Source of the DNA: Sphagnum compactum
Taxonomy: Eukaryota
Length of the DNA stretch: 64,000 nucleotides
NCBI GenBank assembly: GCA_965153455.1
Contig: OZ234494.1
Coordinates: forward strand, 8,122,001 to 8,186,000
Direction of reading: 5' to 3'
Made by a program: the position numbers and the translations under genes. Shown here one piece after another: positions 1 through 64,000 of the stretch; position 1 is the first letter of the stretch; every line of letters begins with the position of its first letter. A model generated the notes under the pieces. The model saw only the letters and a list, made by a program, of their open reading frames with translations, was not told where the DNA came from and did no database searches.

Positions 1-565
1 AAAACATTCGAAATCCTTCAAGATATTATAACTCTATAACGAATCTCAAGTTTCATCACAAGCCAAAATATCAGCTTTCAAAAATCCTCAAATAAAAATT
101 TGATGAGTCGTACTTCAAATTTTACCAATCCTTCACTTTTAAAATTAAAAAAACAAGTGGCAAACACAACAAAAATCTTTTTTATGTTTTTGAGGAATGG
201 AAAAAGAATGCTCCCATTTTTTGGAATGTAAAATCTAAAGGATTCCACCACCTAATGTAGTTGAAGTGATGAAATCTGCAAGTGAGCATGTCCAAAAGCC
301 AACACCTGCTAGACATGAGCAATCTTGCTTTTAATGTTTATTTTCCTGAGGCGGGTAGGTTTTAGGTTTGAGCCCTAAACCCTACCCAATGGATATCATA
401 GTTTTAAGAATTGAAAAAACTCCAGGGACCCAATGCCGTGGCCCTAGGATGTTAGTTACCCTTCTCACTGTCCCTATCATTACAGTGCTATCCTTATTCT
501 GTAGTGTGACTTCTCATGACAACACTTTACACAGGAGAAGGGTCTGCTGGGAAGTAACTTCTGCT

Positions 566-779
566 TTGTCCTACGAATGTCCCCCATCCATGGACTTTAC
601 TCATCTTAAAGCATGAGGCAAAAGTTACTATGTATAGTACCGACCGAGGGGGTTGGAAATTCAAAAGAGTCCCTTGATAAGGGGTCGAAAATTTGAAAAG
701 ATCTGTTGATAATGGGTCAAAAATCAGCAGACCATTTAGGATGAGTAAAGTCCATGGATGGGGGACATTCCCAGGACAA
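566..779. mobile_element. MITE-like element with about 45-bp inverted termini
   Basis: 575-610 (GAATGTCCCCCATCCATGGACTTTACTCATCTTAAA) is the reverse complement of 735-770 at 35/36 positions, extendable to 566/779. A rearranged partial copy of the same motifs lies at about 845-910. Confidence 0.6.
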
Positions 780-1362
780 GACAGGGCGAACTTCACTATC
801 ACACCTTATTTGTAGTACCTAAGTTATTTTTGTGGAGGCACCCCACCCATCATCGGGCTTTACTCATCCTGAGGCATGAAGGGACATTCCTAAGACAAAC
901 GGGCGGACTCGGGCTCTGGGCCTCAGTATAGGCCCCTTAATTTGGATACTGATCCCACCCTGGGGCTCTAGCATACACATTTCACATCGGCCCTGTCTGT
1001 GAGCAGATTAGTTCCACGTTGTCGACTCTTGCGCCACAAGTGCGCACAACGCACAACACCCAAGTGCAATTCTTGTGTTTTGTTGAAACCTTGAAACTCT
1101 CAGCGCGAATTGCAGTGGTTGTTGGAAAGATTTGGCGATGGCCAAGCACAAATGAAATCTCTTGTTCACAGACCAGCTTGAGCGCAAAATGTGCGAATTC
1201 TCTCACAAAAGTCTTCTGTAGCAAGGATTTTATTTTATCGCCCCTTTTGCCTCTCAGAATTGCTGCTGATTACTAGAATCAGACCTTTTGTGCGTGTGCG
1301 TTTTTGTGTGGTATGTAAGGTAGTTTTATATCATTAGGGTTAAGAATAGACGAGCGGCCTCC

Positions 1363-2933
1363 ATGTTGAGGTTGCCAATGCTGATGGAGAGGAGGACACT
1401 GCTGCTGCTGACGATACCAGAACCGCTTTCAAGGTTCTCAAAGTTCAAAGGAGCAGGCGGGTACTACTTCCAAGCATCGCTGCAGTCAGGACGTAGGAAC
1501 AATAACACAGTATCGGAAGAACCAGTTTATTCGCACAACGTATTTACGAAGCCTCTGGCTGCATTGTACCCTGTCGCTCCTTGTCGCTTCTGCAAAGGTT
1601 AGTTTTTTCACACAGAAACCTAACCCTAATTCCAGATGAAACTAAGCTAATGGAGCTAAACCTTTAAAGTAAAACGTCTCTGATACCGGGGAATTCACGG
1701 CCTTTAAATCTAACCCTAATTCTTGTCATTATTGGACCTTACTTACCTTGAAGGCTTCAGTAGCTTCTGAAAGAAGAGGTAAAACTCATGAAAGTTTCAC
1801 AGGCGAGTCCTTTTGTAGATGTGGAAACACTTGGCTGTGTAATTCTGCTTTCTATGGTCATCAAAGGAAAGGCCAGTCTCCACTTAAGATGTGAAACTAA
1901 TTAGGGTTCATATAAAGGAACAAGTTTTGCAAGAAATTGTTGAGTTGGATGGATACTGAACACTATGGTGTTTGGTAGTGTGCACTATAGACCGCATTCA
2001 ATGTGCTTTATGTCTACAATGTGTGTGACGGCTTTTTAGATTTGTGTAATATGTGACTGAAAGGAATTTTTTATGGGATGTGAGTGCAGGAGAGGGTGAA
2101 GTAGTGTGTGATAAATGTAATGGAAATGGAAATCTTGCTCATGGTGGATATCATAAAAGAAATCTGGTAACTCTCAACCGAATTGTAGGTGAGTTTCTCT
2201 TTTTCTCAAACTTCTTGTGACCTAGCAATCTCTTGCCCCTTCTCTCAAGTAAGATCATCCCCTATGGCATTCAAATTGTGCTTGAAAAATGAAAGTTTTG
2301 CAATTGGAAGTGTGAGAACTAGAGTATGGATTCTTTTGTTGATGAATTACTTTCAGGTTCGAAGTGGACAGCCATGGAGAGCACATTTGGATGGTGTCAT
2401 TTCACTGTGAGCTCTAAACGGAAAGGACCTGGGAAGGACTGGTTCCTGGAAATGGTAGCCACCTGTGATGAATCATCACGGTTTTGGGTCAATTCTCACA
2501 ATCTTAAGGTATTTTTCCTCTAGTGACTGATACAAGGAAATCAATTAAATATGTATGTGGATTCTGCTGGTTTCCATCTGCAGCGATAAAGGTTCTTACC
2601 AATGTAGGAAATTTTTCTTGAAATTTTACACTTCCCTACACCAGTTTGGGTATTTTGTTCTGTTGATTTCTTACACCCCTTAGGTCAGTTCAGGTGTCTA
2701 GTTTTAAGATTTTTCTTTGAATGGAATGCCACCTTATGGTGCGACAGGATAGGGAAAGGTGGAGCTCAGGGTGGCTCCAGAAGGTGGAAATAATGGCAGC
2801 ACAAGGTAAAAGTATGACCAAATCTTTGTTGTGTAAGGCATGTAAGGGCCAGTGCAAGCTACAATGCAAAGCATGTGTGAAATCCAACAGAGATGGTCAC
2901 AATGAACCCTCCCTGGAGATCATCAATGTTTAA
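1363..2933 (+). CDS. DnaJ-type zinc-finger protein with an inserted Trp-rich TIGR02450/DUF2389-like domain, probable organellar transit peptide (223 aa, 4 exons)
   Basis: Exons 1363-1597, 2090-2188, 2357-2508 and 2748-2933 have GT..AG introns (donors gttagt, gtgagt, gtattt; acceptors tgcag, tttcag, gacag). Phases are consistent and the total is 672 nt. Product: ...CRFCKGEG-EVV-CDKCNGNG...RIVGSKWTAMESTFGWCHFTVSSKRKGPGKDWFLEMVATCDESSRFWVNSHNLKDRERWSSGWLQK...CKACKGQC-KLQ-CKAC...EIINV*. The SKWTA...HF...FW...LKD...W..GW pattern is recognised from memory as TIGR02450/DUF2389. The start codon is the least certain part. Confidence 0.88.
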
Positions 2934-5326
2934 GGATACCCGTTGTATACTAGCTGTTACATCATCCTGACAACCTGGACCCTGCATTAACAAAGTAACA
3001 GAAACTGAAAGACACTATTTTATGAGTTAATCACATGAAATTAGAGCACCCCTAATAGGGCTACAATTACATATGGGGAGTTCTCTTGATTTGTACAATA
3101 TATGAACCAAATAAGATGCAGGTTGATGAGACCTATTGCCAAAGTCAGCCTGCCTGGACTCAAACCAGTTTAATCCAAGCTTCTGAGGGAAGAGGTTTCA
3201 CCACTATCAACTTTATTAGTTTTGAGCTGGTTTCTCCATTAGGTCCATATGATGGTTTGAATAGCAGGGTCACAGATCCTCAATTTTTTTCATGAACTGT
3301 GTGGCTGTGAAAATTCTGATAATTAAAGTGTTTGGTTGTATGTTGAAATCTTATTGTTTTAAGTTCTTGTTAGTTCAAAGAATGGCTCTTAAGTTCAGGT
3401 TTTTGTGGCTTAACAATAAAAAAGATATCCGTTATTTTGAGTCTCTCCAAAATTTGAAGGTTGCGAAAGTTTCAAATTTAATCTTTTGAATATAGTAATT
3501 CGATCAGTAATCTTTGCTTTTTTGTTCACTGTGCTTAGTGACAACTTATTTGTATCCCAATGTTGCATGGTCTATTTAGCAAACTTCTACCTATTTTCCT
3601 ATGAGTTTGAGTTCTTGAAGTGTTGTTTGAAGTTCAACTGTTGTGCTGTTGTGCTTCATGGAATATCTCTAGTCCAACTGTTTGTGGATGATGTCTTTGT
3701 CCCGGGTTCCCCAAAGTTTGAGAGTGTTATGTACCTTGATGAAGACTTGTTTGGTGGCAGAATACACCCTAGAGTGTCTTGGCTAGAGGTTTTTTCTTGA
3801 TAAATTGTTTGATTGGTTTGCAGTTTCAATTTTGGGCATTTTTTGAATGATTTTTGTATAATGGCTTATAGTGAGGAGCTTTTTTCAAGGCCCCCTGACC
3901 CTCCCCACTTGCCCTTCAGTGAGAAACTTGGATCCTTTGCAGCTGATGCTTAGTCAACCCAGCCTTGTACTTCACATCAGCTTTGCCATATCCAGAGAGT
4001 TTCACAGAGATTATGGAAGAGTGCCCACAGACTATGCAGGCCAAAAGTTAAGATTGCTGAGCCCTGAAACTTGGGGATAGATTTGTTGAAACCTATAGCA
4101 ATCATCTCTCCATTGATTGCAAACTTCCTCAATTGCAATGTAGGAATATGATATCATAGATGCATGGACAATTCACCCATTGTCTTCATTAGCAGACCAT
4201 TAAGGAGTCTTGACACCTTGCTAGTATCCCTGAACTTGTAACTCATCTTCCTGTCTAGAAATTGTAACAGAGCTAGACCCTTGAACATTAGTTGTCATTG
4301 AAGCCTGGTCAGTTTTCAGGTTAGGAGATTGAGAACGACTTGCTAGTTTGAGCAAGTTGCATTACAACAATTCCATTAGAAGCAAGTTCAAGGTTTGAAA
4401 ATGTTGCACTACATCCTGACAATCTAGCTTCAAGCATGTGTATCAAGCTCAAGATCTTTTCCCAGATCAGCTAATCGTGCCAAGCTCTGCAGAGAGCCCA
4501 TGTTAAAGGCTTCTCTAGTAATGACCCACCACCCACTACATTCCTAATTACTTAATACCACCTTGACAATCTGCCTCATCCCATCCAGCAATGCAAAGAA
4601 CTTCGCTCTTTTGAGTTACAGCCTAGGTTCCTCAAAATAGGAAGCAAAGGAATACACAGGTATGCCCTGACAAAATATGAATAGAAATGAAGAACATTCC
4701 TGGATAATGCATTTTCAAATACATAAAGACAGGATCATGACAGAGAATCACACTTTTGCATCACCAGGCTCTGCTGCACCAAATCATGTGTAATGCCATT
4801 GACATTCGACAAAAGTTCACAGTTGCTCGTAACCATGTCAAAGTTTCTCATAAGAGTGTGTGAGTTACAATATGGTACCTAATTATATTATCATTAAGAC
4901 ATTCTTACTGGATGACAGACAAAGACTATGACAGGAGTCTTCCTCCTAAAAATAAAGCAAAAAGTGAGTACAGTTTCTAAGTAGAAGCAATTTGAAACTA
5001 TTTTCTACAGCATTCTGATCTCTTACTATCCACACTGTTGGTAAGTTACAAATCTCAAAAAATCACTGGCCTAACAAGCCATGTCACATTGACAGGTGCA
5101 AGGGAAAAAAAAATTCAAACCAATAAAATCTTTACAGTCCATGGCAGCTTGGATGAAAGATGAGAGTATGACTTGCCCCTATGTTTCTCCTGTCTCTGCC
5201 CTCATGCTCAGAATCATGCACCACCTTGTTTCCCATAGTGGAAATACTGTATAGAGAAGCGTATACTAGTTAGAAAGTGTATAGAAGTGCATAGTAGTTA
5301 AGAGCCTTTTCTGACCCTTGTAAGGC

Positions 5327-8168
5327 TTAATTGATATGTCTGCCAAAAAACTGGTTCAAAATCCAATGCACAGGTTCACAGCATCCCTGAATTTCTGATG
5401 ACCCGTCCCAGCGCCCCTTAGGTCTCACCTGCTCCTGAAGACAGAAGAACAATTGGAGTTAGAACAAAAGGGGTTGGCATAGAACAGGACAGCTTTCAAT
5501 GTGGATCCATAGCACTATCTCTCTGCCCCAAACACTGCCTGAGTCACAGCATAAGTCAAACTTACAATAGTGTGGACTGGGACAACAGGTGCAACAGACC
5601 AAATGAGTTTGTCATCATGTGCAAGATACTGACCTCAGATTTTTTGGGAGAGTTGTAATGCATCAGGTCCACTGGAGTTCCTCCAGAGCCACCCAGGCTA
5701 AGTCCTTTACCAAGATCCACACCATTAGTTCTAGCTCTGGAATGGGTCTTTTGCAATTCAGGACCAGATGAACTCTTCTGTTGTATAAGAGTATCCTTCT
5801 CCATTTCTGCTGGTGGTGAATCAGTTTGCAATGTATGACCTGCAGTTGACAGATGATCTGACAAATATTTATTTTCATATTCCCCAGGAAAAGGGTCAAT
5901 AAACGAGGTTTCCACATTAGGAGACTGCTCTACCAAAGCAGACCCGTGGTTGTTAATGCTATGCTCTGCCTCCTCTGACACCCCAGCAGCAGGTTCATCA
6001 GAATTTTGCTGGACTAAGGATGTCTCTTTCATTGTGACTGGGTCTGCTTCTTCAGCCACCACAGGATCAGGTGCAGCAGGACTGTCCTCGACTGGGTCTG
6101 CCTTTTCAGACACCACAACATCAGGTGCACTGGTACTGTCCTCAACCAAGGGTGTCTCTTCAACTGTGACCATTTTCAAATCTTCTCCTTCGCTGTGCTG
6201 CAATGTCTCAGATGAGTCTTGTGCAGGAGCTAGCATGTTGGCCAGAGGCTCTGAAACATTCTTCTCCTCCTCCAGGGCAAGAAGATTCTCCTCTTGCTTT
6301 GCCAAATGAGCAAGTTCTGTCGAATGTGCAATGTCAACAAGCTGATTAAGCTCATCATGTTCTTGTTCAGGCATGACTTTTACAGTGTCCCCTTGCAGGT
6401 TCAGCGGAGCCATGTCCATTGCTTCAATACTCTGATCAGTCCCATCCATACCAGATATGGCAGCATCATCCCCACCTGTAATGCTTCCATCTTCCTCCAG
6501 AGGATCACTGATTATTGTGTTGTCCTCTTGTCTGGAGTTTGCTGTGTGATGATCTGCTGCTTCTTCTTGCACTTCTGGTACAGATACATTCTCAATATTG
6601 CAGGGATCCAGATCTTGGAGCTTCTCAAAATGAACTCCTGTTCCACTAGTCAGCTTTTCATTCTCATGCTCTTGTTGCCAGGCAGGTTCTGCACTACCAT
6701 TTTCTGAGTTAACTTGTTCAAACTCCTCAATAGAAGCAGGTTCCTGGTCCTCTTCCACACCCACAGACCCAGTCTCAGAACAACTGCTTGTCTTCTCAAG
6801 GTCATCTGATTTTGTTGATGAAGATTGAGAACTGAGGCTGATCTTCTCATGATCATCTTGCTTGTTTGACAGACATTCAGAATTTCCCTTGTTGACAGGA
6901 AGCTTTTGCTCTTGAGAAGAACCAACTGATTCACCCACAACTGAATTATCTTCTGCTGCTTCCATGCTTTCTGCAACATCTTCAGTGGAAGAAGAAGCAG
7001 CTCCAACCGTGTCCCGTGATGCAGTCTCCCAATCTGCAAGAAGCTTGTCATGATTGCCTCTGAGATCAGTGCTGTAACTACTTTCCTCTGTGGCTACATC
7101 ATAGTCAACACCCTTGGAGTCAGCTGTTGTGGAACTAGGAGTGCCAACATCGAAATCCGAAACCCTCAACCATTCCTCTGTCTGAAATGTATCATCAGAA
7201 GGTGTTCCCATCGAAGACAACATCCGATTCCCTTGCTCAGGTGTGTGCGGACATGATGTGGTTCCATCCGATTCATGAGACTCATCTGCGGGGATTGGAC
7301 ACAAAAAAAATCCTTCACTCAAGAGAAACAATATTATAAAGAACACTTCAAAACCGGGAGATCACGAAACAAAGATCCTACACACAACAAGCTCTTGACG
7401 CATCGGAAGAGAAAAGAAAAAAACACATCGACTCTCCTTTTAGAGCAAAGTTCAAAGCTTTTACACTGCAACAGACCGAAGGCAGCTTCTACAAGTCTTT
7501 ACTTTCAACTTCAAGAAACTACAAGAAACACTGGATCCTGAACCGAATAACGGAAATAGAACAACAACCGCGACTGAAGAAAGCCGTATCCGGAGCACAC
7601 AACCAAAGTAAGGCCAACTAGAAAACACACAAAGCTTACAGGCATCTCTGAATGCACAGAGAGACAGGAAACGAATTCAGCAAGCGAGAAACAAAACAAG
7701 AGCTTCTGCAATAGCTTCATGGTACCTGAACGACTACAGTAAAGAATCGCTAAAAGAAACTACTCGTTCTAAGAAGAGAAGAAAAGAGAGAGAGTCTGCA
7801 CACAAACGATACCGACCGACACCGGAACAATCCAGAGAAGAACAAAGGGAAAAAAAAAGATCCAACGCCTTCAAACTTCCAAGACCCTCAGTCGCAGAAA
7901 TTGTGGAGCAGTACAGGAACTGTGTGTGCAAGAAAACATTTGCAGAAGCTGAACTAAGAATACAAGTGAAAAACCGCATGACGGGAGGGAAGACGGACAA
8001 GAAGCGAAAACGGAAAGGAAACTAACAAAATCCGCCGGAAAAAGTCTCAAAGCCAAGAGAGAAAAACACACACACACACACACACATTCACACACCTGCA
8101 GAAACGGAGAAACCTGGAGAACTCCCAGCCCGCCGCTGGCGTCGTCTCTTCCTTGGACCCGGAGGCAT
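5327..8168 (-). CDS. Acidic, low-complexity, probably disordered protein with basic N-terminus and C-terminal Cys-Cys/aromatic tail (610 aa, 3 exons)
   Basis: Exon 8168-8096 encodes MPPGPRKRRRQRRAGSSPGFSVSA with a phase-1 donor gtgtgt. Exon 7285-5634 has acceptor cccgcag, covers most of the 594-aa ORF and ends at donor gtcagt. Exon 5434-5327 has acceptor cttcag and encodes EQVRPKGRWDGSSEIQGCCEPVHWILNQFFGRHIN*. The total of 1833 nt is in frame, and the middle is very rich in E/D/S. Confidence 0.85.
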
Positions 8169-8580
8169 TCTTCTCGCAGCCGATCCTTCACGCCAAATCA
8201 CTCCAAATGTGGTGCAGAAACCAAAATCGCAGTGCAAAATCCTTCCAAAAACAGAGAGGGGATTTCAAAGCTCACGCAGGTTTCGTGCAGCAGCGAAGCT
8301 CTTTCTTTCTCTCCCTCTCTCCGTCTCTTACCTCCCCAGCCTCGGCAATACCGAACCTTGTGTCTGACCACAGGATCGGGATTCCGGTGCCGAAGCTCCG
8401 CTACGGAAAGAAAGAAAGGTCGCTAGATACCTAGTAAGCGCTGAGGAACGACAACGAGATCTCTTCGTCAGATCACACAGGATCTTACGGTGAGGAAATG
8501 GCCAACGCATGTGTGATTTATGTGATCATTTATCTAAAATTAAGACATTACAAATTTGAATTTTTTTAGTCTAATATTTA

Positions 8581-8797
8581 AGGTGCATTCACACTTAATG
8601 TTAAGTCAGTGTTAAGTGAAAATCTAGGTGGCATCTTAGGTGGCACCCAATGTTAAATAGGTGATTATTTAATATTAAGTGAATGTTAACTTAACAACAT
8701 AGAATCTTAGTGGTTAATAAGGTTTAGGTTCTAAATGACTAGCTTGGTGTTAGGGGATGCAATATGAAAGTCGTTAACACCAAGTGTGAATCCACCT
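8581..8797. mobile_element. MITE family A (217 bp; TIR AGGTGCATTCACAC...GTGTGAATCCACCT)
   Basis: Clear terminal inverted repeats with TA/TTAA flanks. Closely similar copies occur at 48257-48480 and (partial) 48020-48174. Confidence 0.85.
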
Positions 8798-9317
8798 TAA
8801 GTATGGGATATTTATAATATTTAGAAGCAATTTAGATTTCTTACCATGGTACCAGTTGTGGCCCAGGGCCATTGTTTTATAGCCATTTTTGGTCCACTAC
8901 AATTTATGGTACCTTGCCTCGACATCTAATTGACAACACTACAAATGGACACCATCATCCTCATTTCCTAAATTCCTAATCCGACATCATTGGAAGTTGC
9001 AATAACCAAACCAACCAATACTTGTAATTGAGGTTTCCAAAATGCAACAACATCCACATTGGCCTAAGGTGGTGTGCTTCATGTAGTACTAAAATGCTTG
9101 AGGTTTGTCTTTTTATAGCCTTTTTCCTCTCCTCTCTATTTCTTCCAAGAAGAGAAAAAGGCTATTGGAGGACAACGGGGATTTCGAGATAAGTTTGAGC
9201 CGTCACTTTGATCCAGATCCAGGCTCCTGATGGGTGCGTACATATGTAGTCCCCCCTTAAAGAAAGTCCAACAATTGAGACCATTGTTTCGAATGTTTCC
9301 ATTCACATTTTACTACA

Positions 9318-9527
9318 CTACTAGTACCTTCACCTTCTTGAGTGAGGCGGGCCTTTTACTGACCATATTTCACCCAGGAAATGTTAAATTTGGACTCTGG
9401 TTTGCTCTTAGAATGAAATTGCTTGTAACCATGGTAACTAAAAAAAGACCATGGTTGCTTTGTTACAATCAACCCTAACCAAAAAAAATTGAGACTTTTA
9501 CCATGGTACCAGTGTAGGTGCTGGTTT
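9318..9527. mobile_element. MITE family B, copy 1
   Basis: Shares TACCTTCACCTTCTTGAGTGAGGC, ACCCAGGAA..AAATTTGG and ACCATGGTAC..GTAGGTGCTGGTT with 14578-14775. The ends resemble an AACCAGCACCTAC/GTAGGTGCTGGTT inverted repeat. Confidence 0.55.
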
Positions 9528-12500
9528 ACCCAAGCCATTTAAAATGTTGGTACATATTGTCGGAGTTGCAACTCTTTTATGTTTTCCTTGAATTTTCTTC
9601 TTCCAATTGTAATGTGACACCAGCCAAGCCCCGCTAGCTAACACTATGAACTTTCCTTTGGGTGGGGATGGTTAGTTAGGTGACAGGTTGTTGTTGTTAT
9701 TGTTGCGCCTAGTCCAAGCAAATCCTCAAGTTTTAACATTACCAAAATGATGTGAGCTTTTGACACTTTTAATGAAATGGAATATGAACACAAAAGGTTG
9801 AGAAGACAAATCGAATCCCAAAAGAAAACTAAAAGGGGGCTGTAGTGGCTTTACCCATCATGGGACTCAGGCAAGGGTGGTGGCCTACAAGGCTAGAAAG
9901 TCAAGTAGATGCCAACCTCACTCATAACTCTCCTCCACTCCTAAACCAAAGATGTTTTGATTTTGTTTAGTAAATGTGATAGAAACTTAGAGTTAAACAA
10001 ATTAATAATCTAAAAGAAAAAAAGTCTTTTGGGCCTTGGACTCTTGGAGTCCCTAATTTTGTAAGCACAATGATGCAAAAAAACCCCTCAACTTTGTTTA
10101 TCTACGCGAAGGAAGATTTGCACTACTCAAACAAGCAACTATTCTTTTGGGTGGTCACGGGGTTTAGTTTGTTAAAAGTTGTAAGGTCTTAATCTCCCTT
10201 TGTAATGTGTGTTTTATTTGATCCGGCACCTTGTTAATGCCAAGGATCAGCAAAGTTCATGCCCATCACTTTGCCTTTTGTGTGGTTGTGTACAAAATCA
10301 TCAACTTGTTCAAGTAAACAATTGAAGATTTGCACATTTTGAGGAAGCAACTTATCTTCTAGGGTGTGGTGATCACACTAAAACTTAGGTAGATTTTTCC
10401 TTCTGCATGATATGGTGGCTCACAGACTACCCAATCAACATGTTAATGCCAAAACAAAGGAAAAGATGATCCTTGCTTGTAATATAAGCAATTTATGATG
10501 ACAACGCTCACCAAAGTACCTAAACACCCATCCTTGGAAAAAACAATGTCAAATTTCAATGTGTTGGCAAGAATTTATGACTTGTAGGAAGGTGTGGGGT
10601 TTCCAATGCTCACCAAATATAATACAATTGGCTTCTTTGAATATATGGGAGCCAAAGAGTCATGGATGTTATCATGGGTCCTAATACCATTCATCTCTCT
10701 CCATTAGTTTCCTGCAGTAAGTGGATGTTCACATAGCTGATAGGCTGGTTGCAAGTGCATTTAAGCAAACCTCTAAATGACAGACGCATAATAGGGTTCA
10801 ATTTAGTGGAACAAATAATGTCAATTACTTGCTTTTAAATGTTAGAACTAATATAATAGAGTTATCTCTAAGGTCAGGCGAATAAGGGGCGAGAATGGCC
10901 AATTTCTGCATAATAGGGCATCAAACGCCTAACTGGGAATGAAAATTTTACAAAAGGAAATAACTGGGACCCAAACTAGTTTTTCCACCAATTTTGGTGG
11001 TAAACCGAATTATTTTTCCTTTTTCCTGACCGCCTCCACTGCTGCTACATATATTTTCACTGCTCCTACCTGTACAATTACTATAATTACTCTCCAACCT
11101 TGTGCATTAAATGCTGAGTTTCAGCATTTCATACCCAAATTTAATAAAAATTTCATTACTTTGCAGATACCACCGAAAGAGGGGGATAGGGAGCAAAAGC
11201 GGAGGAGATAGGGGGTGAAACAGAGGGTGACTTTATGCATAAATCTAATACAAGAAATAAGGTAAGTTCTAGTGAAGATTTAAAAAATAACATGCTATAA
11301 AAAAATGTTGAATGAATAAGGTACATTGCTGCAAACATTTTTTAATCTTTGTGTACTGAAATCAATCCATCATTCAACCAATGACCTACCCCCACACACA
11401 GAGCAAACACATAGATACCAGCCGAAAAAGTCTGTAAATGAATTGCTTTTGAATCTCATTGAGAAAGAAGGGAAACGTATGTGTGTCAATGTGAACTGAA
11501 ACCATTCGAAACAATGGTTAATGATCAATTCATAGTTTTAGAAAATTTGAATTCATGGGTTCCAAGTAGTACCAACAGGCACTTTACCAAAATATGTAAT
11601 AACAGATGACAAAAGATAAAAAGAAACATGCTTTGAATGGCTGGAGATCTTGGCATCGGGGAACATGAATCGAAGAGCCCTGAAAGAAGAGCCTGTGGAA
11701 GACTGCTGTTGTGGCCATGGCACACCCAGCCAGCCCAGGGCTCTTCTTCTTCTTCTATTCATGTTCCGTATTTCCAAAATCCCAGCTCCATTCCTCCAGG
11801 CCCACAAAAGTTTTCTTCCAATGGACCCACTAGATGACTACTACTGCACCTCCTCTGAGATTTTCAGCGCAGGGCACTGGGGTGGAGCTGCTTTTTATAA
11901 CAATCTTTTGAAAGATGTGATTAAGAGATGATATAACTAGATGTTCAATCAGCCTCATCAACAATTGAGGGCTTTACATGGTGTAAAGGGTGGACCAGAA
12001 GTTTTCTAAAGATAGGCAGAAGTTTACAAGGTGCAACATTGAATCGGAAAAGCCCACTGATGATGCTGATGGAAAGAAAATGGCAAACAATTCTTAAGAA
12101 AAAGTGTAAAACCACTTAATCACACACTTAGTTTGGCATACTCAATGTTTCATCCTATTTTTGTGAATCCTTGAATGTTGGAGCCTATTGTCTTTGCCAG
12201 TGAACTGGCAGCTTAACACCATATTGAGAAAATGACTTTTAACTCCAACTCAATTTGTGCTGAGGCATGTGATATTTTGGTGCGCAACAACAATTCATCT
12301 CAATATTCAAATTGATGACACACTGCAGGCCCCCTCAGGGCTGACTCAGGTTGCAGTAAGAGAGTGGTACAATCCAGTACTCCTCTTGGGTGGTTATAGC
12401 ACACAATTCAATTCAAAATTTCTAACCCCCAATTTATGTCAGTAAGCAAGATGGCAGGAGTCACAGCAACAAAGTGCAGCACCTGTGTTGTGTGTCACAC

Positions 12501-12619
12501 CAGCAGCAGCCGGTTGTCCTTCATTCAAGACATCTGTAGTAAAATGGGTAGTAGGTATTCAAATGCTTATTGTCCAAGGCTTTTTTGTTCTGGGTACTAC
12601 TGACCTGGTTTCTTGTCAG

Positions 12620-12700
12620 TGGTGCAAATATCAACTCCACACCATCTCTCTAAACAAGACCGGTGCAAAAATCAACTCCACACCACCTCTCCAAACAAGA
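12620..12700. repeat. 41-bp tandem duplication
   Basis: GGTGCAAATATCAACTCCACACCATCTCTCTAAACAAGACC is followed by GGTGCAAAAATCAACTCCACACCACCTCTCCAAACAAGAC. Confidence 0.85.
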
Positions 12701-13975
12701 CTGAAGTATTAAAAGGACCTGCCACTATGTATGTGCTGTGGTGTGTTATACTAAAACTGTCTGCTGCTGCCAGCCAGCCAGCCAACAGCAAAATTGGCCC
12801 CCCCCCCTCTCTAGAGTGCCTTACCCTACACATGAATTGGACATTGACAAGTGGTCTAAGGCTAATGTTGAAGTTGTTGGCGTTAGGGGCATAGTATGAT
12901 GAGATATGTATATAAGAGAAGGTCCCACATTGTTGGGGGCCTTCCGGATTTGAGATCCCCCAGGCCTATCAGCCCAGGGAGGTCGAAAATGTGAAAGGGC
13001 CCCTTAGCGGGACCTTCCCCTACATAAAGCAACCGATACTTTTTCTTTTCTTTTTTTGAAATGACTAATCCTAAAACTGGATCCTTGGGCCTACTTTGGG
13101 CCTTCCGGATTTTGGAAGATCCAGTAAACTAGAGATAAATCTCAAATAAATATGAGATAAGTCGGAGAAAGTCAAACAAAATAGATTCAAGGTAAGGAGC
13201 AACTTGAAAATACAAAGGAAAAAAAAAGTGCCGATGCTTTATGTGAGATACAAGCCTCTATTTACAAGTCAATATTTTGCCTTGGCCAAGCCTGTGTATT
13301 GTGCTGAGGAGATGACTTCACAGATGAGTGCCTAACCCAACATAGACTAGTGGGAGATTGTATTTGGAGGGCACCTTATATCTAGAAATTTCCTTTCTTA
13401 AAAAGATGATGTTACACCTAATCTTTAAGTGTGAGAGGTATCTTATCCTTATTTATATGTATAAAGATCCCTCCTTCCTTCCCTCCCACTCTTAAGGGGT
13501 AGTAGGCCTAAGAACCCTACCCCTTCCATACCTCTTGATTTCTGTATGTGTAGGTTCATGCTAACCTTCATTTCAAATAGTGAGAAATTTTTCATACTTT
13601 CTTTACTAGAGAGCACCCTATATATCCATGACTATCCTTCTTCAAAAAGAGGAGGGAGGGATGTTCCACCTACTCCTTAAGAGTGGGAGAGGCATCTCTG
13701 GCTTTACTTATATGCACAAGATCCCTCCCTCCCACTCTTAAGGAGTAGGCCAAGAAACCCCGGCCCTTCTAACCTTCACTTAGTGGTTTATGGCAGGCCC
13801 TATATTTGTACACCGAGCCTTATGTGGCTGTTTAAGGGGCACATGTATGTACACAGCAGCTCTACTTAACAAAAGTGCTTTTGAGTGCATTCCTACAGAA
13901 TGGGGAGTGCAGTTCAGTAGTCCCTATTCAGTGAACCAATGAATTCATTGGATTTTCAACTAGGTCTAGTTTATT

Positions 13976-14125
13976 GGGATCAGTGAATTCATTCAAAATT
14001 CAGTGAAAGCACTTTACGAACAAACAGGACTAGTGAATTCACTCAAATTCCAGTGGAAGCACTTAATGAACAAATGGGACTAATGAATTCACTCCAAAAC
14101 CAGTGACAGCACTTTAGGAACAAAG
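13976..14125. repeat. Three 50-bp tandem repeats, each with an (A)GTGAATTCAC(T)-type palindrome
   Basis: The (G/A)TGAATTCA core recurs at about 13983, 14033 and 14083, each followed by CAGTG..AGCACTT....GAACAAA. Confidence 0.8.
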
Positions 14126-14577
14126 ACACATTTTATTCTAATGCGAGGTGAGGTTTAAGGTTTAGAAGAGTGAGAGTGATGAACTGTAACGAGAATTTCA
14201 TCATAATTTTAAGACAAGATGTTGGGATTTACACTTATACAACACGTCACCTGTCTTGTACAATAATAATACTTGTTTCAATTTTTAAATTGCATGTTAA
14301 ATTTGCTCCCCTGAACTGAAGTGACTGAGCTTTTTGCAGGTGCTGAGTGACCACAGATACTGTGTTCATTTCAGTATGACGACAAAAAAATCCAGTAAAG
14401 ATTGATTCCACTTCCAAAGGATGAAAAAAGTGACACTAGGAAACAAGCAAAACCCTCATGATGACTTTGGCAGCCTTGTTGCTGTACCTTTAAAATTTTG
14501 AAAAAAAAGCAAAAGCCACATTGGTCCCAAGCAACTAATTGGGTCTTCAACTAAGTAGCTCCTGGTGGGCAAAGCTG

Positions 14578-14775
14578 AACCAGCACCTACCTTCACCTTC
14601 TTGAGTGAGGCCTGTTAGAGGGATATACTTAATTAACCCAGGAATTCTTAAAATTTGGGTTCCAAGATCCTGCTTTCATATAAGGATTGGGGGTATTCAT
14701 AAGCTTTTTAAGCAGCACCCATCAACAAATTAGGGTTTTTGTGGTAACCATGGTACTAGTGTTAGGTGCTAGTCA
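14578..14775. mobile_element. MITE family B, copy 2
   Basis: Starts AACCAGCACCTACCTTCACCTTCTTGAGTGAGGC and ends ACCATGGTACTAGTGTTAGGTGCTAGT; homologous to 9318-9527. Confidence 0.55.
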
Positions 14776-16069
14776 TGCACAGGATGCAAAAGTTTTACTT
14801 CCAATGAAATTCACAGAAATCCAGAATTTTGACTTTCATTCAATATTAGGTTCATAACTTCCATCATCAAAGAAATTCATTTGACCCATACCTACCCTAA
14901 TTTTGTTGTGTTCAAGTGATCAGTGTGCTTGAGAGGCCCAAGCTCACCATTCAAAGAAGAGGCTTATGTTGTTGGACTCTGAATTATTCAGGGGGAGACA
15001 AATAAATCATTTGAGCTACCATTGATACCTAGTCAACAGTAGATCATCTAATATCAGTTGTCTTCTATCTCTGTAAAGCTTCAGGAAAACCTGAAGCTGT
15101 TTTTCTCTCAGCAACAGCAGCAGCAACACAGAGAGGCTGCCCCCTCCTTCACAAGCTTTAGATGAAGGAAGAGATAGATCGCTATGTTAGGGTTAATTGG
15201 GTTAAATCCAAAGAATCTGCACCAACCACAATCTATGGGTCCACCTTAAACATCACCGTGCTGTCTGTGGGGGTGATATTTATAACAGCTTTTTATTGGC
15301 CTTTCCTTGTTCCATCTCACATCCTTATCCTGACCCAGATAGCATCCCCGAGAGCTAGAATACCCTACTTTAGCTGTGTAATGCCAAGGTGAATGAATGT
15401 TGAAGGCATGGGGATCAGCGTTTTTTTTTTCTTGGATTTCTTGAAGTAATAGGAGGGAGTGTGTAATATGGCTACTCCAGTCATTTTTAATAAAACAATT
15501 GGCTACTACTTTTTTTTTTGGTTATATATTTGCCTACCATTTTTTTTTTCAAGGGCTAGAGTTTGGCTATTGTGTATTTTTTATTGAGTAGGCAATGTGG
15601 TGAATCAAGACATTTTAGAACTCTGAAACTGAGTGAAAGGGTTTGCCGTAGTGCATGCTACAAAGTTCAAAAGCACTACTTGGGGAGTTGAACCCCAGTC
15701 TCAAACTTTGCCCAGTGCAAAGTAATGTCCCTACACACAGCCCAACACAACTCACAAGTGCCAAGTTCCAACCATAAATCATGATACAAGCAACAAATAA
15801 AATACAAGAATTTAGGAAAAAAAAAATTAATCCCAAAGTTCAAACTCCGCTGCGAATTCCATGCTGCACTCTTTGTTGACCATCAAACCAACTAATAAGG
15901 ATTCAATGATCTTCAAAAACTCACAAGTAGGCTAGAATTTCAGAAAAAAAAAAGGCAGTTTCAAAATTCAAATTATGAATGTGGATTGTGCACAATGGAC
16001 AAGGAAAGTTGCCCCAACAAGGGGACTTGGAATGAAACCTAACTACCATTAGTAATGAAATTTCTACTT

Positions 16070-17240
16070 TCAAATATCAATACAATATCGAGTCTTCATG
16101 TTGCCCCACAAGGTAATGGCCTCTTCAAATGGGAAGTCTTCACATTTGTAAAACTGTTGTGCATAAAACCGAGTGCAAAGATCCAATTGGCACAACAAGC
16201 GATTCTTTAGCTTGTTTTTTATGAAAGCCACTATTAAAAAATACCACTCATCCTCAACAGACCTCAAGACCTGAACACATGTTATTTCAACCAACTTAAT
16301 GAATTCTGAAAGTTTGATCTTGAAGATGGGAGAAGAAATAATCTTTGCCCACAATTGAGTGACCAGCGTTTTATCCTACATCTCCTTCACATTCTTCACA
16401 TTCTTTATCCTACATAATCTTCACATTCCTAAACAACTTGTTCCCATTTTCTATGAACACATCACATAACTTTTAGAACTCAAGGAACTTCTTAGGTGAA
16501 TGAGAGAGAAAAAATACATAGCTTGTAATAGCACCTCCAACCAAGTCACCAAATTGAGTTTCGATAGCACCAACACAGTGAATTTCATTCAATGAGCAAA
16601 GCAATGGACTCCAATCATGAATGGAATGATTGTCTCTTTCATCTAAATAGTCACACCAATGCTCACACCTTGGAAAATGATAATGTCATCACAACCCATG
16701 AAAATGAACTTCAACCCCAAATCCTTAGCACCCACACCCGCAAAGGAATCCAAAGATCATAACATTAACTGAAAGACATTATCAGTTGTCCCTTACGCAT
16801 CAACTTTTTCCACACAAACCATAAGAATGATTCAATTCCAATCTGTAATTGTGTAAAGGTGCAAAGAAATCCAATAAGCATTGTCAATTGTTGTCACTTC
16901 ATCCACACTCACAGATAAAACATTAACGACATTGATAGCATCGCAAGTAAACTACAACAAAACTTGGTTCGTTGACTCAACAATACCCTTCAAACCCTCA
17001 AAGTCTGTCATAGCTTGACCCCTAGACAACAAATGAAAAACAGCAACAAATTGGACGAATTTTTATTTATAATCTTAAGGAACCTCTACAACAACAAGAT
17101 CAAGAATTGAAAGACGATCCTGGCAATGTAATTTTTTTCATCTTGTGCATGTTGGCTTTTAAGATCGAAATAAAAAGAACCAACTCTAACTCTTGGGTTT
17201 GAGACTTTGGCTTTGCACCTACCAACATGCTTAAACAAAC
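16070..17240 (-). pseudogene. Degenerate hAT-superfamily transposase (ZMYM1/ZNF862-like) relic
   Basis: ORF 16070-16354 (VEITCVQVLRSVEDEWYF..AFIKNKLKNRL..LDLCTRFY) resembles a hAT C-terminal dimerisation region. At about 16860-16925 the minus strand reads LSVSVDEVTTIDNAYWISLHLY, the first catalytic Asp block. There are many stops and frameshifts and an apparent internal deletion. Confidence 0.75.
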
Positions 17241-17621
17241 TATCAAGCTTAAACACGAGCAATTTTTCCTTCCCTTTGACTTTCGTGCAAATTGCACACT
17301 AAACTTGATGCACGTTACCTATTTCATCTACTATTTATTCTACCCAAGGAAGCTTCATAGCCCATCGATCCCGAAAATGGCAAGTACTTTCATGATCACA
17401 CTTCTTTTTCTTGGCTACTAGACTATGAGACTCTGGGCTTGGAATAAGAGGTTCTTTTGATTCAAAAGTTAAAGCAATTGTGTCAAAAATTAAAGTTTCA
17501 ACAACCATCTCAACATCTGCATTCTTTACGATGGTTGCAATACTAACAAGAAAATGGAAAAGCAATTTGAACTTAAAGTTATTAGGGATAGTCAAAAGAG
17601 CCATGGATGATGGTGAACGTA

Positions 17622-19512
17622 CACTATGAGAAATCACGTCCATCAAAATCACACTACCTTACAATTAAAATTCAAAAACAACTCATATACAACTATTGTG
17701 CAATTATATCTTCAGTATTACAAAGTGTGCAACTATCCCCTTAGAAATATGGTGTATTAATATATAAATTACTACGTCATAAAATTGATTAGTTGTATTA
17801 TAATTACAAGTGAATTGAAAATGGGTCTTTTCTATGGTAATTTATACACATCGTACATACATATGTAGTCAACCATGTTTGACTTTTTCAAGAGTTGCAT
17901 TATAGTTACATGTGGCAACTATTATAAAGTTGTTGTAAATGTGTCACTAAAACAACAACTATGTTGCAACTGGGTACAATGTACATACATGCAATCATGC
18001 GACATGTCCAAATTTCCACCACCCATTTGGAATACATTTGCAACTAGTTTTCAATTATGATTCTCATTGATACAATTAGCCCAATCACTAGTGCGCCACT
18101 ACTAAAGTACTACTATTCAACTACGTTGTGACTATAATACAACTACTTACAACTTAATAAAAATACATATTCATTAGTTATTCATATCTTCATCATGTAT
18201 GTTTCATTTTGAATGATTTAAAATGTTATGGGAGTGTTACCTCAAGCTTTAGAAATCATCTTTGAAATGTAAAGGAAAAGGAATAATGAAAAATTAACAA
18301 GAAGAGAAATAAGCTTTCCAACTTACAAAACATTTTTTTTTCCTTTTTTTTCCCTCTTGGGATCCTTCTGACTTTCAAACCTCATAACTTTCTTATTTCT
18401 TATTCATTTTAAACGATTTAAAATGTTATAGGAATGGCATTTGAAGTTATACAAGTGATTATTGAACTTTAATAGCAATAGAAAAACATGAAAGGATTTT
18501 TTTTAGGTGTTTGGGAACTAGCCTTTGTAGCATTCAATGGTTTTTTTTTGAGTTGTTGACCCCCTCTACTTTGGGGGGCCATAACTTTCTCAATTATATT
18601 CCATTTTTGACAATTTTTAGTGCCCCAGAGGTGTCAATAGAAGGGGTTTAAGTTTTGTTTGGACACCAAAAAAATGGAACCCTCCCCTTAGATCTAGCCT
18701 ATCTTGAACGCTTAAGTGTTATAGTTGCAACTTAATTTGCAACTAAGGAACAACTAAAAGATTTAACCCATATGTTTTATTTTCGAATCCCATGTTACAA
18801 ACTATATAAAGAAGGCTTGTTGTCTCATATTCTCACATTAAAATACAAGTGTCATTTTAGGATGAGCTCAAAAAAGCTTAACCTAAAGGCAAAACATATA
18901 TATTTTTCAAAAACATTCATGGTTATTCTTTTATTTTTTACCTACCTATGACCCTAGGTAGGTAGGTAGGTCCTAGGTAAATATGTAGGTATATAGGTTT
19001 TAAGACCTACCAACCTACCTACCTATGGTTATGTACGATTTACCTAACTACTAAAATAAATAAATAAATTTATTTATTTATTCCAGAATATAATTAATAT
19101 GCCATGTGGCAATTTTTTATTGTGCCATGTGTCCAAATTTCAAACCATCATTAACAATCATAATGAATGATGGAAATCAATATTTTGAAAAGAAAATAAT
19201 TTTTATGTCAAAAAATCTTCATAATGCCACACGTCGAATTTTAATAGGTGGATGACATTCAATGACGTTAACATGACATCATGGGTGCAATTATAATGGA
19301 GTTGCTTAATAGTTAAAAAGGAGTTGTTTTGATTGAGTTGTAATTGAGTTGCAATGAGTTGCACTATATATATGATGAGTTACAACTTTGCAACTCATGC
19401 ACCTTGTCTGTTAACACTCACTACATATAAATACAGTTAGTTGCAAATGTCCTCTGTAATTCAAAAATTGAGTTGTAAAGCCAGTTGCAAAACAACCCTT
19501 TTTTTCATAATG
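17622..19512. mobile_element. Non-autonomous CACTA (En/Spm) element, 1.9 kb
   Basis: The left end is CACTATGAGAAA at 17622 and the right end is TTTTTCATAATG ending at 19512 (degenerate ..TAGTG). The 3-bp TSD GTA is on both sides (17619-17621, 19513-19515). TGCAACT/AGTTGCA subterminal motifs are abundant and there is no transposase ORF. Confidence 0.8.
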
Positions 19513-20939
19513 GTAATTCCTAAGATTAAAAGACCAAAAATATCAAAATATCAAAAGACCATAAAAAAGATCAGATGAAAATCAAAAGAAGAATTTTAAA
19601 AATGCATGCAAACACAACACAATGCAATGTGCACACACCCGATGCTTGAACACCCAAAAGATTAGCCAATTATACCATTCGACATCAGTCAGAACTCACA
19701 ATAGGAAAAAAATACAAAATGAAAAAAAATGAACACCTTGGTGAATAATTGAGCTTCATTGTATAATGAAATTAACTACATTCCTTAGTACATACTACAT
19801 ATTAATGGCGACAAGCTTCAATAGAGCTATAGCAATGGCGAGAGGATAGGAGGAGAGTGTAGGTAACTGGTGAAAGGTTTTAGTAGAATGTACGTAAGCG
19901 GCAAAAGGCACTTGAGTGGAAGGAAATGGTTTGGCAATATGATTACAAACAAATGGCGTAGTGCCACTATATGTCGCTTTCAAAGCCTAGCTTGTGGTGA
20001 TTTTTTTTTTTTCATTTTTTTTGTCGCATACATGCCGCCAACCTTTTTCTTGTTTTTCCATTTGGCGAAATTTTGCCACAAAAAATAAAATAAATGGGGG
20101 ATTTCAAATTCAACATTGAAATGAAATTTTTGAGCAAAATCAAAAGTCCACGCCATGTAGCCCAACCACAATATTGTATGAAAAGAAAAACCCTTGTATA
20201 TAAAAAAGGTCGGGATGGGAACCCATTCACAAGAAATAAGAAGTACAAGGCAAATAAAAGCATGGAAACACATGTCACAAAAAAAATAACAATCCAGACA
20301 TCACTAATACACTAATAAAATAGAAGATCGTAAACTAAAAAGGTGTAATTTGCCATAAATCGACTACCAATGAAACTGTATTAATTGTGAAGTGTGGAAG
20401 AAATGAAGAAGGTCTATCAAATGTGACATCATATTGAAGAATCATAATGGCCTATGAACATTAAGCATTATGAGAATTAAAGAAGATCGCTAACAATAGA
20501 CTATAGTGGCTTAAACACAAAAAGTCAAAAAGGAGTTGAAATGCAAATGAATGACCATATGGGATGGTCAGTTTTGGATAGCAATTGTCAAAATGAATGC
20601 ATTTTAGATTATAAGGTCAATTCAACATTTGAAGTTAAAGTTTTGAAGGGTTAAAATTAAAGTTTATGGGGTCTTCAGATATTTTGATTATAGTTATTTA
20701 ATTCATGTTTCTTTGCTCATTTTTTTCATCGTTATGGTTGTTCCATAAGACTTTTTGAAATATCCAAAATTGGAATTATTATTCTAATTTTGGATTAGAT
20801 TGAATTGTGTTTCCATTATTTTTTAACTACAATTATTGTTTTCTCTTCCTACAAAATGTGAGTCATTACCAATTGGAATGTTTTATGCAAATGCAAAGTT
20901 GGAAGAGATGAGGCAACTTGCATTGTGAAACTTAGCCTA

Positions 20940-21160
20940 GGAGCTTAACTTTGGTTCTTAATTAATTATTAGTGAACTTGTTATTAACAATAATTATTAG
21001 TGAATTTGATTAACTATTAGTGAATTCACTTATCTATAACAACTAGTCCTTGTTCATTTAAAGGTTGGCAATTTTCACCATTGGTAAATTTGTACAACTT
21101 CACTAAAAATCTAGTGAAACACATAGTGAACTTGAACATATATTCTTTTAGTGAACTAGG
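20940..21160 (-). repeat. Inverted fragment related to the left subterminal region of the CACTA family at 33336/62240
   Basis: The reverse complement reads ..AGTTCACT..TTTCACTAGATTTT..GGTGAAAATTG..AATGAACAAGGACTAGTTG..AGATAA, matching 33355-33460 and 62260-62360. Confidence 0.6.
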
Positions 21161-21359
21161 AGTGATTTGTGTTAATTAGTTCATTGGTGTGTTCACAACT
21201 TTTTATTTTGAAGGAACCATATTGATTGGCCCATTTTCAAAAAAATTGGAACATTAGGCATTACGCAATAGATGCACTTCTTTAAACCCTTGTCACAAAA
21301 TAAAAACAATGTGCTCCCCTATAACTCACCTTTTCAATCTATATACATCAAAGTACCGT

Positions 21360-21600
21360 ATAGGATAAGTTTGAGGTGCTTGGGAACATCTTGGGGAACA
21401 CTTGGAAACTTGGGGAACATTTTGAAAACCCCATGGGAAAAAGAAAAGAAAAAATCCTTCCACCCACCTCCCCCCAAAAAAATTGGACCCCTAAATGCAT
21501 GGCCTCATAAGTGCATGTTGAGCCTTCTCATTAGTTGCATGAAACTTTTATTCCTAAAATTATTTGTCACCATTTTTGGCTTGGGCTAATGGTAGGAGTA
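21360..21600 (-). repeat. Dispersed repeat, inverted homolog of 48634-49070
   Basis: Shares TTAGCCCA.GCCAAAAATGGTGAC.AA.AATTTT.G.AA..AA.TTTCATG.AAC.AATG.GAAGGCTCA.CATGCA and TGTTCCC/GGGAACA arrays with 48640-48880. Confidence 0.7.
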
Positions 21601-24499
21601 TGATTTATGGGAACATAGTGTAAGGTCTCCACTAGGTTATACAAGTTTTTAGCATATTCTTTTGTGAGGTTTTAACTACAATGTTGTATTAAGCTTACAA
21701 GTTTATAGAAAGGAAAAAATGACTTATATCTAGATCCTTCAAATATTTTCAATATATACCTTTTATTTGGCCATCCAAAATTAGTACAAATAGCTCAAAT
21801 CTCATATAGGCCTCGTGTGATAAGCCCTTGTCTTATATGTGAAGCATTCCAAGGTTTTTTGCATTGTATTTGAATGCACCTCCCCTCCTCGAATATTCAT
21901 TTGTTGATTGAAGGAACCTTTCAATGATCACATGCAAACTTTCCATTATTTTAATTTATTTTAAATTTTTGTTTTACATTAGGAAGGCCTACTCGAACCC
22001 TAAATTTTGAACGTTCACCATTGGTGGATTGCCCTTGAAGCTACAACCCTCAAATTAAGGGAGGTCCTAACAAGCAAGCCTTTCCTTATTAAAAAATATT
22101 TTCTTTTGATGCATGTTTTCCATTTAAAATTATTGTTTCATACATAGAAAAATACATAAAAACTAGGTACATTATGTTAAGTCACACACCTAATCTAGGA
22201 AACTTTGGTGAAACAAACACAACATTTGATGTCAAAATTGAATGTTTTGTGTGAATTCAGTCTTAGGCACAATGAAGGAATTTCACATGGTGAAGATGAA
22301 AAATTTAACTACACAATACATATTCTACAACAAATATGGGTCAAGACCAATGTTGGAAGGTGATTTGCATGGGTGTTTTAAAACTAACAGGTTTGGTTCC
22401 AAATATCAAGATCATGAACCTTAATATTACTACTAGCTAAAAATTTAGAACCTTGTACCCACCTTTATATTAAACCTAGCTAGAAGAGCAAAACTTTGTA
22501 CTTGCCTCTACTTAGGCAAAATATAGACTCGAACCCATGTTCCCCGCCTTTTTCCTATCTAGGTTTAAGGTTTTGCTATGGTCTAAAACCTTTCATTTTC
22601 AATCATTTATCGCTTGTTTTTATTTAAACTTTCCTTTGGCTACACTTCTTGCATGTTTTTGTCTTCTTCTTCCTTTTTATTTTGTTGTTGCATTTTTCAT
22701 TATTGTCTCCCATGATCCACACATGTCTAAAAGTTGAATTGGTTATGGAAGAAGGAAGGAATCAAGACCATCATCGAAAAGGAATCAAGATCATTGTTTG
22801 TCATTATAAAGGAGTATAAAATCTAAAATATAATCAACAATGGTCTTGTGTGAAAGTGGAATTTAAAGGAAACACATTAACTCTTTTTTTGTTCCCGGTT
22901 ATTCATGGCTTCTTCTTCTTCACAATGATTCTAATGTGTCTGTGAAAAAGAATATAATTATTTAGGGGGGAGAAAACGAAAGAGAAAAAACGAAAAGTGT
23001 GTGTCTATGCAAGCTATAAATTATTGTAGGGTGTTTAAATTCTTTCTTATTGGCAATCTCGAACCTTGCCACCTCATTATAATGTGTCCTAATTGTTGAC
23101 TTGATCCACATCATTGTAATGATGTTGTGAGTTGTGAATGTGATATAATGATTCATTTAAATGTTTTTAAACAAAACACTACAATTTTCTTGAAACTTTT
23201 GGCTATTGGTCACAAGGTGCACATTTTTGCAAACATGATAACTTGCATGTTTGCATGGTTTGGTTTACGGGGTACAATGTTTAATGCAATTATTATATTA
23301 GGGTTTAGGGTTTCCTTTCCTTATGGTTTTTTTGGTCTTTTCACATAATGATATACACAAATTTTTAGTCAATATGAATATGCTCCTAGACCAATATGTC
23401 AAGAAATAAATTGACAAACATATCTTGAACCAACTAAGTATTCTTATTTAAAATAGGTTGGATTGTGGTCAATGAAGCAAAGAGAAGTTGATCGAAGAAG
23501 TTGTGTTTTGTTTCAAAGAGTTGATCACATCGAGAAGTATTTGTTGTTTCAACTCCTTAATTAGATTATTTATATTCTTTGATCAACTTTTTGTCTCTCC
23601 CCACTTTCCTATTTTTGCAACAACCACATGTAGGTTGTTCACCATTTTATTGGGTTGTTTCTTCATCAACATCATGCCAACGAAGGCCTTACTAGTGGTG
23701 GTTTGATTTCCTTGCAACATGAACTAAACTACATGTAAAAACTGTATCTTTTGCAATACTTATAGGTTAATAAAACAAAGATCGAAGCAATTACAAATTT
23801 TTTTTTGTATTTCCATGACCATTGTAAGTCACTATTAACTACTAAAATGATTGATATCCATGCATGCATTTATCATACAACACTTTGACTAACGAACTTC
23901 TAGGCTCAATGGGTGACTCGATAATTTTGAGGGTCCTATGAATCCTTTCCACCTTTTGTATATGGGTTATGATATTGTAATGAATTTTGTTGATGCATAT
24001 TTGTGTAGATTTAATATTTATAATTGTGGTTTCTTGCAAGAAAATCTACTTAATGGCATCTTGATACTTAAAGTTGAAGCTACCAATCCAAAAAAAATCT
24101 AATGTTGAAGATCAGTTGTTTGATGTTTACAAAAATTGGAAACAACTATTGTGTTCTATTCTTCTATTTCACTTGATGTTGTTTTGAAATGGGATATGGT
24201 GGTATGTATATGAATTTGATCTACAACAACCTATAAAGTAATCAATTGCATGGTAAATGCCTATTTCCTTTTCAAACTTAACCAACCTCCAAATATTGTG
24301 TCGAATCATTTGACAGGCAATTCTTTCCTATCTATCAAACCTCATGGCAATAGAACCCAATTATTTTTTCTAAGAACATTTTGTGTTTATTATTTTTGGT
24401 TTAGTGTTACGTATGTTTGTTGTTTTCGTTTTTGCTTATGTTGTTTTTTTATTGTTTTGTGTTGCATTTATGTAGTTTAGGGTGCTTATATTGTCAATG

Positions 24500-27400
24500 G
24501 CATCATCAAATGCTACTCACATTATAATAGCAAAACAACTGATGATGTAACTAATGAAGATGACAATGATTTATTGTTTGCAACTAAAGATATTGGATCA
24601 CATCAAACATCCAATATGGAGGTAGATGTAGCTTGGGTGTTGTTTGCTTCACAACTTATGGCCAATTGGAAAATTTGGTATCCTTTTCATCATGTGTCAT
24701 GTTATTGGGGTTTGTTTGTTGTTAATGATGGTGAAAAGATCAATTCATGCAATCCCCAAACCATGTGATGTGTTGTGCGCCATCATTGTTTTATGTTGGT
24801 TTTTATTATTAACATTTTAGTCAAAATAAACAAAAGACAAAATTGTCATTAGTTAGATCAAACCAATCATTTATGCCAAAAAATTGACTATTTTCTTACT
24901 AAAATGATTGTTTGAAATGACTAAGATGACTAAAGTTATTAGTTGACATGGTCGTTTGAAATATTGAGATGATTGAAACTATTAATTGACATGGAATTAT
25001 TATTATTTTCTTTTTTAGGTCAAATTATGGATGAATCCAAAATCACACCAAACCTTTGATTCCATTCCAAAAGAAATTCAAGTTTGACAAACTTGTGACA
25101 AATTGACCACCACTTCATGTGGTGATATATATTGTTGTTGCAAAATAATTAAATACATCTTTTTTAACATGACACATTGAAACCCTATAATATAATTAAG
25201 TAATTTCATAATGGGGTGAAAGCATGGTAAAATATACACAAAAAGTAGTGTAAGCAACAAAATATCGGGGTCCCTAAAGAAAAGGACTAACAAGTAGATG
25301 ATTTTATGGCGATAACAAATTTTTTTTGGGGTACATTATTTCTTAACTCTTGTTTGCATGGACTTCAAAAGCTAAATTGTTATAATCATGTTTTTTTAAG
25401 CTACTTGCAAATACTTGAATTTGACCTAAAATTTGTGGCAGTTTGAAAAATAAAGCTCAAATACTTGAAAATAGGTGAAATGTTTTTGCAAGTATTTGGT
25501 TTTTTTTTCAAGCACCTCGATATTGATGTGGTGAACATTCTAATATAATTGTTTTGGTTAATCAAATTTATTTTCATAACTAAAATCATCCCCAACCCCT
25601 AAAAATGAGGGATATTTTTGGGGTACTTTTTTAAGTGCAATTTATATGACACAAATTGCTTTTGAAAGCTAAAGGGAGGCTAGAGATGCCCATGAAAAAA
25701 ATATTCATTTGTTTTGAAATGCTAAAGGAAGGTTAAAAGTTTGAATTTTTTATTTATTTATTTTTGTTTTCAAATAGAAAACAAGGTAACAAGTATGTGC
25801 AAAATATCTTGCTTGCACCTAATGATTTTTTTTCACATGTACATTTTTAATATCATTATTCAATTTATTTCATTTTTAGTCTGATAATTACATTGAAATT
25901 TATAATGCCTTCTAATTTCAATTTTTTAAAACATTGAATTATTTTAGATATTATATATCTTGGGGGGAAAAATAATTTTCATAATTTTTTTATTTAAAAA
26001 ATCTCACAATGAAATTCATTTCATTTTGAAAATTATATACTTAAAATTCACATGTCTATAATTTTGTATTAAAAGTTAGAATTTTAGCTTCTTATTTTTG
26101 TCCATATCTTAAATTTCACATGCATGTTAATTATATTTTTACTTAATAAATTAAAAACTCAGTTTGATTTTTCATTTTCTAACATGTCATTTTGTTATAT
26201 TTCAAATGTTGTCCCCCAATTTTAATTTTATTTGAATAATTAAAACAAGAAATGAAAACATGATTTTTTTTTTAAATTTTTGGTAATTCCATTAAAAAGT
26301 AATTTAAAATATATATTTTTATTATTCTAGTATCGTCACATCATCAAAAGTAACATTGCAATCGTATTGGGATGATTGATTTGAGGCACATTAGTCAAGT
26401 CGAACAATTTCACGTGAGTGCCATATATACCACATGTCCCAACATAATGTTTGTTTTGATTGATAATTAATTCTCTTAGTTTTAAAAATACTTAATTTTG
26501 ATTTTAATCAAATCGAACATAGTTAATGATTTCAAACAAATGGACTTAATTATACAATCATGTTAATCACGATTCTACTAACAAAAAAACCATGTTTTTG
26601 TAGTAGTGCATGGTGTTCAAATGGATGTTGATTCTAGGAATTTTGCCCATGGGAAAGTAGGGGCCTATGAACTTCAACAAAGACCTTGGTACAAGCCCTT
26701 TGAAAAAACATGTTGTTAATGAACATGTAGAAGAATATAAAAGGTGGGGGTTGTTGGCATAGAAAATGATAAAAGATGAAAGAAATAGTCAAACAAAAGG
26801 AAAAATGTTCCTCCTTTTCAAATCACAATTGTTTTTGGTAGCAGTTCACCTTATAACAAATTAAACCTTACATAAGAGGCATTTCTTGAGGATCCAATGT
26901 TGTATGTCACAAAAGGATATCAACCTTTATCTTTTATTGAAAATCCATGGCTAAGACACATGGTTTTATGACAATGTGTTCTTTTTAAGTTTCTTTTTCA
27001 ACACCAACTAATGGTTGAAGTTCTCCAAAGTGTTGTGGAGAACCAAGAATAAATATGTTATCCCCTCTCTTACATCATGTGTTACATGCACAACTTCATT
27101 TGATCTTTGGACATCTGTGTTAGATGTGACACATTTGCCATGATTGTGAATTTTATTAATAGTTTTCAATAACTCACACATGTCACTATTGGTTTATTTG
27201 AAGTGCACAATATTGCAACGACAACCATGGCAAACCAAGTAGAAGTGTTATTAAATACTTTTGGTCTTATTGTCAAAGTGATTGCTTATGTCAAAGATGA
27301 AAGGTCAAATATTTCAACCTTAATAAATGCATTGACAAATGTGATTTCTTGTTATCCCTTTCAATTACCATGCCCTTTTCTTGGTTCATGTTTTAAACAT

Positions 27401-28540
27401 GCCATGTCAAAGGTAGCCTAGTACACTACTTATGGTGCTAAATAATGTAGTGGATTTCAAAAGTGTACTTGAAAGTTACCTAAACATCATTGCAAAACAA
27501 AATAACTTGGACCAAAAAATTAGAGAAGGGGAAGCAAGAATTGAAGGATTCTTGTATTATTGCAGGACTACTAATGTGTATGCTCAAAAATCTTGTGAAA
27601 ACATGGTTTACCTCACAAGTCATCTTGTTCCAAGAGACTTTTCAATATCAAAATGTAATTTTAATTTGTTATGGGCAACAATAAACTCTACATCTTTCAT
27701 CCAATATGCTAATGTGCCAAACTTGGGCTATTGTTAAAATTATTTTTGGTACCCTAATGTCAGTTGCTAAACAATGTGTCTTAAACCAAAGCCAAGACTA
27801 TTTGTTGTTATTTGATGCATTTGTGTTAGCTTTCACATTATGTATTACCATGAAGAGTGAACAAGCCAAGATTCAATCCTTGAATCAACCTTTGATTTGA
27901 AGTGACTTTGATTCATAGGTACAAGAGTTCAAATTAAGGATGATAGCACAAGTTTGCAATGTCTTGGTTCCTTTCTTGGCATTTTTAAAGTCCTACATTT
28001 ATGCCTTGAAAGTCGACAACATGTTGGCTATCATGCTTGACCTACAATTCAAGAACATGAAAATTATACATGGTTTTGTGTGTAATTGTGTTGCAATTCA
28101 AATTGTTGCAAAATATGATATTAAATTGGTGTATCTATTTTTAATATACATATATTTTTATTTGAATATTATGAAAACATCAATGGAGGCAACAAATAGT
28201 GAAGATGATGATACCTTTTTTGGGCAAATTGTTTCCAATGATGTTGCCATCATCTTAGTCCTAAACAATGAGCTAACATCAATTATATCAACAATCAAAT
28301 GTGGGATTGGCCAAAACTAAAAATCCTTTGCTAAGGTGTGCAAAACATGAGACGCGATTTGCACATGTATCTTTCTTGATTCATCAAGTATTTGGAATTG
28401 TGGGTTCACAAATCAAAATTAAGTGAAATTTCAATATTGATAGTGTGATCATAATCTTTGATGGTCTAGGCTTGGAATTGGGAAATTGGATTACATGATT
28501 TTGATTATCAAGAATTGGCCTTCTGATGTTCATTTTGGTA
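24500..28540 (+). pseudogene. Degenerate hAT transposase (BED finger + DDE + dimerisation domain), interrupted by a 1.8-kb insertion
   Basis: Recognisable pieces: CYWGLFVVNDG..TM*CVVRH (24700-24783), then GVQMDVD..GTSPLKKHVVNEH (26612-26727), TTSFDLWTS..DTFAMIVNF..HVTIGLFEVHN (27090-27210), VIAYVKDERSNIS, MLAIMLDLQFKNM, and VFGIVGSQIKIK..RLGIGKLDYMILIIKNWP (28390-28520). Many stops and frameshifts. Confidence 0.85.
24784..26608. mobile_element. Probable non-autonomous CACTA element nested in the hAT BED finger
   Basis: The right end is TTTTTGTAGTAGTG (reverse complement CACTACTACAAAAA) at 26608. The left end CATTG at 24784 is a degenerate CACTA. CAT flanks both sides (24781-24783, 26609-26611), and removing the insert restores the hAT reading frame. 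Confidence 0.6.
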
Positions 28541-31500
28541 TTAACCTTCTGATGTTCATTTTGGTATTAACCATGCATTAAATAAAATTTTGACTTTTGT
28601 AAGTGTTAAATCATTTTTTTACAAATGTTAACAAGTGAGTTATTCATTACCTTGATAGTTATAATTAGTGGTACATATTTTGAATTAATGTTAATCATGT
28701 ATTAAATATGGATCTAACATTTATAAACTTTAAGTCAATTTTTTTTTAAATGTTAATTAATTAGGTCTTGGTTATCTTGTTAGCAATAGTTAATGGTACA
28801 TATTTTGAATTAATGTTAACCATCTACTATATACATGTTTGACCTATTGTCAAATTCCTATCGATTTGTCGTACATGTGCATGAGAGTTTGTTTTGTTAA
28901 CTTTTGAATTTGAATCTATAAATTGTGTCTAGTTTGAACATGCATGCATACGTAATAATGAGGTTCTTATGTACATGTCTTTCTAAAAATGTATACTTTG
29001 TCTATCAATAATCTTTATTTTTTTGACTTTTAAAAATTGTATGATTAAAGAACACAAGAAATCGATTGAAGAAAAAAGATTGTTTAAGGAAAATTTAGAA
29101 TATATACTTTTTATGCATATAATCAGTATCCTTTTATGTTTTTGTATGTATGTTTTATACTCATCTTTTGATTTGTATATGTATTTTTATGCATTCTAAT
29201 AGTTCTAATGTTCTTAATTTGTTTGTGTATAGGGGATCCATGGACTTTTGGAACACCATATGAAAGTGATGAACATTTAAGTGCTTTTGGGCAAATGTGA
29301 TTGCAAAAAAAAGTATGTGAAAACATGAATATGTGATTTAGAAGCTACAAGTTTTAAGTCACGATATTTGCCTAAAGATGATGCTTACATAAATTTTTAA
29401 TTCTTATGATGTCCACTATCCATGCTATGTAAAGTGAAAGTTAAATGTTTGCCAACCTAGAAACAAATTGCAAAACTTTGAATTTGTTGTAAAAGTGAGG
29501 CATTCCCCAAATTTTTTAATTTACACTATGATAAATCACATTAAATTGTCTTTTTGGAATATGCAAGGAACCATGATTAGGACTAGTTACTTAGAATTCT
29601 TGGGCCAACTTATTAGCATTAAAGACTTTTAAACATGATGGAGAATGTCAAATAACAATGTACAAGAACATTGCTGCATGACCTCTTCCATCAAAGATTG
29701 AATGACAACTATATGGGAATGGATAACTATTTGAATAAAACATTTGTGAGTTTTTTGAAAACATACTTGCAAAAATAATAAGTGTCTTTTGGGGGGTCAA
29801 ATTAATTGATATTGCTGAAACCAAACTGAAACTAAAATCATTTTTTTCCCATAAAAAATACCATTATACTTGAGAATTTTTAATTTTTGAAAGGAAAATA
29901 AACCTTAAATTTGGAGGTTATCAAACAATTAAAAAATAGTAGAAAACTGTACCCAAAGGTTTCATTAAGTTTTTTAAACAACAAAACTCAGGAATGCAAA
30001 TGTTTAAAAAAACAAGGAATGAGCCAACACTAATCGATATTCAATAGCCAACATGTATATTTTTGCTTGTTTCATCCATTCATGCATACAAATAGACTAT
30101 CATCCAAAGTCCACCCTACATTTTCCATCATATGCTAAGTTTCATTATGTGATTCTATGTATGAAATTGGTGACCTATGTTTTGAGAACATGTTATAATT
30201 TCTTGGAAAAGGATTTTTTTAGGGTTCCACATCAACTTATAATCAAATGCTAAATTTTGCATTGCCAATCTTATTACTAAAAAAATTGGTCATGAGTTCA
30301 ACTTAATCATGACTCCTAAAAACCTAAGCCTTTTTTCCAACCATTTTATCTCTATTTTAGTTAGAAATTTGGTCCAATTTTCTCATTTATGAATGAGATT
30401 ACAAATCCAACCATTGGATTCAAAGTTTACACATTTAACAATATTGGGAAATTTTCCAAACACAGTCAAGCAAAGGATGATGAAATAATGAAACTAGATT
30501 GAGGTCATACAAGATTTCCCAAGGTTGGATTTCAAGCTTCTTGGGCTAGAAAAAGACTTTTCACATGACACAATGCATGCATCCTAATATGGCATTCTCA
30601 ATGACCAAGTTAGGTGCGGATAAAAAAAATTCAAGCCAAAATGGGGTTCCTCAAACAAAAATGAAACTTTGCAATTTTTGGAATGTGAATATGAGGATCG
30701 TTGAAAATAGCTAACAATTTGAAAGGGGTCACATTGCTTGAAAGCTTGGGTCAACTCATAAAAGTTTTCAACGTTAACCCCCTTTTACCCACCTATGATT
30801 CCTACCACCTCATTGGTGCAAGTCCTAAGTGTAGGTATCTAGGTTCACTAGCTAGAGGCCCAGTGCATGCACTTATTTGATTGAAACCTCACCCACAACC
30901 ATTTGAAATTCCACAAAAACCAAAATTTGATTTATTAGGCTTTTAAGAATTGATGTTGCCATAAACGATCAAAACTATATTACATTAGGCCACTAGGTAA
31001 ATTAATTATCCAATGAGGAAGAATTAGAAAATCATGTTTTTCCTTTAATGTTGGTATAACTTCATTAAAGCAACATAATCACACTTGATTAACAAACTTA
31101 TATCATTTTTTTCTATTATCCATCATTTTTTAGCAAAAATAAACCACAAATGTACATTGAAATTTAAAAAAATTGACAATTGAACTCTAACAATGTTTTC
31201 AAAGTGGATACTCTTTTAGCATGTAAAAATATTTACAAAATAACATAATTCCATATTTCACTTCAATTTAATGGTAATGATATGTCTTAAAAATGTGTTA
31301 TTGACATTGGTCAATGTGAATTGGTGCTCTTAGGGGTGTGCTTGGGAATGGGGGGGAGTGGAGGGGGATTCCACATTTTTCGACCTAATTGTTTTTTTCA
31401 ATTCATACAAAGGATTTTTGTGAGATAAATGGCCCTAATTTTTTAGACTAAAGAATAAAATAAATTCAGTATTTAGATTTTATAATAGGTTTTAGAAAGT

Positions 31501-32884
31501 TTTTTGTTTTGGAAAATGAATTTCATAATACCAAAAAAAAATCAAATCAATTTATTTGGTAGCCATTCAAGTTTCTTGATTAGTTACCAAGTGGGACATC
31601 TAAATTTTATAATCTTTGTATTTTAATCTATTAATTGTTAATAATTTTAAACATTATAAAAATATTTTTTCCTCGTGTTTATCATTAGAGTGTAGGCATA
31701 TTATGGGGAGCTAATTATTACTAAAAACATGTTCTTTGTAAAAATTATATTTTATCACATTTGAAATGTGACTTCCATGTTTTGGCTAGAGCCCATAGAA
31801 AGATGATAATGCCAACTTTAAATAAAGCCTTTCTGGAAACTCTTGCAACCACCACTGACCTAAAGAGGTTAACCTATGCTTATTCTTTAAATAAATCAAC
31901 AAAAATAGACCTATTGAATCTTTGGGCACTTCAATCTTCAAATGCTTATTCTTTAAATAAATCAACAAAAATAGACACCTCAAAAAATTTATTTAAAAAA
32001 AAATGGAAACCTTTAATGATATATTGTACATTACGTTTATCAAACATAACATTCTTCAACATCATTCCAATGCAACAAAACACATTCACCATATATTCAA
32101 GTAATTTTAAATAGCACATCCAATATCCATGAAAATACAACCATGCCTTCACTCATACAATAAACATTTTGTCTTTAAATAAATTATTCAAATTTTGTAA
32201 TATTATTGGTCAAAGCACGTTCAAAATTTTAAAAAACTATAATGATAGGACAATTAAAACATAAATTCAAGTTATTTTCAATACTAGGCCTTCATATTCA
32301 TTAATATATGATGATCCAAAAAATTTCATAATTATTGGTTTAGTTTACATAGGATAAAGGATATTCGAAGTTTTAGGCCAAAATCAACATAAAATTGTAC
32401 ACTACTTTCTATTCATTTTTTGACTAATGAAACATCTTGGAATTACACAAAAATAATTGAGATGAAAACCCACAAATATAAAAACATTATGCATTTGATT
32501 TCATTAGATTCTAATTCTTATGACTCATGCAATTATTTTTCAAAGTCATGGAGGTGTAAGAGTTTATGCGATCAACACATCCTTGGCTCCTTTGGTAAGA
32601 AATGCACCATTTAGGGAAAATCAACTTTGTACTTCAATTTGGATGCCTCTAAATATTGACATATATTGTGTGTATAATTTATGCAAATCAACAATGTATC
32701 ATTCATGACAATTACCTTGTAGATTTAAACTTCAAAGGTATAGGAGAAAGTTCAATGTTGGGTCCATAAAAGGACTATTTAACAACAAATTACAAACCCA
32801 TATACACTTGGGTTCATATCTTTTTCACTTGACCCCAATTCATAACATGAGTAAAATGGCCCGTAAAACTCATGTTTCCATCAA

Positions 32885-33290
32885 CATGGCATGGTGTGAC
32901 CCATTGTGTCACATCAATTGTAATAGTTCCTTCATGGCCTACAATTGTCATGGAGCTTAGTGTGACCTTCATTGTGTGACACCAAATTCAAGAGTTCCCA
33001 AATGAATGAACCTTATATTGGATGAACTTGTAAACCTTCATTATGCAACATTGAACTCAAAAGTTCCCTCACAAACTGCGTGTTGGAGTTAGGTGCAAAC
33101 TCTCCACTATGTGATATACCCTTGAGAAACTCCTTCACAAACTACTTGCTAAAGTTATATATAACCTCCACTATGTCATAATAACTTCAAAATTGCCTTC
33201 ATGAACTATATTTACAAAAGTTGCATGCAACATCTATTATGCGATGATAATGTTTTCAAGAGCTCCTCACAACTTGCATCTTAGAATTGC
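32885..33290. repeat. Degenerate minisatellite of about 65 bp, about 6 units
   Basis: Recurring blocks like GGAGTT..TGT.AACCT.CA(C/T)T(A/G)TGT.A.A....T.AA.AGTTCC.TCA..AACT at roughly 65-bp spacing. Confidence 0.6.
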
Positions 33291-33335
33291 AATGTTCAAT
33301 ATGTTCACATCTATACTTAAAGAGTTTAGTTGAAA

Positions 33336-35686
33336 CACTACACCAAAACGCGTCTTAGTTCACTCTGGGTTTCATTAGATTTTGAATGAATTTGAACATT
33401 TTTATCATTGTGAAATTGGTTAACCCCTTAGTGAACAGGGACCAGTTATTACAGATAATGAATTGTTTCACTAGTGTTTAGTGAAATAATGTTACTCTCA
33501 AGTGAAATACAAATTTACCAAGCCATTCACTTGTTAGTTAATTAACTAGGCAACATGGAAATCAATTAAATTTAAATTTTTAATATATAATATTATTGAT
33601 AATTTCGTGATTTTCAGCCTATGAGTTATTGACATGTGTCACTACCTAGCTAGGTTAAAAACTTAAGCTAGGTACATACGCCACATAATCAACTAGGCAC
33701 TCACTCTAAAAAATAAACTAAATAGGAGAATGTTCAATCAACTTGCCATTGTTGACCACGCAAACACCATTTGTGAGGTTTGATCTTTTGACCTTTAAAA
33801 TGGAAGCACACACCCCTACCATCAAACCACCCCACTTGTTATGATAATATGTTACATCACATTCTATTTATCAAATACTTCATTTTAAACATTACAAAAA
33901 CAGAAGCTTTGATAATTCATATCTTATTGAAATTTTGTTCAAAGGAAATGATTCGATATTATTTTAAATTTTTTTTCAATAATGTAAATAATTGCATTTA
34001 TTTCCTTTTGAAATTGTAAAATCATTTGAACAAAAAATAACTTGAATATCACTATTCAATAACATTTCAATGATCATTCTTTTGAAAGAGAAAATGTTTA
34101 ATAAATGGATAAGATTTTTGCTAATATAATAATATTATCTAAGTTAATATACTTTCAACTATTATAGGGCTACTTTTCATTAATATAAATTAATCTCACC
34201 CTACATTATTTATGGTTATTTATGGTTATTCTAAATGATTTTTTGCTATTTTTGGTTATTTCACCCTAGGTAAATTTTGGTTATTTTAAGTTACTTTTGG
34301 CTATTTTATGTTATTTTTGGTTATTTTAACATATTTCACCTTATGTTATTTTCGTTTATTGTAAGTTATTTATGGATATTGTAAATTATTTCACTTTAAG
34401 ATACTTGTAGCTATTTTTTACTATTTTTTACTATTTCATCTCAGGCTATTTTCGACTATGTGAGGCTATTATTGGTTACTTTTGGCTATTGCAGATTATT
34501 TCACCTTATGCTATTATTGGCAATTCTAGGTTATCATAGACTATTTCACTTTAAGTTACTTTTGTCTATTGTAGATTATTTCACCCTAGAATATTTTTGG
34601 CAATTTTAAACAATTTTAATATATGGCTATTGGTGGCTATTAATGGTTGTTTTATTGATGGTTATTATTGGTTATTTTATTAATGGATATTGGTGGGTAT
34701 TCTATTAATGGTTATTCTAGGTTAAATTACCATAGACTATTAATGACTATCGGTGGTTATTTTATTAATGGCTATTATATTAATGCCCATTGGTGACTAT
34801 TCTATTAATGGCTATTGATGGTTAAAGTACCATAAGCTATTGATGGTTATTTTATTATAAACCATTAATGGTTATTTTATTGGTGGCTATTGATGGTTAT
34901 TTTATTGGTGGCTATTAGTGGTTATTTTATTGGTGGTTATTCTAGGTTATATTACGACTATTAATGGCTATTGTATTATAAATTATTGTTGGTTATTTTA
35001 TGTTATATTACGACTATTGGGGACTATTTTATTATAAGTTATATTGGATATTCTATGTTATAATATCATAGGCTATTAGTAGACATTCTATTGTAGGCTA
35101 TTTAAAATTATTTTTCATCGATTATTGTTGGTTATTTTAGGTTATTTAACTTTAGGTCATTATATTATATTTAAATTATTTAAAGTTATTATACTTAGGA
35201 TAAAATAACTTATAATAACATAAATTATAACTTGAAATAACATATATTAACTTAAAATAAAATAACATAAAGTATAGCCTAAGGTTAGTTGAATAATTTG
35301 AAAAGCCTATGATAAGCTAGGTATGATACCTTAAGGTAAAATAACATATAATAGTTTAAGTTATAATAATTTATAATAACCTATAATAACTTATAATAAT
35401 GTAGGGTATAAGTTAGAGTAACTAAAATAGCTCAAAATAATATAGGGTATATCATAAAATAACATATATATGATATTTAAAACAACATAAAAATAAATTT
35501 ATTTACTATAGTAAATTATAATAATGAATTATGTCAACTAGTAATGAAACACGATGTTTACATAGTGATATTATAGTGAAGTAACTTTAACCAGGGTGAA
35601 ATCATTAAAATACAATGGACTTATTTCACTTTTAAGGTCGCATAATGATTTAGGTTAGTGAACTGCACCTCACTTTTGTAGTAGTG
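33336..35686. mobile_element. Non-autonomous CACTA element, 2.35 kb, with internal GG(T/C)TATT low-complexity arrays
   Basis: The left TIR is CACTACACCAAAACGCGTCTTAGTTCACT and the right TIR reverse complement is CACTACTACAAAAGTGAGGTGCAGTTCACT. The 3-bp TSD is AAA (33333-33335, 35687-35689). A second copy starts at 62240. Confidence 0.9.
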
Positions 35687-35899
35687 AAAGTGAATATTTG
35701 ATCACATGGTTTTTTAGAGGTGGATGAATGGCAAGTTCAATGCACAACTCTAAGATGAGTTGAATAGGACAAAAGGTGAGTAGACAATGTGGAGGAGCCT
35801 ATAATATGACTTGTGATGGATCCAAGCCTAAATGAAATCCAAATGTTATTAAAGACAAAGAGGCAAGGCATAACTGTCATTTATCTATCTTGATTAATT

Positions 35900-36790
35900 T
35901 GCACCTGCACTTGTCTATGATTAGAGATTGTTTGGAAGTCAATATTATATGAACATGGCATTATTTCTTTGAATTATGGATGATGTGTGTTCACATGATT
36001 TTATTGAAATGATATTGGAATAAATCGAGGTTTTCCTCCATCTAGAAATGTGTTGTTTCATTACACATGCTTGCATATGGTGTGGTTACAAATGTTAAAC
36101 ATGATTATTGCATGTTATTTGAGAGTGTGACAATAAAATCATTTCACAGTCAATTTGAGGTGGCTTTGAGTCCAACTATTTGATGCAATCTTGACTATGG
36201 TAGATGTTATAAAGAAAATGAGAATAAATGAGAATATAATTTTCTATAGAATGTTCATGTATTTATAGACTATATGCATTGGGATTGGGCAAAATGTCTT
36301 GTGCATGGGAAAGGTAGTTTCAAAATAAGGTGGAAACAAAGACAATCATGAACATCATTTTGGAAGCAATAGCAAGTCAATCACTATGCATTTCACACAT
36401 TTCATTGGTTTACCCAATGGCAACAATGATTTGAATGTGCTTTATAGGTTTCCTTCTTGGTAGATTTAATAACATGCACAAAGCAATTAACTTGGAATTC
36501 ACAATTAATGAATTTATCTACATGTGGTACTATTATCTTGTAGACAACACTTACACAAAATGGAGCTTCTTCATATATATTTTATATTATATACACAAGG
36601 TACATGACAAAAAAAGAAAACATTTCATTCAAATGCAAAAAAAGGCTTAAAAAGATGTGGATAATGCTTTTGGCATCCTCTAATTTCAAAGGACCATGAT
36701 CAAAATTTGTCACAACCTAATGGGACATGTCAACAATTTATGAAATCATGCTTACTTGTGTTGGTATGCATACAATGACAATCAAACATG
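35900..36790 (+). pseudogene. Degenerate PIF/Harbinger transposase (Plant_tran-type)
   Basis: Reads SLHMLAYGVVTNVKHDYCMLFESVTIKSF, IDYMHWDWAKC, NIILEAIASQSLCISH, LPNGNNDLNVL, YYYLVDNTYTKWSFFI and KDVDNAFGIL, the conserved Harbinger DDE blocks, with stops and frameshifts. Confidence 0.85.
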
Positions 36791-37050
36791 AAAGTAATAT
36801 CAATTTGAAAGATCCATTTTAATATGGACTTTCAATGCACCTGAGAGACATTTGATGGATTTTTGGATTTCACTCATGATATATAAAATCGAAATATTCA
36901 CTTTGCATTTCAAATAAAGACAATAAAACATACATAATGATAATCAAACATGAGAGTGATATCAATTTGAAAGACTTATTCCAACATGGACTTTCAATGT
37001 GCATGAGTAACATTTGATGAATTTGTGGATTTCAGTTAAGAAATACAAAA
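36778..37050. repeat. Diverged tandem duplication of about 163 bp
   Basis: AATCAAACATGA.AGT.ATATCAATTTGAAAGA...ATGGACTTTCAATG..CATTTGATG.ATTT.TGGATTTCA at about 36780 and about 36942. Confidence 0.75.
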
Positions 37051-40000
37051 GTGAAATATAAGGACTATAAAAGGCCATAATTGTTATTGAGACTAAACTT
37101 AATTTTGCAATGAAATTTAAATTTGAATTCTAAGTTTTAGTCGCCACTTGCATTTTTAAACAACTTTGTTGAAATTGTCAATTCTAGTAATATTTGGATG
37201 TCTACAATGTTCAAGTTTGGGCATTTGTGCATTCCTTACAACTCAACTAAAATTTCCAATTTTGACAACAATTGAATATTTGTAAATTTCAAGTAAATTA
37301 TATCTTTGTGCATTTCTTACAATTTAATTTAAATTATTAATTATGGCTACAATTCAATGTGTACAAACTTCATGTTTATTTCCTACAATTCAATTGAAAT
37401 TGTTAATTTTATTAATAATCATAATATATTTACTATATGCAAGGGGGTGGCTTGGTATTGTGGTTGCTTTGGGCAAGGGTGTCAGGGTTGCTGAATGTGG
37501 TGGTTCCAAGCTCAAAGGTGATTTTTAAAGGGACACTAGATGTTAAAGATTTACACTACTTGTGTCAAACAATATATTTCAAGGGTATTATACAAGAGGT
37601 TTTTTCCCCCACCCTAATATTACCTTTTTTTTAAAAATGCACATATTTAAACCACAATTTAAAAAATAATAATATTTGCATCAAATTTTGGTACCTTATA
37701 TTTATTTGAACTTTTAATTTTAGTTATTGAAGTTACGGGGAATGATGATGATGTAACTAAACATGGTAAGATCATGTGATAAGATTTTTTTTTTTCAACA
37801 TACCATATGTATTTTACATTTCCAACTGAGTAATTGAGAGGTGACAACACAAAATACCATTTATAATATAAGTTTCTTCAAAATGGTTTGACTATCAACA
37901 GTGTGGAAGGATTCATAAGTAACAAGCTAACATGTTTGTTTCCCACATACTAACCTACTAATAATTAATACTTAATATAAATATTCTTTTGCTTCATTCA
38001 AGGCACAAGTTCCTTTGCCATGGTAAACAATTGCAATGCAAGTTGATCTTGGAGATTTTTGGCTTTAACTTCGTTGTTATATATTACCATGTTTATGGTT
38101 GGTTTTGTTGTTGCCCTTGGGTAAAAGCACATTAGGGTAGAACAAATGTAACATTTCATAATCTATTTTGAAAGTTCATTTCCTTTGTATATTAATTTTT
38201 TTGGGGTGAATTTTAAGCCTAGTGCATTGGTTCAATTTTCAAATTGGTTTTGAAAATGATGTTAACATTTTTTTCCAAATCCAAGTTTGGGCCACCATTT
38301 TAAACTCAATTTAATACATTTTATTACTATTATATATTAGTGTTGAAAAGCATCAAGTTTAATACCCAAAAAGACATTGTTGTTTTGAGCTTTTTAAAAT
38401 ACAATATTATCCAGTATCTTCACAAATAGGATATTTCTTTACTTAAATTTTTGACACTAAGTGTTATGTTTCAAAGTTACAAAAACATGGTACAAACACA
38501 TTGTGAGATAAAAGTCCATATTTAAATTTAGATGGATTGACATAATATTATTAAATCCATTTAGGATTGACCATTCATTATTTTGTTGTGTTTTTTTCAT
38601 TGTTGAAAGACTTTATGTGTTAGCTTCATATAAGTGAGTCCTCTTTTGTGATATACAGTAAAAGTTTAAAATTATACATAACAATGATTAAAAAACAACT
38701 ATTGAAACATTCATTTTGTCTAGTGTAGTTTGCAACTACTCCCTTATTGCACATTTTAAAAACTTCATAATTTTATGTTCATCATTTGTTTCCTTGTGGG
38801 TTCCATGTTGATGTACCCCTATGTTTGCTAAAAGGTATCGGGGGCAAAAACAATGACGATTCCAATTGCAGTAGGATGTATACATAGGGTGTACTTCCTA
38901 ATTCCCACATAGAAAGAAGACATGGGAGCTTCAAGATGGGACAAGGGAAAGTTCACAAAGTTGATTTAAAAGTGAAGTTAATTTGCACAATCAAAGAAAG
39001 AGGGCAAAATTAGTGCAAATGGGAACCAAATGTTGCATAATGAAATCATGGGAAACATGCATTTAAATGACTAATTGCAGCCCAAACTTGAAAGGAATCA
39101 CCATTTTCATCCCTAAATCAATTTTATAGATGGTGATTGGGACTACATCAAAGTGGCACAACTTCCAAGGATTCTCAAATGTGGAGTTTTGAAATTCCCA
39201 AAACTTCAAATTTTGAGTCTTGTAACTTTGTAAGCTCATAACTCTTACATATCTAATTCAAAAGATCGCAAGGGTAAATTTGTGCCCTTGAAAACAACTT
39301 TCCAATATTGTATCACATGTTCCAATCATACATGTTTTGGCCCTTTTGTCAAACATTTTAACGGTCAAGAATCAAACTATTAATTCGATTGTCAACCATT
39401 CATTGGCCATAACTTGTGTTTTAGATTTTTAGATGGAGAATGTGACCCACTTGTGGGAGTGTGCTTAAATTTTTAAACACTTTTCTAGCCCGCTTCCCTT
39501 GTCATGTTTTAGCCTTGGTCATGAGCCTCAAGCTAAGATCACAAATGCAACAATATGAAACCATAAATGTTGGTGATATGAAGGACCTTATAGTTGTCAA
39601 AAGTTTTTATCTTAATTTTGGTTCATGGAACTATAATCTTGTGATTTGAGTGCCAAGGGAAATCACTAGCATTTTTATTTAAACATCTTGTGAAAAAAGG
39701 TGCAACTAATTCATTAAAAGTTAAAATCATTCACTAGGAGCTAAAGAAAAAGAGCTCAAGAAAGGAACTCTTGGTGGTGTGATGATTTTAATGATCTTTT
39801 GCAAGCACCATTGGGGTACCCATTCTTGCTGTGTAATGTTGCAGCTAGCATGCGTACCATTATTGTTTCTCATGAAATATTTTGAACTTCTTTTGAATAG
39901 GGCTTTGGTCTTGAGATTTAAATATGGGAGTAGACATTAAACACCTTTTTGAACCTAAAAACATTAACTATCTATATTGTTGTCCTATTTAAATCTTTAC

Positions 40001-43000
40001 CCTAGTTGCTCATCATTCCACCATGGAAAAAAAGGGATGTTATCCGAAGCTAGCATGATCAACATTTCTTCCTCCAATTTCTTTTCCAATTTCAAAACTA
40101 ATGTGGCTCTTTACAATTAGTTGACCTACAAAGAATGGCAACCCTATATTTCATCAATGGTGATGAATTGTTTACATAGAGTAAGGTTATGTTAAGAATG
40201 AATTTTTAAATTCAATTTTTAAGTAAACAATGGTAGATGGAATGTGTTGACAATGTAGCTCGTGGAAGCAACAATTTGAAACTTCAAGTTAAAAAATGGT
40301 TATCATTTAAACTTAAAGTAAATGGCTATCATTTGAAGGCTACATCTTCAAGTTTTCACCCTTTTTTTTTTTTTTTTTTTTCAAATTTCCAATTCTGAAA
40401 CCTTGCAAATGATAAAATTAATTAGTTTATTTAAAACCATTTATAAGTTAAAAAGGTTTGGTGAATAAATGAAATGTCACGTGAGAATTGGTGCGTAGTG
40501 AGTAAAGATCTTGTGTTGGTGATTAGTGAATATAGAACTCAGGTTGTTTTGCATGAAAAGATGGGGGGGGGGGGGGAAGAAGAGCCAACTTCACTTATCA
40601 ACCTTGATGAAATTTGATACACAAGCTTCAATCAGATTTTTCATATTGAAAAGCAACTACATGTGGGACTAGTGAGTTACTTAATGCCTTGTTAAAAAAG
40701 GTTGCTAAATCAAACATAGGTTCTTATGCTTTGGCAATTTTTGTCAAAATATGGTCTTCAAATGACTTCCTTCATGACATGGGCCTTTATATCGATTTTG
40801 GAGGCTCACATTCCAAGTTATTTTTCACCTTACAACGCTCAACTTGGGGAATTCAACACATGGGATCATTTAGTGTCCATCTTAGGCCAATACAACCCTA
40901 GGTCTTACACAATGAAAGATGATTATTTGGTAGTTTGAGAAATGAATATCCACATGCATGGGTGTGGGTGACCTTATGGGATTAATGAATGCCTTGTTCA
41001 AGGTATCAATTACCCATGCAAAGGCTTGAAGACACATATGACTTTTACACACAAACTAAGAATTTTGGAGGTAATTCATGTCAACAAAATGACAAATGAC
41101 CTATTGCATTGTTATGCACATAGCCAATGTGATGTTTTTTACATGCTTTTTCACACATAATATCTAGAACACCAAAGATCTCAACCCCACCTACTTCCCT
41201 CTCCTCTAAAGACCCAAATGCAATTTACATAGTTAACATGAAATATGGACACTAACGTACACAAAGCTAAGTTGCAATATCATACTTTAGAGTGGTGAAT
41301 TGACTAGATTAGTGTAACATGTTGCCATTACATGTATTAAAAAACCTAATTAGAACTTTTTTAAGCAAAAAAGGCCTTGCAAGCTTCTCTAGAGCCTTCC
41401 ATAAGCCCATCCAAGGAATCCTTTCAGCAATTTCCTAAATTATATTCATTGTGGTTACGAAAAATGGATATTGTTGATGGATGAGAATGAATGAAAAATG
41501 GATTTCATTCCATTTGGATGAATTTAATGATAATTCAGTAATGAACAACTAGCTAAATCTCATGATCCATATGCTGAGATTCTATGAACTCTATTAATAT
41601 TCTATAAAGTATGGTGTTTAGGGCTTGCAGCTAACATCACAATAACACCAACAATATGTCACAAAATCACAATATCAGAATTTCTAACATTGCAAGTTCC
41701 CATCAACCTCCTAAACATCATTTCGAGATGCTCACAAATGATATTAATTAATAACTAACATTGAATTATCTTTCTATAGTTTGCAATCCAATCCACACCT
41801 ACAAAAGTAATCTTTCCTGGAAGAAAAGAAATACTACCACTACTGTTGTCTCCAGTGTTACCTCACTGACTTGATTACTGTAGCTAGACTTTCTCCATGT
41901 AAGACGCTCAAGACAATTACAACTAACATCCAAATCAGTGAGTTCTTTACTGTAATGACAGGGCCCAGCTCTTAAGTATTATCTGTTCCATTTCGACAAC
42001 AATCACCCACTATCACCTAACAAGTTTACACAGGTGCCACCTTGCCACAAGTGTTCCAGACTCTGGCTCTTTGTTTTGAAATGCTAGTAGAATTGCCACT
42101 GGTTGGGTTGCAATTGTCTAAGATGTGGCCCCCAGAAGATAGTAAACTGCAAAGTAGGCACATTTTAGTATGACTTCTCTGTGTAAACTGTGATACAATT
42201 TGGTGCTCTGACAATTTGCTTTCCTTCAGTGAAATAACTTGTGGGGATTCCCATCCCTTCTTGGCCCTGTACACAACACGTGCTTCAAATAGGAACATAG
42301 AAACATGAGTGTTTTTGTCATCACAGGGCACAACAAAATCAAACACCTGGGGCAAGGATCACACTCCAAGAGCAAGAGAATAATGCAAGTATCAGCTTAT
42401 AATCCACCAATTGTCCAGTTGACTACCCCACCCCTGGAGAGAGAATTTTAACATGGGAATCATGGACTCCCTGGTCACCAGCATCGTCATGGCTGAATAA
42501 GATTCCAGGTTGCTGGGCACAATTGCAATGACGAAACTGTCCATGATCCACACATTAGTGAACAGCATTCACTTTGTCAATGGAAGAGTGAAAACTGAAA
42601 TCACCAAGCACCTTGTGCAAAGTATCAAATTCCACCACAAGATAGGTATCATTTGACCAACAACATTTCCTATACCAAATAACCAAACACATATGTTCTG
42701 TATGAAACACAGAATGGGTTAGTTAATGACACATGCCATAGTCACACATATGCTTTTGAATGCCTAAAGAAAAGCAGGTAAGCCCAATGACTCCTTATAG
42801 AGTGAAACAGTTTCAGCCTCTTCCTTTTTACCTCTGATATTGAAAGGAACTAGAGTGAAGATAATACCTTAATATTCTCATGGCATAACACCAAGGCCTA
42901 ATATCAAGCCCTAGCACCAAAGGGTGCACCAACATGCACTCTACACATGCTTCACTTTTAGAGACTCCAGTGGGCACTAACAAGGAAGAGTGCTAGCATA

Positions 43001-44077
43001 ACATAATGTTTCCTGGCAAAGATCAGGGCTCTATTCTGGTGCACAGCCCTCAAGTGTGGGATTTCCACTTGCCTTTACATATGCTAATTGTGACTCTTCA
43101 ATGGAAATGATAAACACAGTATGGGATTTGCTTCCATAGAAAGCTACAATAATCACAATAAGAGTGACCCTGGGTATGATTAACCAACCTCTGTAAGGCT
43201 TCAGGAGTGACTTGGCTGACCTCTGCTCCCAACCATTGGGTGTGCAAGACCTTCAACAGCTCCACAACAGACGGGCATTCATATGCTGTGTACCTGCAGC
43301 CTAAAAATCACTTTTTATCCCCCTTACTAAACTTCACATTGGCATCACTCTCTTAGCTTCCTAGCACAGAAAGAGTAGGCTCTAAAAATTCAAGAAACCA
43401 CTTAACTGGCAGCAGATAAAACTTCTTATATCAACAGGCTACATCTTCACAAGCTTTCCGTGACCAATCCCAAAAAAAAAGGTCCCTTCACCCAAAAATA
43501 AACAGTGATACATTCTTTTATATTGAGGGTCAACAAATATCCACTGCTCCATCTGCCTCTAATAATAGAACAAGGAACAGATAAAAGTCCTTTCAAACAG
43601 GTCAAAATTCTGCAGGGTGTATATAAAAATAATTGCAAGAAATGTGACTTTAAACCATTACACAAACTTTATATGAGATCCAATCTCTGTTTTGAGTGGA
43701 CCATTGATGAAAGCAAGTAAATAGAGATTGGTAAAAGACTGATTCCAAGAAATGACTAGAGAAAATAGATGAGGAGCATGAAGATGTGCTGAAAGAAGTG
43801 CTCAAAATGCAAACATCAATACGTTTATCACCAGGAAACTTCATTAAGAATACAAAGCATTGAATGCCCATCTCCTAAGGGCCATTCTAAGTTTGCAGAT
43901 ACTCAGTTGGAAGAGAGTGGCGATGAAGTGGTGACAAGTGATAAGGTGATCAATTGAGCATTGGGCCCAATTTGAGGAATGGAAAGAATGATGATGAACT
44001 GGTCACTAAATTACACCACAGGTAATATCAAGATGTGTACAAAGAGAAAGCTTGGGTGTTGAACCCAAATTCTCCTT

Positions 44078-47000
44078 TCATTGCTTTTGTGCAGAGGTGC
44101 GGTAGAGGTGATAGGCAAGGACAACACATGTGGCAGCCCCAACAAGCGCCAAGAGAGCTTTTGTATCATCAACTTCCCAGTCTTCAACCCACCGGGGAAT
44201 TTTGAAAAAATTGCAACTCCAGCTCTTCTTGTCTTTAGGCAATGCCTGATTGAGCACAGCAGCCTCTTCCTCTTCAGCATCCCCACACATCTTGTGAAGG
44301 TCACGTGAGCCAATGCGTGGCAGCAGGACTGGTGCACATTTCTGGCAAGTTTTCTTCTCCTGGCTGATGGAACCATTTAGTTGAACTGTTCCATTTGTGC
44401 CCACCAGCTCTTGAACTTCAGCACAGGCACAGTTTCTTGGTACTTCATTGTCTGCTATGAGCCCTGCTGCTATCCTCTCTTGCACCCGTTCCTTCTGCTG
44501 ATCCTCTGTCAAACCCATTTGACCCCTGTACCAACAATTTCCTTCACGTATGATAGACTATAGAAAGAGTATGGGTGAACAAGCTGACACTTACACCCAA
44601 TCAGTAATAGCAGCCTAACATTTGACAGCAGAGAAAGCGTACATAACTGGGATGCTTCCCAACTAGGGATTCTGGTTAGACAAAGTTATATCCTTATGAT
44701 GACAAATACCACAGGATTAAATATACAACAATTGAGACAACATGATTGTATATGTCCTGAACCTCTACCCTCTCAAATGAGTGTGACCTTAAAGCTACAC
44801 CAATTGGCATGATCCAGAATTTTACCTCCAAAGACGATCAATGACTTTCCCTTGACCAATATGCTGCTCAATTAGTTCAGGGACATCATCTGGTGTCACA
44901 TATCCATACCTGATCATCCAAGAAACCATCAGAGGCCTTCACTTTGACATACACATCAATTAATTGAAGGAACCAATGCAATTACCAAGCTGGAATACTC
45001 TAAAAAGAAGTCCTTCAAAGAATGTGCTAGACCTAGGTACTCATTGTGAACATCCTGAAAGGTGGCTACAGTTCCCAACACTTGGACCAAAAAAAATCCA
45101 GATTGCTTGACTTGGAATCATCATTGGATCTTAAGGAATGAAACCAACTAGATCTGAAGTAAGGCTCTTCAACCCAACTAAACTGTCAAGAAACTAAAGC
45201 TGATGGAAGATCCAGGTCGATCCTTACTGAAATATCAAAGCCAAATCTTGGTCCACATACCAAAATGTTAAGCTAGATTTCATTTGGGCTTTGGTTCCAT
45301 TAATTTGGGCAGCCTTTGAACCTGCCATCTAGCTACACTGGCTGGTCAGAGCTGCATGTCAGGTTTTGGTCCTGAATACTGATACTTATAGGGTAGGACA
45401 TCAATTGATTGGAAACAGGTGCTTGCCATGACCATGGGAGCATGGTTGATTGTGCAATACTTTGGCATTGGGGAACATGCACAGTACTAGATTTCTTACC
45501 AGTGGCCTGTGACAATCCCATTCTCAGAATGGCCAAAAATGATGACATTTCCAGCATATTTGTGGCCACCAACATGAGAACAAAGCCTGATAAAAACCTG
45601 GTCCTCAAGCCCAAGCTTTGAGATTTCCTCCAAAAATATTTCTTTTAAGGGGGGTCCACAAGTACCACAGTGCTTGTCACGAGTGCCATGCCCACAAATG
45701 AAAACATGGAATCCAGTGAGTGGCTCTGGAGTCCCAAGGGCCCATTCCTTTCCTGCCACCAAGACCTCGTCCACAAAAGACTCCACATCTGATTCGCCTA
45801 ACCCCCTGTCAAGCAGATCAAATTTGAGTTTCAGAGGAAGCTGAGGCTGCTAAGTGCAGACATGCACCCTCTCTATTGTACACAGGGTCACTGTAATTGG
45901 AAGATGAGTTTCAGTGCTTAGCATCCATCAGTAGCTTCAGGATCAAATTCAAATACAGACAAGCTTTGGCTGCACAAGAGCTTGCAGGAGCTTACTCAAA
46001 TCTAGAATCCACAAAGGCTAAGACATTTATGGAAGTTAACAGGTTAGCATCACCAAGCAGCACATACCTGCTTCCCTCCTCAGCAAGATGGCTGAAACTC
46101 ATCTACTGCATGCAAAAGCTCCTATCCATGACCGTGTGGGAGGAATGAAGCACAGATTGAGGGAAACAAGAACTTACTTGTACTTAACCATATCCGGAAA
46201 TATGAGAAGGTCGCCATTTGTTGCAAAAGGTTCATTGTGCCCCTCCACAACTGTCAAACGTGTCTGCAAACCAATAAATAAAGCCCCTATTGGATTAATT
46301 GGACATACCCACAAGCTCATTGCGTACCAAACTTAAAGCATTGGTCTCAAAAGGCTTTGCAAGTCTGTTGTTGACACACAAAGGAACCTAATTGCTGCAT
46401 AAATGGAAAAAAGAGCACTCAACAGGACAAATGAGTTGCAGTTGTTGACATTAATTGTTCGATTCAATTAGAGAAGAATTTCCAGGAAGCACAAATGCAC
46501 ATAGCCCCTCCACCACTGCTCATTGCATCGGCTCCAATACAAGACACATGTCAAATGACATAGTATGAACTAGGGTGGAAGGAGCCTTCCATTTCTCCTG
46601 AGTTCTCTTTGGAGAGTATTTATCTCTGGGCCATGGCCCAAGGATTAAAAAAAGACTAGAGAAACTGATTTCTGGGAATTTTCAGCTTCCGGAAAACCCT
46701 AAACTAGCAGCACAAGTTCTCTTGAATTCCCCAATTGAAAGGCAAAATTCAACAAGCCAAGATCACACACAAAAGGTTCATCTGAGAACTCCTTCCCAAT
46801 AAATACAACAGGAAACAACAAATCGTCTCAATCCTAACACACTTCGGTACCCCTGTGCAAAAATGGCCCTTTCCTTAAAACTGATTCCCAAGATAAGTTT
46901 TGTTGCATCCATATGAACCAAAAGAGACTCCGACTAGCCGGGTAGCAAAGAAATCATTAACGTCGGTAAGAAATTGCTCAATCTCGGAAAACTTCTGGAC

Positions 47001-47670
47001 GGGAAAATCACCTTACTGTGTGATCTGAACGATCCTGAACTAAGACAAGAAAGAGATCTTCCCCTATATAGAAAACAAAAAAGATGGCTCTAGATCGCAG
47101 GTCGCCTGCAATTCTATTGCGAGCTGTTTCCAAGGCTGAATCCAAAGAATTGATGAACCGATTCCGGAGCTCAATCACAACACAAAAAAAATCAAGGCAA
47201 CAGGAGAACCGAAAAAAAGCAGCGAGAAAAAGGAGCAAGGACAGAGGGGAATCGAAAAAGCCGACCTTCTTCGGCAAGTCCGTCTTACGGTTCCGGAGTG
47301 CAGAGACTAAGGAATTCGGCAACGGATCGTACTCCGCTTTCTCGATTTTCGACGGCCAGCTTTCCGGAGCATGATAGCATAGGAAAACATGCCTCTCGTA
47401 ATGCTCCACACTTCCAACTAACGCTTCTTTCTTCTGCATCTCCGGCCGTTGGAAGCCATAAACCACCTCATCGTCGTCCTTCTCCGTCTTCAAACCCTCA
47501 GACACAACAAGCGCTGCTGCCATTTCCCCTGTCGTCACCGCAGCACCTCCTGTTACTGCTGTTGAGGCCACCGCTTCTTCTCCTCCTCCTCCTCCTCCTC
47601 CAGCCGTTGCTACTTCCACTTCCAAGCCCGTGCTACTGCTGTTGTTGTCCGCCTCCGAACTTCCAGCCAT
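44078..47670 (-). CDS. Aim32/Apd1-like sucrase/ferredoxin-like (thioredoxin-fold) 2Fe-2S protein with C-terminal transmembrane anchor (442 aa, 5 exons)
   Basis: Exons 47670-47266, 46263-46178, 45805-45500, 44909-44826 and 44525-44078 are all GT..AG and total 1329 nt in frame. Motifs: YGFQRPEM..LVGSVEHYERHVFLCY..WPSKIE, DLLIFPDMVKY, HVFICGHGTRDKHCGTCGP (C-X8-C), CSHVGGHKYAGNVIIF, GHWYGYVTPDDVPELIEQHIGQG..LWRGQMGL. The C-terminus is hydrophobic (ALLALVGAATCVVLAYHLY) followed by RTSAQKQ. Confidence 0.95.
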
Positions 47671-47944
47671 CACTGGGTATCGAGAAACAAAACAACAAAC
47701 AACGGCAATCAAGAGCGACGCTAGAGAACCCGAGTAGGCTAGTGCACGAGAAATGGCTAATAACTTGGAACTTTTCACTTTGTGCGCGCGCGTAGGTAGT
47801 AGTAGGAAACAAGCGGCTGGTCATCGCGTACTTATTGGCTCTAGAGTCTACCCCTTATGGCAAGCTTGAAGCCAACAATAGATTTTAAATAGGAAAAATA
47901 ATAATTTCGTTTCATGAAGTTCCCAACAAGAAATGAACTCACAC

Positions 47945-48410
47945 TTCACAATTAAAAGTAGTACATAACTAAAAAGTTTCTAGGTACCTATGTGTTATTA
48001 TTAGTATTATTCTTTTAAAAGGCGCATTCACACCTAATCTTAAATCAAGTAGTGTTAAGTGAAAAATCTAGGTGGCATCTTAGGTGGCACCCAATGTTAA
48101 TTGGGTAATTGTTTAATATTAATTGAATGTTTGTTAACTTAACATAATTTTTTTTGTGGTAAATAGGTTTATAGAGTTCACAATGAAAGTAGTACATAAC
48201 TAGAAAGTTTCTAGGTACCTATGTGTTATTATTATTATTATTATTATTATTTTAAAAGGTGCATTCACACCTAATGTTAAGTCAAGTAGTGTTAAGTGAA
48301 AATCTAGGTGGCATCTTAGGTGGCACCAATGTTAATTGGGTAATTGTTTACTATTAATTGAATGTTTGTTAACTTAACATAAATTTTTTTTGTGGTAAAT
48401 AGGTTTATAG
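47945..48410. repeat. 232-bp tandem duplication including the left part of MITE A
   Basis: Units start at 47945 and 48177 (TTCACAAT.AAAGTAGTACATAACTA.AAAGTTTCTAGGTACCTATGTG...). The TTA microsatellite differs in length between units. Confidence 0.9.
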
Positions 48411-48480
48411 GTTCTAAATAACTAGCTTGGTGTTAGGGCACGTAATACTAGAGTCGTTAACACCAAGTGTGAATGCATCT
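48257..48480. mobile_element. MITE family A, full copy
   Basis: AGGTGCATTCACACC...CAAGTGTGAATGCATCT; colinear with 8581-8797. Confidence 0.85.
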
Positions 48481-48633
48481 TTATTCATGCAACTTTTTCA
48501 CATGTGTTTTGCTAGGCGGGACATGCAGTTTTGATGCTTGTAGTGGAATTAGTTTTCAATGCAAATCAATGATTAGTTAATTAATAAAATAAGTAAGTAA
48601 ATAAATAAATAAGTACCCCCAGTTTAGTTTATA

Positions 48634-49070
48634 ATGGGGGTATTAGCCCAGGCCAAAAATGGTGACCAACAATTTTGGAAAGGGAAATTTCATGTAACCA
48701 ATGGGAAGGCTCAGCATGCATTCAAAGTGCCTTTTTTTTTTTTTTTTTCTTTTGAGTTTTGGGTGGGGGGGGGGGGGGGGGGAGAGGATTTTTTTCATTT
48801 TTCCTTTGTTCCCAACATGTTCCTTTCAAGTTCCCAATATGTCCCTTAGGTTCCCAATGTGTTCCCCAAGGGTGTTCCCAATAGCACCTCGCTTTAATCC
48901 CCATATGTTTTGCCCAAAGTCCTCCCCTTCTTTCCATAGAATCTTCTATTTGGGGGAGCCTCCAAGTTTAAACTTTTTTTTTTTTTGTGATGGGCCAATC
49001 AAATTGACTCATTACAAAATAATAATAATAATAATAAAAATTGGACATGTGAGGACCCCAACTAATTAGT
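48634..49070 (+). repeat. Dispersed repeat with polyT/polyG tracts and TGTTCCC arrays
   Basis: Homologous in inverted orientation to 21360-21600. Confidence 0.65.
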
Positions 49071-49899
49071 ATGCAATAGAATAAATACCTAGAATAAAGG
49101 TGCTTGAAAAATGGATTGGTGGTTGAAAAGGAATACATTGCTATGGATGCATGCATCCTCCATCTTAAGTTGGGTAGGCCTAACTACTTTCTAACTTTCA
49201 CCCTTTCACAACGCACCTCTCATCACCATAGTTGACTTATTACAAGCGATTGGTCGTTGAGATGGAGAGATTTTGACATTTAATTTGTGCTAACTTGATG
49301 TCCTATAATTTTATTTCAATTATTTTATTCCTTTGTACATTTTTTTGAATATGTGGTGTGTTTATAGATAAAGTTTTGCAAGGTTTTGATTAATTATGCT
49401 TCGGAATAAAAGAACGGGTTTACCATCTAATAGAACATCAACTCACCCATGTATGTAACAAATCACTTTTTAATCTTGTTTCCATGCATGTAAACAAGGG
49501 TTATAATACTGTTAGAGCATCTCCATTGTGTAATTGTAACTAACAAACGACATTGCACTCAATATGCAAGCCATTAATCTGTAGCCTACCAACTTAAATG
49601 TGCTTCATCTTCCCCATTGTTTTTGAGTTTGCATTAAAGTCAATATGTCCTATTTCTCAATAGGTGACAGTGGAGGTGGTATATCATCTTCTCAATTTTT
49701 AGTTCTTTCCAATCATAATCTTCTTTCCAAAATTTAACAACAGATTTTCATTTGTGCATGCATCTTTTTCTAAACTTTTTGCATTTTTTATAATTTTTTT
49801 GTATGCCTTTTTTTGTTAGTTGTATTGACAAGGTCCAAGATGAAAGTTGGACATCAAGGGGTTCTATCATAGTTACATGCACAATAATGATGACATTGA

Positions 49900-50960
49900 A
49901 AACGAGCTCATTACTCAATTTCTTGTTGCAAATTCGTCTAAAGGTGGAATCCAACATGAAGGAAATAGATTGGACAAAAAAAGGAACTTGTAACAGGTCA
50001 AACCATTGGTGAAACATGCATCAAACACAATTGTTTTTTGGCCATGCCATTATATGAATATGGTTGGTTATTTTGATATCATTATCAAATGTGACATTAG
50101 TTGAAGTTGTCATCACACATGATGCGTATTTCAAGCAATGCAAAGATGCATTCATGAAGATGGGCCTCTCTTCTCTTAAAAATGTATTGTTACCATTTGC
50201 ATGCTTGCACATGGAGTTGCACTTGATGCAATAGACGAATATTGTTGTTTGGGGCTAAACAAAATAATAGAAAATATGAAAAGATTTGTGTGCACCATTC
50301 AAAAGTTGTTCAAGCCAATGTACTTGAAACAACCAACACGAGAAGACTTGGAATGTCAATTGCTTATTATGTAGTGCAAGGTTGGCTAGGGATGTTTGCT
50401 TCTTTGGACTACATGCATTATTGTTGGAAGAATTGCGCATTTGTTTGGCAAGGCCAATTTACTAATAAAAATAAACATTATTTTATAATTCTACAAGTTG
50501 TTCTAGGTTATAGCCTATGGATATGGCATTGACATCTTGGTAATCTTGATGGCAACAATGACATAAACATTTTAAACAAGTCACATCTAATTTCTAACAT
50601 GTTACAAGGTGTAGGAAATAACTTAAGCTTTGAGATGAATGGACATTACTTTTTGAACTATTATTTGTTAGTTGATGATATCTATTCAATGTGGACAATC
50701 TTTGTGCAAACTAGTCATGATTGTTGGGGGAGAAAAGGAAGTGGTTTGCACAATAACAAGAGGTGATTTGGAAAGTTGTTGAACGATGTTTGATGTGTTG
50801 TAGCCCTATTTTGGCATTTTCCAAGATCCTTGCAAACATTTGGATAAGAACATCAAGTGAGCAACATCCTTCATGCTTACATGATTATTCACAACATGAT
50901 TATAGAAGATGTAAACAACAAGTCCATTGAGCTTTGTTTTGATAAATCACCTTTAGGTTT
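49900..50960 (+). pseudogene. Degenerate PIF/Harbinger transposase (Plant_tran-type)
   Basis: Reads GWLGMFASLDYMHYCWKNCAFVWQGQFTNK..IILQVV..SLWIWH*..DGNNDINILNKSHL, YYLLVDDIYSMWTIFV, KVVERC and AYMIIHNMIIED, matching canonical Harbinger DDE motifs with disablements. Confidence 0.9.
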
Positions 50961-52369
50961 TCAAGGTAATTACCAATGATGATTTATTTTCAAAAAACTT
51001 GTTCTTGTTCAATGGTTTGTTCAATAACCTTATTCATTCAACTAGTGAACTTTTTGTGTAATGGTTTTCAGATTTTTGGTGCAATGTCTTTCGATTTTTT
51101 TGTTGTGTAATCTTTTTGGGATTTCAGGGTTTTGAATGTCTCAAATGTTCTTTGGATGGTTCTCATTTTTTTTGTCATTCATATCCTTCAAATGCTTTTC
51201 AAACTTGGAAATGGACCCAAAAAAACTTGACCAAAAATCTCACCCAAACCCTTTGATGGTTTCAAATTTTGTCATGGTATCTTGATGCAATCTAAAAGTC
51301 ATAAAAATATTTCTTCTTAGCCTTGAAAGGTCACATGTTACTTGGATGCACCATGAAGGTGTTTGAATGAGCAAAACATTGCTAGCACTTGCAAGTTACC
51401 ATTGAAATGCATTTCATGCAAACAATGCAAATGCTCTTAGTATAAAAATATACACAAATATATAAGGTATGTGAAATAAGCTTGTGACTACATGTGGAAA
51501 ACAAATGTGTGACCAATAAGATTATTAGAATGGGAATCTTCAATTCTTTTGAAGAATTACCTTTAATGAACATGTTATTAAATATTGTAAGAGCCTCATA
51601 GGTTTGTGTTGAAGTGAAAAGAAAAAATTGTGACCAATGAAATTGTTTAAGTTAGAACCTTGAATTGTTTTAAAGATTTACTTAGGAGGTGAAGCAATAC
51701 TTATATGTTATGTTGCATGAAATGTGCAAATTGCACAAAACTTTTTACTATAATTTAGAACTTTTAACACATCATTCTCTGATTTTAATCTCTATGCACA
51801 ATAGGTTGATATTCCCTATACAAAATCAACTATCCAACTTACTTGGACTAACAATAGGGTTCTAACACATTACTTTGTGCCTTTTGTTTTTCTTGCAAAT
51901 GAGTTTTAAAAAATCCAACTCCAAAAAGTTAACATTTTTTTTGGCAATTCATCCCCATGGAATTGTTCTACCCTTTGCAGCAAAGTTCAATCCAACAATA
52001 ATTAAAAATAAAAAATGTTCCATGAAATTTCCAATGTTCACAATAGGTAACACCCTAGGTCTGTTCACGGACATTATATATATAACACCTAGAACAATGT
52101 GTTAACAATATATAACACATGTTTAAACAATGTTCCATGAAATTCCCAAAAAATGAATTCATATTGCAATGTAATTAACATGTGGTGAACATTCTTCAAC
52201 ATGTGGGACCAAATGAAACCTAACATCTCTTTTTTATGGGCAAAGCCAACAAAACCAACTAACCACCCCACCCACCACTTGCTGGTGATTTATAATATGA
52301 CCCTTATAGGGGTACCCATTGAGAGTAAAAAGGTCAATTTCATGGCCAAATTTTTTTTTGTTTTTTAAT

Positions 52370-52878
52370 TATGAGATCCATCAAATCGGGATGCTTTAGA
52401 TTGTGTTCTTGGTGTCTTTGGAAAACTCTTAATGAGGAGGGGTGCATGGGCTTTTAGTTCCATGACGTTTGGACTTGCGGTGCAAAATTTCTTGAATATT
52501 GAATGATTTTTTCATTGAGAATTAAATTAAATCAAAAGAATTGGAATGTGCCTTTGATGTTGTTGGAAAGATCTTGATGAACAAGATTTAATGGAATTGA
52601 TTTGGTAAGATTTGGATTCAAAATGTGGGAGATATTGACTTTTAAATGATTTCTCCATTGAATATTCAAATAAATTCCAAAAGACCAGGTGTTGGAAGGA
52701 AAAATTAGTTGAGGATGTGGTAACACTTAAAGGCTTACCATTCAATTCAAGCATGATTTCCTTTCATATCTAGCTGTTCAAAAATTTGATACATACATTA
52801 CAAAACAATGTTCACATGTTGAGTTTCCCTATTTTGTAATGGGTTCACACTTGGGCCCATGGCACAAGCCACATTAGT
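52370..52878 (+). mobile_element. Non-autonomous repeat, possibly Helitron-type
   Basis: The motif TTGGTGTCTTTGGAAA.CTCTT.ATGA recurs internally and at about 56300 and 57528. The 3' end has a short hairpin (TGGCACAAGCCA) just before ..ATTAG|T, similar to a degenerate Helitron CTAG end. Confidence 0.45.
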
Positions 52879-55800
52879 TGGGATCTAAATGACACATAAA
52901 TATGCCATCCAACTAGGTTTTAAAAGTATGGAATCATCCAACTAATAGCTTCAATGGTTGGGTAAGGCCTTACAAGGGGAGCAATTCCAAAAATGAAACC
53001 CCCATTGAACATTCAAGGCTATTTAGCAAGAACCAAGTGTAGATCAAAATTTTGAGAATGTCCCTTGGGCTTTTAAGGGCCTTGTACCTCATGGAAAAAC
53101 CAAAGCCATTATTTTTAATAATGCCTTACACAAAAAGACAAGACCCATGTAAAGATTAGAGACAAACATTGTATGATAATGCCATACACCAACAAACTTC
53201 AAGATGGTAAATTTTACACTAAAAAGGCCCAAATTAAATGGTATGTGAAATATTATGTATAAGGTGCATTCTAACTACACTACAAAATTATGGCCATATT
53301 TTTGACAAATTAAGGAACACTTGTTAAAGGAACCCTTGTGTAGGCTTGATTGTTGGGCAAGGGGGTGCACTTCCTCTCCCATAAAGACACATAGATCTAG
53401 TAGAATCTAATATGTTGTACATGGTCTATTCCCTTGTGTTAAAACTAGGGGTCTTACATGCAGAATTTGCACATATGGTTTATTTTGTAGCATTCAAAAT
53501 AAGGACTTACATGTAGAATTGGCATTTGCTATTGATTATAATGGTAAATGTCAAATCTGCATTTTAATAAGGTAGCAATGGATGCATGTTAATTGATGAA
53601 TAGGGCCATCTACATTTTAATAAGGTAGCAATGGATGCATGCTTGATGAATAAAGCATCCCTTGTTTTCAACTTCTTGGAAGAAAGTTGGTCCTTGCTTT
53701 ATAAATTAAGTAAAACAATCAAGATGATCTAAACATATGAGCAACAAAACACTATTTGAAAAAAAAAATTCAATTGTATGACTGGGGGCATAAGGCATAA
53801 AGTTGTGCATCACTTCTTGAGTGATTACATGCACATTGTATCATTGTCATACTTCTATGACTCTCAATCATTTCCACACCGGTTTTACATCTCATTGTGT
53901 TGTTTATACAACCCCTTAATAGTATTTGTTTGAAACTTTTGAATCTTTTCACTTTTATCCATCATTTGGGGCTTGGTTTAATGTTTCTACATTTAGGTCA
54001 TGAATATCATTTTTTTTTATTGTAAACATTTTGTTGTTGTTGTTGTTTTTATAAGTAAGTTGCTTCACATTTCTTCTTTTCCTTCTTCTTTTGCTCACCA
54101 AGGATAATGTAAATTTCGTTATATTTATACCATTACCATATGTAAATTTGACAATTTATATAATTACTATACCATTCAATATTTTCAACAATTAGGATAT
54201 TTACACCATTACCATATTAATATCAATGTCAAACGGTTTTTGCCTCTCATGAAAAATCTTTGATTTTGGTTTTTTTATAAGAAATGGATCTAGTTTTAAT
54301 TTCGGTTTCACAACAAAATGGAACCTTGAGTTTGGTTTTGATTCAATTCTTGAAAAAAAAATTCGGGTTTCAATGTCAATTTTGGAAGTTAGATTTGGTT
54401 TTGGGGAACTTAGTTTGAAACTATTGATTAACTACCAATTAACCTTTGGTTCCAAAGTAATTTCCCTTTTAATTGTTTTTTCAAAAAATTCAAGTTCCAA
54501 TTTTAGAATTGGGTCTAAGTTTTAGTTTTGGATCTAAAACTAGATCCAATTTTATATCCAATTTTGATTACAGTTTCAAAAATCACATCTGATTTCAGTT
54601 CAATTCCAAATAACCAAAACCAACAATTGTAATTAGCCAAACTGGGTGATTGCTAAACACTAATTAATATCCATGTGATAAACCATATATTTGCATAACA
54701 TTACTTACCTTTCTTTCTAACATATCCCTTAATCCTTGACCATGAAAAAAGATAAAAATACATTGAAAAACATACCAAATTGTTCCACCTTAGCATTTAG
54801 GGGTTAATGTTTCTTCAACTTTGTTTAATATCACCATAACTTTCAACTTTTGGGTGAAAGCACACTACATGGGGGCCAAAAATGTTATCACATTGTATTG
54901 TTTTTCAAGGGTGTCCATGTTTGAACTTCAACCATGGTAATTTTTGGAGCATATTTTCCAAACTTTTTGCATAATATGGTAGACCATAACACAAAAAAAT
55001 CAATAAAAAAGAAAATTCTTTTTTGCAACTTATATTGTGTGATTCCAAAGTATGTTTGTGACAAAAAAATGTACATCATTATGTATTAAAAAATGTAAAT
55101 ATATTTCAAAAATGATCGAAATGATTTTTTGTCTTTAGGAAATTTGTAATATCTATTAAACATTGTGATTCCATATGATTGGAATAAGTTTGTGAACCAT
55201 GTGAAGAGTTTGATAATTATCATATCACAAATGGGTGTTTTTGGGGGCGATGACCATATGTGATCAATTAACATTTTAACAAACTATCACTTTCAAATGG
55301 GAGATGACAAAATATGTGAATTGGGTTAAAATTTTCATTTCAAACATTTTTTGGTTGACTAATTCAAACCCAAACCTAGTGCAATTCAAAAACATAAACG
55401 GGCTCTATTATACTCCATATACCATAAATATACCCATTATTCCTTGAATTTAATCTTTTAAAATTTATTTCTTTTTTCAAATAATATAGATATCATTAAC
55501 TTTTTAACAATTAGAATATCAAGCCCAAACACCAAAAATGAAACCCAAAATTAAATGTAACATGTTTTGCAAAAATATACATTACATACATGTCTTTAAA
55601 GTGCCCAAAATGCTGCCCCCCCCCCATAGTGTGTTTTCACCATTTTTGCCATGTTGAGGGTCCTTTAATTTTCTTTCAATTCATCCTCATTTTCATTAGG
55701 TTTGAAATTGTTGTTATGGACATTTTTCTATAATTTTATAAATATATTGGATGGATGTTATACAATTTTTAAGCTGATGTGTGATCCTTGCTATTGCCTA

Positions 55801-56739
55801 GAATTGGTTGCCTTCATCTTATGTGATGAATGGTAACATTTATGATTAATTGGTAGGGTAGTATATTTTGAAGTTCATCTTGGCCTATTGAAGAGTAGTT
55901 GGGTCATAGAATTGTAAACATGGAAGGTCTCATTGTGAACTTGTACACAAACTTTGTTTCACTTGACTAATATATAATTTAATAGGGAACCAATTTAAAT
56001 AAGCAAATGAAATTTAATTCCTAAAGAGGAAATTTATGGAGAAGTTGATCTTGTGAAATCATTTTGCTTGTGAAATCTAGTCAACAACATTTTGACCCTT
56101 TGTGAGTGGTTGATTTGCATTTTCCACATGGGTGAAACATTTATTTGGCTTTCAAGGGAAGTAAAGGAAACAATGGATAAGGCATTGCAAATTTTATAAC
56201 AAGTTAGTTAATCCTATTATTAAATAAGGTAGTTAGTTAATTAATTTCATTATGTTTTGTCCCATTAAGATTTCCCAAAGGGTGTCCCTATTGCATTTTT
56301 GATACCATTGAAAAACCTTTAATGAATAGGGGTGCACCAAACTAGTTTCATAATGTTTAGACTAGTGTCGGGCATTTTTATTTTATTTTTGGTGAGAATT
56401 GTCGATTTCAATTTTAAAAACATGATTTAAAAATTGATTTGGTTTTTATTTTCTTTTCATTTTAGAGTACCTCCAAGGTTTCATTTTTTTAAAGTATAAA
56501 AATCCATCCAAATCTCATGAAAATGATTTTCACAAGTGTGAGAATTGTTGGTTTTCAAAGGTAGTTTTCCACAAATGGATATCAAATTTTACTTTAAAAT
56601 TTTGATTTTAAAATAAAAATAAGAATGATACAAAAATTTGCAATAAAATTCAAAGATGAAACAAAATAAACAAAGAAAAACCAAGAAGAAAAATAAACTT
56701 TTGCAAAGTTACAAATTTATTATTATTTTTATTTAAGAC

Positions 56740-57095
56740 CCATTTTACTTCTAAAATTCATAACCTTCTCATCTCTTGTTCATTTCAAGTGATCTAAAGT
56801 TTTATGGGAATGTTAACTTAAAATTTATAAATTATCTTTGAGTGCCAAAAGCAATTGATCAATGTGCAAGGAATGTTTAGTTGTTTGGTTATCGATTTCC
56901 AAATGTTCTAAAATTTTCCTTTTCGACTTTTTGACCTTCCTACTTTTGGGGGATCATAATTTTCTCATTTCCAATTTGTTTTTGATGATTTTTAATGCCT
57001 TACGCCAAGATGAGGGTTTTAATTATTTTTCAAACATCATAAACAAAAAAAATCTTCCTTGGGATTCAACCTCTTCTAAGCCACTAAATGTATAA
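56740..57095 (+). repeat. Internal fragment of the CACTA family at 17622-19512
   Basis: TCATAAC.TTCT.AT.TCTT.TTCATTT..CTACTTTTGGGGGATCATAATTTTCTCA matches 18380-18720. Confidence 0.7.
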
Positions 57096-57647
57096 ACAAA
57101 TAAGAAAAACAAAAAACCTTGGATACCTTATCCCCCCCCCCCCCCCCCGCTCCTCAAATCTCAAAATAAAACAATCAATTGACTATACTTTATATTTTTT
57201 TACTATGCATGAAGGTTGAGAATTGAAATTGGGTAGGGTCCCATTACCTTGCCCAAATATCATTTTTTTAACAAAAAAAATTGACCAAGTTTTCATGATG
57301 CTTGTTTCTCATTTTATTGAAAATTAGGGTGTTTGATTTAAAACCCAAGTATGGGATCTAGTAATAACCGGTGGGCTTCAAGGCAAAATTGGCCTAAAAA
57401 TTGAAATGATTTTCACCTGATTTTTAAAAAAATTCATTTAAACCTATGGTGCACGAGTTATTAGACTATATTACATGTTTATCATTGAAAGCTCAATAAA
57501 ATCAAAACTGAAAAAAATAGGGAAGTTTGGTACTCTTGGAAAGCTTTAAATGAGTAGGGTTTTAAGAAGGCAATTTCATAATTTTTAAACCTAAGGTATG
57601 GGAGCTATTGAATTTTGAGTAATTTTTTGGAAAATCAATAGAAACCT

Positions 57648-57895
57648 CCACCAACTTTGGATGCCCATTATTTAACATCCATCATGCAAGTTATATCATC
57701 CATATTATTTCTCTTCCCCCATGTAACCCACACTCATTTTATCATTTATTAGGCAAGTTAGGTCTTTCATCCACCAACTTTGGATGCCCATTATTTAACA
57801 TCCATCATGCAAGTTGTATCATCCATATTATTTCTCCTTCCCCAATTTAAAACACACACATTTTATCATTTATTAGGCAAACTAGGTCTTGCATC
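57648..57895. repeat. 123-bp tandem duplication
   Basis: CCACCAACTTTGGATGCCCATTATTTAACATCCATCATGCAAGTT.TATCATCCATATTATTTCTC at 57648 and 57771. Confidence 0.9.
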
Positions 57896-58189
57896 TATTT
57901 TTTTCATTCACCAAATTAAATTTGGAACTCAAGCTCCTCTCTTTATGATTCTACTAGAAAAACTGAAAACCCATAACTTCTCATCCACTAATTCTAGACA
58001 CCCCCACATTTTATGAATCCATCATCCTTCCTTAGTGTTGTTGGAAAATCAATTTGTGAATATGGTGAGGTTTCATCCATTGTGATAACAGTTCTTTCTT
58101 GTTACTTGCAATTGTGACATTGGTGTGTCCATGTTTGAATGAAGGTGAAAAACACCATGTTTTGGATTGTGATGAAACATTGAATCTCA

Positions 58190-60380
58190 CTTTACCTACC
58201 TACTAGGCACCTATAGGTACCATAATAGGTATATACTAAATATCTAAGACCCACCTAACTACTTACCTAATTAGTAGTTAGGTATTTAATTAATGTGTAC
58301 CTAGAATACTAAGTAGCTAAGTCCTTAGTAGGTGGCAATTATCTAGGTAGGTAGCCATTAGGGTTAACTATTAAGTACCTACCTACTTGTTATTAATTAA
58401 TTGTAAAAGTACATAGCTAAGTAGTTAGTAGGCTAGTAGGTATTAAGTCTTTAGGCTATTTATGTTAGGGTTTAGATAGGTATTATGTGGTCTAGGCCAA
58501 GGTGCCACTTGTTTAGCCTTAGCCCAACCTAGGTGCCACATATGTTACATTAGTTAGTAGGCTAGGTTAATTAATAAATAATCAATTAGGTTAATCGGTA
58601 CTAGGCTAGGCTACATAGGTAGTTAGATACTATTTAAGTAAATAAGTAGCTAGGTAGTTGTTAGTAAATAGTTGTGATTAAATTATAATTGAGTTACAAT
58701 TTAACTAATTGTAATTTGGTTACAATTAGCTAAATGAACCTATTCAAAGTTGGGGTTCCAAAAAAAGGAAAAAATACTCTAGGACTTTCGTAGTGCTAAT
58801 TTTTGTAGATAACATTTATTTGAAACAAATTTAAGCAATAAAAATTGAGTAGTCCAATTTAAGATAATTCATGTGACGAAGGTGATTTTTTACAATATGC
58901 ATACATAATTGTGTATCAATATTTGGGTTTATAACTAGAAACGCATAAAATCCCAAAAAATCCGATAATGAGTTTCAATGGAAATCCAAACATGTTTTTT
59001 AGCAAAATTGTTTCTTACCATTAGGAGAAAAATGGCATTTTCTAACCAACCGATTTTTCACTGCATGTCATCTTCAACTTTGTTTCAACTACAAAATAAT
59101 ATTTATTTAAAAAAATTCCACGTGAATGGGATGGCATCTCAAATGAGTTGATGTGTCACTAGTTTGGTAAGTGTACGACATTGACTATTAATAGGTGTTG
59201 ACTATCAAAATATTTTTAAAAATAAAATATAACCTAATTGAAGAGTAGTTGATAATTCCACTTTGCCATGACATTATGCCACATCAAGTCAATTGCTTGA
59301 TTATTTTGGTGGACCTTGTTTTTGAATGGATGAAAGAAGGATATTGATAGATGAAATATTGCATGCATTTTCAATTGTACTTCAACTTTAATTATCATTA
59401 CCTATACCCTACCCACCTACTTACTTATCATTACTTACACCTTACGTACATGTTATCTACTTACTATTGTAACTTATACCTACATATTACATACCTACCT
59501 ACCTAGGTACTTACAAACTATTCAGTCCCTATAGAGTCTATTTGGGTGATCCCTAGTTTGCGCGTTTGGTCGTTTGCTCGCCGTTTAGTTACGTGTATGA
59601 CTCTTCTTGTTTGTTACAATTACGTCCGGAGGGTTGCTCGCACGTGAGTAGCATTCAAGCCCATGTGCCTTCCGGCCCCGCCTCTCTATAAGGAGGAGGA
59701 GAGTTACCTTATCCCTATGCGTATACATAACTTAACCTATACCTTACTTTAAATCAACTATGCTATAATCTAAATTTATTTAACTTACAATTTATCACCT
59801 ATTTATAACTACCTTGGTAATATATGTAATGAATACTTACCTACCCTACAAAATGTTACCTACCTACCTACAAGTACCTAGAAGTAATTTGCAACAAGTG
59901 TACTTGCTTAACCTATAACCTACCTAGGTAGCTAATGAGGCATGTAAGCATGTAGTCTATTTAAGTAGCTAGGTTGGATAGCTAGTGAGGCTAGATTTAA
60001 ATGGGGTGACAAGGCAAGGTAAGTTATGACTACCTACCTACTTATTGTCTACCTAGATGCAATAGGAGGTCCCTAGGTAACCAATAGGTACATATGTTAG
60101 GTCAAATGTAGGTAAATAAGTTACTTAAACTAATTAGGTATAGGTAGATAGGTATTAAATAACTAGGTAACTAGGCAAGGCTTTGAAGTAATTACCCACT
60201 TGATTTTTGTTTAATCATGGTGTCACAACTCACAACCCACCTATTTATACCTACCTAAGTGACTCACAACCTACCTATACTTAACCTATTATTACCTACC
60301 TAGGTCTACATAGGTTTTAAGTTAGGTAAGGAAGCTAATTAAACCTAGGCTATGATAGCTAACTATGCTAGGCAAACTAT
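58190..60380. repeat. ACCTACCTA/TAGGTAGG-rich low-complexity transposon interior
   Basis: Dense CCTACCTA/TAGGTAG motifs on both strands. The same motif occurs inside the CACTA element at 18940-19050. Confidence 0.6.
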
Positions 60381-61404
60381 TTTAACTTAGCAAGGGTTCA
60401 CTTTTGTGGTATAAAATAATTGGTATATGATTTTATGGCATTTTACATATTCACTAAAATGTCACAAAATTAAAATTATACCATTTATAATGTTTTAAAT
60501 TATATCATAAAAATGTCATTCATTTATAAATGATTCCATTTATGCCATTAAATGTCATATAATATATAATGCCATAATTAATTATGAATGGATGGATTTA
60601 ATGCGGCATATAGTATGAATGAATGAATGAATGATTTAATGTGCCAAATAATATGGATGAATAGATGATATGACATATAATAATGGCGACAATGTGTTGA
60701 CGAGAAATTCAAAATTTGAATTATAATTGAAAACTATTTGAAACAATGTTAACTTGCATAGTTGAAAGTTAATTGACATCCAATTATAACCACATACTTC
60801 ATCCATGACTGCCCTTATATAACATTGCTATTCACTTTGAGTTTTCTTTGCGTTTTAGTTTGTTTTTTTTCTCCTTTTTTATAGTTTGTTTTGTTTTATC
60901 TTACTTTTCTTTATGCCCAACTTGTGTTTAAAAGTTTAAATCATGTAGTTTAATATTAATTCATGGATTTTTTCAAGGGAGTGCATTGTGCCTTTTGCAT
61001 GTGAGGAATTTCAAGTTTTTCATTTTAGGGTTCTTGTTAAGTTGTTTTCTTTGTTATCATGTTCAGGTTTTTTCTCCTTCTTTTCATTACACTTTTTAAA
61101 AAACATATTAAGGTCATACGGTGTCAAGGTAAGTGAATATGAATAACATGAGGAGACAAGCTTATGGAATTTGGAAGCCACCACCACACATGCCTTTTAT
61201 AATTTAATTTAAATTACAGGTGTTTAATTAATTAATTTTTTCTTTATTTTCTTTTTACCAAAATATCTTTTTTTTAATTTCTCCACCATGTTGCCTTTGG
61301 TTAAATTCTTTTTTAGCTAGGTTTTGTTTTGAACTATTGCTAGTTTTTTTTTCAACTATGTATTTCTTTGAACTTTCATTACGATAACTAGGTTGGTTTT
61401 AGTA

Positions 61405-61760
61405 CATTTAAGCACTTAGGGTAGTCTAGATCCAAGGGGAAGGCTCTTTTGTTTTTAGTGTCCAATCAGATCTTGAACCCTTCCCCTTGGTGCATTTGAA
61501 GCACCAAAAATCATCAAAAATGGATTAAAAATGAAAAAATTATGGCCCCCCAAAATAAAGGGGATCAAGAACTCAAAATAGCAAACCATAACCAGTTCTT
61601 GAACACCCAAAAACTTCTTTGTATGTTGCTCTATTGTTATTATAATTCAAAGATTATTTGCAAAACTTAAGGTGACGTTCCTGTAACACTTTAAATCATT
61701 TAAAATGAAGAAGAAATGAGAAAATTATGAGCTTGGAAAGTAGGAGGGGTTCAAATAAAA
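61405..61760 (-). repeat. Inverted internal fragment of the CACTA family at 17622-19512
   Basis: CATTTAAGCACTTAGGGTAGTCTAGATCCAAGGGGAAGG..TTATGGCCCCCCAAAATAAAGGGG..TAACACTTTAAATCATTTAAAATGAA resembles the reverse complement of 18370-18720. Confidence 0.75.
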
Positions 61761-62239
61761 GGGGAAAAAAATGTGTTTTATAAATATGAAAGTTCTTTTC
61801 TTCAACTCTCATTGGTTTTTATTATTTTCTAATTCCAAAATAAACACTTGGGCAATGAGAGTTAAATTTATGAATCTTTTCAACCATCAATGCAAGTAAA
61901 ATTTTGTTAATGTTTATTTTAGTGAGCTACATTCAACTAAGTTTCAATTATATAATTTACACTATATTTTGATTAGGTTCAACTAAATTTCAATTAGGTT
62001 TCAATTATGTTTGTTGACTATGAATAAGGTAAGCCCATGACGTGTGCCATTTATATTTGTTATTTAATTATAATTTTTTTAAATTTCAAAGTGTTTGTTT
62101 ATTTGTCAAACTTCCATATTCTTGAGTAGTAAATGATGATGCACACCTTCTAGTGGTGTTGCTTACCATCCGTACCAATCGCATTTGTTATGTAAATTTC
62201 AATCTTCAAGTATATTCTCATCCTACTACCATGTATTAA

Positions 62240-63570
62240 CACTACGTCAAAATGTGTCCTAGTTCATTTTGGGTTTTATTAGATTTTGAGTGAATTTGAT
62301 CATTTTTACCATGGTGAAACTGGTCAACCCTAATGAACAAGGACTAGTTGCTACAGATAATGAATTGGTCCATTAGTACTTAGTGAAACAAAGTTATTTT
62401 CAAATGTAATATAAATCTACCAAACCATTTCATTTATTAGTTAATTAATTAGGTAGCATGGAAATCAATTAAATTTAAATTATTTAATATTTTATGTAAT
62501 ATTTAATATTATTGATAATTTCATGATTTTAGCTTATGAATTATTGACATGTGTCATTATCTATGTTAAATTTAAAACCTAGCCTAGGTAGATAGGTCAT
62601 GTAATCAACCTAAGTAGGCACCTACTCTAAAATACTACATAAGAAAATGTTTAGTCAACTTATCATTGTTGACCATAAACACACCATTTGTGAGGCTTGA
62701 TCCCGACCTTTAGGATGGAGGCAAACACCTCTACCATTAAGCCACCACACTTGTAATGATAATATGTTACATTGCATTCTATTTATCAAATATTTCATTT
62801 TAAACATTGAAAAAACATAAACATTGAAAATTCATATCTTATTGAAATTTTGTCTAAATGAAATGATTAAAGTTTAGTTAAATTTTTTTTCAACAATGTA
62901 CATAATTACATTTTTTTTTTTTTGAAAGTGTAAAATCATTTGAACAATTTTTTTAAATATCACTATTCAATAACATTTCAATGATCATTTTTTTGAAAAA
63001 GAAAATGTTTAATAAATGGATAAGATTTTTCCTGACATAATAATACTACATATGTTAGGCTACTTTCAGCTATTCTAGGGCTACTTTTCATTGTTTTAAA
63101 TTATTTCACCTTACATTATTTACAGCTATTTATAGTTATTCTCCGTTATTTTTAATTATTTTTAATTATTTCACCCTAAGTTACTTTTGATTATTCTAAA
63201 TTATTTTTGGCTATTTTATATTACTTTTGGCTATTTTAAGTTATTTCACCTTAAGCTATTTTCGACTAATACAAGTTAGTTTTGGTGATTTTATGTTATT
63301 TTTGGCTATTGTAGGTTATTTCATTTTAAGTTATTTGAAACTATCATAAGTTATTTTTGGTTATTCTAAGTTATTTCATTGTAGGTTATTTTAAATTATG
63401 TGAAGTTTTTGTTGGTTAATTCTGGCTATTGAACGCTATTTCACCTTATGTTATTATTGGTTATTCTAAGTTATATTACCATAGGTTATTTATGGTTATT
63501 CTATTGCTGGCTATTGGTGCATATTCTTTTGATGCCTACATATTCTATTTGTGGTTATTAGAGGATATTT
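62240..63570 (+). mobile_element. Second, right-truncated copy of the CACTA element at 33336-35686
   Basis: Starts CACTACGTCAAAATGTGTCCTAGTTCA and stays colinear with 33336 onward into the GGTTATT/GGCTATT array. No right TIR is seen within the window. Confidence 0.85.
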
Positions 63571-64000
63571 TATTCAAGTCCCAACAATAGCTGCATGGTA
63601 ACATCAAAATTAAATTCATGTAAATGAAGGGAAAAATTAAGGACAAACAAAAACTTATTGTATAATGTCATATTTCCAACAAAAAAGGCATGCATTTTGA
63701 CCTTTCATTAGTGCTACATCCATTATCTTCACTAAATGATCACAATAAATCTTTAAATAAAAACTAACTATGGAACTGTTATGAGTATTTTTCCTAAATT
63801 ATTCACAAAAATGAAGAGATAGTATTATCCGGACCAATTTATTCATTATTGCCATCAACGTCGCCATATAATCTACAGATAACATGCACTTCCAGAGGTG
63901 GATTATGGATTAAGTCATCAAGTTTTGGAAAACATCCTATGTCTATAGGGTGATATAATGTCATGGAACGTCCGTTGTAGCCATCTTGTGTGCAAGATTC

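What the first reader, a model, noticed from the sequence alone, without database searches (positions are those of the whole stretch)
1363..2933. Bacterial-type Trp-rich domain (TIGR02450/DUF2389-like) inserted between the halves of a DnaJ-type zinc finger in a spliced plant gene
Seen: the ORF track shows only fragments. Splicing through a 99-bp exon the track misses (2090-2188) gives CRFCKGEG-x3-CDKCNGNG, then a ~65-aa domain (GSKWTAMESTFGWCHF...EMVATCD...FWVNSHNLKDRERWSSGW), then CKACKGQC-x3-CKAC. Known: in DnaJ-type fingers, repeats 1+4 and 2+3 bind two Zn ions in a hairpin. J-domain-less plant members (BSD2, ORANGE, LQY1, PSA2) act as plastid chaperones or thiol-disulfide factors. TIGR02450/DUF2389 is, to my knowledge, an uncharacterised small stand-alone protein of cyanobacteria and proteobacteria. 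Inference: the Trp-rich domain would be displayed at the tip of the zinc hairpin, and the N-terminal ~70 aa may be a transit peptide. This could be an endosymbiont-derived domain recruited into a plastid chaperone or assembly factor. I know of no functional description of this fusion.
Basis: partly seen in the sequence, partly recalled or inferred. Interest (0 to 1): 0.85.

Follow-up and report, generated by a model that had tools for sequence, protein, structure and literature searches.

The report
Split zinc finger carrying cyanobacterial domain
A peat-moss gene encodes a probable chloroplast protein in which a small domain inherited from cyanobacteria sits inside a chaperone-type zinc finger, and this widespread algal and plant family has not been studied.

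Summary
Four GT..AG exons (1363-1597, 2090-2188, 2357-2508, 2748-2933, + strand) give a 223-aa protein. It is 220/223 identical to an annotated Sphagnum protein. All three junctions are seen in raw polyA RNA-seq reads. Residues 113-171 are a clear DUF2389/TIGR02450 domain (70.6 bits, cut-off 25). Two CxxC motifs lie on each side of it. In a confident AlphaFold model (pLDDT above 90 over most of 70-210) the two halves together superpose on the BSD2 zinc finger (Z 5.0, 52 of 62 residues, 33% identity). The inserted domain is an SH3/Tudor-like barrel. Its closest prokaryotic relatives are stand-alone cyanobacterial proteins (44 of 45 loci). The fusion is old and widespread: green algae, charophytes, bryophytes, lycophytes, ferns, gymnosperms and some ochrophyte algae. 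No angiosperm appeared among the named hits. Every name given is "hypothetical", and five literature searches found nothing. My best reading is an uncharacterised, plastid-targeted, BSD2-like zinc-finger assembly or holdase factor that uses the cyanobacterial barrel as its partner-binding module. The architecture and origin are shown. The localisation and the activity are inferred.

The parts
1100..1362 (+). 5' leader (transcribed; the true start lies at or before 1100). It holds four short upstream ATGs (1138, 1152, 1189, 1313), each closed by a stop.
   Evidence: RNA-seq depth from the first bin onward; the uATG list comes
1363..1597 (+). Exon 1 (coding part): start codon, unconserved presequence (about aa 1-60), the conserved FxKPL..LYP motif and the first CxxC (C74, C77)
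   Evidence: donor G|GT at 1597/1598; junction reads
1598..2089 (+). Intron 1 (492 nt, GT..AG), with two telobox-like AACCCTAA copies at 1622 and 1712 and one on the other strand at 1901
   Evidence: joint 'skips 492' in 12 raw reads and 3 contig sets; motif positions
2090..2188 (+). Exon 2 (99 nt): rest of motif 1 (GEG), the second motif CDKCNGNG (C85, C88) and the conserved GGY..N linker. Its length is a multiple of three. A Cryptomeria isoform (P0014) joins the sequence matching exon 1 straight to that matching exon 3.
2189..2356 (+). Intron 2 (168 nt, GT..AG), retained in a minority of transcripts. If it is read through, an in-frame stop follows (ORF 2050-2220).
   Evidence: joint 'skips 168' in 5 raw reads; retention contigs 2161-2311 in X5/X8
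2357..2508 (+). Exon 3: the first 50 residues of the DUF2389 domain (GSKWTA, FGW.HF and ATCD motifs; C148-D149)
   Evidence: PF09493 E 5.7e-15 and TIGR02450 37.8 bits on this exon alone
2509..2747 (+). Intron 3 (239 nt, GT..AG, phase 0). It splits the DUF2389 domain after K162. Cryptomeria isoform X2 has a 14-residue insert at this same point in the alignment.
   Evidence: joint 'skips 239' in 10 raw reads; P0016 in the alignment
2748..2933 (+). Exon 4 (coding part): end of DUF2389 (to aa 171, nt 2774), a helix, the third and fourth Cys motifs (C191, C194, C202, C205; nt 2832-2876), the conserved C-terminal tail LEIINV and the stop codon at 2931-2933
2934..3350 (+). 3' untranslated region (approximate end)
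   Evidence: X24 read depth falls from 21 to about 1 between 2948 and 3332; contig pieces run to 3348 (X1) and to the end of the laid stretch at 3400 (X5, X8)

Best explanation
This is an expressed, four-exon nuclear gene of a Sphagnum moss. It encodes a member of an old, uncharacterised protein family of plastid-bearing eukaryotes.

Shown: the protein has three parts. The first is an unconserved N-terminal presequence. The second is a BSD2/DnaJ-type cysteine-rich finger made of four Cys pairs. The third is a roughly 100-residue insert between Cys pairs 2 and 3, whose core is a DUF2389/TIGR02450 domain. That domain folds as an SH3/Tudor-like beta-barrel, and its nearest relatives are small stand-alone cyanobacterial proteins.

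Inferred: the gene for the cyanobacterial protein moved to the nucleus of an early alga and was inserted into the tip of a zinc-finger chaperone module. The product is imported into the plastid. The finger binds two zinc ions, with motifs 1+4 forming one site and 2+3 the other, as in DnaJ and BSD2. The protein then works as an ATP-independent holdase or assembly factor. The barrel, with its invariant Trp, His126 and Cys148-Asp149 residues, recognises a partner that has been conserved from cyanobacteria to plastids. The family appears to have been lost in flowering plants, which would explain why it was never met in Arabidopsis genetics.
For: Gene and RNA: (three junctions in raw reads; the model equals the annotated P0005 apart from 3 residues).

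Domains: PF09493 scores 70.6 bits at residues 113-171, and 91 of 92 family members match it. Of the best 150 cluster representatives, 76 carry the seven Cys at 74, 77, 85, 88, 191, 194 and 202. These seven Cys are invariant in the 92-sequence alignment, which was selected on them.

Finger type: with the family profile, the best solved relatives by sequence are BSD2 (9ci1 E 7.2e-7; 6ekb 3.8e-5), EMB2737 and DnaJ 1exk. 18 of 92 members match BSD2_CRD at E <= 0.001. In the model (mean pLDDT 81; nearly all 10-residue blocks over 70-210 have a mean above 90), residues 70..208 align to BSD2 with Z 5.0.

Barrel: VapX Z 6.9, CarD Z 6.6, PcrA/UvrD Tudor Z 6.0-6.1, all over residues 105-171.

Origin. 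PF09493 is present in 87 of 201 sampled Cyanobacteriota genomes. Among 14 control genomes it is found only in Synechococcus elongatus.

Plastid targeting: the first 40 residues have 4.1% D+E, against 10.4% in the rest. Ochrophyte members show a signal peptide plus an ASAF-type site. The family was seen only in photosynthetic lineages.

Function of relatives: that BSD2 is a Rubisco assembly chaperone is recalled knowledge, in line with the PDB molecule name. That DnaJ-like zinc-finger proteins act in plastid biogenesis is stated in the abstract of PMC4806229 (listing).
Against: No localisation predictor or experiment was available, and a mitochondrial or dual location is not excluded.

Zinc binding and the 1+4 / 2+3 pairing are inferred from the BSD2 superposition only. 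I could not read model coordinates.

The Pfam finger models are below their cut-offs in this protein (21.6 against 32.7 bits; 18.3 against 27). The fourth motif lacks GxG, and in Marchantia, Riccia and Calypogeia it is CxC.

All fold matches to the barrel have Z below 8, a range the tool itself calls common. Foldseek found nothing at E <= 0.001.

No client is known. Cyanobacterial gene neighbourhoods give no consistent clue.

In the best tree the eukaryotic domains are not one clade. Monophyly is not rejected, but only narrowly (AU p 0.0885).

Absence from angiosperms rests on not seeing them among the hits of word-index searches and among 29 looked-up representatives. It does not rest on a genome survey.
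Confidence: 0.55

Rival explanations
1. The protein is a plastid thiol-disulfide oxidoreductase rather than a holdase. The CxxC pairs, perhaps together with the invariant Cys148 of the barrel, would cycle between dithiol and disulfide and isomerise or reduce disulfides in a client, as reported for some other J-less DnaJ-type finger proteins of thylakoids.
For: There are four CxxC-type motifs plus an extra Cys148. That Cys is at least 90% conserved in the family, and 64 of 67 main-type cyanobacterial homologs have the CD pair. A peroxiredoxin gene lies directly downstream in 9 of 74 cyanobacterial loci. That LQY1, CYO1 and PSA2-type proteins show disulfide isomerase activity is recalled knowledge, not checked here.
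Against: The closest relative by sequence and by fold is BSD2, a zinc-bound assembly chaperone. The cyanobacterial domain has only one or two Cys, so it cannot form a CxxC redox centre by itself. The peroxiredoxin neighbour is present in only 9 of 74 loci.
Confidence: 0.2
2. The protein is a plastid nucleoid or transcription factor. The barrel would act like the Tudor-like RNA-polymerase-interacting domains of CarD, Mfd and UvrD and dock on the plastid-encoded (cyanobacterial-type) RNA polymerase or on nucleic acid. The zinc finger would add nucleic-acid or protein contacts.
For: Among the best fold matches are CarD (Z 6.6, rmsd 2.2, 57 aligned), the UvrD C-terminal domain bound to the RNA polymerase lobe (Z 6.1) and the PcrA/UvrD Tudor domain (Z 6.0). 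The cyanobacterial homologs begin with a basic KKQK stretch. A partner conserved from cyanobacteria to plastids fits the RNA polymerase.
Against: The Z values are in the range the tool calls common. Sequence identity in these matches is 9-19%. The same list holds VapX, EF-P, histone-reading Tudor domains and PetP, so only the generic barrel fold is shared. No nucleic-acid-binding family was found by sequence.
Confidence: 0.1
3. The fusion is a gene-model or assembly artefact: two neighbouring genes (a zinc-finger gene and a DUF2389 gene) wrongly joined.
For: The ORF list shows only fragments. The cyanobacterial relatives are stand-alone.
Against: Raw RNA-seq reads cross all three junctions. 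The same order of parts is found in 76 of the best 150 cluster representatives, from many lineages and data sources. The second finger half lies downstream of the barrel in the same exon.
Confidence: 0.01

Closest known systems
BSD2 (BUNDLE SHEATH DEFECTIVE 2), a J-domain-less DnaJ-type zinc-finger chaperone of chloroplasts (PDB 6ekb, 9ci1)
   Same: A small plastid protein with a presequence and four Cys-pair motifs of the CxxCxGxG kind. It is the best solved relative by profile (E 7.2e-7). The two finger halves of the model superpose on it (Z 5.0, 33% identity over 52 residues).
   Different: BSD2's finger is contiguous (about 60 residues) and has no other domain. Here motifs 2 and 3 are a median of 102 residues apart and hold a whole extra domain. 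The fourth motif lacks GxG. BSD2 occurs in angiosperms, while this family was not seen there. The client (RbcL for BSD2, recalled) is unknown here.
TIGR02450 / PF09493 (DUF2389) Trp-rich proteins of cyanobacteria
   Same: The best matching segment is 38-56% identical to residues 110-171 in the 44 cyanobacterial loci. The GSKWTA, FGWRHF, CD, RFW.N and GW motifs are shared. The plant domain scores above both curated cut-offs.
   Different: The bacterial proteins are stand-alone. The 78 reading frames examined are 71-215 residues long, about 76-130 from the first Met where one was found, and none has a CxxC. Their function is unknown too. A second, more distant DUF2389 type (Myxococcota and some Cyanobacteriota, plus a picocyanobacterial form) lacks the FGWRHF and CD motifs.
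DnaJ (Hsp40) cysteine-rich domain, PF00684 (PDB 1exk)
   Same: The CxxCxGxG repeat pattern. Weak matches by profile (1exk E 0.003; PF00684 at 21.6 bits).
   Different: There is no J domain and no C-terminal substrate-binding domains (no such Pfam hit). The score is below the gathering cut-off, and the finger is split.
Other plant DnaJ-like zinc-finger proteins (PSA2, LQY1, ORANGE, CYO1/SCO2, EMB2737)
   Same: They are J-less finger proteins acting in plastid biogenesis (abstract of PMC4806229, listing). EMB2737 is the third-best PDB sequence match (8xku_R, E 7.2e-5).
   Different: None of these is known to me to carry DUF2389 (recalled). Five literature searches for the domain's names found no paper.
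SH3/Tudor-like small barrels (VapX, CarD N-terminal domain, UvrD/PcrA C-terminal Tudor, PsaE, PetP)
   Different: Sequence identity in these rows is 8-19%, no sequence-level relation was found, and the Z values lie in the range expected for a common arrangement.

Membership tests
PF09493 / TIGR02450 (DUF2389, Trp-rich protein) | Score above the curated cut-off of the family model | tested here: met
   PF09493 scores 70.6 bits (cut-off 25) at residues 113-171 of P0005. Exon 3 of the window alone scores 56.1 bits. TIGR02450 scores 37.8 bits against a cut-off of 36.85 on exon 3 alone.
PF09493 / TIGR02450 (DUF2389, Trp-rich protein) | Conserved tryptophans | tested here: met
   W115, W167 and W171 are at least 90% conserved in 92 members. 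W124 and W155 are present in most rows.
PF09493 / TIGR02450 (DUF2389, Trp-rich protein) | Small stand-alone protein, as NCBIfam's model type 'hypoth_equivalog' implies | tested here: not met
   Here it is an internal domain of a 223-aa protein, flanked by Cys motifs. All 78 prokaryotic reading frames are stand-alone. So it holds the domain but is not an equivalog of the bacterial protein.
DnaJ-type cysteine-rich zinc finger (PF00684) / BSD2_CRD (PF25436) | Four CxxCxGxG repeats | tested here: inconclusive
   Motifs 1 and 2 are complete (CRFCKGEG, CDKCNGNG). Motif 3 has only the first G (CKACKGQC). Motif 4 is a bare CKAC. In three liverwort genera motif 4 is CxC.
DnaJ-type cysteine-rich zinc finger (PF00684) / BSD2_CRD (PF25436) | Score above the curated cut-off | tested here: not met
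   PF00684 scores 21.6 bits against 32.7, and PF25436 scores 18.3 against 27, for P0005. Across the family, 18 of 92 members match BSD2_CRD and 8 of 92 match PF00684 at E <= 0.001. The split of the domain by the insert lowers such scores.
DnaJ-type cysteine-rich zinc finger (PF00684) / BSD2_CRD (PF25436) | Fold: a hairpin in which the four motifs come together | tested here: met
Model residues 70..208 align to BSD2 6ekb_A with Z 5.0, rmsd 3.0 and 52 of 62 residues at 33% identity. This is evidence from a predicted model only.
DnaJ-type cysteine-rich zinc finger (PF00684) / BSD2_CRD (PF25436) | Binds two zinc ions through eight cysteines | not testable with these tools
   Seven Cys are invariant in the 92-member alignment, which was selected on them, and the eighth is at least 90% conserved. 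Metal content needs the purified protein.
DnaJ / Hsp40 proper | J domain | tested here: not met
   No J-domain family appears among the Pfam hits of 6 members at E <= 10 or of 92 members at E <= 0.001.
SH3/Tudor-like barrel superfold | Structural match well above background | tested here: inconclusive
   The best Z values are 6.4 and 6.9. Foldseek finds nothing at E <= 0.001.

The most novel reading that the evidence does not exclude
The barrel is not just a docking module. It would carry a conserved His126 / Cys148-Asp149 site, which by the hairpin register of strands 124-134 and 140-146 should lie side by side (my inference; I could not read coordinates). That site would handle a metal or a cofactor. 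The whole protein would then be a dedicated maturation factor for a cyanobacterium-derived plastid component that flowering plants gave up.

The family's apparent spread (cyanobacteria, green algae, bryophytes, ferns and gymnosperms, but not angiosperms) mirrors that of the flavodiiron proteins (passages of PMC12344627). It also mirrors, from recall, that of the light-independent protochlorophyllide reductase ChlL/N/B. Because the family also occurs in ochrophyte algae, I favour the dark-operative reductase over the flavodiiron proteins, again from recall. If true, this would give a new assembly factor and a new example of a pathway and its helper being lost together.
Probability: 0.12. Interest if true: 0.8.

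Novelty: new variant of a known kind. Interest (0 to 1): 0.62.

Why it matters
J-less DnaJ-type zinc-finger proteins are a recurring class of chloroplast assembly and repair factors (BSD2 for Rubisco, PSA2 for photosystem I, ORANGE for phytoene synthase). This family would add a member with an unusual build: a complete foreign domain placed in the tip of the finger.

It would also give the first functional handle on DUF2389. That domain is found in 87 of 201 sampled Cyanobacteriota genomes and has no known role.

The family seems to be missing from angiosperms, so the standard model plants cannot reveal it. It is open to genetics in Physcomitrium, Marchantia, green algae and Synechococcus elongatus. 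Its pattern of presence may point to a partner that flowering plants lost as well.

Tried and rejected
Foldseek against the PDB gave no match at E <= 0.001 with either model.

The ESM Atlas search with the barrel (residues 105-178, PF09493 clusters skipped) gave no usable hit.

Earlier findings of this scan: none by sequence.

No whole genome is held for the window, so copy number in the genome was not checked. Within the 64-kb window there is one copy (tblastn).

The long tblastn match of locus L001 (query residues 110-221) looked like a cyanobacterial protein with the second finger half. The ORF turned out to have a low-complexity tail with no Cys. The same holds for L003, L009 and L040.

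Gene neighbourhood of the cyanobacterial homologs, 74 loci of which 30 have only 1.5 kb of flank: no neighbour is present in more than 16 loci. The neighbours seen are DRTGG/AAA_26 in 16, a pentapeptide-TPR protein in 15, an unknown 127-aa protein in 15, a family-2 glycosyltransferase in 12, a peroxiredoxin in 9 and a radical SAM protein in 7. I draw no function from this.

Tree: I hoped to place the eukaryotic domains inside a particular cyanobacterial group, but 68 columns do not resolve this.

Literature: searches for DUF2389; TIGR02450; PF09493; IPR012663 / CHP02450 / 'TIGR02450 family' / 'DUF2389 domain'; and 'DnaJ-like' + 'zinc finger' + 'Chlamydomonas' + 'tryptophan-rich' each returned 0 papers.

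I did not run complex prediction, because I claim no specific partner. No transit-peptide predictor is among the tools. Model coordinates cannot be read, so Cys-Cys distances and the His126-Cys148 proximity were not measured.
Full report
**1. What is in the sequence**

The region 1363-2933 on the + strand contains four exons: 1363-1597, 2090-2188, 2357-2508 and 2748-2933. All three introns have GT..AG borders. Joined, the exons give 672 nt, which is 223 codons and a stop.

The product differs at three positions (72, 187, 206) from a 223-aa database protein, P0005, labelled 'unnamed protein product [Sphagnum troendelagicum]'.

**2. RNA evidence**

I laid four public RNA runs on 1100-3400. The polyA RNA-seq run X24 is kept as raw reads, and 126 of its 133 laid reads are at least 99% identical to the window.
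- Junction 1597/2090 is seen in 12 reads from 11 start positions.
- Junction 2188/2357 is seen in 5 reads.
- Junction 2508/2748 is seen in 10 reads.
- All first mates lie on the - strand, as expected for a + strand RNA in the usual stranded libraries.

Contigs of three moss or plant metatranscriptomes (X1, X5, X8; 90-99% identical, so mostly related Sphagnum) show the same three junctions. A minority of molecules retain intron 2. The transcript begins at or before 1100 and fades out near 3350. The gene is therefore real, expressed and spliced as proposed.

**3. Domains**

Exon 3 alone matches Pfam PF09493 (DUF2389) with E 5.7e-15 and 56.1 bits (cut-off 25). It matches NCBIfam TIGR02450 with 37.8 bits (cut-off 36.85). 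In the full protein the domain covers residues 113-171 at 70.6 bits.

On the N-terminal side lie CRFCKGEG (74-81) and CDKCNGNG (85-92). On the C-terminal side lie CKACKGQC (191-198) and CKAC (202-205).

Pfam's DnaJ_CXXCXGXG and BSD2_CRD models match both sides, but below their cut-offs (21.6 against 32.7 bits; 18.3 against 27). No J domain is present.

**4. The family**

Word-index searches found the same architecture in many non-flowering lineages:
- mosses (Ceratodon, Physcomitrium)
- liverworts (Marchantia, Riccia, Calypogeia)
- a lycophyte (Diphasiastrum)
- ferns (Ceratopteris, Adiantum)
- a conifer (Cryptomeria)
- Chara

A profile search of 1.84 billion cluster representatives gave 463 hits at E <= 0.001, 231 at <= 1e-10 and 64 at <= 1e-30. 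Among the best 150:
- 76 carry Cys at all seven positions 74, 77, 85, 88, 191, 194 and 202, and 70 of them also carry Cys205.
- 24 have only the first half and 20 only the second half. Many of these are short and are probably fragments.
- 30 have neither. By their motifs these include stand-alone cyanobacterial-type proteins.

I looked up 30 representatives for names (29 distinct; one, P0096, was sent twice). These added Ginkgo, Mesotaenium, Closterium, Chlorokybus, Mesostigma, Tetraselmis, Volvox, Astrephomene, Chlamydomonas eustigma, Scenedesmus, Bryopsis, Apatococcus and Flechtneria. They also added two ochrophytes, Pelagococcus subviridis and Chrysoparadoxa australica. Ten of the looked-up clusters had no name at all.

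No name states a function. The names are 'hypothetical', 'uncharacterized', 'unnamed', 'tryptophan-rich hypothetical protein' or bare transcript and gene-model labels. No angiosperm appeared in any list. That is suggestive, not proof, because no plant genomes could be searched here.

In a 92-member alignment, selected for having the seven Cys, those Cys are invariant by construction. W115, T116, G123, R125, H126, F127, C148, L161, W167, G170, W171 and C205 are at least 90% conserved.

Two Cryptomeria isoforms suggest that the exon borders are shared between moss and conifer. This is my inference. One isoform lacks exactly the stretch that aligns with the moss's exon 2. The other has an insert exactly at the moss exon 3/4 border.

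**5. Structure**

With 24 sequences, AlphaFold gave mean pLDDT 66. With 92 sequences it gave 81.2, with the 10-residue blocks covering residues 71-180 and 191-200 at or above 90 (181-190 at 77, 201-210 at 89), and an unstructured N-terminus at 52-59.

An all-against-representatives structural search matched residues 105-171 to small SH3/Tudor-like barrels:
- VapX: Z 6.9, rmsd 2.4, 59 aligned
- CarD: Z 6.6
- UvrD and PcrA Tudor domains: Z 6.0-6.1
- histone-reading Tudor domains
- EF-P domain I
- PetP: Z 4.9

The same search matched residues 70..208 to the BSD2 finger (6ekb_A: Z 5.0, rmsd 3.0, 52 of 62 residues, 33% identity).

Z values under 8 are common in this search, so the barrel assignment is a fold class and not a relationship. 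The BSD2 match is backed by sequence. The family profile finds BSD2 (E 7.2e-7), EMB2737 and DnaJ 1exk in the PDB, and finds nothing for the barrel part.

So the two finger halves, a median of 102 residues apart in sequence, are predicted to form one BSD2-like finger, with the barrel inserted between motifs 2 and 3. That is where the DnaJ finger has its tip (established knowledge of the DnaJ cysteine-rich domain). I could not read coordinates, so the zinc pairing is inferred.

**6. Origin of the inserted domain**

A scan of one genome per prokaryotic species, using patterns derived from the family, found 45 loci. 44 are cyanobacterial, with the best matching segment 38-56% identical to residues 110-171. 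One is a Myxococcaceae genome at 37%. The patterns favour close relatives, so I also searched with the Pfam model:
- 87 of 201 sampled genomes of the phylum Cyanobacteriota have it, nearly always once.
- 10 of 151 Myxococcota genomes have it.
- Of 14 control genomes, only Synechococcus elongatus has it.

All 78 prokaryotic reading frames examined are stand-alone and have no CxxC.

The main cyanobacterial type shares the GSKWTA, FGWRHF, CD, RFW.N and GW motifs with the plant domain. 64 of 67 such sequences have the CD pair. A second type, seen in Myxococcota and some Cyanobacteriota, lacks FGWRHF and CD, as does a picocyanobacterial form.

In a maximum-likelihood tree of 130 domains over 68 columns, the eukaryotic domains and the main cyanobacterial type fall together (support 99/92), apart from 25 of the 26 other bacterial sequences; the 26th, a long-branch Myxococcota row (L087), fell among the eukaryotic rows. 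Inside that group the resolution is poor. The eukaryotic sequences are not one clade in the best tree, but monophyly is not rejected (AU p 0.0885).

Taken together with the restriction of the fusion to plastid-bearing eukaryotes, endosymbiotic gene transfer followed by a single early insertion into a finger module is the simplest history. The tree by itself does not give the direction of transfer.

**7. Targeting**

The stretch before the first Cys motif has a median length of 77.5 residues, is not conserved and is modelled without structure. Its first 40 residues hold 4.1% Asp+Glu, against 10.4% in the rest, and 13.6% Arg+Lys. This is the usual make-up of organellar presequences (established knowledge).

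The Chrysoparadoxa member begins with a hydrophobic signal peptide followed by ...RASAF.... Two unnamed relatives have similar starts. This is the signature of import into complex plastids (the ASAFAP motif, recalled). No predictor was available, so plastid location remains an inference.

**8. How it probably works**

BSD2 and its relatives are ATP-independent, zinc-stabilised modules that hold or assemble specific plastid proteins. That BSD2 acts on Rubisco is recalled knowledge; the wider statement comes from the abstract of PMC4806229 in the listing.

The barrel is conserved at about half of its positions between cyanobacteria and land plants. This points to a partner or chemistry that has stayed the same since the endosymbiosis.

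I therefore read the protein as a plastid assembly or holdase factor in which the barrel supplies specificity and the finger supplies the chaperone surface. My confidence in this is 0.55.

The rivals are:
- a thiol-disulfide oxidoreductase (0.2)
- an RNA-polymerase- or nucleoid-associated factor, suggested by the CarD and UvrD-type fold matches (0.1)
- a gene-model artefact (0.01, refuted by the reads)

A conserved C-terminal tail may be a further contact point. The protein ends in [ILV][ILV][DE][ILVMF] in 32 of 92 members. Its pLDDT is about 61-63.

**9. Novelty**

The family is visible in databases as hypothetical proteins with a PF09493 hit. I found no paper that names the domain (0 papers; the library covers open-access PMC and bioRxiv only). 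The kind of protein, a J-less DnaJ-type finger protein of plastids, is known. The split finger carrying a whole cyanobacterial domain, and the apparent loss in flowering plants, are new. I rate it a new variant of a known kind, with interest 0.62.

**10. The boldest reading not excluded**

The apparent distribution runs from cyanobacteria to gymnosperms but not to angiosperms. This resembles that of the flavodiiron proteins, which 'were lost in angiosperms' (passages of PMC12344627). From recall, it also resembles that of the dark-operative protochlorophyllide reductase.

The protein may be a dedicated maturation factor for such a component, with His126, Cys148 and Asp149 forming a functional site. 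I give this a probability of about 0.12.

Noticed in passing
window 1334-1908 and the whole window: The telobox-like octamer AACCCTAA occurs 16 times in the 64-kb window, against 3.5 expected (0 of 100 shuffles reach 16). Four copies cluster at the 5' end of this gene: one 22 nt upstream of the start codon (1334, - strand) and three in intron 1 (1622, 1712, 1901). The two + strand copies sit in a longer repeated word, CTAACCCTAATTC. This may be a regulatory element of the telo-box kind (recalled).
   Followed up: partly
window 1138-1318: The transcribed 5' leader holds four upstream ATGs (1138, 1152, 1189, 1313). They open reading frames of 5, 9, 10 and 1 codons, each closed before the main start. 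This could mean translational control; it was not pursued.
   Followed up: no
window 2189-2356: Intron 2 is retained in a minority of transcripts: X5/X8 contigs at depth 27-33 against about 145, and X24 depth 3-6 against 10-14. Read-through meets a stop at about 2221, which would give a protein with only the first finger half.
   Followed up: partly
window 3356-3400: Contigs of run X1 laid on the - strand (records 6 and 7) begin here, and loose ends in X1, X5 and X8 point the same way. They suggest that another transcribed unit starts just downstream of this gene's 3' end, possibly converging on it.
   Followed up: no
L003, L009, L039, L040 (cyanobacterial loci), upstream of the DUF2389 gene: A pentapeptide-repeat plus TPR protein is encoded divergently, right next to the stand-alone DUF2389 gene, in 15 of 74 cyanobacterial loci. 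A peroxiredoxin follows on the same strand in 9 of 74. This may only reflect the relatedness of the genomes.
   Followed up: partly
P0008, P0009, P0011, P0022, P0023 (liverwort orthologs): In Marchantia, Riccia and Calypogeia the fourth motif is CxC (for example C-I-C-T) instead of CxxC. Either the last zinc ligand has shifted by one residue or the second site is built differently in liverworts.
   Followed up: no
P0085, P0087, P0091, P0094, P0104, P0118 (Pelagococcus-type members): A well-supported subgroup (100/99) has about 130-150 extra, highly charged Lys/Arg/Glu-rich residues after the finger and lacks the eighth Cys. It looks like a further elaboration of the architecture in some marine algae.
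   Followed up: no
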